Shown here: positions 1 to 64,000 of the stretch, in pieces
Layout of the letters: every line of letters starts with the position of its first letter
Position numbering within the stretch: the first letter of the stretch is position 1
NCBI GenBank assembly: GCA_900768265.1
Contig: CAAGCF010000004.1
Coordinates: 25,881 to 89,880, forward strand
Direction of reading: 5' to 3'
DNA: 64,000 nt
Origin: an uncultured Collinsella sp.
Lineage (GTDB): Bacteria; Actinomycetota; Coriobacteriia; Coriobacteriales; Coriobacteriaceae
Position numbers and translations under genes: made by a program
Notes under the pieces: model-generated
Seen by the model: the letters and a program-made list of their open reading frames with translations, nothing else
The model's database searches: none
Told to the model about the DNA's origin: nothing

Positions 1-876
1 AGCAATCAGGTGGGCTATGCGCTCACCTCGACGGCAACCGAGCTTGATTGGCATGGGACCGCAACGCTCACCATGAGCATCGACAGCGCGTACTTTGCGG
101 GCAAGGGCTACGCCGTCAAGGTCGACGGTAAGGCCATCGAGCTCTCCGACAAGGGCACCTATGAGCTCAAGGATGTCGAGGGCGACGTGAATGTGACGGT
201 CGAGGGTGTCCTCAAGCACGAGCCCGACGGCTCTGGCTGGGCGCACGACGCTCAGAATCACTGGCACGTCTGCCGCTGCGGCGAGATCATCGACAAGGCT
301 GGGCACACCTTTAAGTGGGTCGTCGACAAGCCGGCGACGGTCGAGGCCAAGGGTGAGAAGCATCAGGAGTGCACCGTCTGCCGCGAGAAGGGCAAGACCG
401 AGGAGATCGCGATTCTGAAGCCCGAGATCACCGACGGTAAGGGCCAGACGATGGTGGTCGAGGCCGCCAAGGACCTGAGCTTCCGCTCGAACGCGCCGCT
501 CGTGTTCTTCCAGAAGGTGCTGGTTGACGATAAGGAGGTCGCTGCCGAGAACTACGTGCTCACCGAGGGCTCTACGATCGTGACGCTCAAGGCGAGCTTC
601 CTGAATACGCTCGGCGTGGGCGAGCATAAGCTGAGCGTGGTTTCGAGCACGGGCACGGCCGAGACGACCTTTACGGTCGCCGAGGCTGCCAAGCCCGCTC
701 CTGGCCAGACCACCACTACCACCACCACTACGACTGCGACATCCAAGCCTAAGAAGAAGGACGGCAAGTCCGCCCTGCCTGCGTCCGGCGATAGCGCGTA
801 CGTTATGGCTGGCGCCGTGCTTGCTGCCGGCGTAGCGGCTCTGCTGTTGGCTTTGGTCGTGAAGCGTCGCTCCTAG
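1..876 (+). CDS. C-terminal part of a sortase-anchored surface protein (5' end outside window)
   Basis: Frame open from base 1; Ig-like/His-Cys repeats, Thr-rich linker, LPASG sorting motif followed by a hydrophobic helix and KRRS tail. Confidence 0.8.
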   Translation, partial: SNQVGYALTSTATELDWHGTATLTMSIDSAYFAGKGYAVKVDGKAIELSDKGTYELKDVEGDVNVTVEGVLKHEPDGSGWAHDAQNHWHVCRCGEIIDKAGHTFKWVVDKPATVEAKGEKHQECTVCREKGKTEEIAILKPEITDGKGQTMVVEAAKDLSFRSNAPLVFFQKVLVDDKEVAAENYVLTEGSTIVTLKASFLNTLGVGEHKLSVVSSTGTAETTFTVAEAAKPAPGQTTTTTTTTTATSKPKKKDGKSALPASGDSAYVMAGAVLAAGVAALLLALVVKRRS

Positions 877-893
877 TCGCGCGACAGCTCCCG

Positions 894-926
894 ACGGGCC
901 CGGATCTCGCCATCCGGGCCCGTTTT
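894..926 (+). terminator. Intrinsic terminator
   Basis: ACGGGCCCGGAT/ATCCGGGCCCGT stem followed by T run, just after the stop codon. Confidence 0.75.
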
Positions 927-946
927 CCAGGGCCACCTGGAAGCCG

Positions 947-1155
947 GTGGGCAAAAAAGTCCAAATATGAGTACTGTCACCATATTAGTAGCAGCCAAAT
1001 GGCCCCAAAATTCCGTTCGTTGGGCCAAAACAGCATTGATTTTCGTCCGACAGTGCCATGAATGTGCCTCAAATAAGGCGATTCTGACGTATTGGACCGA
1101 AAAATCGCTGCCATCAATTTGGTAACAGTACTCATATTTGCCACTTTTTGCCCAC
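947..1155. repeat. MITE-like non-coding element with ~49-bp imperfect terminal inverted repeats
   Basis: GTGGGCAAAAAAGTCCAAATATGAGTACTGTCACCATATT.. at 947 is the near reverse complement of 1107-1155. Confidence 0.7.
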
Positions 1156-1276
1156 TGCCCCTTGGTCCAGGACAATGCGGGCCGCTCGAATCTTGGGGCG
1201 GGTCCATTTTCGGCTATCCTCAGCTTGCCAGTTCGAAAATGGACCTGCCGCATGATTGAATCTTTATTTCAACTTT

Positions 1277-1326
1277 ACACCTAGGTTTACAGCTGTCTTG
1301 TCAGCTGTAAACCTAGGTGTCATACT
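1277..1326 (+). promoter_or_regulatory. nadA promoter with overlapping palindromic operator (probable NiaR site)
   Basis: Perfect 19-bp inverted repeat ACACCTAGGTTTACAGCTG-N6-CAGCTGTAAACCTAGGTGT covering TTGTCA(1298)-17 bp-CATACT(1321); niaR is in the operon. Confidence 0.75.
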
Positions 1327-1361
1327 AAAGCCCCAAGATTCGCCAAAAGAGAGGGGCCTTG

Positions 1362-2387
1362 ATGGCACAGAGCGCGAACATGGATGCATCGGAGCTTGCA
1401 CGCGACATTGCGGCCGGCCTGGCATCGGCAACGACGGCAACGGAGCGCGCGGCATTGGTGCCCGCAGAGCTCGTCGAGGCCATTCAGCAACTTAAAACCC
1501 AACGTGACGCGGTGATCCTGGCACACTATTACGTGGCGCCCGAGGTCCAGGCTGTGGCCGATTACGTCGGTGACAGCTTCTATCTGGCAAAGCTTGCCAA
1601 GAGCCTGCCGCAGCAGACCATTGTGCTGTGCGGCGTGGAGTTTATGGGCGAGAGCGCCAAGCTGCTCAATCCCACCAAGACGGTGCTGCTGCCCGAGCCG
1701 GGCGCGGACTGCCCCATGGCTCATATGGTCAAGCGCGAGACAGTCGATGCGGCGCGCGCCGAGTACGGCGATGACCTTGCCGTGGTCTGCTACGTCAACT
1801 CCACAGTCGAGATCAAGAGCTGGAGCGACGTGTGCGTCACCAGCTCCAACGCCGTCAAGATCGTGTCCGAGCTGCCGCAGCAGCATATCCTGTTCATTCC
1901 CGACCAAAACCTCGGCCGCTTCGTAGCCGAGCAGGTGCCGCAAAAGCACGTCATTCTCAACAACGGCTACTGCCCGCGCCATCACATCATCACCGTCGAG
2001 CAGATCGTCGACGCGACGGAGGCCCACCCCGACGCGCTCGTGCTGGCGCATCCTGAGTGCAAGGCCGACGTCTTGGCCGAGGCCGACTACATCGGCTCCA
2101 CCGCCGGCATCATCAAGTACGCCGAGGAGTCCGACGCGAGCGAGTTCATTATCGTGACGGTCCGTGGCGTGCTCTACGAGCTCGAGCGCCGCTGCCAGGG
2201 CACCGGCAAGAAGTTCTACTTCCCCGCGGTGCAGCCCACCTGCGTCAACATGGATCTCATCACGCTCGAAAAGCTCGTGCGCTGCCTGGAGACGGGCGAG
2301 GGCGAGGTGCAGATTGGCGTGTCGGACGAGGCCGCCGATCAGGCCAAGCTCACGCTCGACCGCATGCTCGAGTACGCAGCGCACTAG
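1362..2387 (+). CDS. nadA: Quinolinate synthase
   Basis: AHYY, GDS, LCGVEFMGESAK, CPMA, YVNS, HPEC motifs; Fe-S cysteines. Confidence 0.95.
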   Translation: MAQSANMDASELARDIAAGLASATTATERAALVPAELVEAIQQLKTQRDAVILAHYYVAPEVQAVADYVGDSFYLAKLAKSLPQQTIVLCGVEFMGESAKLLNPTKTVLLPEPGADCPMAHMVKRETVDAARAEYGDDLAVVCYVNSTVEIKSWSDVCVTSSNAVKIVSELPQQHILFIPDQNLGRFVAEQVPQKHVILNNGYCPRHHIITVEQIVDATEAHPDALVLAHPECKADVLAEADYIGSTAGIIKYAEESDASEFIIVTVRGVLYELERRCQGTGKKFYFPAVQPTCVNMDLITLEKLVRCLETGEGEVQIGVSDEAADQAKLTLDRMLEYAAH

Positions 2388-2442
2388 AACAATGCGGCAT
2401 GAGGGACGGTCCCTTATGTCACATTCAAGGGAGAGGATTCCT

Positions 2443-3819
2443 GTGGAAACCAAGCAATACCCCGATATGGAGTGCGACGTCGTTATTGCCGGCTGCGGCG
2501 TAGCGGGCCTGTATGCGGCTCTCAACCTGCCGACGAGCATGCGCGTGATCATGCTCTCCAAGGGCGCTGTCGACGAGTGCGATTCGATGCTCGCGCAGGG
2601 CGGCATTTGCGTGCTGCCCGAGGGCTCGGACTACGATGCCTTCTTTGAGGACACCATGCACGCCGGCCACTACGAGAACCGCCGCGAGAGCGTCGACATC
2701 ATGATCCGCTCGAGCCGCTCGGTCATCAACGACCTGCTAGCGATGGGCGTGGATTTTGAGCGCAAGGCGGATGGCAGCCTCGACTTTACCCGCGAGGGCG
2801 CACACAGCCGTCCGCGCATTGCCTTCCATGCCGATATCACCGGCAAGGAGATTACGACCAAGCTGCTTCAGGCCGTTCGCAAGCTGGACAACGTGCAGAT
2901 TTTGGAGCACGTGGCCATGACCGACATCCTGACGGGCGAGCGTGACGGCGCCACGGTGTGTGCCGGTGTCGTCGCCGTTCCCGTGGACGAGGACAACTCG
3001 GTTCGCCCCGCCGACGAGCTGGCAAATGCCGCCGAGGGCGTGCATGCCGGCGAGCCGTTTAAGATCCATGCCCGTCATACGTTGTGGGCAACGGGCGGCA
3101 TCGGCGGCGTGTACGATCACTCGACCAACTACCCGCAGCTCACGGGCGATGCCTGCTACATCGCTCAGGAGCATGGCATTAAGATGGAGCATCTGGACTA
3201 CGTGCAGATCCACCCCACGGGACTGTTCTCGCCGCAGCCAGGCCGCACCTTCCTGATCAGCGAGAGCTGCCGCGGCGAGGGCGCGATTTTGCTCAACGCC
3301 GCCGGTGAGCGCTTTACCGACGAGCTTCAGCCGCGCGATGTGGTCGCCGCCGCTATTCGCGAGCAGATGAAGCAGGACGGTACCGAGCACGAGTGGCTGA
3401 GCTTTGCCCCCGTCGAGCGCGATGTAGTGACCGGGCACTTTGCCAACATTCGCGCACGCTGCTTGGAGGACGGCCGCGACATCTTGGACGAGCCCATCCC
3501 CGTTACGCCTACGCAGCACTACTTTATGGGCGGCGTGTGGGTCGACAAGGACGGCCGCACCTCGATGCCCGAGCTCTACGCCGCCGGCGAGACGGCCTGC
3601 AACGGCGTGCACGGCAAGAATCGCCTGGCTTCCAACAGCCTGCTCGAGTCCCTGGTTTGGGGCCGCCGTGCCGCCTGGTGCATGCGCACCGGCGAGTCGC
3701 TCGCCGTGGAGCAGGCGGGCGAGCCCGCGCTCGATGGCTGCCATCGCGCTCTGAGCGCCGATACCTTGGCGATCGATGATTTGGCCCGTGCCGCCGGCAC
3801 GCAGGCCGTGGAGGAGTAG
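2443..3819 (+). CDS. nadB: L-aspartate oxidase (GTG start chosen from SD; could start at 2392 or 2416)
   Basis: GxGxxG FAD site, SMLAQGGI, EGAHS, QIHPT, HYFMGG, GVHGKNRLASNSLLE; between nadA and nadC. Confidence 0.93.
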   Translation: METKQYPDMECDVVIAGCGVAGLYAALNLPTSMRVIMLSKGAVDECDSMLAQGGICVLPEGSDYDAFFEDTMHAGHYENRRESVDIMIRSSRSVINDLLAMGVDFERKADGSLDFTREGAHSRPRIAFHADITGKEITTKLLQAVRKLDNVQILEHVAMTDILTGERDGATVCAGVVAVPVDEDNSVRPADELANAAEGVHAGEPFKIHARHTLWATGGIGGVYDHSTNYPQLTGDACYIAQEHGIKMEHLDYVQIHPTGLFSPQPGRTFLISESCRGEGAILLNAAGERFTDELQPRDVVAAAIREQMKQDGTEHEWLSFAPVERDVVTGHFANIRARCLEDGRDILDEPIPVTPTQHYFMGGVWVDKDGRTSMPELYAAGETACNGVHGKNRLASNSLLESLVWGRRAAWCMRTGESLAVEQAGEPALDGCHRALSADTLAIDDLARAAGTQAVEE

Positions 3820-3822
3820 ACC

Positions 3823-4683
3823 ATGAATCCCATTACCATGAAGCTCGTCGTCGATGATCTGATTCTGCAGGCCCTGCGCGAGGACATCACGTTTGAGGAT
3901 GTGAGCACGGCGAGTGTGTGCCCCACGGCGCGCCCCGCCACGGTGGAGCTTATCGCCAAGGCCGATGGCATCATCGCGGGCCTGGATGTGTTCGCTCGCA
4001 CCTTTGAGCTGCTGGATTCGCAGAGCTCGGTGCTGTTTGATGTTGCCGACGGTGACGAGGTGCACGCCGGCGACCACGTGGGCCAGGTGCGCGGCGATGC
4101 GCGCGTGCTGCTTTCGGGCGAGCGCGTGGCGCTCAACTACCTGCAGCGCATGAGCGGTATCGCTACCTATACGCACAGAATGGCAGCGGCGCTCGAGGGT
4201 ACCAAGACCGTGCTCGTCGACACACGCAAGACCACGCCGGGCATGCGCGTGTTTGAGAAGGCGGCGGTTGAGATCGGCGGCGGCAGCAACCATCGCTACA
4301 ACCTGTCGACAGCCGTCATGCTCAAGGACAACCACATCGATGCCGCCGGTGGCGTGACGCGCGCGATCGAGATGGCGCGCGCCCACGCGTCGTTTACCAC
4401 GACGGTCGAGATTGAGTGCGAGAACCTGAATATGGTGCGCGAGGCAGTTGAGGCCGGTGCCGATATCATCATGTTCGACAACATGACCCACGACGATATG
4501 GCTGCCGCGATTGAGCTTATCGCCGGCCGCGCCAAGACCGAGTGTTCGGGCAACGTGGACGCCAGCAATATCCGCGCGCTCGCCGACCTGGGCGTTGACT
4601 TTATTAGCTCGGGGGCGCTGACGCACTCCGCGCCGATCCTCGACCTCTCGCTTAAGCACCTGCGTCTGCTGGACGGTAAATAA
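3823..4683 (+). CDS. nadC: Nicotinate-nucleotide pyrophosphorylase (carboxylating)
   Basis: ERVALN..SGIAT, DTRKTTPG, HRYNL, LKDNH motifs. Confidence 0.95.
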   Translation: MNPITMKLVVDDLILQALREDITFEDVSTASVCPTARPATVELIAKADGIIAGLDVFARTFELLDSQSSVLFDVADGDEVHAGDHVGQVRGDARVLLSGERVALNYLQRMSGIATYTHRMAAALEGTKTVLVDTRKTTPGMRVFEKAAVEIGGGSNHRYNLSTAVMLKDNHIDAAGGVTRAIEMARAHASFTTTVEIECENLNMVREAVEAGADIIMFDNMTHDDMAAAIELIAGRAKTECSGNVDASNIRALADLGVDFISSGALTHSAPILDLSLKHLRLLDGK

Positions 4684-5228
4684 TGAACGCCCGCGAGCGT
4701 CGCCGTGCCATCATGGGCGTGCTCGAGGGAGCCAAGGGGCCCGTATCGGGCAGCGCGCTTGCCCGCGAGGTGGGTGTGAGCCGCCAGGTCGTGGTGCAGG
4801 ACATCGCCCTGCTGCGCGCCGATGGGCACGATATCGTGGCGACCAACCGCGGCTACGTGCTGCAGGAAGCCGCGAGTAGCCCCGCCGTGCCCACGCGTCT
4901 TGTTAAGGTGCGCCACAGTGTGGAGCAGGCGGGCGACGAGCTTACGAGTATCGTCGACGCGGGTGGCGCCGTGCTCAATGTGATCGTCAACCATCGTGTG
5001 TACGGCAAGATCACGGCCGACCTGGACATCCGCAACCGCCGCGATGTCGAGCGCTACCTAGAGGGCATCGCCAGCGGCAAGAGCTTCCCGCTGCTGACGG
5101 TGACCAGCGGCTACCACTTTCACCGCATTGCGGCAGAAGACGAGCAGACCCTCGACGAGATCGAGGCCATACTCAAGGAGAAGGGCTACCTTGCCGATTT
5201 AATGCCTTACGAGGACGACCTGTCCTAG
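4683..5228 (+). CDS. niaR: Niacin-responsive repressor (HTH_11 + 3H domain)
   Basis: HTH VSRQVVVQDIALLR plus 3H-domain histidines (H, HRVYG, HFH); coupled to nadC. Confidence 0.9.
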   Translation: MNARERRRAIMGVLEGAKGPVSGSALAREVGVSRQVVVQDIALLRADGHDIVATNRGYVLQEAASSPAVPTRLVKVRHSVEQAGDELTSIVDAGGAVLNVIVNHRVYGKITADLDIRNRRDVERYLEGIASGKSFPLLTVTSGYHFHRIAAEDEQTLDEIEAILKEKGYLADLMPYEDDLS

Positions 5229-5241
5229 TAACGACGAATGC

Positions 5242-5280
5242 AAAAGGAGGCCTCCGCGGCGATGCGGAGGCCTCCTTTTT
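5242..5280. terminator. Bidirectional terminator
   Basis: AAAAGGAGGCCTCCGC/GCGGAGGCCTCCTTTT between convergent genes. Confidence 0.85.
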
Positions 5281-5319
5281 GTGCACGGTGTACTTTTGAG
5301 TGTGCAAGTGCGGGAGTTG

Positions 5320-5505
5320 TTACTCCTCGACGATCTCGGTGATCGCGCCAGCGGGGCAAGCGTCCTGGCAAGCGCCACAGGCGACGCAGGAGTCCTCGTC
5401 AGCGACGGTGGCGACGTCCTGGAGCTCCAGAACGCCAGCGGGGCAGGAGTCGACGCAAACGCCACAAGCGATGCACTCGTCGGCATCAATTACGGGATGA
5501 GCCAT
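5320..5505 (-). CDS. 2[4Fe-4S] ferredoxin
   Basis: Two CxxCxxCxxxCP motifs in 61 aa; SD GAGAGGA. Confidence 0.93.
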   Translation of the reverse strand: MAHPVIDADECIACGVCVDSCPAGVLELQDVATVADEDSCVACGACQDACPAGAITEIVEE

Positions 5506-5726
5506 GGTAGTTTCCTCTCTGTTGACCGACGCTACAGACGATGCGCGTCGGTTTGATTCGGGCAAAAACATACCACGGGAGCGACCGTTTGCAATACCCT
5601 CTGGCCGGCATCTTCATACCGTTCGCCGAGTATGCCAAGGTTTACTAAAAAACACGCAGGTGGGGCCGCTGAGCTGCGCAAATGTTAGCTATAGGTGACT
5701 TGTAATATTGACCTATTGAGCGCGCC

Positions 5727-5840
5727 TGCGGAAAGGGCATCCCGTTATTTGGCCGAAAAACGGGTCGCAGCTTCCGGTTGGACCGCCCGGCGGAAACTGT
5801 GTCCCAGAATTCGCGCTCAGACCGGGATACCCTTTCCGCA
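5727..5840. repeat. Double-hairpin intergenic repeat element
   Basis: TGCGGAAAGGGCATCCCG / CGGGATACCCTTTCCGCA arms; internal units resemble those inside 55685-55955. Confidence 0.6.
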
Positions 5841-5964
5841 AGGCAGCCCCAGGCACCTTCGGACCCAAACCTCAGCCATCTCTACATAGATCTCAATAGA
5901 TTTGCCGAGAACTCAATCAGCGCATCTACCTGCGCATTTAAGAACCTAAACTCTCAGCAATAAG

Positions 5965-5991
5965 AAATCTTATATGAATTGACTTAGATTT
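5965..5991. promoter_or_regulatory. Probable HspR operator (HAIR variant) upstream of dnaK
   Basis: AAATCTTATA-N7-ACTTAGATTT, identical arms also upstream of clpB. Confidence 0.7.
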
Positions 5992-6100
5992 TGTATATTC
6001 CAGCCCATAAGGGGATACACTACATCCTGAAAGACAAGCCGAAGCGCCGCGCGACAGACCGTCGAGGCGACGCGAACGCAAAAGAGAGAGGGAATTTCTA

Positions 6101-7993
<1,893 letters not shown>

Positions 7994-7995
7994 TC

Positions 7996-8838
7996 ATGTC
8001 CGCCCGTAAAGCTCGCACGGAGGCGGCCGCCACTGGCGCCGCCCCCGTTGACTCTGAGGAGAAGGACGTGAAGATTCCCGTAGAGGCCGTCGACGATACC
8101 GAGGCCAACGAGGCCGAGGCCGCCGAGGCTGCCGAGAACCAGGTAGAGGATTCCAACAAGGAGGCGACGATGACCGAGGACGAGATGGTGGAAGCCGCTA
8201 TCCGCGCCGGTGAGGAAGCCGCCGACAACGACTTTAAGCTCAAGTTCGAGCAGGCCCAAAAGGAGCTTACCGACGTGCGCAGCGAGCTCGATGCTGCGGC
8301 AGAGGCCCAGAAGGCCGCCGAGGACAAGGCGAAGGACGCCACCGAGCGCACTGCCCGTCTACAGGCCGACTGGGAGAACTTCCGTCGCCGCACCGCCAAC
8401 GAGCGCATCGCCGAGCGCGAGCGCGCGACCGAGAAGCTTGTCACCGCGCTGTTGCCGGTGATCGACGATATCGAGCGCGCGATCGACCATGCCCGCAGCC
8501 AAGAGCTTTCCGACGACTTTAAGCAGTTCGTCGACGGCGTCGATGCGGTTCATGCCAAGCTGCTCGATGTGTTTGCGCACGAGGGCGTTGAGCCCATCGA
8601 CCCCAAGGGCGAGGCGTTCGATCCGCTCGAGCACCAGGCTGTGGGTCGTGTCGAGGACGCATCGCAGTACGACGAGACCGTCAACGACGTGTACCAGAAG
8701 GGCTACCGCATGGCGGACCGCATCCTGCGCTCCGCGATGGTGACGGTGACCTACGGTGGCGAGAAGCGCCCCGCACCGGAGCCCGAAGCGGCGCCCGAGG
8801 ATGCTGCGGCCGATACGGCTGAGAGCACCGAGGAGTAA
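7996..8838 (+). CDS. grpE: Nucleotide exchange factor GrpE
   Basis: ADWENFRRR, FDPLEHQA, QKGY..RILRSAMV; after dnaK. Confidence 0.96.
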   Translation: MSARKARTEAAATGAAPVDSEEKDVKIPVEAVDDTEANEAEAAEAAENQVEDSNKEATMTEDEMVEAAIRAGEEAADNDFKLKFEQAQKELTDVRSELDAAAEAQKAAEDKAKDATERTARLQADWENFRRRTANERIAERERATEKLVTALLPVIDDIERAIDHARSQELSDDFKQFVDGVDAVHAKLLDVFAHEGVEPIDPKGEAFDPLEHQAVGRVEDASQYDETVNDVYQKGYRMADRILRSAMVTVTYGGEKRPAPEPEAAPEDAAADTAESTEE

Positions 8839-8841
8839 TTG

Positions 8842-8876
8842 AGAAGGGCCCCGGGGCAACACCCGGGGCCCTTTCT
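8842..8876 (+). terminator. Terminator-like hairpin after grpE
   Basis: AGAAGGGCCCCGGG/CCCGGGGCCCTTTCT. Confidence 0.7.
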
Positions 8877-8945
8877 GGCCTAGTGCCATATGAAAGCATG
8901 AGCCGCCGCCCGCTGGGCGGCGGATGAAACAGGAGAGGAGCTGCG

Positions 8946-9911
8946 ATGGCTGCAGGCAAAACCTTCTATGACATCCTGGGCGTATCCAAGAGCGCCTCCG
9001 ACAAAGAGATCAAGAGCGCGTTTCGCAAGCTCGCGCAAAAATATCACCCCGATGCCGGCGGCGACGAGGCCAAGTTCAAGGAGATTAGCGAGGCCTACGA
9101 GACGCTTTCGGACGAGAAGAAGCGCAAAGAGTACGACCAGATGCTCATGTTTGGCGGCATGCCGGGCGCAGGCGGCGCGTATGGCGGCGGCTACGGTGCC
9201 GGCGCGGGCGCCAGCGGCTGGGGCGACATCTTCGACAGCATCTTTAGCGGCAACGGCGCCTGGGGCAGCGATTGGGGCTCGGGCTTTGCCGGGGCCGCGG
9301 GCGCTGCCGGTGCGGGCGCGGGCCGCAACCGCGCGCGCAAGGGTGGCGACCTGTCGCTGACTGTCGACGTAACGGCCGAGGACGCGTTTCGCGGCGTGAC
9401 GCACAAGGTCACCTATCGCATTCCCTCGACAGGCGAGCAGCAGACCATTACGGTCTCGGTGCCCGCGGGCGCGGTCGACGGCGGCAAATTGCGTTACAAG
9501 CGCCGCGGCGAGTACGGCGTTGCCGGAGGCGAGCGCGGCGACCTGGTCGTGACCACGCATGTGGAGGAGCATCCGCTGTTTAAGCGCAAGGGTGCCGATG
9601 TGACCATGGAGGTGCCGGTCTCGGTCTACGAGGCGGCGCTCGGCTGCACGGTGGATGTGCCCACGCCCGGCGGCGCGACGGTTCGTCTGAAGGTGCCCGC
9701 TGGCACCCAGACGGGCAAGAAGTTCCGCTTTAAAGAGATGGGCGCGCCCGACGTTAAGCACCGTGGTCGTACGGGCGCGCTGCTCGTCGAGATCAAGGTG
9801 CAGGTCCCCACGAGCCTGTCCGACGATGAGCGCGATGCCATGACCAAGCTGCGCGAGGCCGACACGCGCGATTATCGCGAGAAGGTCAACCGTTACAAGG
9901 CGACGTACTAG
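8946..9911 (+). CDS. dnaJ: DnaJ-family co-chaperone lacking the zinc finger (type II/CbpA-like)
   Basis: J domain with HPD, G/F-rich region, C-terminal domain, no CxxCxGxG repeats. Confidence 0.9.
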
Positions 9912-9983
9912 GGCGGTCGCGGCGCACGCCCACGCCCGCGGGCTTATGATGGACGATAACGAGACGGAAAGGGGTCAGGTAGC

Positions 9984-10400
9984 ATGGCCGAGGACAATAG
10001 GAACAAACCGCTGTACATGATCAGCGTGGCGGCCGAGCTGACCGGCATGCACCCGCAGACTCTGCGCGTCTACGAGTCCAAGGGCCTGGTGAATCCTCAG
10101 CGCTCGGGCGGTAACACGCGCCTGTATTCGCGTGCCGATATCGAGCGTCTGGAACTCATCAACCAACTGACCGACGAGGGCATCAACCTCGCCGGCGTGG
10201 TGCGCATCCTCGATATGAAGGAGCGTGCTGAGGAGCGCGAGCGCGAGAACGAGAAGCTCCGCGCCCGCGTACGCCAGCTCGAGGACGAGCTGCACGAGTA
10301 CAAGATGCAAAAGAAGATTACCGCCCTGGCCCCGCGCGACGGCTCGGTCAACCCCGAGCAAGTCATGCGCAAGCTGCTGGGCGCCGGAGGAGACCTGTAG
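9984..10400 (+). CDS. hspR: Heat-shock repressor HspR (MerR family)
   Basis: YMISVAAELTGMHPQTLR..G.NLAGV signature; last gene of dnaK operon. Confidence 0.95.
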   Translation: MAEDNRNKPLYMISVAAELTGMHPQTLRVYESKGLVNPQRSGGNTRLYSRADIERLELINQLTDEGINLAGVVRILDMKERAEERERENEKLRARVRQLEDELHEYKMQKKITALAPRDGSVNPEQVMRKLLGAGGDL

Positions 10401-10402
10401 GC

Positions 10403-10533
10403 ACTCATTGGGGACAGACTTAAATGAGTACCCGCAGAATGAGAGTGGATAATCTCCCGTTTTTTGCCTGTTTGCAGGCTCAAAGTGGGAGATTATCCAC
10501 TCTCGTCATTTGAGCGTCTAAGTCTGCCTCCCC
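10403..10533. repeat. REP/REPIN-like element (GGGGACAGACTTA family) enclosing an 18-bp-arm hairpin
   Basis: 10405-10429 identical to 55688-55712; internal IR GAGAGTGGATAATCTCCC/GGGAGATTATCCACTCTC at 10441-10504; degenerate right end. Confidence 0.7.
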
Positions 10534-10670
10534 GGGACCCAACTCGTCCTTTACTTTACTGAGATAAAGTGAACGTGTAGATTCGTAACCCACTCGCAAC
10601 CGTTCTATGGCACGATATTGAACGAATGTATGCTATGCGCCCGAGCTTTTCGGGCAGAGTGGGAGACAGT

Positions 10671-12971
10671 ATGGTCAAGCTGTACGAGGACGGCATCTAC
10701 TTGCGCGGTGGCAGCGAGGTTGTGCCTGCGGCCGAGGCTGCAGAGCGCGGCATTACGCAGACGCCCGAGGATGCCAAGCGCGGCACCATCGCGTATTCGA
10801 TCCTTCAGGCACATAACACGTCGGGCGACCCCGAGGCGCTCAAGATTCGCTTCGACGCCATGGCGAGCCATGACATCACCTTTGTCGGCATCATCCAGAC
10901 GGCGCGCGCCTCGGGCATGGAGCAGTTCCCGCTGCCTTACGTGCTCACCAACTGCCATAACTCGCTGTGCGCCGTGGGCGGCACCATCAACGAGGACGAC
11001 CACGTCTTTGGCCTCTCGGCTGCCAAGAAGTACGGCGGTATCTTCGTCCCGCCGCACATCGCCGTCATCCACTCCTTTATGCGTGAGAACTTCGCCGGCT
11101 GCGGCAAGATGATCCTGGGTTCCGACTCGCACACCCGCTACGGCGCTCTGGGCACCATGGCCGTGGGCGAGGGCGGCGGCGAGCTGGCAAAGCAGCTGCT
11201 GCGCGACACCTACGATGTTGCCTATCCCGGCGTCGTTGCCATCTACCTCACGGGCGCCCCGCGCCCCGGCGTTGGCCCGCACGACGTGGCGCTCGCCATC
11301 ATCCGCGCCGTCTTTGCCAAGGGCTACGTCAAGAATAAGGTCATGGAGTTCGTGGGCCCCGGCATCGCGAGTATGACGACCGACTACCGCAACGGCGTCG
11401 ACGTCATGACCACCGAGACCACCTGCCTGTCGAGCATCTGGGCCACCGACGAGGACACGCACGCATTCCTGGCCATGCACGGCCGCGGCGACGACTACCG
11501 CGAGCTCAAGCCCGCCGATGTCGCCTACTACGACGGCTGCGTCGAGGTCGATCTGTCGAGCATCAAGCCCATGATCGCGCTGCCGTTCCATCCTTCCAAC
11601 GGCTTTGAGATCGACGAGCTCAACGAGAACCTCGAGGACATCCTGCACGAGGTGGAGCTCGAGGCCGCCAAGATCGGCGAGGGTAAGACGCACTTTAGCC
11701 TGCTCGACAAGATCGTCGACGGCAAGCTGCACGTGCAGCAGGGCGTCATCGCCGGCTGCTCGGGCGGCAACTACGACTCCGTGGTCCAGGCTGCCCGCGT
11801 GCTCAAGGGCGCCAACACCGGCTGCGGCGAGTTCTCGCTGTCGGTCTATCCCACGAGCCAGCCCGTGGCACTCGAGCTTACGCGCCGCGGCTATATCTAC
11901 GATCTTATGGAGGCCGGCGCGATTGTGCGCACGGCATTCTGCGGCCCGTGCTTCGGCGCCGGCGACACGCCCGCCAACAACGGCCTGTCCATTCGTCACA
12001 CCACGCGCAACTTCCCCAACCGCGAGGGCTCCAAGCCGGGCAATGGCCAGCTGAGCGCCGTGGCTCTGATGGACGCCCGCTCCATCGCGGCGACGGCTGC
12101 CAACGGCGGCGTCCTGACGCCGGCGACCGACCTGCCCGAGGACACCTGGGACGAGGCCTGCGAGTACACCTTTGACGACGCGCCGTACAAAAAGCGCGTG
12201 TACTGGGGCTTTGGCAAGGCGGAGCCCGCCGACGAGCTGGTCGAAGGCCCCAACATCAAGCCGTGGCCCGCGATGGAGCCGCTCGGCGACGATATCCTGC
12301 TCAAGGTGTGCTCCAAGATCATGGACCCGGTCACCACGACCGACGAGCTCATTCCCTCGGGCGAGACGAGCTCCTTCCGCTCCAACCCGCTGGGCCTGGC
12401 CGAGTTTACGCTGAGCCGTCGCGATCCGGCCTACGTGGGCCGCTCCAAGGAGGTCGACGCCGTGGAGAAGCGCCGCGTGGCCGGAGAGGCCGCGGGCGAC
12501 CTGGCGGCGCTCGATGCCGAGCTTGCAGGCGTGTTTGAGGCACTGGCCGGCTCGGGTGTCGCGGCCGATGCCAAGGCGACCGAGTACGGCTCCATGCTCT
12601 ATGCCAAGAAGCCAGGTGACGGTTCTGCCCGCGAGCAGGCCGCGAGCTGCCAGCGCGTGATCGGCGGCCTGGCCAACATCGTCCACGAGTACGCCACCAA
12701 GCGTTATCGCTCCAACGTGATGAACTGGGGCATGGTGCCCTTCCAGATGGAGGCGGAGCCCAACTTTGAGGTGGGCGACTACGTCTTTGTGCCGGGTATC
12801 CGTGCCGCGCTCGATGGCGATTTGAAGAACATCGCTGCCTACGTGGTGCGTGCCGATGGTGCGGTTGAGCAGATTGAGCTCTACATTGCCGATATGACGG
12901 CAGAGGAGCGTGCCATCGTCAAGGCCGGCTGCCTGATCAACTACAACAAGTTCAAGGCCGCTGCCGAGTAA
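10671..12971 (+). CDS. Aconitase-family hydratase (YbhJ-like)
   Basis: [50 protein letters not shown]. Confidence 0.9.
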
Positions 12972-12982
12972 CTCTGCTGTAC

Positions 12983-13054
12983 GCCCCGGCCACACCTTTC
13001 CCTCGTGCTCACGCGCTTCGCGAGGGTCGCCCGAGGGAAAGGTGTGGCCGGGGC
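12983..13054. repeat. Long perfect inverted repeat (23-bp arms)
   Basis: GCCCCGGCCACACCTTTCCCTCG / CGAGGGAAAGGTGTGGCCGGGGC. Confidence 0.8.
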
Positions 13055-13109
13055 TACTGCGACGTTCTCGTTGGGTCTTGAGGGACGCTAATAAATAGAC
13101 TTGCTTGAT

Positions 13110-13140
13110 GCCGCCTCTGTTGTCGGGGCGGCTTCTTTTT
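13110..13140 (+). terminator. Intrinsic terminator
   Basis: GCCGCCTC../GGGGCGGC stem followed by TTCTTTTT. Confidence 0.6.
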
Positions 13141-13147
13141 GTTGAAA

Positions 13148-13182
13148 ACCCCCACATTGGGGACAGGCACCTTTGTGGTGGT
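13148..13182 (-). repeat. 35-bp hairpin repeat, copy 1 (inverted, 3 mismatches)
   Basis: Reverse complement of ACCACCACAAAGGTGCCTGTCCCCTTTGTGGTGGT. Confidence 0.85.
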
Positions 13183-13232
13183 GGGGACGAGCTCGATGTT
13201 GTTGTGATCGTTGAGCGGCATGTTAATGGGCT

Positions 13233-13901
13233 CTACAGAATTTCATCCGGGCTGGCGGGTTTGGTTGTTTTGGGGATGCCGAGTTTGGATGACGCGAAAT
13301 CGTCAACATTGTCCTTGATTCCGTCTCTGGTGTAGACGGTGACCATATAGGTGCTGTGCCCGAATTCGCTCTTGTCGCGTATTGCCCAGGCCTGCCAGTA
13401 GGCGGCCCCACTTCGCCCTTTGATTTTTCCGACACGGCGGAGTTCTGTTCGCTTTAATTTCTGGTTGCTATAGATGGTTCGACCGGCCTCCTCGGTGAGC
13501 CCGCACTGTCCAAGCATCTTGTCGAGGACTTGGTTCATGTGGCGCTCATCGGTGTTTGGTGCGTAGTCGTAGGCGAGGGTGATGGAGTCGAGTGGCTGGT
13601 CGTCGATCAGATAATTCATCGCCTGAGGGTCAAGGCAGAAATAAGGAGAGCATCCGTCGACCTGGCCGAGCAACGGTAACTTGGACTGCCAAAGTCCGGT
13701 GGGAATTCTATCTTCGTAGAAAACACCGCGGCAGATAAAGGAGAGCGAGGTGGCACGCGAGCCAGCGTCGACCATTCCGCATAAATCGAAGGGCGAGGCG
13801 ATACCGAGGGAAAAGGGCGTGACGACGATAAAGAAGAACATCGCGATGGGTATGGCGAAAATGGTAATGACGTTGCGACCGGTGGAATGAGACGGCTTCA
13901 T
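13233..13901 (-). CDS. Hypothetical membrane-anchored protein
   Basis: 222 aa, SD GAGGAG, N-terminal hydrophobic helix, several Cys, atypical codon usage. Confidence 0.7.
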   Translation of the reverse strand: MKPSHSTGRNVITIFAIPIAMFFFIVVTPFSLGIASPFDLCGMVDAGSRATSLSFICRGVFYEDRIPTGLWQSKLPLLGQVDGCSPYFCLDPQAMNYLIDDQPLDSITLAYDYAPNTDERHMNQVLDKMLGQCGLTEEAGRTIYSNQKLKRTELRRVGKIKGRSGAAYWQAWAIRDKSEFGHSTYMVTVYTRDGIKDNVDDFASSKLGIPKTTKPASPDEIL

Positions 13902-14010
13902 ATGCGCTCCTCGAGACAAAGATCTGTTGAGGATAGGCAGAAAGGGATTGTTCAGAGAACAATTCAAGTTTAATCTCATGGCGCGAGATGGTCGACCGTT
14001 AGCGTCGAAA

Positions 14011-14045
14011 ACCACCACAAAGGTGCCTGTCCCCTTTGTGGTGGT
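14011..14045 (+). repeat. 35-bp hairpin repeat, copy 2
   Basis: ACCACCACAAAGGTGCCTGTCCCCTTTGTGGTGGT. Confidence 0.9.
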
Positions 14046-14095
14046 GAGGAGCGCGCGGCTTCTTTTGGTAATAGTGCTGGCTGGCGATATCATTA

Positions 14096-14806
14096 GTGCA
14101 GGTAGCGAAGGTTTGCGTTGCGAGGTGCTTTGCTGTGAGAAGTCCTGCCCGTATTGGATTGATTGTTTTGGCGCTTGCGATCACTGTGGTTGGCATGGGC
14201 GCTGTCGGCATGGCGTTTCTACCTGCTGCGGTGACGGAGCCGGTGGTCAAGCCTGTGACTCAATCTGTCGAACTTCTGACCGGCGACGACAAGCCTGAGA
14301 CCATTACCGTTGATTTTGATGAGCAACCGGCTGCGCTGGGCATTAGTAATTATCCACATATTCAGCTTGGGGCTATGCGCTATACCACGGATTCTAGTCT
14401 GATCGACAGGGCGTCCGAGCTGCTCAGGGGCAAAACCTTTAAGCGCTGGTATGGATATGCGTCCTATCGGGCAAAAGCGAACGACATGGTCGGCGGATGC
14501 CACTCATCCATCGAGTTGGACACCGCGAATGGCGCCAAGTTATGTGATGTTTCGTACGATCCCGGCTACGAGGGCAATGAGGGGCCGGGTATCTACATCT
14601 TGGACGGCGATGTCGCCTATGTCATGGAGGGCAACCAGACCGAGCTCAACGATTTTATGGGTCAGTGCATTCAGGATGCCTATGAACAGACCTGCTTGCC
14701 AGACCCGCAGACTGCACGCGATAGTGGGTCTGCCCGTACATGGCTGTTCGAGGATGAGATGCCCTGGAACGCCGAATCGGGAAGCACGGGCTCGGCAAGT
14801 AAATAG
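14096..14806 (+). CDS. Hypothetical membrane-anchored protein (start uncertain)
   Basis: 236-aa ORF with N-terminal hydrophobic helix and acidic soluble domain. Confidence 0.65.
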   Translation: MQVAKVCVARCFAVRSPARIGLIVLALAITVVGMGAVGMAFLPAAVTEPVVKPVTQSVELLTGDDKPETITVDFDEQPAALGISNYPHIQLGAMRYTTDSSLIDRASELLRGKTFKRWYGYASYRAKANDMVGGCHSSIELDTANGAKLCDVSYDPGYEGNEGPGIYILDGDVAYVMEGNQTELNDFMGQCIQDAYEQTCLPDPQTARDSGSARTWLFEDEMPWNAESGSTGSASK

Positions 14807-14814
14807 AGGCTGCA

Positions 14815-14849
14815 ACCACCACAAAGGTGCCTGTCCCCTTTGTGGTGGT
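14815..14849 (+). repeat. 35-bp hairpin repeat, copy 3
   Basis: Identical to 14011-14045; 8 bp after the stop codon. Confidence 0.9.
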
Positions 14850-14873
14850 TTGCATGTCGTGGGAGCACTCAGA

Positions 14874-14900
14874 AAATCTTATATATAGAGACTTAGATTT
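14874..14900. promoter_or_regulatory. Probable HspR operator (HAIR variant) upstream of clpB
   Basis: AAATCTTATA-N7-ACTTAGATTT followed by GTGTATAAG. Confidence 0.7.
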
Positions 14901-14989
14901 GTGTATAAGATCGCGCAAAGCTGGCAACAATACTTCTCGAACAACGTGAAGCCGCCCCGTAGGGCGGCTGCCCCAAGAGAGGTGATTCC

Positions 14990-17617
14990 ATGAGAATCGA
15001 TAAGCTAGCAATGACGTCGCGCGAGGCGCTGCAGACCGCCATGAGCACGGCTGCCGACGCGCAGGCCGGCGCGGTAGAGCCGATTCACCTGCTGTCCGCC
15101 CTGCTCGGTGCCGGCGAGCGCAATATCTCCGTGATCATAGAGCGCATCGGTGCCGACCCGGCTCAGCTCGCACGCTCCACACAGGATGCCATCGACCACG
15201 CGCCCAAGGTTTCGGGCGAGGGTCAGCAGATGGGTCTGTCTAACGAGCTCGTCCGTGTCATCGAAAAGGCCGAGAAGAAGGCCACCAAGATGGGCGACAG
15301 CTTTGTAGTGACCGAGCATCTACTGATGGCACTTGCCGAGGACAAGGGCGAGGCGGGCCGCGTGCTGCGCGATGCCGGCGTGACCAAGGAGCGCATCGAG
15401 CAAGTCTACGAGGAACTGCGTGGCGATGACCGCGTGACGTCTGCCGAGGATAAGACGCAGTTTGAGGCGCTGGAGCAGTACGGTCGCAACATCTGTGACC
15501 TCGCCCGCGCCGGCAAACTCGACCCGGTCATCGGCCGTACCGATGAGATTCGCCGCACCATCCAGGTCCTGTCCCGTCGCACCAAGAACAACCCCGTGCT
15601 CATTGGCGAGCCGGGCGTCGGCAAGACGGCCATCGTCGAGGGCATCGCCCAGCGTATCGTGGCCGGCGACGTGCCGAGCACGCTGCGCGACCGCGACCTC
15701 ATCGAGCTCGACATGAGCGCGCTGGTCGCCGGTGCCAAGTACCGTGGTGAGTTCGAGGACCGCTTGAAGGCCGTGCTCAAGGAGGTACAGAAGTCCGAGG
15801 GCAAGGTCATCCTGTTCATCGATGAGCTCCACACCATCGTGGGCGCGGGTGCCACCGAGGGCTCCATGGACGCCGGCAACATCCTGAAGCCTGCACTCGC
15901 CCGTGGCGACCTGCACGCGATCGGCGCGACCACGCTTGACGAGTACCGCAAGTACATCGAGAAGGACGCGGCGCTCGCCCGCCGTTTCCAGACCGTGATG
16001 GTCTCCGAGCCCACCGTCGAGGACACCATCTCGATCCTGCGTGGCCTCAAGGAGAAGTACGAGATCTTCCACGGCGTGCATATCACCGATAGCGCGCTCG
16101 TGGCGGCTGCCGACCTCTCCGATCGCTATATCGCCGACCGTTTCCTGCCCGACAAGGCCATCGACCTGGTCGATGAGGCGGCAAGCCGCCTACGCATGGA
16201 GCTCGACAGCATGCCGGTCGAGATTGACGCCACCACGCGTCAGCTCACCCAGCTGCAGATCGAGGAGCAGGCGCTCATGAAGGAGACCGATGACGCCTCC
16301 AAGGAGCGTCTGGAGGCCCTGCGTCAGGAGATCGCCGAGGTCCAGGAAAAGCTCAACGTGCAAAAGGCCGGCTGGCTCAACCAAAAGAACGCCATCGACC
16401 ACGTGCAGGAGCTTAAGGGCCAGCTTGACGAGGCCAAGAGCGAAGAGGAGCGCGCGACGCGCAACGGCGACCTGGGCCGTGCGTCCGAGCTGCGCTTCTC
16501 CGTGATTCCGGGCCTGCAGCAGCAGATTCAGGATTCCGAGGCCGCGCTCGAGGCACAAAAGCAGCAGGACGGCGAGGGCCTCAACGAACAGGTGACCTCC
16601 GATGAGATCGCCGAGGTCGTGAGCGCTTGGACCGGCGTGCCCGTGTCCAAGATGATGCAGGGCGAGCTCGACAAGCTCAAGGGCCTGGAGGGCGAGCTGC
16701 ATAAGCGCGTCATCGGTCAGGATGAGGCGGTCTCCGCTGTGGCCGCGGCCGTACGTCGCAGCCGTGCGGGCCTCTCCGATCCGGACAAGCCCATCGGCAG
16801 CTTCTTCTTCCTGGGCCCCACCGGCGTGGGCAAGACCGAGCTCGCCAAGGCGCTTGCCGAGTGCCTGTTCGATGACGAGCGCGCGCTCGTGCGTATCGAC
16901 ATGTCCGAGTACATGGAGAAGTTCAGCGTCCAGCGTCTGATCGGTGCACCTCCGGGATACGTGGGCTACGACGAGGGCGGCCAGCTCACCGAAGCCGTGC
17001 GCCGTCGTCCGTACTCCGTGATCTTGCTCGACGAGATGGAGAAGGCCCATCCGGATGTCTTTAACGTGCTGCTGCAGGTGCTTGATGACGGCCGTCTGAC
17101 CGATGGCCAGGGTCGCCAGGTGTCCTTCAAGAACACGATTATCATCATGACGTCCAACGTGGGTTCCAAGGCTATCGCCGAGCTTTCCGGCAAGGACGAG
17201 GAGGAGATGCGCCATCAGGTCGACGCGGCCATGGCTCAGACCTTCCGCCCCGAGTTCCTCAACCGTATCGACGATATCGTGGTGTTCCATCCGCTCGGCA
17301 TGGCGCAGATCGAGAAGATCGTCGACATCCAGCTCGCCGACGTCCGCGCGCGTCTGGCCAAGGAGCGCATGACGCTTGCCATCACCCCGGCGGCCAAGCA
17401 GATGCTCGCCGTGGGTGGCCTGGACCCTGTGTTCGGTGCCCGTCCGCTCAAGCGCCTGGTCCAGCGCGAGGTCGTGGACGCCATCGCCGCCGCCATCATC
17501 GACGGCACGGTGCGCGAGGGCGATCAGGTGACGGTCGATGTCGACAAGGACGGCGGCTTTACCGTCGTGTGCGATAACACGCCGGCGGCCACCTACGAGG
17601 TTCCCGACGCCGAGTAG
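14990..17617 (+). CDS. clpB: ATP-dependent disaggregase ClpB
   Basis: Two AAA+ modules ([16 protein letters not shown]), coiled-coil M domain. Confidence 0.97.
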
Positions 17618-17661
17618 ATTTTGGGCCATGCCTTAAAATCTACTAGCCGTCTCTAAACGCC

Positions 17662-17698
17662 AAGGGCGGCGGATCCAATTGGGTCCGCCGCCCTTTTT
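17662..17698 (+). terminator. Intrinsic terminator
   Basis: AAGGGCGGCGGATCC/GGGTCCGCCGCCCTT plus T run. Confidence 0.85.
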
Positions 17699-17750
17699 CG
17701 TGCGACAATCGATGGTGTTAAATGCGAGTACATGGCAAGGAGCTATGCAG

Positions 17751-17924
17751 ATGAAAGACGAGATCAAGACAAGCGCGCCGGCACCCAAGCCTGCGCCTAA
17801 GCCGGCACCCAAGCCGCGCGACCCCTACATCCGTGCCGAGAACGAGGACGACGACGGCTACGATCCCTACAGCGATCGCCGCCCCGAGCGTGAGCCGATG
17901 TTCGAAGCCGATCCGTGGCGCTGA
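17751..17924 (+). CDS. Small hypothetical protein (57 aa)
   Basis: SD AGGAG 8 nt upstream, host-like codon usage, PAPK repeats, acidic tail. Confidence 0.65.
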   Translation: MKDEIKTSAPAPKPAPKPAPKPRDPYIRAENEDDDGYDPYSDRRPEREPMFEADPWR

Positions 17925-17948
17925 GTGCCACCCAAAAGGCCACCAATA

Positions 17949-18015
17949 AGTTGCGGTGAAATAGGGACTGTTTTGCGGTTTGACCAGCAAAAACAATCCC
18001 TATTTCACCGCAACT
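17949..18015. repeat. Long hairpin between convergent genes
   Basis: AGTTGCGGTGAAATAGGGA / TCCCTATTTCACCGCAACT perfect 19-bp arms. Confidence 0.75.
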
Positions 18016-18056
18016 GCGTTGGGGATGTGGGCGTTGGGCGGCTGTCTTCGGGCCGG

Positions 18057-19559
18057 CTAGTCCTGGGCCTTGATGCTCGGCAGCAGGATCTGCGCGAGGT
18101 AGTCGGTCTCGAGTTTGGTCGCGGCGTCGGCTTTGCCGTCTTTGCCGACCAGTACGTTCTTGATCTGGCTATAGGTGTAGCGGTTGCCGGTCGTAAGCTC
18201 GACAAGCTCAATGGCCGTGTCCATGGGGTAGGTTGACACGGGGTTCTGCGTCCGTCCGTTGATGGTCTGGGGCACCACGTACGGATAGACGGGGCCGCTG
18301 GCGTAGACGGTGTAGCCGTTGCCTAGATTGGCCGCACCCAAAACCGTATCGCCCTCATCGGGCGTAAAGCTCTCGTCCTCGCGCACGGCGACGAGCGTCA
18401 CGAGCGGCGTATTGGCGTCGTCGCCCAGATAGATGCATAGCGTGCTGCCGTTTTGCCAAGTTGCGACCTTGCCGTACCACTCGACAGGAATATCGAGCTG
18501 ATACAGGTCCGTTGCCTTATGTCGAGCATCGGCGTCGCGGGCCGCCTGTGCCTTTTGCGCGCTCACGGCATTGACGGCGGCGTCGCGCCGTGCGGTTGCC
18601 GCCTGCTGGAGCACCTTGGCGGTGGCGGCGGAGCTCGCGCCTCCCTCCTCGGCATATTTGGCGGCGGCATCGATTTGGTCGTCAGTCACCGTGTCGGCCG
18701 AAGGCACCTTAAGCTTAAAGGTGGCCTGGGCACTCAAATCCTGCCCATCGCTCTTGACCGTAACCTGCGCCTTGGTGGTCGGGACGGTGTAGATGGTGCC
18801 GTCTTCCGCGATGGGGGATCCAGCAATGGAGAGCGTGTAATCGCCGGGCAGCAGCTTGATGCCGCGACCATGCTCATCAACGTAGAGCGTTTCGCTCACG
18901 GAAGAACCGTCGGAATCCTGCCCGCTCACCTGTACGGGAATCATGGAGCCAGTTGAGCAGTCGAGGCCCGCGGCATGCACGCCAATCTGCACCGACATCA
19001 TCGTGTGCGCATTGGCGGCGACAGTGGCAGCCTGCTCTTGCTGATATTCGTTCCAGGCAGCATAGCCTGCGCCGCCGGCGACGAGCGCGACGGCCACAAT
19101 GCCGGCAACCATCAGGTTGCGGCGCTTGGGCGACATCTTGCGGTGACGGGCCTCGGCCTCATGTGCCGAAGGAACGGACGGTAGGGGAATATCGCCCATG
19201 GCGATGGTCTCGTCCACGGCAGGTGCAGAGCCTAAGCCAGGGAGCTCGCGGGTCAGCGAATCTTCGGCCGGCAAGCTGTCGAGCAAGATGGTTTCCTCGC
19301 TCGTGTCAGATTCGGGCTGGTCGTCGGCCTTGCATTCGGATTCCTCGTGCCCCGCCTCGTCTTCGGTGGGCGCGGCGCCATCGTCTTTTGCATCCTGATC
19401 ATCGGGCTGCGCCTCGATTTCCGGCTCATCCAGCACATCAACGCTCGAATCGTCAAACGCAATCTCGGCCAGCGCGATCTGGTCTAGGCTCTCCAGGGCC
19501 TCGGCACACGCTTCTGCATCTTGGGCCGCATCCTCTTGGCCCATCGTCTCATCTTTCAT
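18057..19559 (-). CDS. Hypothetical single-pass membrane protein with acidic disordered N-terminus
   Basis: 500-aa ORF; basic patch plus TM helix followed by a beta-rich domain. Confidence 0.8.
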   Translation of the reverse strand: MKDETMGQEDAAQDAEACAEALESLDQIALAEIAFDDSSVDVLDEPEIEAQPDDQDAKDDGAAPTEDEAGHEESECKADDQPESDTSEETILLDSLPAEDSLTRELPGLGSAPAVDETIAMGDIPLPSVPSAHEAEARHRKMSPKRRNLMVAGIVAVALVAGGAGYAAWNEYQQEQAATVAANAHTMMSVQIGVHAAGLDCSTGSMIPVQVSGQDSDGSSVSETLYVDEHGRGIKLLPGDYTLSIAGSPIAEDGTIYTVPTTKAQVTVKSDGQDLSAQATFKLKVPSADTVTDDQIDAAAKYAEEGGASSAATAKVLQQAATARRDAAVNAVSAQKAQAARDADARHKATDLYQLDIPVEWYGKVATWQNGSTLCIYLGDDANTPLVTLVAVREDESFTPDEGDTVLGAANLGNGYTVYASGPVYPYVVPQTINGRTQNPVSTYPMDTAIELVELTTGNRYTYSQIKNVLVGKDGKADAATKLETDYLAQILLPSIKAQD

Positions 19560-19681
19560 ATATCCCCCAAGCTCAATATCGGGACAACACTGTACCCAAA
19601 AATGGAGCCATATAAAGCGCATGCGAAATATAAGATCCGATTTAACCCGAGCGCATCGTTCAGTCGCATCCTCGCGGCAGC

Positions 19682-19722
19682 AAAAAGCCCCCGGAACGCG
19701 AACGAATCACATTCCGGGGGCT
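19682..19722 (-). terminator. Intrinsic terminator
   Basis: AGCCCCCGGAA/TTCCGGGGGCT with A run on the left. Confidence 0.65.
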
Positions 19723-19792
19723 CTGCAATGCGTTGAGTTGCGCGGAGCCGGTTATGCGGCTTCGTACCCAAGCGATGTTTGCGTCAGGCGCG

Positions 19793-20800
19793 CTACTCGG
19801 CGTGCGCGTAATCAACCTTGGCGCGGCGAGCGGTGGCCTTCTCCCAATCGCTGGTGCCCTCAAAGACATCCTGCTTGTAGGGATTGCGGCCGAGCTTCTT
19901 GGCACGGTAGGCGATGTAGATGATTGCGGCGACGTTGGCGACCAGTGCGGCGATCGAGACCGCGGTAGCGGCGCCGGCGTCGAGCGTGGAGTGGGTCACA
20001 AAGATGGACTCCTCCTGGAAGTACGGGAACACCTGGGCAAACATGCACCAAATGGCCAGCGTAAAGGCGCGGTTCTGGATCCAGCCGCCCTTGTTCCAGA
20101 TAAAGGCGGCGACGGTGGGCGCCAGCAGCAGCGCAAAGCCGCAGAACCAGGAGTGGGTGGGCAGGCAGTTGTAGGTGTAGCAGAAGTTCCAGATATCGTA
20201 GGCGATGATGTAGACCCAGGTCATGTCGGGCCACAGCATATCGGTCTTGTCCTCGGAGGCGTAGACGCTCCACCAACCGGTCATGCAGAAGATGTTGATG
20301 AGACCGGCGATGCCGTTGAACACGTTGTTCCAGCCGGCCAGCTGCGTAGCACCTTCGGAGGTGACCCAAGTGGACTGGCCCAGGACAAAGAAGTGATAGG
20401 CGCTCTCGAAGTCGGACACGACGGCGATCAAGATGTTGATGGCGACGATTACAAACGGCCACGCGCGGAACCAATGCGCCTTACCGATCTTTCCCCACTG
20501 GTACTTAATGGCAATGAAGCCCCAGCAACCGGCCAGCGCCGCGTATACCTTGGCGTAGTGGAACCAGCTGTTCTGGTACACATGGGTGGGGTTGGTGAGC
20601 GCCCACTCGGCGCCCTGTGAGACGCCGATGGCGATGGCGACGCAGTAGATGGTCATGGCCAGCGGAGCCACGCCAAAGATGATTGCCGCGCCCAGCTTGG
20701 TGCGGCGGCCGACCTCGTTGAGCACGATCAGGCCAATAAAGACCATGGCCCAGCCGGCCCAGTGGATAAGGGTATCGCTACCCCAAACATCGAACAGCAT
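19793..20800 (-). CDS. Polytopic membrane protein, DUF5692-like
   Basis: Trp-rich multi-TM protein with WFHYAKVY, INILIAV, WPDMTW.YI.AYD.WNF, W.QNRA.TL. Confidence 0.75.
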   Translation of the reverse strand: MLFDVWGSDTLIHWAGWAMVFIGLIVLNEVGRRTKLGAAIIFGVAPLAMTIYCVAIAIGVSQGAEWALTNPTHVYQNSWFHYAKVYAALAGCWGFIAIKYQWGKIGKAHWFRAWPFVIVAINILIAVVSDFESAYHFFVLGQSTWVTSEGATQLAGWNNVFNGIAGLINIFCMTGWWSVYASEDKTDMLWPDMTWVYIIAYDIWNFCYTYNCLPTHSWFCGFALLLAPTVAAFIWNKGGWIQNRAFTLAIWCMFAQVFPYFQEESIFVTHSTLDAGAATAVSIAALVANVAAIIYIAYRAKKLGRNPYKQDVFEGTSDWEKATARRAKVDYAHAE

Positions 20801-20863
20801 GCTGCTCTCCTTTCACACGCCCGCGGCCCCTCTTCCGATCGCGGGCAGTTTGGCCAAATGTCT

Positions 20864-21526
20864 TCAGTTCTGGGGCTTGCGCTCCGGATACTTGGCGGTA
20901 TAGCCCTCGATGTGGAGTGTCGAGGCGATGATTTCCTTGACCGTCTCGTCGGGCACATCGGGGTGCGTACGGATATACATCAACAACCCCATGATGAGGG
21001 TGTAGAACGTCTCGTAGACATGGTCGATGCGCAGCTCGTGATGGGCGACAAAGTCCACCACGGTGGTGTCGCAGATGTACTGAGCCACGCGCTGAACCAC
21101 GTTGTGCAGAAAGCCGCCGTAGAGTGCGCCGCTGCTCGAGGTCAGGGTGCTCGGCAGCTCGCGACCGCTGGCGACCAAGCGCTTAAAGAGCGGGGCGACG
21201 GTGTCGAGTGCGCCCTCGATATCACCGACGACGCGGCTGGCATTCCACTGTTCGAGCTCGGAGATAAAACCGTCGATTGCCTCGTCCATGACGGCGGTGA
21301 CGGCGGCGTCCATGTCGGCGAAGTAGTGGTAGAACAGCGAGCGCGTGCAACCGGCTCGCTTGGTCACGGCCGAGACGGATAGATGCGACACGCCCAGCTC
21401 GGAGCTTACGGTGCGCACGGCATCGAGGATCTCGCGACGGCGTTCGTCGCCCGTCAGGCGCTTTGCCGCGCTATCGGATGCGGGGACGGCATCGACCACA
21501 GAGGTATCTGTCGTGTTGTTGCCCAT
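20864..21526 (-). CDS. TetR/AcrR-family regulator
   Basis: HTH LSVSAVTKRAGCTRSLFYHYF. Confidence 0.9.
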   Translation of the reverse strand: MGNNTTDTSVVDAVPASDSAAKRLTGDERRREILDAVRTVSSELGVSHLSVSAVTKRAGCTRSLFYHYFADMDAAVTAVMDEAIDGFISELEQWNASRVVGDIEGALDTVAPLFKRLVASGRELPSTLTSSSGALYGGFLHNVVQRVAQYICDTTVVDFVAHHELRIDHVYETFYTLIMGLLMYIRTHPDVPDETVKEIIASTLHIEGYTAKYPERKPQN

Positions 21527-21584
21527 GTTTTGCCGCCTTTCATCCTCTTTTGCCTGACCGTTCGCCTAACAGTCTTGAATATTG

Positions 21585-21622
21585 TTGACGGTTCGTCAAT
21601 ACTATTTTTGACACAATGTCAA
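21585..21622. promoter_or_regulatory. Tandem palindromic operators (probable TetR sites)
   Basis: TTGAC-N5-GTCAA at 21585 and 21608 in the divergent intergenic region. Confidence 0.75.
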
Positions 21623-21715
21623 CAATGGCGGGTGAACGGCATGGGGGGCATGCCCGGCCTGCAAAAAAGAGGGGTGCCGCGGTCTCGCCGGGCTGTGGCA
21701 AGAGAAGGGACAACC

Positions 21716-24493
21716 ATGATTCTCAACGGACCGGGAATTAGCTACACCGAGCCCGATATCGGTTCGGAGTTCGTGCCGCCGCTGCCGGAGCATCCGCGCG
21801 AGGCAATCGTCAAGCTGTGCGAACACTGCACCAACCGCCTGCTGCATCGCGACGAGCTGCTGGGCTACGAGTACTGGTCGTTTGCCGAGGCCGCAACCGA
21901 CGAGCAAGCCGAAGTGCTCTGCAAGATGAAGATGCGCCGTCCCTATACGCTGCCCGAGATGGTTAAGCTCACCGGCATGCCCGAGGCCGATATCGAGAAG
22001 ATGCTCGACGACATGAGCTACACGGGTCTGCTCGAGTACAACTGGGAAAACCCCGAGCGCGCCAAGCAGTGGGTGCTGCCCATGCTGGTGCCGGGTTCCG
22101 CCGAGTTCCTCAACATGCGCGTGAGTCAGCTCGAGGAGCATCCGGTCTATGCCAAGTTCTTTGAGCAGGCATCCAAAGGCCCGCTGTCCAAGGCTACGCC
22201 GATGGTGCCGCCCGGAGGCGCCGGTATCGGCATGCACGTCATTCCGGTCGAGAAGGCCATTGACGCCGCGAGCACCTCGGTGCCGATTGAGCATATTGAG
22301 CACTGGCTCGACAAATACGAGGGTAAGTATGCCGCTAGCACCTGCAGCTGCCGCGCGAGCCGTCGCGTGATGGGTGAGGGCTGCGCCGACGACCCGGCTG
22401 ATTGGTGCATCGCCGTGGGCGATATGGCCGACTACGTGGTCGAGACCGATCGCGGCCATTACGTGACGCGCGACGAGGTCTACGACATCCTGCGCCAGGC
22501 CGAGGACAACGGTTTTGTGCACCAGATCACCAACATCGACGGCGAGAACAAGATCTTCGCCATCTGCAACTGCAACGTCAACGTGTGCTACGCCCTGCGC
22601 ACCTCGCAGCTGTTCAACACGCCCAACCTGTCGCGCTCGGCCTATGTCGCCAAGGTCGAAAAGGACAAGTGTGTGGCCTGCGGTCGCTGCGTTGAGGTGT
22701 GCTCGGCCGGTGCTGCTAAGCTGGGCCAGAAGCTCTGCAGCAAAAAGGCCGGTGGACAGGTCCCCGAGTATCCGCGCCAGGAGCTGCCCGATGCCACCAA
22801 GTGGGACCACACCAAGTGGTCGCCCAACTACCGCAACGACAACCGCATCGAGACGCATGAGTCCGGCACCGCTCCCTGCAAGACGGCCTGCCCCGCGCAT
22901 GTCGCCGTCCAGGGTTATTTGAAGCTCGCGGCGCAGGGTCGCTATGACGAGGCGCTGGCGCTCATCAAGCGTGAGAACCCACTGCCCGCCATCTGCGGCC
23001 GCGTGTGCAACCGCCGCTGTGAGGATGCCTGCACCCGCGGCCGTGTGGACGCCGCCGTGGCTATCGACGAGGTCAAGAAGTTTATCGCCCAGCGCGATCT
23101 GGACGCCGCGACCCGCTATGTCCCACCTGTGGTGACCCCGACGCGTGCCGGCGGCTTCGACCAGAAGATCGCCATCATCGGTGCCGGCCCGGCCGGTCTG
23201 TCCTGCGCTTTCTACCTGGCCGAGAAGGGCTACAAGCCCGTCGTATTTGAGAAGAACGAGCGCCCGGGCGGCATGCTCACCTACGGTATTCCCAGCTTTA
23301 AGCTGGAAAAGGACGTTATCGAGGCCGAGGTCGAGATCATTCGCCTGATGGGTGCCGAGTTCCGCTATGGCGTGGAGGTCGGTCGCGATGTGACGCTCGA
23401 CGAGCTGCGCGCGCAGGGCTTTAAGGCCTTCTACGTGGCTATTGGCTGCCAGGGCGGCCGCCTTGCCGGTATTCCGGGCGAGGATGCCGAGGACGTGACC
23501 GTAGCCGTCGACTTCTTGCGCGAGGTCAACAGTGGCAAGATCGACGCGTTGCCCGGCCGCACCATCGTGGTGGGCGGCGGCAACGTGGCCATCGACGTGG
23601 CCCGCAACGCCTGCCGCCTGGGCTCCGAGCACGTTGAGATGTTCTGCCTGGAGAGCGAGGCCCAGATGCCCGCGAGCGAGGAGGAGCGTCGCGAGGCCAT
23701 CGAGGACGGCGCGCACATCAGCTGCGGCTGGGGCCCCAAAGAGGTTCACCTGGACGAGACCGGCCGTGTGTGCGGTATCACCTTCAAGCGCTGCACGCGT
23801 GTCTTTGACGACGAGGGCCGTTTTGCGCCCGAGTACGACGAGAACGATCTGCGCCGTGTCGATGCCGACCGCGTCGTCATGTCGATTGGCCAGTCCATTG
23901 TGTGGGGCGACCTGCTGGCTGGCTCCAAGGTGGAGCTTGGCCGCGGCCAGGGTGCCCTTGCCGATCCCCAGACCTATCAGACCGCTGAGCCCGACATCTT
24001 TGTGGGAGGCGACGTCTACACCGGTCCGAGCTTTGCCATCGATGCCATCGCCGCCGGCCACGAGGCCGCCGTGTCCATCCATCGCTTTGTGCAGCCGGGC
24101 TCCACGCTCATCATCGGCCGCAACCAGCGCCGCTACACCGCGCTCGACCGCGACGATGTCGTGATCGAGAGCTACGACAACGCGAACCGCGAGGTTGCCC
24201 ACGTGGACCGCGAGCGCGAGAAGGCCGCGCCGTTTAGCGAGTACGTCGAGACCTTTACCGAAGAGCAGGTGCGCGCCGAGACCGCCCGCTGCTTGGGTTG
24301 CGGTGCCTCGATCGTCGACCCCAACAAGTGCATCGGCTGCGGCCTGTGCACCACCAAGTGCGCGTTCGACGCCATCCATCTGGATCGCGACCGCCCCGAG
24401 TGCTCCACGATGGTCAAATACGAGCAAAAGCTCCCCAGCCTCGGCAAGTACGCTTTGAAACGCGCAATCAAAATCAAATTCGGGAAGAAGTAA
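21716..24493 (+). CDS. Large Fe-S flavoprotein (GltD-like pyridine nucleotide-disulfide oxidoreductase with extra Fe-S domains)
   Basis: Cys-rich N-domain, CVACGRCVEVC, APCKTACP..ICGRVCNRRCEDAC, IGAGPAG, VGGGNVA, C-terminal CIGCGLCTTKC. Confidence 0.88.
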   Translation: MILNGPGISYTEPDIGSEFVPPLPEHPREAIVKLCEHCTNRLLHRDELLGYEYWSFAEAATDEQAEVLCKMKMRRPYTLPEMVKLTGMPEADIEKMLDDMSYTGLLEYNWENPERAKQWVLPMLVPGSAEFLNMRVSQLEEHPVYAKFFEQASKGPLSKATPMVPPGGAGIGMHVIPVEKAIDAASTSVPIEHIEHWLDKYEGKYAASTCSCRASRRVMGEGCADDPADWCIAVGDMADYVVETDRGHYVTRDEVYDILRQAEDNGFVHQITNIDGENKIFAICNCNVNVCYALRTSQLFNTPNLSRSAYVAKVEKDKCVACGRCVEVCSAGAAKLGQKLCSKKAGGQVPEYPRQELPDATKWDHTKWSPNYRNDNRIETHESGTAPCKTACPAHVAVQGYLKLAAQGRYDEALALIKRENPLPAICGRVCNRRCEDACTRGRVDAAVAIDEVKKFIAQRDLDAATRYVPPVVTPTRAGGFDQKIAIIGAGPAGLSCAFYLAEKGYKPVVFEKNERPGGMLTYGIPSFKLEKDVIEAEVEIIRLMGAEFRYGVEVGRDVTLDELRAQGFKAFYVAIGCQGGRLAGIPGEDAEDVTVAVDFLREVNSGKIDALPGRTIVVGGGNVAIDVARNACRLGSEHVEMFCLESEAQMPASEEERREAIEDGAHISCGWGPKEVHLDETGRVCGITFKRCTRVFDDEGRFAPEYDENDLRRVDADRVVMSIGQSIVWGDLLAGSKVELGRGQGALADPQTYQTAEPDIFVGGDVYTGPSFAIDAIAAGHEAAVSIHRFVQPGSTLIIGRNQRRYTALDRDDVVIESYDNANREVAHVDREREKAAPFSEYVETFTEEQVRAETARCLGCGASIVDPNKCIGCGLCTTKCAFDAIHLDRDRPECSTMVKYEQKLPSLGKYALKRAIKIKFGKK

Positions 24494-24510
24494 AAGAACC
24501 TAACAAGAAA

Positions 24511-24666
24511 GCGAACGGTGCAGGGGGCGGTTGGACAGCGAGCGAGTCCCAGGCGTGGCGAGGTGCCTTGAAAGAGGAGGGCATAGGGCTTTTGCCCATG
24601 CCCGACGATTGAAAGGCAGATCGCCCGTCTGGGGCTCGCGCAGCGTCAAATCGACCGCCGTTCGTT
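24511..24666. other. Long rod-like structured intergenic element (MITE or ncRNA)
   Basis: Nested complementary segments from GCGAACGG/CCGTTCGT inward to GGGCATAGGGC/GCCCATGCCC. Confidence 0.55.
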
Positions 24667-24685
24667 AGAACGGCGGAAGAGAAAA

Positions 24686-25114
24686 GTGCACGAATTGGGA
24701 ATCGTTTATCACATCATTCGCGATGTTGAGAACGTGGCGCGCGCCAATGGCGTGCGCCACGTTTCGAGCGTTACGCTGCTGCTGGGTGAGGTCTCGGGCG
24801 TCGTTCCCGACTTGCTGCTCGACGCTTGGCGCTGGGCGGCAGATAAAAAGTCCATCACCGAGGGTGCGGAGCTTATTGTGGAGCCTGTCGAGGCCGTGAC
24901 GCATTGCGAGGCGTGCGGCTGCGACTACGTGACGGTCGAGCACGGCAAGACCTGCCCCCATTGCGGCAGCGGCGAGACATACCTGCTGCAGGGCCAGGAG
25001 GTCATGATCAAGCAGATCGAGACCCCCGACGAGGACCCGGCAGACGCTGCTCCCGACGGTCCTTCCGACGCTCCCGACGCCGTCGACGCCGCCAACCCCC
25101 TCCACATCGCCTAA
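24686..25114 (+). CDS. hypA: Nickel metallochaperone HypA
   Basis: N-terminal MHE, GEVSGV, CEAC and CPHC zinc ligands, G.E..I..IE. Confidence 0.9.
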   Translation: MHELGIVYHIIRDVENVARANGVRHVSSVTLLLGEVSGVVPDLLLDAWRWAADKKSITEGAELIVEPVEAVTHCEACGCDYVTVEHGKTCPHCGSGETYLLQGQEVMIKQIETPDEDPADAAPDGPSDAPDAVDAANPLHIA

Positions 25115-25116
25115 CT

Positions 25117-25199
25117 TGGTCGTTGGGGACGTTCTTAAACGACTAGTCAATCAAGAACGTCCCCAACGACTAGTCGTTTAAGAACGTCTCCAATGACTA
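25117..25199. repeat. Three 29-bp REP-like units joined at TA/CTAG
   Basis: Consensus TAGTCRTTGGGGACGTTCTTAAACGACTA in +,-,- orientation. Confidence 0.85.
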
Positions 25200-25517
25200 C
25201 TTGCGCTAGAGCATAAGTCACGCTAATAGTCAAGTTATGTCTGTTTACACAACATAGCGGCAGTACAAGCGCATTCACGCTTGCCTAAAATCGATATTAA
25301 TGAACAGCCTGCTTGTATCTGTAAAATGCGCGGCTTGATGAGCGGCGCCTTGGCGGGTAATGAGTGAAAAACCAGCAACGTAATCAACTTGTAACAAACC
25401 TAGACGTTTAAACAAATAATGCAACCTTTTGCAAATTTAGCGATAATTCCACAAACTAAACAGGTATACTTCCTTAATGTCGTGTAGGGAATACGTAGAC
25501 AAAAAGGAGGTTATGTG

Positions 25518-26507
25518 ATGGTAAGTATTGTTCTTGCTAGCCACGGGGACTTGGCTGCTGGAATCAAGCAGACGGGCTCGATGGTCTTTGGCGATCAGCC
25601 GTCTGTAGCCGTGGTCTCGCTCGAGCCGAGCATGGGCCCCGACGACTTCCGTGCCAAGGTCGAGGAAGCAGTCGCTTCCTTCGAGGACCAGGAGCAGGTG
25701 CTCTTCCTCGTTGATCTGTGGGGCGGCACGCCGTTCAACCAGATCAGCGGGCTCATCGAGGGCCACGATTCCTGGGCTATCGTCACCGGTGTCAACCTGC
25801 CTATGCTCATCGAGGCATATTCGCAGCGCTTTGACGCAAAGAACACTGCACATGCGATCGCAAAACATCTCGTGACTGAGGCTAAGGCTGGCGTGCGCGT
25901 CAAGCCCGAGTCTCTGGAGCCCGAGGAGAAGAAGCCGGCTGCGGCCGCCGCTGCTCCTGCAGGCGCCATCCCTCCGGGAACGGTCATCGGCGACGGGCAC
26001 ATCAAGATTGCCCACGTCCGTATCGACACCCGTCTGCTTCATGGTCAGGTGGCCACCACGTGGACCAAGCAGATCAACCCCAACCGCATCATCGTGGTTT
26101 CCGACGGCGTTGCTCACGACGAGCTCCGCAAGACCATGATCGAGCAGGCTGCCCCTCCGGGAGTCCATGCCAACGTCGTGCCCATCAAGAAGATGGCCGA
26201 GGTCGTCAAGGACACGCGCTTTGGTGACACCAAGGCCATGCTGCTCTTCGAGAACCCGCAGGATCTGCTCAAGGCCATCGAGGCCGGCGTCGACATCAAG
26301 GAAGTCAACATCGGTTCCATGGCTCACTCCAAGGGCAAGGTCGTCGTCACCAACGCCGTCGCTATGGGCGATGACGACGTCAAGACTCTCGAGGCCCTCA
26401 AGGCCAAGGGCGTCAAGTTCGAGGTCCGCAAGGTTCCTTCGGATTCCTCCGAGGATCTCGACGCCATGTTGAAGAAAGCTAAGGCCGAACTGGCCGCTCA
26501 AGCATAG
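25518..26507 (+). CDS. manX: PTS mannose-family EIIAB
   Basis: ASHG, DLWGGTPFN, GVNLPML, RIDTRLLHGQVAT.W. Confidence 0.93.
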   Translation: MVSIVLASHGDLAAGIKQTGSMVFGDQPSVAVVSLEPSMGPDDFRAKVEEAVASFEDQEQVLFLVDLWGGTPFNQISGLIEGHDSWAIVTGVNLPMLIEAYSQRFDAKNTAHAIAKHLVTEAKAGVRVKPESLEPEEKKPAAAAAAPAGAIPPGTVIGDGHIKIAHVRIDTRLLHGQVATTWTKQINPNRIIVVSDGVAHDELRKTMIEQAAPPGVHANVVPIKKMAEVVKDTRFGDTKAMLLFENPQDLLKAIEAGVDIKEVNIGSMAHSKGKVVVTNAVAMGDDDVKTLEALKAKGVKFEVRKVPSDSSEDLDAMLKKAKAELAAQA

Positions 26508-26525
26508 TAAAGGAGGGTCCGATAC

Positions 26526-27344
26526 ATGTCTGCAATCACTATTCTGCTTGTTGCGATTGTCGCGTTGCTTGCCGGTATGGAAGGCATTCTGGATGAGTTC
26601 CAGTTCCATCAGCCGCTCGTGGCATGCACGCTTATCGGTCTCGTAACCGGTCACCTTCAGGAGGGCATCCTCCTGGGCGGTTCGCTCCAGATGATGGCCC
26701 TTGGCTGGGCCAACGTCGGCGCCGCCGTCGCGCCTGACGCCGCTCTGGCCTCGGTCGCCTCTTCGATCATCATGGTGCTCGCCCTCAACGGCGGCGCTAC
26801 CGATCCGTCGAAGGCCGTTACCGCCGCTATCGCCGTCGCTGTCCCGCTGTCGGTCGCTGGTCTGTTCCTGACCATGATCTGCCGTACCCTGGCTACCGCT
26901 ATCGCTCACGCCATGGACGGTTGCGCCGAGAAGGGCGACTTCGCCGGCATCGAGCGTTGGCAGTACATTGCCATCCTTATGCAGGGCCTTCGTATCGCCA
27001 TCCCGGCAGTACTTCTGTGCATCATCCCGGCCGAGGCTGTTACCAACGCGCTTAACGCTATGCCCGACTGGCTGTCCGGCGGCATGGCTGTCGGCGGCGG
27101 CATGGTCGCTTCCGTCGGTTACGCCATGGTCATCAACATGATGGCCACCAAGGAGACCTGGCCGTTCTTCATCCTCGGCTTTGTCCTTGCTGCCATCCCT
27201 CAGCTCACGCTGATCGCCCTTGGCCTCATCGGCATCTCCCTTGCTCTCATCTACCTTGGCCTTAAGGATCTGGCCAAGCAGGGTGGCGGCATGGGCGGTG
27301 GCTCCGGCGACCCGCTCGGCGATATTCTGAACGATTACGAGTAG
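26526..27344 (+). CDS. manY: PTS mannose-family EIIC
   Basis: FQFHQPLVACTLIG, LGWANVGAAVAPD. Confidence 0.93.
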   Translation: MSAITILLVAIVALLAGMEGILDEFQFHQPLVACTLIGLVTGHLQEGILLGGSLQMMALGWANVGAAVAPDAALASVASSIIMVLALNGGATDPSKAVTAAIAVAVPLSVAGLFLTMICRTLATAIAHAMDGCAEKGDFAGIERWQYIAILMQGLRIAIPAVLLCIIPAEAVTNALNAMPDWLSGGMAVGGGMVASVGYAMVINMMATKETWPFFILGFVLAAIPQLTLIALGLIGISLALIYLGLKDLAKQGGGMGGGSGDPLGDILNDYE

Positions 27345-27360
27345 GAGGGGAGTGATACAT

Positions 27361-28281
27361 ATGGCAGAGAACAAGATTCAGCTCACCAAGGCTGACCGCA
27401 AGAAGGTTTGCTTCCGTCATCAGTTCCTTCAGGGCTCGTGGAACTACGAGCGTATGCAGAATGGCGGCTGGTGCTTCGCAATGATCCCTGCGATCAAGAA
27501 GCTCTACACCAGCAAGGATGACCAGATTGCCGCTCTTAAGCGCCACCTGGAGTTCTATAACACCCACCCCTATGTTTCCGCCCCCGTCATTGGCGTTACC
27601 CTCGCTCTCGAGGAGGAGCGCGCCAACGGTGCTCCGATCGACGACGTCGCCATCCAGGGCGTCAAGGTCGGTATGATGGGCCCGCTCGCCGGCGTCGGCG
27701 ACCCCGCCTTCTGGTTCACCCTTCGCCCGATCCTGGGCGCTCTGGGCGCTTCCCTGGCCCTGTCCGGTAGCATTGCCGGTCCGCTGCTGTTCTTCTTCGC
27801 GTGGAACATCATCCGTTACGCCTTCCTGTGGTACACGCAGGAGTTTGGCTACAAGGTCGGCTCCTCCATCGCCAAGGACCTCTCTGGCGGTCTGATGGGC
27901 AAGGTTACCGAGGGTGCTTCCATCCTTGGTATGTTCATCATCGGCGCCCTGGTCGAGCGCTGGGTGTCCATCTCCTTCACCCCGGTCGTCTCCAAGGTCA
28001 CGCAGTCTGCTGGCGCCTTTATCGACTGGGCTAACCTGCCCTCCGGTTCCGAGGGTGTCAAGGAAGCACTGACGATGTATAACTCCATCGGCGGTACTGC
28101 CCTTGATCAGGTCAAGGTCACCACGCTTCAGGCCAACCTCGATCAGCTCATCCCCGGCCTTGCCGCCGTGTGCCTGACCCTGCTGGTCTGCAAGCTCCTC
28201 AAGAAGAAGGTCAGCCCGATCGTCATCATCCTGGCTCTCTTCGCCGTCGGCATCATCGGTCGCGTCTGCGGCTTCATGTAA
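27361..28281 (+). CDS. manZ: PTS mannose-family EIID
   Basis: SWNYERMQN, FYNTHP, KVGMMGPLAGVGD. Confidence 0.93.
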   Translation: MAENKIQLTKADRKKVCFRHQFLQGSWNYERMQNGGWCFAMIPAIKKLYTSKDDQIAALKRHLEFYNTHPYVSAPVIGVTLALEEERANGAPIDDVAIQGVKVGMMGPLAGVGDPAFWFTLRPILGALGASLALSGSIAGPLLFFFAWNIIRYAFLWYTQEFGYKVGSSIAKDLSGGLMGKVTEGASILGMFIIGALVERWVSISFTPVVSKVTQSAGAFIDWANLPSGSEGVKEALTMYNSIGGTALDQVKVTTLQANLDQLIPGLAAVCLTLLVCKLLKKKVSPIVIILALFAVGIIGRVCGFM

Positions 28282-28337
28282 GCGCGCTTCGGCTTAAGAC
28301 CGAGAGTTGCTAGGCAAGGGCTTTTGAGCCATTGAAA

Positions 28338-28381
28338 CGGACCGCACCCGGTGGGTACACTGGATGCGGTCCGATTGTTTT
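28338..28381 (+). terminator. Terminator-like hairpin after EIID
   Basis: CGGACCGCACCCGGTG/CACTGGATGCGGTCCG plus T-rich tail. Confidence 0.55.
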
Positions 28382-28401
28382 ATTTGGAGGGCGAGGCGCG
28401 C

Positions 28402-28800
28402 ATGGCGCAATCTCAGAACAGCACGGTCGATCTTGCAACGCCGGCAACCTGCCTGATGGGGCTTACCAGCCACGGCAACGTCATGGTGGGCAATAAGGCG
28501 TTTGAGTACTATAACGAGCGCAATCCCGAGGATTATATTCAAATCCCGTGGGACGAGGTCGACTATATTGCCGCCGAGGTTTTGCGTGGCACCAAGAAGA
28601 TTACGCGTTTTGCGATCTTCACCAAGGACAACGGTCACTTTACGTTTTCGACGCGCGACGACAAAGAGACGCTTCGTGCGGTCCGCAAGTACGTTGACGA
28701 GGACAAGCTCGTGCGCTCGCCCGACTTCATCGATGTGACCGCCAAGGGCGCCAAGAGCATTCCCTCCGTTATCAAAAACCTCTTCCACAAAGGTAACTAG
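28402..28800 (+). CDS. DUF956 (ManO-like) protein
   Basis: MAQSQN..G.VMVGNKAFEYYNERN..DYIQIPW; follows mannose PTS. Confidence 0.85.
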   Translation: MAQSQNSTVDLATPATCLMGLTSHGNVMVGNKAFEYYNERNPEDYIQIPWDEVDYIAAEVLRGTKKITRFAIFTKDNGHFTFSTRDDKETLRAVRKYVDEDKLVRSPDFIDVTAKGAKSIPSVIKNLFHKGN

Positions 28801-28854
28801 TCGCCTGCGGCGTTCTTAAACGACTAGTCATTAAAGAACGCCCGCCAATGACTA
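28798..28854. repeat. Inverted doublet of the 29-bp REP-like unit
   Basis: TAGTCG..CGTTCTTAAACGACTA plus inverted copy; begins at the TAG stop. Confidence 0.75.
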
Positions 28855-28917
28855 TCACTTCGAAGAGTGGCCACACGCTGCATCACAACGTGTAAATCTG
28901 TTACACTAGTACAACAT

Positions 28918-28993
28918 GCCTCCGTAGCTCAGGGGATAGAGCACCGCTCTCCTAAAGCGGGTGTCGACGGTTCGAATCCGCCCGGGGGCACCA
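28918..28993 (+). tRNA. tRNA-Arg(CCT)
   Basis: 76-nt cloverleaf, TAGCTCAG, anticodon arm CCGCT-CT CCT AA-AGCGG, GGTTCGAATCC, encoded CCA. Confidence 0.95.
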
Positions 28994-29049
28994 GGGAATA
29001 TGACGGCGTCGCTAGAGCGGCGCCGTTTCTGGTTTGTGGGGCCGTCGGC

Positions 29050-29305
29050 GGTTTCGGACCGTCGACACCCGCGTCACCAATTTCCCCGCGGGGGGAGTTT
29101 TCGAATCCGCCCGGGGGCACCAGAGATTTGTCGAGCCCGGTACCACCACGGTGCCGGGCTCTTCTGGTCTAAGGGCCGGATTCGGGCCGTCGACGCCCGC
29201 GTCACCAGTTTCCCCTCGGGGGGGGGGGGAGTTTTCGAATCCGCCCGGGGGCACCAGAGATTGATCGAGCCCGGTACCTTTATGGTGCCGGGCTCTTCTG
29301 GTTTA
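29050..29305 (+). repeat. Two ~134-bp tRNA-linked tandem repeats
   Basis: TTCGAATCCGCCCGGGGGCACCA repeated at 29100 and 29234, each followed by a GAGCCCGGTACC../GGTGCCGGGCTC hairpin. Confidence 0.9.
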
Positions 29306-29347
29306 AAGTCACGTTCTTCCATGGGCGGCAATCCCGCGTCAAAAGAA

Positions 29348-29382
29348 AAGCGCCCGCTTGCCGGGGGAGCAAGCGGGCGCTT
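29348..29382 (-). terminator. pknB terminator
   Basis: AAGCGCCCGCTTGC/GCAAGCGGGCGCTT with A run on the left. Confidence 0.8.
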
Positions 29383-29434
29383 CTGAGCGAATGCGTTTGC
29401 GGTCTAAACCGCTCGGAGCAACAAGCGATCGACG

Positions 29435-31378
29435 TTAGTTGCTAGACTCGGAGTCGTCGCCGGAGCCGGAACCGGAGACGGAAACCGTCAGCGTGATCGT
29501 GGTGTCGGTGGACTGCTTACCGGTGGGAGAGACGCCCGTAACGGTGGCATTCTCGTTGCCGCTCACAGGGTTGCCGTTCTGGTCACAGAAGCCGATGTTG
29601 TAGAAACCGGCGTTGTTGAGCGCGGTGACGGCGGCGGAGATGCTCTTGCCGTACAGGTTGCCCGGGACGCTGGCCTTGCCGGACTTCTTGGCGATGACGA
29701 CGGTGATCGTGGCGCCGGGCTTCTGCTTGCCGCTGGGGTTCCAGCTAATTACGGTGCCCTCGGTAACCGAGTCGTTTTCCTGGTAGCTCACATCGACGCC
29801 AAAGCCAGCCATGTCGAGAGCGTTGCGCGCCTGGGCCTCGGTCATGTCGGTCAGATCGGGCACCGAGGTGGTGTCCGGGCCGCTGGAGACTTTGTACGAG
29901 ATGGTCGTGCCCTTCTCGACCTCCTTGCCGGCAGCAGTGCCCTGTTCAAAGACCTGGCCCTCTTCGGCCTCATTGGCTTCCTCCGAAGCGCTGCCCTTCA
30001 GGCCCACGCTTGCCAGTGCGGCCTCGGCCTGGTCCTTGGTCAGGCCGAGGAGCTGCGGAACCTCAACCTTTTCGGAGGGCTTAGGGCCCTTGGAGATTAC
30101 CAGGTTCACCCTCGTGCCCTTGGCCTTCTTGGTGTTGCCGTTGGGGGTCTGTTCGGCGACCTTTCCCTCGTCGACATCGTCGTTGTAGCTCTGGTCGACG
30201 GTGCCAACCTCAAGGCCGGCTTCCTTGATCAGCTCAATAGCGGTTTCCTGGTCCTTGCCCAGCACGTCGGGCACCGTGACCTGTTCGCCACTGAACATGC
30301 CCGTGGCAAAGGCCACTACAACGCCAATCACGGCGACGGCGGCAATCACGGCGGCAATAATCTTGTTCTTGTTGGACTTGGGCTTCTCGACCTCGTAGGA
30401 GCCCGTGGAGCCCGAGACAGCGCTGCGGGCGGTGTTCTGACCGCTCACGCCCGAGACGGGACGAACCATAGCGCGCGTTGAGTCGGAAAGCTCGCGTGTC
30501 TTGGTGGCACCCAGGTCGCCGGCGGCACCGATGATGCGCGTGGGCTCCGACACGTTGACGGCACGGCCGGACAGGTAGCTGTTGAGCACCTGGCGCAGCT
30601 CGTCGGCCGTCTGGAAGCGGTTTGCCGGGTCCTTCTCCATGCACTTGAGGATGATGCGCTCCAGGTCGGCATCGACGCCGGAGTTGATCTGGCTCGGCGG
30701 GATGGGGAGCTCGTTGACCTGCTTGAGCGCGACCGAGATGGCGTCGTCGCCGTCAAAGGGCACGCGGCCGGTGGCGCACTCGTACATGACGACACCCAGC
30801 GAGTAGATATCCGAGGTGGGGCCGAGGTCCTGGCCGCGGGTCTGCTCGGGGCTTACATAGTGGGCGGTGCCCAGAACGTTGTTATCCTGCGTGAGGTGGC
30901 TGTTCTTGGCGCGTGCGATGCCAAAATCCATGACCTTGATGTTGCCGTCGGGCAGCACCATGATGTTTTGCGGCTTGATGTCGCGGTGGATGATCTCGTG
31001 CTTGTGTGCGACCGAAAGCGCGGAGCTGATCTGCGAGCCGATCTGCGCGACCTTCTTGGGATCGAGGGCACCGTGGCTCTTGATGCCGCTCTTAAGGTCG
31101 GTACCGCGCAGGTACTCCATGACGATGTAATAGGTGTCGCCGTCCTTGCCCCAGTCGTAGACGCCCACGATATAGGGGGAGGACAGGCCGGCAGCTGCCT
31201 GGGCCTCCTGCTTAAAGCGGGCGGCGAAGGTGGCGTCGCCGGCATACTGCGGCAGCATGATCTTGACGGCAACCGTGCGGTCGAGGACCTGATCCTGTGC
31301 ACGGAAGACGGTCGCCATACCGCCCGTCCCCACCTTATCCTTGAGGAGGTATCTTCCCCCGAGGACCCTCTGTTCCAT
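29435..31378 (-). CDS. pknB: PASTA-domain Ser/Thr kinase
   Basis: GTGGMATV, VAVK, HRDIKPQN, DFGIA, YVSPEQ, TM helix, PASTA repeats. Confidence 0.95.
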   Translation of the reverse strand: MEQRVLGGRYLLKDKVGTGGMATVFRAQDQVLDRTVAVKIMLPQYAGDATFAARFKQEAQAAAGLSSPYIVGVYDWGKDGDTYYIVMEYLRGTDLKSGIKSHGALDPKKVAQIGSQISSALSVAHKHEIIHRDIKPQNIMVLPDGNIKVMDFGIARAKNSHLTQDNNVLGTAHYVSPEQTRGQDLGPTSDIYSLGVVMYECATGRVPFDGDDAISVALKQVNELPIPPSQINSGVDADLERIILKCMEKDPANRFQTADELRQVLNSYLSGRAVNVSEPTRIIGAAGDLGATKTRELSDSTRAMVRPVSGVSGQNTARSAVSGSTGSYEVEKPKSNKNKIIAAVIAAVAVIGVVVAFATGMFSGEQVTVPDVLGKDQETAIELIKEAGLEVGTVDQSYNDDVDEGKVAEQTPNGNTKKAKGTRVNLVISKGPKPSEKVEVPQLLGLTKDQAEAALASVGLKGSASEEANEAEEGQVFEQGTAAGKEVEKGTTISYKVSSGPDTTSVPDLTDMTEAQARNALDMAGFGVDVSYQENDSVTEGTVISWNPSGKQKPGATITVVIAKKSGKASVPGNLYGKSISAAVTALNNAGFYNIGFCDQNGNPVSGNENATVTGVSPTGKQSTDTTITLTVSVSGSGSGDDSESSN

Positions 31379-31510
31379 TCCTGCTCCTAACATAACTATT
31401 CGCTCAACGATATGTGTAGTACCAAATGTGTGGCCGCTGGGGCCGTGTGGCGCGTTGCCGCTAGCTCATCGGCCGCGGCGCGCCCCAAGTATCCGCTTTG
31501 ATCACGGGCA

Positions 31511-34378
31511 TCACGCTCCCTGTGCGGCGAGCGCCGCGGTCAGGACGATGCCGGCAATCTTGGCCGCCTTGACGTCGTGTTTGTCGAAATCCTCCAGGGC
31601 CACCGAGATGGCAACCGTGGGTGAATCGTAAGGTGCAAAGCCAACAAACATAGAGTTGACGTTAGTGCCGCCGGTCTCGGCCGAACCGGTCTTGCCGGCA
31701 ACCTTGACGCCCGGAATCTGGGCATCGGTGCCGGTACCGGACTGGACGACGGCGAGCATGGCCTGCTTGACCTGGTCGGCCGTGGCAGAACTGACAGCCT
31801 GGCCCAGCGAGCGGGACTGCGTGGTCTTGACCACGGTTCCGTCCGGGGCGAGTATCTGGGACACAAAGAACGGGTCCATGACTACGCCGCTGTTGGCGAT
31901 AGCGGCAGCGATTACGCAATTCTGCATAACGGTGGTCTGCGGGCCAGGCGTGTGGTCCATTCCGACGGGCTGGCCGGCGCCTGCCCAAGCAGTCTCCCAC
32001 TCGGTCATAAGCGACGGGTCGGCCATGATGGAAGCCGCGGTGGTCAGATCCTGGCCGAGCTTTTGGCCGTAGCCAAAGGCGTTGGCAAACTGGACGAGCG
32101 AGCTGGCGCCGATCTCGTTGGCCACCTGGCCAAAGACGACGTTGGACGACACGGCGAAGGCCTGCTGCAGGCTGATGGTGCCGTAGCTCTCGTTGGCATA
32201 GTTGGTGACCGGCGCGTTGCCAATATCCATGGAGCCGGGCGCCTGGTACGTGCTGGTAAGGCTGGCGGTGCCGGTTTCGAGCGCCGCGGAGAGTGTGACG
32301 ACCTTAAAGGTCGAGCCCGGGGTGTACAGCGCGTCCATGGCGCGGTCGTACATGGAGCCGTCCTCGCCGCCGCCCGACTGGAGCAGCGCATCGATGTTGG
32401 TGTTGTCGTAAGTGGGCGAGCTCGCGCACGCAAGGACCGCACCGGTGCGCGGATCCATGACCACCACAGCGCCCTTAAAGCCCTTGAGCGCCTGCTCGGC
32501 AGCCGTCTGGATGCGCGAGTCGATGGTGAGCTTGGCGGTATTGCCCGGCTGGGTCTGCCCCGCGAGCGACGCGATGGCGTTGTTCCAGCTGGAGTAATCC
32601 TTGGAGCCGGTAAGCGTATCGTTCATGACGCTCTCGATGCCGGCGGTGCCGTATTGCTGGCTCACGTAGCCCACCACGTGCGCGGCCATGTTGCCGTTGG
32701 GGTAGGAACGGGCGTAGGTGCCGTCCTCCTGCTGCAGCGACTCGGCTAGCGTCACGCCGTCGGACGTGATGATAGAGCCACGCTGGATGTACTTGGAGCG
32801 GGCGATGGTGTGGTTGTTGGTCGGCATGTCCTGGTAGTCCTTCGCCTTGATGACCTGGACATAGGTAAGGTTGCCGATAAGGATGGCGAACAGCGCCGTA
32901 AAGGCAAACACGGCACGAGTCAGACGGTTGGCAAGTGCCACGCGGCCGAGCACGCCGGACTCGGGCGTGTCGAGCAGGCGACGACGCATGCGAGAACCCG
33001 CGGAGTGGCTGCCGTTGCCGTAGGAAGGTGCGTTGGCAAAACGCGTACCGGTCAGGGCAGCGGATGCGACCTGGTCATCGGTGATGGCGGCCATGGTGCC
33101 GGTGCCGGTGAGCTCGGCTTCGCGTCCGGTTGCCTCGTCGCCGGCGCGCAGCAGCAGCGCGACGATGATAAAGCTTGCCAGCAGCGAGGAGCCGCCCTGG
33201 CTCATAAAGGGCAGGGTGACGCCGGTCAGCGGGATCAGGCGGGTTACGCCGCCAACGATTAAGAATGCCTGGAAGCTGATGGCCGCCGTAAGGCCGGTCG
33301 CGCTAAAGGCGGCAAGGTCGGACTTGGCGCGGGCTGCCGTGGTGAGGCCACGCACGGCAAATAGCATAAACAGGATGAGCACGGCGCCGCCGCCCAAAAG
33401 GCCCATTTCCTCGCCGATGGCCGAGAAGATAAAGTCGGACTCGACGACGGGGATGTTGTTTGCCATGCCGTTGCCAATGCCGACGCCAACCAGGCCGCCG
33501 TCAGCCAGCGAGTAAAGTGACTGTACGATCTGGTAGCCCTGGCCCTGAGCGTCCTTAAACGGATCGGCCCAGATCTGGAAACGCACCTGCACGTGCGACA
33601 GAAACTTGTAGGCGCCCACGGCCCCAACGGCCAGCAGCGCAAGGCCGATGATGACGTACGAAAAGCGTCCCGTGGCAACATAGAGCATCAGCAAAAAGAT
33701 GGTGTAGAACAGGACGGCCGAGCCCAGGTCGCGTTCGAAGACGACGATGAGCAAGCACACGCCCCACACGGCAAACAGCGGCAGCAGCAGGCGAAAGCGC
33801 GGAATCTTGAGGCCCAGGATCTTGCGGTTGGAGATGGAGAGCAGCTCGCGGTTCTCGGCAAGATAGCCTGCCAGGAACAGGACGATGAAGACCTTGGCGA
33901 ACTCGCCGGGCTGGATGGTGAATCCCGCGATGCGAATCCACAGCTTGGAGCCCGAGATCGTGGTGCCGATAAAGATCGGCAGCATCAGCAAGATGATGCC
34001 GATAATGCCAAAGGTGTACTTGTAGCGCATGACCACGTCGAGGTTCTTGACCAGTGCGAGCGTTCCCACCATGAGCGCCACCGAGACAAACAAGATGATG
34101 AGCTGCGAGATGGCGAGGTCGGGGGCCAGGCGCGTCACGAATGTGATGCCGATGCCCGAGAGCACAAAGACGATGGGCAGGATGGCGGGGTCGGCGCCGG
34201 GCGCCAGGATGCGCACGGCGATATGCGCCGCGGCGAAGGCGGCGAACAGGCCGATCGGCACGGCGAGCGTCTCAAAGGAAATCGTGGCGCCCGCGGTGAG
34301 CACGTACATCGCATAGAGCAGGATGACGGGGAACGCCGAGGCGATGAGCAAGAGCAGTTCGGTGTTGCGGCGACTCAT
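31511..34378 (-). CDS. Fused SEDS glycosyltransferase (RodA/FtsW)-class B PBP (PbpA)
   Basis: QPGEFAK, DLG, SDFIF, P.TGVTLPFMSQGGSS then STFK, SSN, KTG in one frame. Confidence 0.92.
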   Translation of the reverse strand: MSRRNTELLLLIASAFPVILLYAMYVLTAGATISFETLAVPIGLFAAFAAAHIAVRILAPGADPAILPIVFVLSGIGITFVTRLAPDLAISQLIILFVSVALMVGTLALVKNLDVVMRYKYTFGIIGIILLMLPIFIGTTISGSKLWIRIAGFTIQPGEFAKVFIVLFLAGYLAENRELLSISNRKILGLKIPRFRLLLPLFAVWGVCLLIVVFERDLGSAVLFYTIFLLMLYVATGRFSYVIIGLALLAVGAVGAYKFLSHVQVRFQIWADPFKDAQGQGYQIVQSLYSLADGGLVGVGIGNGMANNIPVVESDFIFSAIGEEMGLLGGGAVLILFMLFAVRGLTTAARAKSDLAAFSATGLTAAISFQAFLIVGGVTRLIPLTGVTLPFMSQGGSSLLASFIIVALLLRAGDEATGREAELTGTGTMAAITDDQVASAALTGTRFANAPSYGNGSHSAGSRMRRRLLDTPESGVLGRVALANRLTRAVFAFTALFAILIGNLTYVQVIKAKDYQDMPTNNHTIARSKYIQRGSIITSDGVTLAESLQQEDGTYARSYPNGNMAAHVVGYVSQQYGTAGIESVMNDTLTGSKDYSSWNNAIASLAGQTQPGNTAKLTIDSRIQTAAEQALKGFKGAVVVMDPRTGAVLACASSPTYDNTNIDALLQSGGGEDGSMYDRAMDALYTPGSTFKVVTLSAALETGTASLTSTYQAPGSMDIGNAPVTNYANESYGTISLQQAFAVSSNVVFGQVANEIGASSLVQFANAFGYGQKLGQDLTTAASIMADPSLMTEWETAWAGAGQPVGMDHTPGPQTTVMQNCVIAAAIANSGVVMDPFFVSQILAPDGTVVKTTQSRSLGQAVSSATADQVKQAMLAVVQSGTGTDAQIPGVKVAGKTGSAETGGTNVNSMFVGFAPYDSPTVAISVALEDFDKHDVKAAKIAGIVLTAALAAQGA

Positions 34379-34394
34379 AAGCGGCACTCCCTTT

Positions 34395-36293
34395 CTAATT
34401 CTTATCGGAGGCTTCGGCCTCGGCTGACTGTTCGGCGGTTTTCTCGGAATCTGACTCGGAGGTGGATTTCTGATCGGTGTTGTCGCGAATCGTTTGCGCG
34501 TCAATCACCTGACGGGTCTGTTCCTCGTCAATCTGATGGCGGTACTTGGAAATGGTGTCCTGCGCATCGTCGACATTCGTTTGCGGAATGCCTGCCTTCA
34601 GGCGGTTTTGCGTGTCTTCGGGCAGGTCGGACAGCTTGATGCTGGTTTCGCTCTCGAGCCAGTGGAGTTCGACCCCGAGCGTCTTGCCAGGCAGGCCGCG
34701 CCAGACGGCGACATTGCCGTGGTAGGTTCCCAAGTAATAGGAGCCGGTGACGCCCGTGTATGCCCAGATGCCCGCTACCAGCACAAAGACAAGGGCCAAG
34801 ACGGCGGCGATGGTGACATTGCGGCGTCGGACGCGTTTTGCCTCGCGCATGACACCATCGTCGACCAGGTCGACGACCACCACGGTCACATTGTCGTGGC
34901 CGCCGGCGGCGAGCGCCGCGTCCACCAAGTTGTCGACACAGATCTGTGCGGTCGAGGACTGCGTAGCGATGTTCTCGATATCGCTATCGGGAATCATGCT
35001 CGAAAGACCGTCGGAGCACAGAATCAGGCGGTCGCCTTCCTCGATGTGCAGGGTAAAGTGGTCGGCATACATGGCGGGATCCGAGCCCAGCGCGCGGGTG
35101 ATGACCGAGCGGTTGGGGTGGACGCGGGCCTCGTCGGCCGTAATCTCGCCGGCATCCACGAGCTCTTCCACGTAGGAGTGGTCGCGGGTCACACGGATGA
35201 GCGTGCCCTCGTGGAGCAGGTAGGCGCGCGAGTCGCCCACATGGGCGATGGCGAGCGTGTCGTTTTCGATGTAGGCGCAGGTGGCCGTGCATCCCATGCC
35301 GGGTTTGCCCAGGCCGTTGAGGGCGGCCTCGATCACGGCGGCGTTGGCGGCCTCGACGGCTGCGGCCAGGCGCGCGGCGTCGGCGGACTGCGGCGCCGTC
35401 TTGGCGATGGTCTCGACGGCGATGGAGGATGCCACCTCGCCGGCCGCGTGTCCTCCCATGCCGTCGCACACGCAAAAGAGCGGCGACTGCACCAGATAGG
35501 AGTCCTCATTGTGCGGGCGTACGCATCCGACGTCGGAGCGGGCGCCCCACATAAGCTGCGTGGTGGTGCCGGCGTCGTAGGTCGAGTCGGTCTCGATGCG
35601 CTCGTCGGTCAGCGGCTCAAAGCTCATGGTCGAGCCGGGATCTTTGAGCTTTGCCTCCACGGCGGCGACATCGATCTCGGCGGTGTCGCCGGGGGAGACA
35701 GTGTCGGCGTCGTCTCCCGACTCGGCGTCGGAGATGTCCGGAAGGTTGAGATCTTCGGTTACGCGGTCGGCGGGATCGCCGTCCTGCTGCGGCTCGACAG
35801 CCGTCGGCTCGGGCGTCGCAAAGTGCGACGGCGCGGGCATGCTCTGGGGTTGAGTGGAGGGCTCGGGAGCTGCGGCGGGCACGGCAACGGGCTGCTCGAC
35901 TTCGGCAGGCGTTGCGGATGCGGGTGCCGCCTCGCTCGCCGGGGCGACGGGGAATACCGGTGCGGCAGGCTCGGGGGCTGCAAACACGGCAGCGCTCTCG
36001 TTAATCGCCTCGGCGACGGGCTCGGCAAAGTGAGCCGGTGCGGGCGTTGCCTCCGGTTCCGCGGGCTGCTCGGCAGCGTGCGCGCCGATGGGGGCGTCGA
36101 GCTGCTCGGTGTCGGCGTCCTCGTCATCGGCGAGTGCCGGATATTCTTGAGTTACATGCGAAAGAGGCAGGGAGAACACGGTGTCCTCGGGCTCCACGGT
36201 CGCAGGGCGCGCCGGAGCGGCATGGGCCGGCGCAGCTGCGGGGGCAGCCGGCGTCTCGGGCATGGTTGCGGACTTGTTCTCCTCGTCGATCAT
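34395..36293 (-). CDS. pstP: PP2C-family Ser/Thr phosphatase with long acidic Pro/Ala N-terminal extension
   Basis: R..NED, DGMGG, HVGDSR, CSDGL, GGHDN, TM helix. Confidence 0.9.
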   Translation of the reverse strand: MIDEENKSATMPETPAAPAAAPAHAAPARPATVEPEDTVFSLPLSHVTQEYPALADDEDADTEQLDAPIGAHAAEQPAEPEATPAPAHFAEPVAEAINESAAVFAAPEPAAPVFPVAPASEAAPASATPAEVEQPVAVPAAAPEPSTQPQSMPAPSHFATPEPTAVEPQQDGDPADRVTEDLNLPDISDAESGDDADTVSPGDTAEIDVAAVEAKLKDPGSTMSFEPLTDERIETDSTYDAGTTTQLMWGARSDVGCVRPHNEDSYLVQSPLFCVCDGMGGHAAGEVASSIAVETIAKTAPQSADAARLAAAVEAANAAVIEAALNGLGKPGMGCTATCAYIENDTLAIAHVGDSRAYLLHEGTLIRVTRDHSYVEELVDAGEITADEARVHPNRSVITRALGSDPAMYADHFTLHIEEGDRLILCSDGLSSMIPDSDIENIATQSSTAQICVDNLVDAALAAGGHDNVTVVVVDLVDDGVMREAKRVRRRNVTIAAVLALVFVLVAGIWAYTGVTGSYYLGTYHGNVAVWRGLPGKTLGVELHWLESETSIKLSDLPEDTQNRLKAGIPQTNVDDAQDTISKYRHQIDEEQTRQVIDAQTIRDNTDQKSTSESDSEKTAEQSAEAEASDKN

Positions 36294-36706
36294 CGACGGT
36301 TCACCTTCATGACCACGTCGCCAATCTGGACCTCGTCACCCTCGCGCAGCGTTGCGGGCTCCACCAGCTGACGGCCGTTAACGAGCGTGCCGTTCAGCGA
36401 GTTGAGGTCTTCGATGATGAGTGCCGGGCCCTGCAGCGAAAAGCGTGCGTGCGAGGCCGAGACAAACGGTTCGTTGATGCAGATGTCCGAGGACGGCGAG
36501 CGGCCCACGATGACGGGGCCGAGCATGTCTACATGGATGCCACGGATGCCGCGCGGACCCTTGTCCACATCGATCGTCCAGATAGCGGAGTCACGGCGCT
36601 GGCCGCGTACGAGTCCCACGCCGGTTTTCATGACGGCGAACAGGAAGATGTAGAGCAGGGCGACCAGGACGATGCGGCCTGCAAAAAGGACGATATCGAT
36701 GTTCAT
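36290..36706 (-). CDS. fhaB: FHA-domain protein FhaB-like
   Basis: N-terminal TM plus GR, S..HA, S.NGT FHA motifs; conserved synteny. Confidence 0.88.
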   Translation of the reverse strand: MNIDIVLFAGRIVLVALLYIFLFAVMKTGVGLVRGQRRDSAIWTIDVDKGPRGIRGIHVDMLGPVIVGRSPSSDICINEPFVSASHARFSLQGPALIIEDLNSLNGTLVNGRQLVEPATLREGDEVQIGDVVMKVNRR

Positions 36707-36712
36707 AAGCGA

Positions 36713-37723
36713 CTATCCCCTAAATTCAAAGGTGCTCAGGCCAAACGTCAGCAGGTCGCCGTTGCGCAGCGGGCAGCGCGTGATGCGGCGGTTGTTGACG
36801 AGCGTGCCGTTGGTGGAATTGAGGTCCTCGATCGACCAGTCCGAACCGGTAAAGGTGAGCTGGGCGTGACGGCGCGACACGTTGGGGTCGCGCAGGGCGA
36901 TGTCCGAAACCGAGCGCTCGCGACCGATGGTCACCTGCGCGGAAGTGATGCTGTGGCTCTCGCCGCTCACGACGTCGACGAGCTGGGCGAGCGGGCGCTG
37001 CGGTGCGCGGGTGCTCGCCATGTTGGAGGCAATACCGGCCGCGGCGCCAAGGCCCACGGCGGCGCCGGTCGCGGCGGCTCCGCCCATACCGGCGAGGGCG
37101 TCACGAGAGACGGTCTGCGGCACGGGGATGGGCGCGGCGGCGGGGTCGGGGACATTGGGCGCAAAGGGATCGGCCACGGCGAGCGGGTCGGGAGCGGCGG
37201 CACGGGGTGCCGGCTGCTGGGGCATGGCGGCGGGGCGCTGTTGCTGCGGAGCGGCGAATTGCTGCTTGCCGGCGCGGGGAGCGCTGGCGGCGCGGCTTGC
37301 GGCCGAGTTGTTCTGGCCCAGGCCATTCTGGTAGGCGCGCTCCTCCTCGTACAGACGACCGAGCGTGGGGGCGTCGACGTTCTCGGCAAAGACCGAGAAC
37401 TTACCGGCACGCAGCTGCGGGTCGATCATAAAGCGAACGAGGGGTTCGCCGACAAACACATAGCGGCGCTTTTCGGCCTGTGCCTTCACAAACTCGCGGA
37501 CTTCGCGCGAAAGCTCGGGGTAGAACGGGGCGAGCATGGGATCGTCATCGGCGGCGATCAAGATGGTATAGAGTGCCGGCGCGGTGTTGACGCCGTTGAT
37601 CACCAGAGTCTGATCCTCCATGTCGCGAGCGGCCTGCTTGGCAAGCTTCTTAAAGGAGAACGGGGCACGGGTGGCACCGAAGATGCCGGCCACGTGGTCC
37701 TCGAAGATGTTCAGGAAGTTCAC
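36713..37723 (-). CDS. fhaA: FhaA-like protein (DUF3662 + FHA)
   Basis: N-terminal conserved domain, Pro/Ala linker, GR..SRRHA..STNGT. Confidence 0.88.
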   Translation of the reverse strand: MNFLNIFEDHVAGIFGATRAPFSFKKLAKQAARDMEDQTLVINGVNTAPALYTILIAADDDPMLAPFYPELSREVREFVKAQAEKRRYVFVGEPLVRFMIDPQLRAGKFSVFAENVDAPTLGRLYEEERAYQNGLGQNNSAASRAASAPRAGKQQFAAPQQQRPAAMPQQPAPRAAAPDPLAVADPFAPNVPDPAAAPIPVPQTVSRDALAGMGGAAATGAAVGLGAAAGIASNMASTRAPQRPLAQLVDVVSGESHSITSAQVTIGRERSVSDIALRDPNVSRRHAQLTFTGSDWSIEDLNSTNGTLVNNRRITRCPLRNGDLLTFGLSTFEFRG

Positions 37724-39573
37724 GAAAGATCACTCTCCGTATAGGTTCTTTGGTATCCGAGCAAATATAGGCATATCCCAACGATTATAGAGGATAGGGT
37801 TCCCGCAACCGCCGCCTTGACGACGACCGCGGCCGCAAGGCTGGCAATTTCCATATGGTGTGCAAGACAGAGCGACGCCGCAGAGCCTATTCCGCAGCCG
37901 GCGATGGCAGCGATTGCAGTCAGGTTCGAGCCCTGCTCAGCACGCTTGGCATGGGCGTTGAGCAGCAGAGATGTCAGTGCAGCTGTCGCCGCGACGAGCA
38001 CAACGGCAGCCCAGAAGAGCATGTCTCCCAGCGCCGCGGCAACATTGCCGAGTCCCAGCACGCCTCCGGCGGAAAGCGCAACCGTAGCCAGGCGGCCAAA
38101 AAGCGCGCCCATCCCCGTGGCGGCCGCGGCGCTTGCCGGGCCGAGCAAAAAGGCCGCGATGCCGGCGGCGACCCCGGCGGCAAGGAGGACGTCGCCCGTC
38201 AGACAGCCAAGTGCCACCGCGCAGGTGAGCGCGGCGCTCGCGGCAGCCTCGGTGCGGCCCCAGGCGATCCACCAACCGGACATGGTGGCGGCAAAGAGCA
38301 CCGCGACGGGCAGCATCGACAGGATGCCCTGCGCCTGCATGGTGGCGTTGGCCATAAGTACCAAAAAGCCCACGGCCGAGATAGCCGAGCCAATCTGCGG
38401 GGCCAGGCTGGCGGCCGCCCCAATCGCGATGGCCGCGGCAATAAGTCCGGGAAGCGCCGCGACGCCAGCCGTCTGCATCAGCAAAAAGCTAAAGGCACCA
38501 CACGAGAGAGCCGAGATGGCGCGCATGGTGTAGTTGCGCGCGTGGCTCCAGCGCGTGCCCGCCCAACCAAGTGCGGGGTCGACCTCGATGGTGTCGTCCT
38601 CATAGGGCAACGATTCGATATCGTCTGCCGCGCGCTCGTCATCCGACAGCTCGCCCACCATCTGCTCCAGGCTGCGACGGCCCTCGCGCACGCTGCCCAA
38701 GCCGGCGAGCAGCTGGTCGCAAAATGCCTCGATGCTGTTGGGGCGGTCTTGTGGCATGGGGGAGAGGGCGCTCATGAGCGCAGCCTCGGCTCCCGGGGGA
38801 AAGTGCGGGATGAGCTCGCTGGGGTAGGTGGCACCGCCGATGATGCGGCCGAGCGAGTCGCCGGGCGTGGCGGCCATAAAGGGAGCGCTGCCGCACAGGC
38901 CCTCGTAGATCACACAAGCGAGGGCAAAGACATCGGCGCGCTCGTCGACCGTGCCGGTTTCGATGTCGAGCTGCTCGGGCGGCATGTAGCCGATGGTGCC
39001 GCCGCGTGAGCCGCCAAAGCCGCCGGCAGACGACAGCCGCGCCATGCCAAAGTCGGTGAGCTTTACATTGCCCGAGTGGTCGATGAGCACGTTGGCGGGC
39101 TTGATGTCCAGGTGGAGCACGCCATTGCTATGGGCGAAGGTGAGCGCCTGGCCCAGCGCGTCGGCAATTGCCGCGGCCTCGTCAAAGGTGAGCGAATGGC
39201 CGTCCACGCGATGCAAAAACTCGGCTAGGGACATGCCGTCGACATATTCCATGACCAGGTAGGCATAGGCGGTATCGTGCGTAAAGTCGATAACCTGCAC
39301 GATATTGGGATGTTGAAGCATGGCGGCAGTGTGCGCCTCGCGCAGGACATCCATGATGTCGCTGGCGGGCATGCCGGCACCGTTGATAAGGGGGATGCGC
39401 TTAATGGCGACGCGGCGGCGCAGGTGCGTGTCGCGGCAGATCTCGATGGAGCCAAAACCGCCGGTCGCGAGCGTCTCGAGCGGCTGGTACCGCTTGAGCA
39501 GCTCGCGAGAGCTGGTGCCCTCCAAGGGAACGTCCGGCGAGAACCGGGCGGTATGTTGCGAGAAAAGCGGCAT
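37720..39573 (-). CDS. Ser/Thr kinase with polytopic membrane C-terminus
   Basis: TGGFG, VAIK, HPNIV, HLDIKPAN, DFG, GT.GYMPPEQ, then multiple hydrophobic helices. Confidence 0.88.
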   Translation of the reverse strand: MPLFSQHTARFSPDVPLEGTSSRELLKRYQPLETLATGGFGSIEICRDTHLRRRVAIKRIPLINGAGMPASDIMDVLREAHTAAMLQHPNIVQVIDFTHDTAYAYLVMEYVDGMSLAEFLHRVDGHSLTFDEAAAIADALGQALTFAHSNGVLHLDIKPANVLIDHSGNVKLTDFGMARLSSAGGFGGSRGGTIGYMPPEQLDIETGTVDERADVFALACVIYEGLCGSAPFMAATPGDSLGRIIGGATYPSELIPHFPPGAEAALMSALSPMPQDRPNSIEAFCDQLLAGLGSVREGRRSLEQMVGELSDDERAADDIESLPYEDDTIEVDPALGWAGTRWSHARNYTMRAISALSCGAFSFLLMQTAGVAALPGLIAAAIAIGAAASLAPQIGSAISAVGFLVLMANATMQAQGILSMLPVAVLFAATMSGWWIAWGRTEAAASAALTCAVALGCLTGDVLLAAGVAAGIAAFLLGPASAAAATGMGALFGRLATVALSAGGVLGLGNVAAALGDMLFWAAVVLVAATAALTSLLLNAHAKRAEQGSNLTAIAAIAGCGIGSAASLCLAHHMEIASLAAAVVVKAAVAGTLSSIIVGICLYLLGYQRTYTESDLS

Positions 39574-39715
39574 GGCCAACCCTCGTGCGTTTAAAGTTCG
39601 TTTGCGAGCGGCGGGCGCGGGGCCGAGCCATTCGCGGTGGCATAGATGCTGCTAGTTTAGCACGCTCGGGCGCATGGTGAAGGTAGCGGGGCGAGGTGGC
39701 CTATCTGACTTGGCC

Positions 39716-40432
39716 TTAGCGCTTCTTCTTGTTCTTCTTCTGCTTACGCTGCTTGGCCTTCGCGCTCTTGGGCTCGCTTTCCTGCTTGGCCTTGGCAGCG
39801 GCCTTTTCGGCCTTCATCTTCTTGCGTTTGGTCTCGATGCGGAGTTTTTTGTTGATGCGCGCCTTAAGGAAGGGGCCAAACTGCTCGGCATCGCCGCGGA
39901 CAAAGGTGTCCTTAGGGATCGTCACGCCCTGGTCGGCGAACATGGCTACAAAGATGCGCTCGCCGTCGAGTACGTGGTCGAGTTTCTCAAACGGGAAGAA
40001 CTGCGACTTGCCGCTCTTGCCCCAGACCATCAGGCCGTCCTCGTTGACGGCGACGCGGCGGTAGCGGCCGCCCATGGACTCGTCTGCCTCGACGGCTTCG
40101 ATAAAGTCGCGCGCGAGCGTATGGTGCAGATTTTTGCTCCACCAGGCCAAAAAGGCGCCGAACACGATCAGGACGACGCCGAACTTGATCCAGCTGCCGC
40201 CGGCCACCAGCATGCCAATACCCAGCAGGGCGGCAATGGCGGCGGCGACGTACAGGGAGCCGCGGCGCCTGGGCGAGGCAACCAAGCGGGCGAAATCGGT
40301 GACGAGGTCGTTTTCGTACTGATACTCGTTAAGGTACAGGATGCCGTCATCGGCTGCTGCCTGCGCCTCGAGCGCGACCTCGACCTGGTCGGCTGCTTCG
40401 GAGGGAACGAGGTTGCTCTCTACGTCTGCCAT
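39716..40432 (-). CDS. YcxB-like membrane protein
   Basis: Two TM helices and C-terminal IPK..F motif; Lys-rich tail. Confidence 0.7.
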   Translation of the reverse strand: MADVESNLVPSEAADQVEVALEAQAAADDGILYLNEYQYENDLVTDFARLVASPRRRGSLYVAAAIAALLGIGMLVAGGSWIKFGVVLIVFGAFLAWWSKNLHHTLARDFIEAVEADESMGGRYRRVAVNEDGLMVWGKSGKSQFFPFEKLDHVLDGERIFVAMFADQGVTIPKDTFVRGDAEQFGPFLKARINKKLRIETKRKKMKAEKAAAKAKQESEPKSAKAKQRKQKKNKKKR

Positions 40433-40547
40433 GCTCTTTGGACTCCTATCGCGGCGGGCTCGCCGTACGGGTTATTATGAATGCAGTATGCCGTGCGACC
40501 GCATGGCCGTCGCGGCAACAAGACTCAGTATACCCGGGGGAGCACCC

Positions 40548-42953
40548 ATGGAATCGTTGTACCGAAAGTATCGCCCGCTCACCTTCGACTCCGTGGTGGG
40601 CCAGCAGCATATCGTCTCGACGCTCGAGCACGCCATTACCGAGGGGCGCCTGTCCCACGCGTACCTGTTTTGCGGTCCGCGCGGCACGGGCAAGACCACC
40701 ATGGCGCGCATCCTTGCCAAGGCGCTGCTGTGCCGCAATGCCGAGGCGGCGCGCGCCGAGGGTGCGAGCGGCTGCATGCCCGACGGCACCTGTGAGGAAT
40801 GCGAGCTCATCGCCGAGGGCAACCACCCAGACGTCTACGAGCTCGATGCCGCAAGCCGTACCGGCGTAGACAACGTGCGCGAGGAGATCATCAACTCCGT
40901 TAACTTTGCCCCGGTGCGTGGCAAGTACAAGATCTATATCATCGACGAGGTCCACATGCTCACGACGGCGGCGTTTAACGCGCTGCTCAAGACGCTCGAG
41001 GAGCCGCCGGCGCACGTGATCTTTGTGTTGTGCACCACCGACCCGCAAAAGATTCTGGAGACCATCCTCTCGCGCTGCCAGCGTTTCGATTTCCACCGCA
41101 TCGGTAACGAGGATATCGAGCGCCGCCTGGCATACGTGTGCGAGCAGGAGGGCTTCGACTACGACGACGAGGCGCTTGCCATCGTGGCGCGCCATGCCAA
41201 GGGCGGTATGCGCGACGCGCTTTCCACGCTGGAGCAGCTGAGCGTTTTTGGCAACGGAGCCGTGCATGCGGACGACGCCCGCTCGCTTTTGGGCGAAGTT
41301 CCGGACCAGATTCTGGGCGAGTTTGCGCGCGCCATTGCCAATCGTGATGTCGCCGAGCTGTATGGGCTTATTCGCGCGCAGGTCGAGGAAGGCAATGACC
41401 TGCTTGAGCTGACGCGCGACCTGGTGGCGCATGTGCGCGATGTGTATGTGGCCTGCGTTGCCGGTGCCCGTGCCGAGCTGTTTGAGGGCGGTGCCGAGCA
41501 GGCCGAGGCACTCGCTGCCGAGGCCGCTGCCTTTGGCGAGCATCCTGCCGACCGTCTGGCCCGCGTGCTGACGGTGCTCGACGATGCCGCGTTGGAGATG
41601 AGGGGTGCGAGCGACGTGCGCCTGGTGCTCGAGATCGCCTGCACGCGTCTGGCACGTCCCGAGGCCGATCTGACCATTGAGGCTCTGGCCGAGCGCGTGG
41701 CGCGTCTGGAGGCCATGGTTGCCAACGCCGCCGTTCCGGCGAGCGTTGCTGCTGCTCAAGCGGGTGCGCCTGCGGCAGTCGCGGCTGCACCTGCGACGAC
41801 ACAGCAACCGACGCTGATCTCGGGTGCCCGAGCTGCTACTCCTGCGGCGACCGCCACCCCCGCTGCTACGTCCGTGCATCAGGGTGGCATGCCTTGGGAC
41901 CGCGGCGCTGCTGTTCCGGCAGCCCAGTCTGCGCCCAAGTCCGCGGCTCCGGCTCCTGCGCCAAAACCTGTAACGCCTGCACCTCAACCCGTTGCGGCCC
42001 CGGCTCCCTCACCTGCCACTGTGCCGGCACGTCAGTCCCAGCCCAACAACGCCGCCCAGGTTGCTGCCGCCGGCGCCGCCGAGACCCCTGCGGTTGAGGA
42101 TGCCGGCGAGCTTCAGCGCAAATGGGCTGAGGTCGTCGAGCGCGTCAAGGCGCGCCAGGCCTCCTACGCAGGGCTTTTGCTCAACGCCCGCGCCACGGCC
42201 GACGACGGTTCCAAGCTCACGGTTTCGTTCCCCGCGGGCTCGACCTTTGCCATCAAGATGCTCGGACGCGCCGACACGCAGTCGGTGGTCCTGCCGACAG
42301 TCAGTGCGGTCTTCGGTCGTCGTACCGTCGACTATGTCTTGGATGGGGGTGGCACGCCGGCTCCTCAACATGAGGAGCATTCTCCATCTGCACGGGCTGC
42401 GGCATCTGCGGACCCGCAACCCGTGTCCTCGGCGGCCCCTGAACCCGCTGTGCCCAAACCGGCTGCTCCGGTCCCCGCGCCCAATCCCGCCGCCGCGCCT
42501 GCGCCCAAGTCATCCGACCTGGCCAAGGCACCCTGGCTGCGCTCTGACAACCCTGCTGGCGCTCCTGCCACGGGCAAGCTCCCGACCGAGCCCGCACCCC
42601 GAGCGCCCGAGCGCGCGTCCGCTCCCAAGGCTCAGCCCGCCGCGCCGTCTGCGCCGTGGGAATCCGAGCAGGTGCCCTATGACGACGCCATGGTCGGCGG
42701 TTTTGCTGCCGATGCCGGCGGGGACGATCTGCCCCCGTTCGACGTGCCGGGTGCGGCGTCCGCGCCCAAGCCCGCTGCAACTGCCCCCAAAGAGGAGGAC
42801 GCTCCTGCGGCTCCCTGGGAGTCCAACCCCGGCGCGGGCAGTCCCTTCGGCCATCAAGGCGCAGCTCCAAGCATCCCGCAGACCGAGGACGAGGCCAAAG
42901 CCCTCATCCGCAGTGTCTTCGGCCAGTCCACCATCTTCAAACCGGTGGAGTAG
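40548..42953 (+). CDS. dnaX: DNA polymerase III gamma/tau
   Basis: LYRKYRP, GPRGTGKT, DEVHML, SRC; Pro/Ala-rich C-terminus. Confidence 0.96.
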   Translation: MESLYRKYRPLTFDSVVGQQHIVSTLEHAITEGRLSHAYLFCGPRGTGKTTMARILAKALLCRNAEAARAEGASGCMPDGTCEECELIAEGNHPDVYELDAASRTGVDNVREEIINSVNFAPVRGKYKIYIIDEVHMLTTAAFNALLKTLEEPPAHVIFVLCTTDPQKILETILSRCQRFDFHRIGNEDIERRLAYVCEQEGFDYDDEALAIVARHAKGGMRDALSTLEQLSVFGNGAVHADDARSLLGEVPDQILGEFARAIANRDVAELYGLIRAQVEEGNDLLELTRDLVAHVRDVYVACVAGARAELFEGGAEQAEALAAEAAAFGEHPADRLARVLTVLDDAALEMRGASDVRLVLEIACTRLARPEADLTIEALAERVARLEAMVANAAVPASVAAAQAGAPAAVAAAPATTQQPTLISGARAATPAATATPAATSVHQGGMPWDRGAAVPAAQSAPKSAAPAPAPKPVTPAPQPVAAPAPSPATVPARQSQPNNAAQVAAAGAAETPAVEDAGELQRKWAEVVERVKARQASYAGLLLNARATADDGSKLTVSFPAGSTFAIKMLGRADTQSVVLPTVSAVFGRRTVDYVLDGGGTPAPQHEEHSPSARAAASADPQPVSSAAPEPAVPKPAAPVPAPNPAAAPAPKSSDLAKAPWLRSDNPAGAPATGKLPTEPAPRAPERASAPKAQPAAPSAPWESEQVPYDDAMVGGFAADAGGDDLPPFDVPGAASAPKPAATAPKEEDAPAAPWESNPGAGSPFGHQGAAPSIPQTEDEAKALIRSVFGQSTIFKPVE

Positions 42954-42974
42954 CTGCGCAGGCGGGTATACCGC

Positions 42975-43448
42975 TCAAGAAGAGGGCTCAATGTCCGGGC
43001 GCATCTGTATTTCGGACATGTGTAGCGTGGTGCCGCGTATCTCGCATTCGAGCAGACAGATGCGTGACGGTCGGCCTAGGGTGCTGAGGTCGACACGATA
43101 CGTCGCATGGCTGTCCGTGTGCTCGACTTGCTCGGCGTTAACGGTTGCTCCGAGTGCCAATAAAGAGCCCGGTTCGGCATCGACAATCTTGAAGTCCTTT
43201 ATCTTGACCTTGAAGTCTTGGTAGAGGGACGGGCTGTTGTAGTAAACAGTTCGGGTTCCATCGGTGCACTCATCGGTCGCTTCCCATTTGACGACCGGCT
43301 GGTCCGAGCTTGCTATCAGCAGTTCTGCTCCAAAAGCTACGGCATGGGTGATGACAACCAGCAATGCCCAGCCGACAAAGAGATAGAGAACCACATGTGC
43401 AACGGGGTGTTTTGAGCGGATGTTTTGGAGCATGTCGGGGGCATTCAT
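42975..43448 (-). CDS. Hypothetical membrane-anchored protein
   Basis: 157 aa, SD GGAGGT, N-terminal TM, lower GC. Confidence 0.7.
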   Translation of the reverse strand: MNAPDMLQNIRSKHPVAHVVLYLFVGWALLVVITHAVAFGAELLIASSDQPVVKWEATDECTDGTRTVYYNSPSLYQDFKVKIKDFKIVDAEPGSLLALGATVNAEQVEHTDSHATYRVDLSTLGRPSRICLLECEIRGTTLHMSEIQMRPDIEPSS

Positions 43449-43788
43449 GGGGCACCTCCAAATTGCTATCTATGGCAATCAAATTATACCCCGCCGCCAC
43501 GCGCGCCACCCCGAGCAGCGGTCCGGCATTTTGGTATCTAGCTGGATGCATAAAATGTCGGATTACGGCTCTACAAGATTTAGCTTTCAATATTATGCAG
43601 ATGCGAATTATTCAACTTTGCATAATCTTTGGGCGCTGCTTGCGCTCCAGGACATGTATATCGACTGAGGTAGCGCGTCCGCCCCGCTCGCTGGCCTCGC
43701 GCCGTGGTACGATTTTTGAGTTTGAAAGTCCCGCCGCGCTCCGGCTGCCCTTGCAGCTCGGCGTGCGGCCGCACGTAAAGGAGCCATT

Positions 43789-44109
43789 ATGGCCGGTATG
43801 AACATGCAGCAGATGATGAAGCAGGCCCGCAAGATGCAGGAGCAGCTTGCCGCCGCGCAGGAGAACCTCAAGTCCCAGACCGTCGACGCCTCCGCCGGCG
43901 GCGGCATGGTCAAGGTGACCGTTAACGGCGAGATGGAGCTCGTCAACCTCACCATCGATCCCGATGCCCTCGATCCCGAGGACGTCGATATGCTGCAGGA
44001 CATGATCATGGCTGCCGTCAACGAGGCCGTTCGCGGCGTCAACGAGCTTGCCAACAAGCAGATGGGCGCCATCACCGGCGGCCTCAACATCCCGGGCATG
44101 CCGTTCTAA
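43789..44109 (+). CDS. ybaB: YbaB/EbfC nucleoid-associated protein
   Basis: [24 protein letters not shown]; before recR. Confidence 0.95.
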
Positions 44110-44122
44110 GACACGCATATAT

Positions 44123-44719
44123 ATGAGTGCGAATCACAGTCTGCAAAAACTGCTCGATGAGCTGGGTCGTCTGCCGGGCATTGGTCCCAAGTCAGCCCAG
44201 CGCATCGCCTATTACCTGCTCGAGGCCGATGTCGAGGAGGCCCGCCGCCTGGCCGAGGCCATCCTGGAGGTTAAGCAGGAGGTCCATTTTTGCAGTCGTT
44301 GCTTTAACTACGCCACGGCCGACGAGTGCTCCATCTGCCAGGACCCGATGCGCGATACCACTCGCATTTGCGTGGTGGGCGAGCCGCGCGACGTCCAGGC
44401 AATCGAGCGCACGGGCAGCTACCATGGCCTGTACCATGTGTTGGGCGGCGTGATCAGCCCCATGGACAAGATCGGTCCCGAGCAGCTGCATATCCGCGAG
44501 CTGCTGGCGCGCCTGGGCCACGAGGACATCCACGAGGTCATTATCGCCACCAACCCCAACATTGAGGGCGAGACCACGGCGAGCTACCTTGCTCGCACCA
44601 TCAAGCCATTGGGCGTTGAGGTATCGCGTCTTGCGAGCGGCCTTCCCGTGGGCGGCGACTTGGAGTATGCCGACGAGCTTACGCTTGGCCGCGCTATCGA
44701 GGCCCGCCGCGCGATCTAA
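44123..44719 (+). CDS. recR: Recombination mediator RecR
   Basis: [12 protein letters not shown]4 zinc finger, [21 protein letters not shown]. Confidence 0.96.
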
Positions 44720-44905
44720 GCGGCGTCAGCTCCGCGGCATGTCCCGTCGTCCTGCCGCACGGGGCACTCATAACCGAGCGCGCGTTCATGCATTTGTTGT
44801 GCAACAAACCTGCTTTTCATCCGCTTATCGCGTGGATGGGTCCGCTCGCACCTCGTATTTGCCCATTCGTTGCGCAACCTTTTGGGTTCGCTGATACACT
44901 CAAAT

Positions 44906-45871
44906 ATGGATATGAAAGAATGCGCCGCTCCTGAGCGGCGTGTTTTTGTTGGAGGAGAACGCATACGGCCCGGGGGCACTCAGACAAAGCGTGGCGCCAC
45001 GGTGCGCATGCGACGCCGGCTGGGCCTGGCGCCTCGGGCGTATGTGCTGCTGTCTTGCTCGCTCGTGCTGGTCATAGCCGGTGTTTCGGCTTATGGCATG
45101 ACGGTGCCGTCCATGGTGCAGGCGCATGCTGCGCGCGAGTTGCATATTGGGCGCAAGGCCAAAAGCGACTTGGGAACGACAACTGGATATGCGTGGGCGA
45201 GCGTGGTCTCGCATGTTGTGTTCGGTGGCGACGATGCGGACAGTCCCGAAACATCGGACAACGAGGTTACGCTGGCAAACGGCAAGACCATCGTGCTCAC
45301 CAACACCAAGATCATCACGAAGCTTTCCAATAACAGCGTGGCTTCTGTCGTTAACAAGACGGAGCAGCAGAAGGAACAGGATACGCAGCAGACGGGTAAG
45401 CCCGGCGGCTCCGACGGGTCCGGTTCTGGCACCGGTTCGACGGGCTCGGACGGCGGTTCCGGTTCGGGCTCCGCCTCTGGCGGTGGATCTTCGAGTGGTG
45501 GCTCGACGGACGGCGGTGCCGGCGGCGACACGGGCTCGGGTGGTCTCTCGGCTGCCGAGGAGGAGAGTATCCACAGTTGGCTCGTGACCAAATACAACAT
45601 GCTCGATGGCTATGTCGCCCGCGCCAATAGCGTGGTGTCGACCTATAACGCCACGGGCGATACCGGACCGTGCGACACCCTGGCGAATGACATGTTTGTT
45701 ATCCGTGCCGAGTTTGGTCGACAAAGGTTCTCGACCAAATCTAAGTGGTATCGGCAGTATGCCAATCTGTGGGGCTGCTATACCAACCTGTGTCAATGGG
45801 TTGGGCACTACGGCAACGACGACGTCGCGCTCAACAACTTCAACACCAATGTGGCGGCGATCGCCCTATGA
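44906..45871 (+). CDS. Hypothetical membrane-anchored protein with Gly/Ser linker (start uncertain)
   Basis: TM helix, GS-rich linker, Cys/Tyr/Trp-containing C-terminal domain; ATGA overlap with next gene. Confidence 0.7.
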   Translation: MDMKECAAPERRVFVGGERIRPGGTQTKRGATVRMRRRLGLAPRAYVLLSCSLVLVIAGVSAYGMTVPSMVQAHAARELHIGRKAKSDLGTTTGYAWASVVSHVVFGGDDADSPETSDNEVTLANGKTIVLTNTKIITKLSNNSVASVVNKTEQQKEQDTQQTGKPGGSDGSGSGTGSTGSDGGSGSGSASGGGSSSGGSTDGGAGGDTGSGGLSAAEEESIHSWLVTKYNMLDGYVARANSVVSTYNATGDTGPCDTLANDMFVIRAEFGRQRFSTKSKWYRQYANLWGCYTNLCQWVGHYGNDDVALNNFNTNVAAIAL

Positions 45872-47709
45872 CGAACGACCTCGCTTCTACGGCAGCCCAG
45901 TCGCTCAACCGTGATCCCATGGTGGGCCTGCGCCTGGCGCGCGTCGACGGGTTTGAGCCGGCCGTCGCCCTGGGCACGGACGAGCTTCCCGCCTACCTGC
46001 GCCGTTTTACGATGCTGTTTGCCGATGACGCCACCATGCGCCGCGGCGGTATCGGTCGTGTGACGCGTGCCGTCAACGCGCAGGGCGAGGCCGTGGCGCT
46101 CAAGCAGCTCATCTTGCCATCGCGCGACGAATTTGATGACGATGTCGCCCGCGAGGCGCTGGTCACCAAGTTCAAGGCGGCGTTTCGCGAGGAATATGAA
46201 TGCCATCGTGCCCTTTCGGGCCTTAAGGGCTTTCCCCGCCTATACGGGTGGGGCGAGGTCGACGGCGTGCCCGCGATTGTTATGGAGTGGGTCGAGGGCG
46301 AGACGCTCGCTCGCCTGCGCTCGCGCCTTGCCGTGGACGATGCCGGGCGTCTGTCGCCGCTCGTGGCGGCGCGCCTGGGTCGCGACCTGTTCGATCTGCT
46401 CTGCCGCATGAGCTTGGTAGGCGAGGGGTTCGTCCATCGCGATATCTCGCCCGCTAATATTATGGTGCGCACGTCGCGCCTGCCGCTCGACCGACAGCTT
46501 GCCGAAGGCACTTTCGACCTGTGCTTGATCGACTTTGGCTCGTCGCTGGCGCTCGAGCCCGCCTCTGCGGTGGCCGGCACCGGCGGCAAGGCGTCGTTTA
46601 CCGAGCGCTATGCCACGTTGCGCCGCGCGACGGTGGCCTACGCCCCGCCCGAGATGCTCACCGACGATATTCCCGACCTGCGCATGCTTCGCACGTCGCC
46701 GGCAATCGATGTCTATGCGGCGGCGAGTACGGTCTACGAGCTCATCGCCGGTGTCGCGCCGTACGAAGTAGCACCGGGTGCGTCGGGTACTTCGGGCTCG
46801 CGCAAAAAGACGCGCGATATCGCCAGCCCTTATCGCCTCAAGATGGATACGCTGCCCGATTATCCCGTCGGCGCCCATGCGCCCGGCTGCGACTTGACGC
46901 AACTGCTGCGACGCGAGCCCGATGTGGCACTTGCCGCGGCCGAGCAGGCTCAGCAGCTGGGGCTCGATCCAAATTCCGAGGATCTGCGCGATGCGCTGGC
47001 GTTTGTCGACGCTCAGCTGTTCGATGTGGTGATGGTCTGCCTGTCCTGCCATCAGGAAGATCGTCCCGAGCCGGCTGCGGTGGAGGCGGCGCTCTCGGCA
47101 TTTTGCGACCACTATGCGCAAAATGTCGCCCGCTCGCTTCGCGCCGAGCCGCTCATGCCGTGCCCGATGGAGGTATCGGGGCATACAGCCCGGCGCGCGG
47201 TGATGGTTGGTGCGACGGCGGCATGCGGCGTGCTTTGGGCTGTGGTCGTGGTATCAGCGGCGCTGTTGGTGTCGGGCGCCCATGTGACGATTGCCGCGGG
47301 GCCTCTTATGTGGTCCGGGAAGCTGCCGGCCATTGCCGCCGCGCTGGCGTTGGCACTGCCGGGCATGGCGGGCATCGCTGCCGGGGCCTTGGCGCGCGAT
47401 CGCCGCGCGGGATTCCTGCAGGGCGTGTTGGCCCTTTCTGCCTGCGAGGTTCCGGCTCTGGCCGCACTCGCATGTGCCGTGTTTTCCCAGCATGCCGTGG
47501 CGGGTGGCCTGGTGGCCGCCATAATTGCAACCTATGCGCTCACGTGGTTTTTGCTGGCGATGGGGTTTGCCTTTGAGCTTCCCGTCGTGTCAGCACGACG
47601 TGCGAAAATTCCCATGGCGACGCCGCTTGCCGGCGGAGCCGCGGCTGCCCGCGCCTTTGGCGGGACGGCCGAAGTATCCGACGCTATCTCTGCGACCAAG
47701 GAGGGCTAA
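45868..47709 (+). CDS. Ser/Thr kinase with C-terminal TM helices
   Basis: GGIGRV, VALK, HRDISPAN, DFG, YAPPE, DVYA; about 4 TM helices. Confidence 0.87.
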   Translation: MTNDLASTAAQSLNRDPMVGLRLARVDGFEPAVALGTDELPAYLRRFTMLFADDATMRRGGIGRVTRAVNAQGEAVALKQLILPSRDEFDDDVAREALVTKFKAAFREEYECHRALSGLKGFPRLYGWGEVDGVPAIVMEWVEGETLARLRSRLAVDDAGRLSPLVAARLGRDLFDLLCRMSLVGEGFVHRDISPANIMVRTSRLPLDRQLAEGTFDLCLIDFGSSLALEPASAVAGTGGKASFTERYATLRRATVAYAPPEMLTDDIPDLRMLRTSPAIDVYAAASTVYELIAGVAPYEVAPGASGTSGSRKKTRDIASPYRLKMDTLPDYPVGAHAPGCDLTQLLRREPDVALAAAEQAQQLGLDPNSEDLRDALAFVDAQLFDVVMVCLSCHQEDRPEPAAVEAALSAFCDHYAQNVARSLRAEPLMPCPMEVSGHTARRAVMVGATAACGVLWAVVVVSAALLVSGAHVTIAAGPLMWSGKLPAIAAALALALPGMAGIAAGALARDRRAGFLQGVLALSACEVPALAALACAVFSQHAVAGGLVAAIIATYALTWFLLAMGFAFELPVVSARRAKIPMATPLAGGAAAARAFGGTAEVSDAISATKEG

Positions 47710-47712
47710 GCC

Positions 47713-48651
47713 ATGGCTTCTCAAGCCGAGCTCACCCCGTGCGGGGCAATGTTTGACATCTTTAAGCGCGCTGCGCACCTGAGCCATATCGAACTGTGCG
47801 GCCTGGTGCTCTCGAGCCGCCCGCTCGCCGATGGCCGTAGCCCTCAGAGCCGTGCCGCCGATCGCTCCTGGGTTTCGCGCTTTATCGTGCGCGCGCCGGT
47901 CGGCACGCTGCAGGAACGTTATTTTGCCGATTACGGCACCTCGGCCGCACGCATTATGTCGCAGCTGGCCTTGCGCCGTCGCAATCCCATGGACGCCGCG
48001 GCCGTGACCAATATGGTGTGCGGCCCCGCTGGCGAGCCCATGGTGCGGGCACTCGAGGAATGCCATCAGGACACGAATCTCTATCGCAATGCGCTCGAGC
48101 GCCTGTCGCAGGCGGCTGAGCTCATGCCCGCCGAGCGCGCCGAGGCCATCCTGGTGCTGTTTGTCGCCGTGGGCTGCTCGGCAGATGTCCGCTCGTCGGT
48201 GACCTATGCCATCGACTACGCTCATGCGACCTGTGGCGGCGCCACGTCGACGCCGCGCTCGCTGAGCACATCTTCGGTCGCGGGCGAGCACGAGGTCGCG
48301 CCGGCGCATCCGCTGGGACTGCTGCGCGTGCAAAACGGCTACGTGGTGAGCGCCCCGCGCTGGATTCAACCGAGTGAGGAAGGCGTCGAGATCGGCGCGC
48401 TGGCAACGGGGGAGGGCGACATCACCGACGTCGGCGACGACGTCTCGGCCCGTCATGCCCATATCTGGTGCGACGATTCCGGCACATGGTTTGTCGAGGA
48501 CCTGTCATCCACGAACGGCACCGTGGTGGTAAACGGGGCCACGAGCGTGTGTATTCAAGTAGAGCCCGGTCGTTCCGCCCAGCTCAACCCCGGCGACGAG
48601 CTCAAGCTCGGCGAATCCACCACCTACGCCATCCTCCTCGGCGCCCTCTAG
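47713..48651 (+). CDS. FHA-domain protein with unknown N-terminal domain
   Basis: C-terminal VSARHA..DLSSTNGT..L.PGD. Confidence 0.85.
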   Translation: MASQAELTPCGAMFDIFKRAAHLSHIELCGLVLSSRPLADGRSPQSRAADRSWVSRFIVRAPVGTLQERYFADYGTSAARIMSQLALRRRNPMDAAAVTNMVCGPAGEPMVRALEECHQDTNLYRNALERLSQAAELMPAERAEAILVLFVAVGCSADVRSSVTYAIDYAHATCGGATSTPRSLSTSSVAGEHEVAPAHPLGLLRVQNGYVVSAPRWIQPSEEGVEIGALATGEGDITDVGDDVSARHAHIWCDDSGTWFVEDLSSTNGTVVVNGATSVCIQVEPGRSAQLNPGDELKLGESTTYAILLGAL

Positions 48652-48700
48652 CCGGCAGTTAGGGACGTTCCTTTCCTGCCGGCAGTCGGGGACACTCCTT
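48651..48700. repeat. REP-like hairpin units with GGGAC core
   Basis: GCCGGCAG-TTAGGGACGTTCCTTTC-CTGCCGGC followed by a second GGGGACACTCCTT unit. Confidence 0.55.
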
Positions 48701-49101
48701 GGCGCGCCAGGGCCAGTCGCCCGGGGATGGAGGGACCATTTTGGCCCTTGACGGTCACCCGAGGTAAACCTTTACCGCCCACCTATATTTGCCGAAATAT
48801 GGCCTGACGGCGGGGTACAATAAGCCCGCATGCGGATTTCCGTTGCGGGCGCTTCCCATCGCCGGGGCGTGCCCGGGAGCATCCGGCATGCGGCCTTTGC
48901 GGCGCTCGGTCATGTGCAAGACGGGTAGCTGGGCCTGTGGAGCGCGTGCAGCCCTCCTCGCCTCGGCAGCCTTCTCTCCACGCCATGTACCTGCTGCTGA
49001 GTCCGCCTGCCAGATGATTGGAAGCAACAGCGAAAATCCCATCACGCCAACATCCCGGCGATCGCCGGGGCCTGTATACCTATATGAGAGGAGAGGGGTA
49101 T

Positions 49102-52641
<3,540 letters not shown>

Positions 52642-52651
52642 GTCTCTCACC

Positions 52652-52776
52652 GCAGGATCTGAGGGCTGACCTTCGCGGACGTCCTCGGACATGAAAGAAC
52701 CCCCGCTGCGCACTACGTGCGGCGGGGGTTCTTTCGTCCTGCGGAATGTCCGCGAAAGTCAGCCCTCAGATACTGC
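52652..52776 (+). terminator. Terminator nested in a long outer inverted repeat
   Basis: Inner GAAAGAACCCCCGC/GCGGGGGTTCTTTC (52693-52735); outer 29-bp arms 52652-52680 and 52748-52776. Confidence 0.75.
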
Positions 52777-53057
52777 TACGACTACGTCCTCGGATTGTGG
52801 GGCTGAATGAAGGACGTGGTCGGTGGGGCCTTTTGTCCCCTTCGCTGTTTCGCGGCTTTGCCGCGAAAACTCGCGTTACTTTGGGAAAGGGCTGGGGACT
52901 TGGTTGTTACCGCCTTTTATCCCTTTGCTTTTTCGCGCCTTTGGCTCGAAACGTGCAGCGCTATGGAGAGGGCTGGGGACGCTGTTGTTGGCGTCTTCAG
53001 CCCTCTGATTACTACTTTGTGTCCCGTGGTGGGACTTTGTTGGTGCTACCTGGTTGT

Positions 53058-53582
53058 TTACCTTGTCTCGCCGCTCTCTGTGCGTAGGCGGTAGCCGTGG
53101 ACGAGGTCGCTAATAGCCGGCCAGGGAATCTGGCGGTCGACCCAAAATTGGAGCTGGACCAGATAGCGCTCGGTGGCGCGGGTGAGGGCCGCAAACTGTT
53201 CGTGAGTCTCTACCTGGGCGTAGAGGTCGCGGCTGTGGGCGAGGATTGCCGTGGTGTCATCCATTTTGCCGGTGACGTCGAAGGCACCCGAGAACCAGTC
53301 GCACAGGCGCGCGGCACTGTTGTTGATCGTTGCGAGGTCGGCGGTGCCGTCGTTGGCGTTTTCGTTGGCCTGGGCTCGCAGGAGGGAGAGAGCGTCGGTG
53401 GCGTTCATACAGTAGCCGACGGTGAAGTTCCAGACGGCGAATTCGCGGCCGGTGTCGAGCTTGCGGCGGCGCATGTAGTCGATGTCGCGGGGCTCCTCGA
53501 GCATCATTTGGTCGGCGAGGGCTTCAAGTGCAGTGGCGTACTCAGCAAGGTCGAGCGTGAGTAGGGTGTTGATATCCATCAT
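53058..53582 (-). CDS. Cucumopine synthase/McbB C-terminal helical-bundle-like protein
   Basis: 174 aa, SD GGAGG; LEEPRDI near N-terminus and VET.EQF..L....Y...L..W....PW near C-terminus. Confidence 0.65.
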   Translation of the reverse strand: MMDINTLLTLDLAEYATALEALADQMMLEEPRDIDYMRRRKLDTGREFAVWNFTVGYCMNATDALSLLRAQANENANDGTADLATINNSAARLCDWFSGAFDVTGKMDDTTAILAHSRDLYAQVETHEQFAALTRATERYLVQLQFWVDRQIPWPAISDLVHGYRLRTESGETR

Positions 53583-53584
53583 CT

Positions 53585-54001
53585 TTAGGCCTCCGCTTCG
53601 ATCTCGACGATTTCGTTTTTGATGTACATGCCCTGGTTGTCCCAGACATTGCGGCAGGCGGCGGCAAAGCGCTCGCGGTCGGCTTCGCAGATGCGGGCGA
53701 ACATGTTGCAGGTGCCAAAGGGCTCGCACACGTCAAAGAAGATGCAAATTGACGACCAGCCGCCATACCAGCTCACGGCGCCCGCCGGCTCGTGAAAGAC
53801 GGGGTTCTCGATGTGCTCATAGTTGGCGATGGGGCCCGAGACAGGATACGTTACCTCGGCATCACAAATCTTTGCCGAGAAGATGCGTGATTCCACGGGG
53901 CAAGACGCCTCGAACAGCTTGCATGTTTCGGGCGCTTCATCCCAGAGCATGTCGGCGAGAAACGTCTCGCCATTCAACGTGATCTTGAGCATTTTTGTCA
54001 T
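53585..54001 (-). CDS. Cyclophilin-like fold protein (DUF3830 / cucumopine synthase N-domain-like)
   Basis: 138 aa, SD GAGGAGG; F.A.ML.DEAPETC..F...P, EN....P.G.V, I.IFF. Confidence 0.7.
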   Translation of the reverse strand: MTKMLKITLNGETFLADMLWDEAPETCKLFEASCPVESRIFSAKICDAEVTYPVSGPIANYEHIENPVFHEPAGAVSWYGGWSSICIFFDVCEPFGTCNMFARICEADRERFAAACRNVWDNQGMYIKNEIVEIEAEA

Positions 54002-54603
54002 AGTAAGGACCTCCTCAATCCGTCGCTCAAGGGGCTCGCTGGCGGATAAGGAGAAGACAGCAGCGGGGTCGCCGAACCCAAACTTCACGACAGATCTCTG
54101 TCGCCCCAGCCCGCGCTGTTCTTCGCTAAAGTACCATGCCGCAATTGCGCGCGCAATATCAGTTTTTGATTTTCTGGAAGCGGCAATCGACGAGACGGCT
54201 CGCCGGCTGCCGGCCGACGCGCGGCATAGGCACTCGTCTATTCCTTAAGTTGGATGAAAAACGCCATGTTATTGCAGGGCTGCATACTCGTTCAATAAGT
54301 GCATAGAATCTCGTATAGTGCGAGTAAGATTTTGCGCTATCTGATTTATGTTTAGCAAAGATATAGTTTGCATAATCCAGCCTAATCCTCGCTCCATTTA
54401 AATAAAGTCGCACGTAAATGGCGTAAACATATCTGAGCTGGCATTCTTTACGCTGAGCGGATAAAAACGACCGTTCACCGTTCAACTATTTTCAAAATGA
54501 ATAAAATGAGCGATAAAGAGAATATAAACCTTAATAAACTCGCGTATTGCACGGACGCGGGTTATTAATGGGTTGTAGGCCTTTTACAGAAAGGATTCCA
54601 GCA

Positions 54604-55566
54604 ATGTCTAAGCCTCTTGGCAAGCCCGATCGTATTGTCGTCGCCCTCGGCGGCAACGCCCTCGGCAACAACCCCGTCGAGCAGATCGAGGCCGTGAGCA
54701 ACACCGCCCACGCCCTCCTCGGCCTCATCGAGCAGGGCAACGAGATCATCATCACCCACGGCAACGGCCCGCAGGTCGGCATGATCCAGAACGCCTTCGC
54801 CGCCGCCCACGACGCCATCGGCACCCCCGAGATGCCGCTGCCCGAGTGCGGCGCCATGTCCCAGGGCTACATTGGCTATCACCTGCAGCAGGGCATTGGC
54901 CGCGAGATGCACAAGCGCTATAAGCGTTGGCACGCCGCAACCGTCGTCACCCAGATCGAGTGCGACCCGGACGATCCCGCGTTCAAGAACCCGACCAAGC
55001 CGATCGGCCCCTTCTACACCGAGGAGCAGGCCAAGGAGTTCATGGCCGAGGACCCCTCCAAGGTCTTCGTCGAGGATTCCGGTCGCGGCTGGCGTCGCGT
55101 CGTCGCTTCCCCCGATCCCAAGAAGATCGTCGAGGCTGACTCCATCCTCAACCTGCTCGACAACGAGTTCATCGTCATCGCTTGCGGTGGTGGCGGCATC
55201 CCCGTCGTCCGCGACTACGAGAACAAGGGCTGCTACAAGGGCGTTCCCGCCGTCATCGACAAGGACCTGGGCGGCGAGCTGCTGGCCGAGGACTGCGACG
55301 CTGACGTTCTGTTCCTGCTGACCGCCGTTGAGCATGTCGCCATCAACTTTGGCAAGCCCAACCAGGAGGAGCTCGAGGACCTTACCGCCGACGAGGCCGA
55401 GCGCCTGGCCGACGAGGGCCAGTTCGGCAAGGGTTCCATGGAGCCCAAGGTCCGCGCTGCCATCAAGTTCGCCCGTTCCCGCAAGGGCCGCACCTGCATC
55501 ATCGGTGCTCTGGACAAGGCCGCCGAGACCATGGCCGGTCTCTCCGGTACCCGCATCCACGAGTAG
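54604..55566 (+). CDS. arcC: Carbamate kinase
   Basis: VVALGGNAL, THGNGPQVG, PTKPIGPF, GRGWRRVV.SP, AVIDKD, GSM.PKV. Confidence 0.95.
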   Translation: MSKPLGKPDRIVVALGGNALGNNPVEQIEAVSNTAHALLGLIEQGNEIIITHGNGPQVGMIQNAFAAAHDAIGTPEMPLPECGAMSQGYIGYHLQQGIGREMHKRYKRWHAATVVTQIECDPDDPAFKNPTKPIGPFYTEEQAKEFMAEDPSKVFVEDSGRGWRRVVASPDPKKIVEADSILNLLDNEFIVIACGGGGIPVVRDYENKGCYKGVPAVIDKDLGGELLAEDCDADVLFLLTAVEHVAINFGKPNQEELEDLTADEAERLADEGQFGKGSMEPKVRAAIKFARSRKGRTCIIGALDKAAETMAGLSGTRIHE

Positions 55567-55631
55567 TCTCTACTCTGTTGCATCTCTCGTGGGCGCCAGG
55601 CAAAGCGCCCGCAAACTAGCCTCTCTTCATG

Positions 55632-55668
55632 AGCCCCGCAGTCCGCTCCGACTGCGGGGCTTTTGTTT
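55632..55668 (+). terminator. Intrinsic terminator
   Basis: AGCCCCGCAGTC/GACTGCGGGGCT plus T run. Confidence 0.85.
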
Positions 55669-55684
55669 CGACCCGGCACTTGGG

Positions 55685-55955
55685 TAGTCATTGGGGACAG
55701 ACTTAAATGAGTGGCACCAATCAACTGCGGAAAGTGCATCCCACAATGAGTGTCCAAAGCGGGGCACAGTTTCCTTTGAGGCCTTCAACCGGAAAATACA
55801 TCCCGGAATTTGGCCGAAAAGTGGCCCCCAGCTTCCCAAACAGGCCGCTAACGGAAAGCGCATCCCGCTATCGAACTTCAAAGCGGGGTGCGCTTTCTGT
55901 GCCAGCAGTTCCGGGCAGCCAGAGACCACTCATTTAAGTCTGTCCCCAATGACTA
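55685..55955. mobile_element. 271-bp MITE/REPIN-like element with perfect 30-bp terminal inverted repeats
   Basis: TAGTCATTGGGGACAGACTTAAATGAGTGG / CCACTCATTTAAGTCTGTCCCCAATGACTA; three internal hairpin units. Confidence 0.75.
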
Positions 55956-56987
55956 GTAGTAGGCCCACATGGCTTCGACTTCGTTAAGGACCTCTACGAC
56001 GCCCCAGCGGCGGGCGCTGCGGCTGGCCGAGTTGGGATCGAAGACTTCAATCTGGTCGGCGTCGTCAATACCGTAAAGCACAATGTAGTGGCCCACGTTG
56101 GTAAAGGTGCCCGGCCGAACGGCTGCGATGACGGGCGCTCCCGAACGCAGCGCCTGAGTCATCGAGTCGCGATCGTTATGGAGCTCCGTTCCGTTAAGTC
56201 CCAACTGCCACGCGCCGCTCGTCATAAACGACCATTCGGTTGCACCGGTGGGGGCGTAATTGCCCGCCTCGGAAAGCGCGCACATATCGACGGGGGTCAT
56301 ATCGGTGCGTCCCGTCTTAAAGATATAGACCATGGTGAGGCACGTGGGCCCGCATGCATTTTGGCGGATGGTGCCGCCGGCGTAAGGCAGCTCCGACCAC
56401 GCAGGGTCGATCTGATAGATATGGGGCATCGCGCCGGCTTGCCATTGCGAGCGCGGGGTCGAAAAGGCGAAAGAATAACCGGGCGCGACGGGGGCCTTGA
56501 GCAGCTTGTCCTCGGCGGTGGGCTCAAGGCCGGCCGAGCCGTGGGACATACAGGAGCTCATAAGCACAAAGACCAGACAGATGAGGATAGAGCACAGTGC
56601 GAGGCAAAGTCGACGAGCCGGCAGGGCGGGGGCATTCACGTACGATGTCGAGCGGTAGGGCTTGCCGTCGCGTCCGCCTTGGGAATGCGAAAAGAAGCGG
56701 TTGATATGGATGCCGGACTGACGTGCGCCGTTGCGGCGCAGTTGCGGAACTTCGGCCTGGCGCTGTCGAGTGCGCGCACCCAAACGGCTGTCTTGCTGTG
56801 CGCTTGTGCCCGTGCTCGGACGGTCACTCTGCCGTGTTCTGCTTGTCTGCTGCCGAGACGAAGGCCTGGGTTGCTCTTGAGGGCGTTGCGGATTGCTGCT
56901 CGTGGCACTTCTAGGCGTCGGCGTGGTGCGGCCAGCAAGGCGAACGCTTTGTCGCCGTTGATCACCGTCGTTGTATCCGTATGCCAT
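55953..56987 (-). CDS. Membrane-anchored C39-like (papain-fold) peptidase
   Basis: YQ.D..W...Y..G.I...ACGPT, GHYIVL, DPNS; Arg-rich N-terminus and TM. Confidence 0.82.
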   Translation of the reverse strand: MAYGYNDGDQRRQSVRLAGRTTPTPRSATSSNPQRPQEQPRPSSRQQTSRTRQSDRPSTGTSAQQDSRLGARTRQRQAEVPQLRRNGARQSGIHINRFFSHSQGGRDGKPYRSTSYVNAPALPARRLCLALCSILICLVFVLMSSCMSHGSAGLEPTAEDKLLKAPVAPGYSFAFSTPRSQWQAGAMPHIYQIDPAWSELPYAGGTIRQNACGPTCLTMVYIFKTGRTDMTPVDMCALSEAGNYAPTGATEWSFMTSGAWQLGLNGTELHNDRDSMTQALRSGAPVIAAVRPGTFTNVGHYIVLYGIDDADQIEVFDPNSASRSARRWGVVEVLNEVEAMWAYY

Positions 56988-57172
56988 TCGTACCGCCTTG
57001 TCTCATGTATAACCTGTCTATCCTACAAAAAAGATGTGCAACAAATGGGTCTGCGCGTCAAAAGCTCGGTAAACGGTACGAAAGGCGCAAAACGCACGGC
57101 TTCAAAAACATCTCTCTATGCGCCCGATGAGCGTACGCCCGTCGGACGGGCGGCAACAATGAGTGGCAAACC

Positions 57173-57204
57173 GCGCCGTTCGTCCCAAAAACAGCGCCGC
57201 TCGT
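57173..57204 (+). promoter_or_regulatory. Candidate LytTR direct-repeat site
   Basis: GCGCCGTTCGT and GCGCCGCTCGT with 21-bp period upstream of the permease; LytTR regulator downstream. Confidence 0.55.
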
Positions 57205-57348
57205 TTTGCAGTTCTGCCTTCGGTCGAGTCGCAAGCGGCGCTGCTGTGCCAAGGCCGTATCTTAAAGCCACGAAATAAAAGCGCGCGGTAAAACAGACCG
57301 CGCAAGGGGTGACGCCAAAGAGGCGTCAATAAGGAAAGGAGGGGAACA

Positions 57349-58800
57349 ATGGCGGACAAGAACGCAGAAGTTGCAGTCGAAGGTAACGGCGGCATGAAGA
57401 AAACGCTTTCGCTCTGGAACTTCTTCACCATCGGTTTCGGTGCCATCATCGGAACTGGCTGGGTCCTGCAGGTCGGCGACTGGATGGTCGTGGGCGGTGG
57501 TCCCGTTCCCGCTATGATCGCATTCCTCTTGGGTGCAATCTTCCTCGTGCCCGTCGGAGCTGTTTTCGGTGAGCTCACGGCTGCTATCCCCATCTCGGGC
57601 GGTATCGTCGAGTATGTCGATCGTAGCTTTGGCCGTACGCTGAGCTACATCACCGGTTGGCTCCTGGCCCTGGGCAACGGTATCCTGTGCCCGTGGGAGG
57701 CAATCGCCATCTCGACCCTCGTGTCCGAGATGTTCGGCAGCCTGCCCGGTCTTGAGTGGCTGCGTGCCGTCAAGCTCTATACCATCCTGGGCGCTGACGT
57801 TTACCTGTTCCCGACGCTGATCGCGCTCGGCTTTGCAGTCTATGTCATCTTCCTCAACTTCCGCGGTGCCAGCTCGGCCGCCAAGCTCCAGGCCTTCCTG
57901 ACCAAGGCCCTGCTCTGCGGCATGCTGCTCGCCATGGGCGTCTCGCTGTTCACCGGCTCGCCGGACAATGCCATGCCCGTGTTCTCCCAGGTCACCGGCG
58001 CTGGTGGCGGTAAGGCCGCTACCGAGGGCACCAGCCTGTTCGCCGGCATCGTGTCGGTTCTGGTTCTGACCCCGTTCTTCTACGCCGGTTTCGACACCAT
58101 TCCTCAGCAGGCTGAGGAAGCGGCCGAGGGCCTCAACTGGAACAAGTTCGGCAAGATCATCTCCCTGGCCCTGCTGGCCGCCGGCGGCTTCTACATGGTC
58201 TGCATCTACTCGTTCGGCACCATCCTCGACTGGCATGAGTTTGTTAAGAGCCCGGTTCCCGCGCTTGCCTGCCTCAAGGGCATCAACATGCTCCTGTACC
58301 TGGCCATGCTCGTCATCGCCACGCTTGGACCCATGGGCCCGATGAACTCCTTCTACGGCGCCACGAGCCGCATCATGCTCGCCATGGGCCGCAAGGGCCA
58401 GCTGCCTGAGAAGTTCGCCGAGGTCGATCCCAAGTCCGGCGCTCCCAAGCTCGCCTGCGTCGTGCTGGGCGTCATCACCGTCGTCGGTCCGTTCCTGGGC
58501 AAGAACATGCTCATCCCCCTGACCAACGTGTCGGCTCTCGCCTTCATCTTCTCCTGCGGCATGGTCGCCCTCGCCTGCCTGCGCATGCGCTTTACCGAGC
58601 CCGACCTGCCTCGTCCCTACGAGGTGCCCGGCGGCAAGTTTGGCATCAGCCTCGCTATTGCTGCCTGCGCCATCATCATCGGCCTGCTTGTGATTCCGTT
58701 CTCTCCCGCCTCCCTCAACATGGTGGAGTGGAGCATCGTGATCGGCTGGTTGGCTATTGGCCTGGCCCTCATGGCTTTCACCAATTCCCGCAAAAAGTAA
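57349..58800 (+). CDS. APC-family amino acid permease
   Basis: About 12 TM; GAIIGTG, EL.AA.P.SGG, YAGFD, SRI..AMGR.G.LP, RPYEVP. Confidence 0.92.
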   Translation: MADKNAEVAVEGNGGMKKTLSLWNFFTIGFGAIIGTGWVLQVGDWMVVGGGPVPAMIAFLLGAIFLVPVGAVFGELTAAIPISGGIVEYVDRSFGRTLSYITGWLLALGNGILCPWEAIAISTLVSEMFGSLPGLEWLRAVKLYTILGADVYLFPTLIALGFAVYVIFLNFRGASSAAKLQAFLTKALLCGMLLAMGVSLFTGSPDNAMPVFSQVTGAGGGKAATEGTSLFAGIVSVLVLTPFFYAGFDTIPQQAEEAAEGLNWNKFGKIISLALLAAGGFYMVCIYSFGTILDWHEFVKSPVPALACLKGINMLLYLAMLVIATLGPMGPMNSFYGATSRIMLAMGRKGQLPEKFAEVDPKSGAPKLACVVLGVITVVGPFLGKNMLIPLTNVSALAFIFSCGMVALACLRMRFTEPDLPRPYEVPGGKFGISLAIAACAIIIGLLVIPFSPASLNMVEWSIVIGWLAIGLALMAFTNSRKK

Positions 58801-58931
58801 CGCCTAGCCGGGGCGGATCGGGTGCGCGGGACCCTCTCTCCCGCGCACCGAACCCGGCACCACTTGGGTAGCTTTGTGAGGCCATAACCCAACATGGCCT
58901 CGCCCACTATATGGATCCATAAGGAGGAACC

Positions 58932-60209
58932 ATGTCCACTAAGTACGCAATCGTTGGCGGCAAGCTCATCGACGGTACCGGTGCCGAGCCGGTCGAGAAC
59001 TCCCTCGTTCTCGTCGACGACAACGGCAAGATCGAGTATGCCGGTGCTATGCAGGACCTTCCCGAGGGCGTTGAGGTTATCGACGCCGCCGGCAAGACCG
59101 TCCTTCCCGGCCTGATCGACACCCACCTGCACTTCTCGGGCAACCTGACCGACGATGACACCGACTGGGTCATGCAGCCGCTCCTCGAGAAGCAGGCCGT
59201 CGCCGTCAAGCAGGCCTACGACTGCCTCACCCACGGCCTCACCACCGTCTGCGAGATCGGCCGCTTTGGTATCCAGATTCGCGACTGCATCGACAAGGGC
59301 GTCTTCAAGGGCCCGCGCGTTCTGGCCACTGGTCTTGGCTTCTGCCGCGTTGCCGGCCACGGTGACTCCCACCACTGCACCCAGGAGCTCAACAAGGAAT
59401 CCCATCCCTGGGGCGACCAGGTCGATGGTCCTTGGGATCTGCGCAAGGCCGTCCGTCGTCGCCTGCGCGAGAACCCCGATGCCATCAAGATCTGGGCTAC
59501 CGGTGGCGGCATCTGGCGTTGGGATTCCGGTCGCGACCAGCACTATTGCTCCGAGGAGATCCAGGCCGTGGTCGAAGAGGCAAAGATGGTCGGCATCCCC
59601 GTGTGGAGTCACTGCTACAACAACCACGCCGCCGCCTACGATTCCGTTCGCTTTGGCTGCGAGCAGCTGATTCACGGCTTCGATATCGATGAGCGCACCA
59701 TGGACCTCATGGCCGAGCAGGGCACCTTCTTCACCCCGACGATCGCCTTCCTGCCCACCTGGTACGCCACCTATCCGCCCGTCTACGTCCCCGAGCTGCA
59801 CGACAAGTACGAGGGCACCCTGGTCGAGAAGGAGCTGCAGCGCAACTACGACTGCCTGCGCGAGGCCAAGAAGCGCGGCGTCGTCATGACGATCGGCTCC
59901 GACTCCTTCTCCTTCGTCACCCCGTACGGCACCTGCTCCATCGAGGAGATGTACGAGTTCGTCGACAAGATCGGCTTCACTCCGGTCGAGACCATCACCT
60001 GCGCCACCCTCAACGGTGCCAAGATGTGCCACATCGAGGACGAGACCGGTTCCATCGAGGCCGGCAAGTGCGCCGACCTGCTGGTTGTCAACGGTGACGT
60101 CGCCGCCGACATCCACGTGCTCAACACCGACAACATGGACGTCATCATGAAGGACGGCTGGATCGTCGAGGCTGGCACTTTTGGTGAGGCTAACAAATAC
60201 AGCGCCTAA
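58932..60209 (+). CDS. Metal-dependent amidohydrolase (Xaa-Pro dipeptidase-like subgroup)
   Basis: PGLIDTHLH, IKIWATGG, two further His, GSDS, G.IE.GK.ADL. Confidence 0.9.
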   Translation: MSTKYAIVGGKLIDGTGAEPVENSLVLVDDNGKIEYAGAMQDLPEGVEVIDAAGKTVLPGLIDTHLHFSGNLTDDDTDWVMQPLLEKQAVAVKQAYDCLTHGLTTVCEIGRFGIQIRDCIDKGVFKGPRVLATGLGFCRVAGHGDSHHCTQELNKESHPWGDQVDGPWDLRKAVRRRLRENPDAIKIWATGGGIWRWDSGRDQHYCSEEIQAVVEEAKMVGIPVWSHCYNNHAAAYDSVRFGCEQLIHGFDIDERTMDLMAEQGTFFTPTIAFLPTWYATYPPVYVPELHDKYEGTLVEKELQRNYDCLREAKKRGVVMTIGSDSFSFVTPYGTCSIEEMYEFVDKIGFTPVETITCATLNGAKMCHIEDETGSIEAGKCADLLVVNGDVAADIHVLNTDNMDVIMKDGWIVEAGTFGEANKYSA

Positions 60210-60260
60210 GATACCGTTTGTCGATGGCTTGATGTAAAACACAGCTTTTGATTGCATAAT

Positions 60261-60296
60261 GCAATGGAGAGGGTCGCTTGCGGCCCTCTTTATTGC
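60261..60296 (+). terminator. Terminator-like hairpin
   Basis: AGAGGGTCGC/GCGGCCCTCT followed by TTATT. Confidence 0.6.
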
Positions 60297-60320
60297 TATC
60301 GGTGCGGTAGATAAAAGGGG

Positions 60321-61712
60321 ATGACGGTGGATTTAAACAGGCTGATTCTGGGCAAGAGCTACAACTCTACCAAGGTCTTTCGTACGGCCCAGCATGTGGT
60401 TCAGGCCATCCTGCTCGGTATTGTCGTTCCGGCGCTTATCCTGCTGCTTATCTGGGATTTAACCGATAATCCCAATCCCGTTCCGGGCGTTGTCGTTATT
60501 GCCGGCCTGGTCATGCTGTGCTTCTTTTTCTCGTATGTCTTTGTGGTCCCCGACGACCTCACATCGAGCGCAACCGACCGTACGCTCGCCATCGCATCAA
60601 AAATATTCGCCTACACGTCGCGCGGCCTTACGCCCGAAGCGGCCCTGGGCGCCTCTAAAATTATCCTGTCCGAGACCATCGCCTCTGCCATCTGCTTTAC
60701 CGATGGCAAACAGGTGTTGGCAAGCTGGGGCGAGGACTCGGCAAAGTGCCCTGCCGGCACCCCGGTCGTGCTCAAGACCACGCTCAACGTGATCGAGTCC
60801 GGCGAACAGAGTGTATTTTCGCGCGACGCCTCCAATGAGACGGGCGGCTATTTTCCCCGTCTGCGCGCCGGCATTGTCGCGCCGCTGACCGTGCGCGGGC
60901 ATTGCGTGGGCACGCTCGAGCTGTATTACCCCCGCCTGAGCAGCATCGATATGCGCCAGACGGCGTTGGCCTCGGGCTTTGCCGATCTCATTTCCACGCA
61001 GCTCGCCAGCTTTGAGCTCGAGCGCCAGGACGAGCTCACGGCCCGCGTGGAGCTTCGCGCCCTGCAGTCGCAGGTCGACCCGCATTTTCTATTCAATACC
61101 ATCAGCACCATCGTGTCGCTCGTTCGAACCGAGCCCGACAAGGCACGATCGCTGCTGATCGACTTCTCCAACTACTATCGTCAGACGCTTTCTGACTCCG
61201 ATACGCTCACCACGCTCGAGCACGAGGTGGAACAGGGCACTCGTTATATCAATCTTATGCAGGCCCGGTATGGCGACGGCCGTCTGCGCGTCTCGGTCGA
61301 CATCGACTTTGAGGTGCGCGACAGCCTGGTACCGCCGTTTATCTTGCAGCCGCTGCTCGAAAACTGTATCAAGCACGCGCAGCGCGAGACCGAGCCGCTT
61401 TCTATTCGTGTTAGGGCTTTCGAGACCGATGACGGTTTGGAGATCATCGTCGAAGACGACGGCATCGGTATGAGCGAAGAAGTCTGCACGCATCTGTTTG
61501 AGCAGCATCGCCGAGAGGAGCCCGAGAGCATTACTGCCGACGGCTCCGTCAAGCGAGGTTGCGGCCTGGCGCTCTTCAACGTGCTTCAGCGCATCCATTT
61601 CTTTTACGGAGAAGATTCCGGCATGCGCGTGAAGTCCCAGGAGGGCGTGGGAACACAGGTCATCGTTGAGTTGAACGGCGAGCCGCATGAGCCGGCGCCG
61701 CTGACGGTGTAG
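60321..61712 (+). CDS. LytS/YehU-type sensor histidine kinase (2 TM + GAF)
   Basis: ALQSQVDPHFLFNT, LQPLLEN.IKH, DDGIG, G.GL..NV..R. Confidence 0.92.
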   Translation: MTVDLNRLILGKSYNSTKVFRTAQHVVQAILLGIVVPALILLLIWDLTDNPNPVPGVVVIAGLVMLCFFFSYVFVVPDDLTSSATDRTLAIASKIFAYTSRGLTPEAALGASKIILSETIASAICFTDGKQVLASWGEDSAKCPAGTPVVLKTTLNVIESGEQSVFSRDASNETGGYFPRLRAGIVAPLTVRGHCVGTLELYYPRLSSIDMRQTALASGFADLISTQLASFELERQDELTARVELRALQSQVDPHFLFNTISTIVSLVRTEPDKARSLLIDFSNYYRQTLSDSDTLTTLEHEVEQGTRYINLMQARYGDGRLRVSVDIDFEVRDSLVPPFILQPLLENCIKHAQRETEPLSIRVRAFETDDGLEIIVEDDGIGMSEEVCTHLFEQHRREEPESITADGSVKRGCGLALFNVLQRIHFFYGEDSGMRVKSQEGVGTQVIVELNGEPHEPAPLTV

Positions 61713-61750
61713 CGCGCGGTTGGATTGAGAGAAAAAGAGGGGAAGCGCAT

Positions 61751-62485
61751 ATGTCCGAAGGCTGGAACATCTTGGTGGTTGATGATGAGCCTCCGATTAG
61801 GGCTGAGCTACGCTATCTGTTGGAAAAGGATGCGCGTGTGGGTCAGATTGCCGAGGCGGGCAATGTCACCGAAGCCGTGGAGTCGATTCTGTCGAAAAAG
61901 CCCGACGTGCTGTTTTTAGACATTACCATGCCCGGTCGCTCGGGAATTGAGCTTGCCGAGACGCTGCAGAACCTAAAGACGCCGCCGGTCGTGGTGTTTG
62001 TGACGGCATTTGCCGAGTATGCGGCCGATGCCTACAACCTCGATGCTGTCGATTACGTCGTCAAACCGGTCGAGGACGCCCGCTTGTCAAAGGCGCTCGA
62101 CAAGATTGAGACTGCCCTGGGTGCTCGCCGTGTCGTCCATGCTCCGCGCCAGCCCTTGCGCCTGACGGTGGACCGCGGGGGCAAAAGGGTGTTCATTCCC
62201 GTGGCGGATGTCTGCTACTTTGAGGCGCGTGCCGATTTTTGCAACGCCGTTTGCGCCGAGGGAACATACCTGATCAATGAGTCGATTTCCTCGCTCGAGC
62301 GTCGCTTGGCCTCCGAGGGCTTTATCCGCGTCCATCGCAGCTATCTGGTTAATTTGGAAGACGTGCATAATGTCGAGATCGGCTCCACGGGCCTGATGGA
62401 GCTCAGGCTCGACCGTGTGAGCTCGACGGTGCCCGTTTCACGCCGTCGCGCTGCCGAGGTCAAATCGCACTTGGGGCTTGCGTAA
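61751..62485 (+). CDS. LytTR-family response regulator
   Basis: Receiver (VDDE, FLDI.M, KP) plus F.RVHRSYLVN, PVSRR. Confidence 0.94.
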   Translation: MSEGWNILVVDDEPPIRAELRYLLEKDARVGQIAEAGNVTEAVESILSKKPDVLFLDITMPGRSGIELAETLQNLKTPPVVVFVTAFAEYAADAYNLDAVDYVVKPVEDARLSKALDKIETALGARRVVHAPRQPLRLTVDRGGKRVFIPVADVCYFEARADFCNAVCAEGTYLINESISSLERRLASEGFIRVHRSYLVNLEDVHNVEIGSTGLMELRLDRVSSTVPVSRRRAAEVKSHLGLA

Positions 62486-62575
62486 GGGTCGGGCGCTATC
62501 GTTTACCGCCGCAGGTTTGGCATGACCGTGCGGTGGGCATAATGGGTGACATCGAATGAAATCGAAAGGATCATT

Positions 62576-63520
62576 ATGCCCGCGCTCATTACGCATCATC
62601 TGTTTGGCGAGGAAAGCATCGACCGTCTTCCTCAGGGCGTTATTACGTCCGACGAGGAGCGCATCGCCTTTATCCTGGGAAACCAAGGTCCCGACCCGTT
62701 TTTCTTCCACATGCTCACGCCGCGCATTTCCGACTGTACGTCGCTTGCTCAGGTCATGCACCGCTCGCGCATGTCGCGCCAGTTCTCGTGCCTGCGCGAT
62801 GGCGTGTCGCACCTGCAGCCGCGCGATGCCAACCTGGGTCGCGCGTTTGCGCTGGGCCTGCTGTCGCACTATGTGCTCGACCGCAATGCCCATCCCTTTG
62901 TCTACGAGCAGCAGTTTGGCATTGTCGAGTCCGATCCCGGGCTCGAGGCTTCGGGCAGTCAAGTTCACGCTGTGCTCGAAAGCGACCTGGACGTGCTGAT
63001 GCTGCAGCTCAAGCGCGATGGGGCAACGGTCGAGGATTATCCGCCGGCGGGCGAGATCGTCACGACCGACCGCATCAATCGCGTTGCCGGTGTGCTGATG
63101 AGCTACGTCGCCGGACGCGTGTACGGTATCGACATCTCGGCGGGGGAGTACGCCGGCGCCGTAGCCGACATGCAGCTGCTCTACCGCACTATCGAGCCGG
63201 CCGGTTCGGCCAAGACGCGCGCGATTGCCCTGCTCGAGGGCTTGGTGCACGATTATTCGCTGCTCGACGGCCTTGCGCACCGTGTGACGACCGAGCTGCC
63301 CGAGCGTACCGGCAACCTGGGCCACTTGGCATGGAAGAACCCCTTTACTGACGAGGTCTCGAACGAGAGTTTCCCCGAGGTCTTTGACCGCGCGCTGGTC
63401 GATTACGAGTGCACGGTCGCCCGCTTTATCGAGACCGGCGATATGGAAGCCGTGACCAACCACGTCAATTACAGCGGTCGCGTGCTCGGCGCCGACGAAG
63501 AGTTCGACCGCGAGGAGTAG
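62576..63520 (+). CDS. Zinc-dependent phospholipase C-family protein
   Basis: N-terminal THH, LG.QGPD.FF, G.LSHY.LD..AHP.V, H...E..LD. Confidence 0.8.
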   Translation: MPALITHHLFGEESIDRLPQGVITSDEERIAFILGNQGPDPFFFHMLTPRISDCTSLAQVMHRSRMSRQFSCLRDGVSHLQPRDANLGRAFALGLLSHYVLDRNAHPFVYEQQFGIVESDPGLEASGSQVHAVLESDLDVLMLQLKRDGATVEDYPPAGEIVTTDRINRVAGVLMSYVAGRVYGIDISAGEYAGAVADMQLLYRTIEPAGSAKTRAIALLEGLVHDYSLLDGLAHRVTTELPERTGNLGHLAWKNPFTDEVSNESFPEVFDRALVDYECTVARFIETGDMEAVTNHVNYSGRVLGADEEFDREE

Positions 63521-63621
63521 GGCTCGTGCGTGCCCCTTTGCCGAATCCTTACCGGCGCCTCTGGACAATTGGGGTACGATGAACTAACTGCATATCGGGC
63601 GAATACGAAGGGGCCCTGTCC

Positions 63622-64000
63622 ATGAAATACACCAAGCTCGAGCGTAACTGGGTTATGTACGATGTGGGCAACTCGGCCCTCGTGCTGCTCAATACCTCGG
63701 TGGTGCCCATCTACTTTAACGCCATCAATACCGGTGCTTCCTCGGCAGACCTGGTGGTCGCTTGGGGTAACGCGCAGACGATTGCCTCGCTGGTCATTGC
63801 CATGCTCATGCCCATTCTGGGCGCGCTTGCCGATTACGCCGGCAACAAGATCAAGTTCTTCTTGGGCTTCTTCCTCACGGGCCTGGTTCTTTGCCTGGCG
63901 CAGGCTATCCCAATGTCCGCCATGGCATTTTTGACCGTGTACGTGCTGTGCACCATCGGCCTTAACTCTTCCATGACGTTCTACGACGCTATGCTGCCCG
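63622..64000 (+). CDS. MFS transporter, Atg22/UMF1-like (3' end outside window)
   Basis: MKYTKLERNWVMYDVGNS..P.LGALAD..G.K.KF..FYDAMLP read from sequence. Confidence 0.8.
   Translation, partial: MKYTKLERNWVMYDVGNSALVLLNTSVVPIYFNAINTGASSADLVVAWGNAQTIASLVIAMLMPILGALADYAGNKIKFFLGFFLTGLVLCLAQAIPMSAMAFLTVYVLCTIGLNSSMTFYDAMLP

Follow-up and report, generated by a model that had tools for sequence, protein, structure and literature searches.

Two adjacent genes of a Collinsella genome encode small proteins that, as judged from profile searches and predicted structures, almost certainly carry the two halves of the fold of the Pictet-Spenglerase McbB. The two predicted proteins, a β-barrel and a helical bundle, likely bind each other, and in our preferred reading, to which we give a probability of roughly 45%, the two chains assemble into a putative enzyme that cleaves the adduct formed by a polar amino acid and a carbonyl compound and so recovers the amino acid. 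Overall, the pair is a variant of a known fold, with a probable catabolic role. The host of the analysed DNA (64 000 nucleotides; 'the window' in what follows) belongs to the Collinsella aerofaciens group; the closest loci, among the best 80 of 451 confirmed matches, are 98–99% identical and are nearly all titled Collinsella aerofaciens or Collinsella sp. The elements of the pair are as follows.

53585–54001, minus strand: gene of the barrel subunit (ORF1, 138 amino acids), a DUF3830/cyclophilin-like β-barrel corresponding to McbB residues 3–143
53058–53582, minus strand: gene of the helical-bundle subunit (ORF2, 174 amino acids), PF18631-like, corresponding to McbB residues 158–311
54010–54016, minus strand: Shine–Dalgarno-like GAGGAGG, 8 nt ahead of the barrel ATG
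53590–53594, minus strand: Shine–Dalgarno-like GGAGG in the final codons of the barrel gene, 7 nt ahead of the bundle ATG
53723–53725, minus strand: codon of Glu93, candidate acid/base residue, one alignment column before McbB Glu97
53136–53138, minus strand: codon of Asp149, in the column of the KslB pocket residue His134 (from the HMM alignment and PMC12012969)

These lengths are counted from the ATG codons; with GTG extensions the listed reading frames reach 167 amino acids for the barrel and 223 for the bundle. A preliminary description of this DNA had reported two linked genes separated by 2 nt, each with its own ribosome-binding motif, and had placed them outside any secondary-metabolite cluster. 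Both statements are borne out, and all the motifs that it quoted are present in the two frames. The position of the second GGAGG inside the barrel gene suggests translational coupling. All 80 fetched GTDB loci with ORF2 (the best 80 of 451 confirmed matches) carry both genes, 78 of them with a spacing identical to that of the window and 79 of the 80 junctions retaining the GGAGG. On one side of the pair a pyruvate:ferredoxin oxidoreductase gene converges on it and on the other a carbamate kinase gene diverges from it, so that the pair forms a two-gene unit of its own. No importer or catabolic gene lies within this transcription unit in the window, and a consensus scan found neither a sigma-70-like promoter nor a minus-strand terminator downstream of the pair.

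Predicted fold of the two gene products

ORF1 matches the Pfam family DUF3830 (PF12903) with 32.5 bits against a gathering cut-off of 26, whereas the sole Pfam match of ORF2, to Cucumopine_C, stays below its cut-off (17 bits against 27, E = 0.0068), so that the proposed Pfam assignments stand for the first protein and fall short of the threshold for the second. An NCBIfam search gave no name for either. The barrel was compared as a predicted structure (AlphaFold, pLDDT 89.8) using Foldseek and VIA: residues 3–143 of McbB (3x27) were matched with an E-value of 3.5e-7 and a TM score of 0.84 by Foldseek and with a Z-score of 18.1 by VIA (rmsd 2.4 over 131 aligned residues), next to 19.1 for 3KOP, 17.7 for KslB residues 179–317 and 16.3 for TM1367. 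The model of the bundle (pLDDT 95.4) has McbB (Z = 16.2, rmsd 2.5, 148 residues aligned) and KslB (Z = 14.3) as its first-ranked matches among 48 161 chains, the next unrelated match reaching 11.5; Foldseek also ranked KslB and McbB at the top, but with E-values of 0.025–0.17 only.

Single-sequence and narrow-profile searches of the PDB sequences missed McbB. Wider profiles reached it, with a weak match for the barrel (E = 0.044) and a clear one for the bundle: when 50 stand-alone homologs of the bundle were combined in one profile (A4), McbB 3x27 came out at 4.8e-14, KslB/AsKslB near 1e-6 and the following match at 0.048. A natural single-chain protein of 314 amino acids (P0115) matches both halves in the barrel–bundle order: its first 122 residues are 40% identical to the barrel, and its second half is 35% identical to the bundle. 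The profile, structural-model and P0115 matches agree, and the fold proposed for the 138- and 174-residue proteins in the preliminary description therefore holds, including the McbB order of the halves. Its statement that both McbB and KslB have the barrel at the N-terminus and the bundle at the C-terminus is right for McbB, but KslB has the reverse order according to PMC12012969.

A predicted pocket, apparently retained in part

The preferred reading can be put as a mechanism. An α2β2 assembly (barrel2–bundle2), like the McbB and KslB dimers, would place the active site between barrel and bundle. The backbone of the loop Ala43–Cys46 would hold the carboxylate of the substrate, Asp149 would read a polar or basic side chain and Trp82 would narrow the indole site. 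Acid/base chemistry by Glu93 (or Glu49) might then open an imine- or aminal-type linkage, in a Pictet-Spengler reaction run backwards or in its C–N half only, and this cleavage would free the amino acid from the adduct.

Residues were compared using McbB numbers obtained from the PDB file with a 21-residue offset, which was fixed by Leu85 and Glu97 (PMC12547825 and PMC12012969). The carboxylate-binding loop (KslB 223–225) aligns without gaps to Ala43-Lys-Ile-Cys46, its downstream tyrosine being replaced by Thr51, and in the HMM alignment of the bundle Phe46 and Phe89 of KslB are retained as Phe53 and Phe101, with Tyr92 replaced by Thr104. Trp82 (20 of 22 barrel rows) aligns with McbB Leu85 and KslB Thr261. 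Barrel residues 75–88 contain no Arg or Lys, where Arg256 and Lys264 of KslB bind the 2-oxo acid; this site was placed by offset (Thr261 = McbB Leu85 = Trp82) rather than by a direct alignment with the KslB barrel. The parts of the pocket that hold the amino acid thus appear to be retained, and those that hold the indole and the 2-oxo acid appear to have changed.

The candidate acid/base residue is more ambiguous. The glutamate of VCEPFG had been placed roughly at the position of the catalytic glutamate of McbB; it does lie in the right loop, which is of equal length, but one column before Glu97, a column filled here by Pro94. The same shift is seen against a mikimopine-synthase-like protein and the barrel of a related pair on plasmid pRi1724, both of which keep the McbB spacing, and this counts against the preferred reading. 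Glu93 is present in 19 of 22 barrel rows, its equivalent being missing in P0164 and in the first paralogous pair of genome G692. On the other hand, close relatives have Thr-Glu at this site, as do McbB and KslB, so Glu93 may still be the residue homologous to McbB Glu97 and KslB Glu274.

We may wonder at this stage whether the fold has instead been repurposed, with Cys46, Glu49, Cys86 and Asp149 forming a thiol or metal site of a hydrolase, lyase or isomerase that acts on an amino-acid derivative by non-Pictet-Spengler chemistry. Conservation speaks for this alternative: Glu49, which aligns with McbB His51, and Cys86 are found in 22 of 22 barrel rows, Cys46 and Asn66 in 21 of 22 and Asp149 in 50 of 50 bundle rows, McbB has Ser, His, Ala and Leu in these columns, and Glu93 is both less conserved and out of register, with a Thr in place of the carboxylate-site Tyr. 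The clustering of these residues is, however, presumed from the sequence, Cys86 may be a buried strand residue, and the invariance of the barrel is partly kinship because the alignment comes mostly from Coriobacteriia. The carboxylate loop and the two pocket phenylalanines are also retained, and we consider such a repurposed site somewhat unlikely.

Genomic context of related pairs

The preliminary description left open whether the enzyme condenses or cleaves. Neighbourhoods were read in 14 related genomes, in 67 metagenome loci, most of which are Collinsella again, and through a plasmid search. In G677 and G692 the pair sits between a family-3 binding protein gene and ABC permease and ATPase genes, in a polar-amino-acid ABC operon whose binding protein has a Lys/Arg/Orn binding protein as its best NCBIfam match, below the cut-off. 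The G692 operon contains two paralogous pairs from different clades (L147:8936–11850). In five genomes of a second genus a C45-family amide hydrolase gene lies upstream of the pair on the same strand, directly before it in G408 and G413 and with one gene between in G405, G415 and G417. A fused gene follows an oligopeptide ABC operon in G258, G671 and G705. Nothing telling was found near the genes in G663, G682, G661 and G652, and in G663 and G682 no importer lies beside the fused gene. A distant locus (L221:1–4318) has, in the same direction, an opine-dehydrogenase-domain gene, barrel, bundle and MmgE/PrpD, together with a frame that we take to be hydantoinase/oxoprolinase-like.

Two-gene relatives were also found on plasmids: pRi1724, Sinorhizobium medicae pMl1, with a nearly identical pair, and Sodalis pHS1, with a pair that is 80% identical and arranged likewise. 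Cucumopine-type opines are made from histidine and 2-oxoglutarate. On pRi1724 (L222, NC_002575.1, 25138–28022) the DUF3830 and bundle genes, 2 nt apart, adjoin a gene for a one-chain PF18631 protein where the rol-gene region/T-DNA ends. This gene, 'hypothetical' in RefSeq, is taken from its position to be a putative mikimopine synthase (PMC8087989). After the pair, and on to 45000, come genes for a polar-amino-acid ABC importer and a hydantoinase/oxoprolinase, together with hut genes. Opine catabolic genes usually adjoin the T region (PMC8087989). The arrangement on pRi1724 reads as opine catabolism and is the best anchor for the direction of the reaction; the pRi1724 pair is a candidate for the enzyme that opens the ring when mikimopine is broken down. 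Identity to this Agrobacterium pair is only about 20%, and as it sits on a long branch of its own, conclusions from its context do not necessarily carry over to Collinsella.

Taken together, the neighbourhoods of the relatives favour cleavage over condensation. Trp or His is doubtful as the substrate. Against cleavage in Collinsella stand the lack of an importer or catabolic gene in the unit, an amidohydrolase gene that lies 5 kb away and is not co-distributed, and contexts that differ between genera. The function-unknown barrel 3kop also matches as well as McbB does.

The same evidence bears on a true synthetic Pictet-Spenglerase. Such an enzyme would couple methylglyoxal, an aldehyde or a 2-oxo acid with Trp or His, and the β-carboline- or cucumopine-type products formed in the gut could serve to detoxify carbonyls or act as signals. 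All characterized enzymes of the fold are one-chain synthases (PMC12012969, PMC12536604 and PMC10372676). The fungal enzyme Fcs1 stands alone and reportedly needs no cluster, and here the Glu is in the right loop and Phe53 and Phe101 are kept. But relatives adjoin importers and hydrolases, any substitution of the Fcs1 Glu is reported to abolish activity while the Glu here is shifted in register, Trp82 replaces the Leu/Thr that packs on the indole, Asp149 replaces His134 and the basic residues that would bind 2-oxoglutarate are missing. A synthase therefore seems improbable to us, and cleavage remains the preferred reading.

An accessory two-gene unit under selection

Using a barrel profile, we found a barrel, directly upstream, in nine of nine genomes with an intact bundle and no barrel at all in 53 genomes with a remnant or no bundle, in a set that was picked by hand and contains kin that are not independent. 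In these genomes the two genes thus do not occur independently; it was independent occurrence that the preliminary description had named as speaking against its proposal. In one genome, G652 (84% complete), a bundle-like gene (L151:2315–2914) was seen and no barrel was found. A count by hand from the match table gave, among 370 other genomes of the genus, 64 with a full-length bundle, 76 with a short remnant, one with another partial match and 229 without a match. In G347, for example, a 140-bp remnant of the bundle is left (L114:7224–7363, equivalent to window positions 53305–53444) and the barrel is gone. The pair is present in five of nine genomes of the second genus, and a sample of 301 genomes of the phylum gave only two matches, both in the genus of Collinsella. 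The pair is accessory in the genus and, with 76 of 370 genomes keeping only a remnant, its function is dispensable.

Both genes are nevertheless under purifying selection. Among three Collinsella alleles dN/dS is 0.02–0.05 for the barrel and 0.08–0.12 for the bundle (Nei–Gojobori; dS up to 0.58), and against more distant relatives, with dS near saturation, 0.11–0.28 and 0.34–0.51. Over sets of 46 and 47 alleles, which include a single nonsense allele, pN/pS comes to about 0.1. In 118 of 138 aerofaciens-like loci both genes are intact; several of the others are cut by contig ends, and some contigs carry frameshifted copies.

These numbers bear on a further alternative, namely a non-catalytic ligand-binding pair or, in Collinsella, the decaying left-over of a lost operon. 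The absence of an operon in the window, the many remnant and no-match genomes, the nonsense allele and the frameshifted copies would fit it. The low dN/dS and pN/pS, the large share of intact loci and the persistence of the orphan pair in a second genus go against it, and we think it quite improbable. A role of the barrel as a peptidyl-prolyl isomerase or chaperone, paired with a helical protein of unrelated origin, is hardly credible: the fold is cyclophilin-like and cyclophilins match the barrel model with Z-scores of 10–13, but McbB, KslB and DUF3830/TM1367-type barrels score well above them (16–19), no Pfam cyclophilin match was found for the barrel, the partner matches the McbB bundle specifically and fused homologs exist. 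The putative adduct-cleaving enzyme remains our best reading; what the data themselves show is both folds, their order, the coupling-type spacing, the joint gain and loss and the purifying selection.

The preliminary description was right about fold, order and linkage, but the split of which it spoke is neither a local fission nor a peculiarity of this genome. Only four of 66 bundle matches are longer than 300 amino acids, and none of the 138 aerofaciens-like loci is fused in frame. In an unrooted bundle tree of 58 rows, built without McbB, KslB, near-duplicates and fragments, the six fused rows of Coriobacteriia type are scattered over three positions among the stand-alone rows, most of which have no locus, so that a neighbouring barrel is not visible for them. 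Holding the fused rows together was rejected (p-AU = 1e-44; 26 rows, the group having been named after the first tree was seen). Two genes are therefore the common state in this branch, and the fused forms are not one clade. As the tree is unrooted and lacks McbB and KslB, the order of fusion and fission is a matter of interpretation; the opposite domain orders of KslB and McbB fit repeated fusion of separate genes.

Four fused records (P0226, P0268, P0273 and P0276) prompted us to consider programmed frameshifting into one chain, which we rejected. They arise from single-base indels at three different junctions, in one or two contigs each; the A-run at the junction is not a canonical slippery heptamer, the shifted frame has a stop at that spot in 46 of 119 alleles and the phase of the junction varies between genera. 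These records are therefore read as sporadic indels or assembly errors, which they probably are. A separate record of 307 amino acids, P0263, seemingly has two tandem DUF3830-like barrels and no bundle.

Other features of the locus

Repeated palindromic DNA occupies the gap between the pyruvate:ferredoxin oxidoreductase and bundle genes (window 52650–52970), where many strains also have an inserted AAA_14/DUF4143 ATPase gene (L116:8937–10400, L117:6635–8008, L114:5709–7070). A gene of this family also precedes the barrel in G405, G415 and G417. A link of the pair to the divergent carbamate kinase was rejected: the kinase gene stays when the pair is deleted, and it groups with an arginine deiminase cluster in G347. 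That cluster (L114:7727–15849; two arginine deiminase genes, a DcuC-family carrier, OTCase and a regulator-like frame) has a copy of the carbamate kinase gene on either side, the two in direct orientation, which looks as though recombination between them had brought the cluster in or removed it; in the window there is a single copy, and the deiminase cluster is absent.

An APC permease and an amidohydrolase, then a LytS/LytR-type two-component pair, are encoded at 57349–60209 in the window. G692 hinted at a link between the first two and the pair, with homologs 67% (permease) and 65% (amidohydrolase) identical located 5–7 kb downstream of its two pairs, but the distribution does not support it. 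In a set of 80 hand-picked genomes overall, the amidohydrolase is present in 13 of 15 Collinsella genomes with an intact bundle, in 15 of 15 with a remnant and in 15 of 16 without a match (43 of 46 genomes of the genus); it is found in none of the five carriers of the second genus, and in the other family 4 of the 11 carriers have it, compared with 10 of the 18 non-carriers. Its best NCBIfam match is Xaa-Pro dipeptidase, below the cut-off. Elsewhere in the window, a frame at 55953–56987 with a membrane segment, no Pfam match and a QNACGPT motif, which presumably recalls C39-type peptidases, is 37–92% identical between strains, compared with 97–100% for its neighbours. The frames at 45745–48651, the first with HRDISPAN and DFG motifs and the second with an FHA-like end, we take to resemble a Ser/Thr kinase and FHA pair.

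Relation to characterized enzymes and function-unknown barrels

The assignment of the bundle family already exists in automatic annotation, and Collinsella is listed among the PF18631 genera. Our literature search returned nothing on DUF3830 and nothing on the catabolism, degradation or utilization of cucumopine or mikimopine; in titles and the beginnings of abstracts, it returned no two-gene form of the fold. The Agrobacterium pair may already have been described by Hooykaas et al. (2022; Plasmid 121:102629), a paper reportedly cited for the region of cucumopine catabolism. What sets the present pair apart is that its host lives in the human gut, that it is an orphan maintained by selection and missing from natural deletion strains, that its pocket signature is distinct and that pRi1724 provides an anchor. 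Such a two-chain protein, its pocket remodelled and its host a human gut commensal, would give the fold its first catabolic, or otherwise new, activity, and a substrate would connect a gut gene that varies between strains with what becomes of amino-acid adducts from food. A test is easy, as both genes are small, Collinsella can be cultured and nature provides strains with the intact pair alongside others with a remnant only. Another test case, better anchored and with a known candidate substrate, is the pRi1724 pair. A bolder version, which we consider unlikely as a whole, would make the pair a two-subunit retro-Pictet-Spenglerase-type enzyme of a common gut commensal for dietary or host-made amino-acid/carbonyl adducts, the widespread two-gene catabolic form the ancestor whose fusion, in one order or the other, gave rise to the one-chain opine and alkaloid synthases, and the pRi1724 pair the missing ring-opening step for mikimopine/cucumopine.

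In fold the pair is a half-and-half McbB, but it is not classed as a Pictet-Spenglerase, the two domains being on separate chains and Glu93 being no more than a candidate for the catalytic Glu. McbB itself (PDB entry 3X27), the β-carboline Pictet-Spenglerase of Marinactinospora thermotolerans, shares both domains in the same order and a carboxylate loop that aligns ungapped with the barrel of the window, at 16–18% identity. It differs in being one chain encoded in a biosynthetic cluster, and in its pocket, where besides the Glu97 and Leu85 columns (Pro and Trp here) His51 is replaced by Glu and Tyr53 by Thr. KslB/AsKslB (PDB entries 9NS6, 9K0A and 9UWA), Pictet-Spenglerases acting on Trp and 2-oxoglutarate, likewise have both folds (Z = 17.7 and 14.3), in one chain that runs from bundle to barrel (PMC12012969). 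They share the two phenylalanines, while His134 is Asp149 here, Tyr92 is Thr and Arg256 and Lys264 have no basic counterpart in Collinsella.

The pRi1724 pair (WP_010900212.1 and WP_010900213.1) shares the layout, with the same two genes and the same gap, and matches the profiles of the barrel at 2e-10 and of the bundle at 2e-15, despite its low identity. It keeps the McbB register of the glutamate and lacks Asp149, a Glu in the Glu49 register and Trp82. Its surroundings are those of histidine/opine catabolism, while in Collinsella the pair has no such neighbours. Finally, the stand-alone barrels of unknown function DUF3830 (3KOP), TM1367 (1ZX8) and AF2241 (2NNZ) are the closest sequence and fold matches of the barrel, and they share its Glu49 column.
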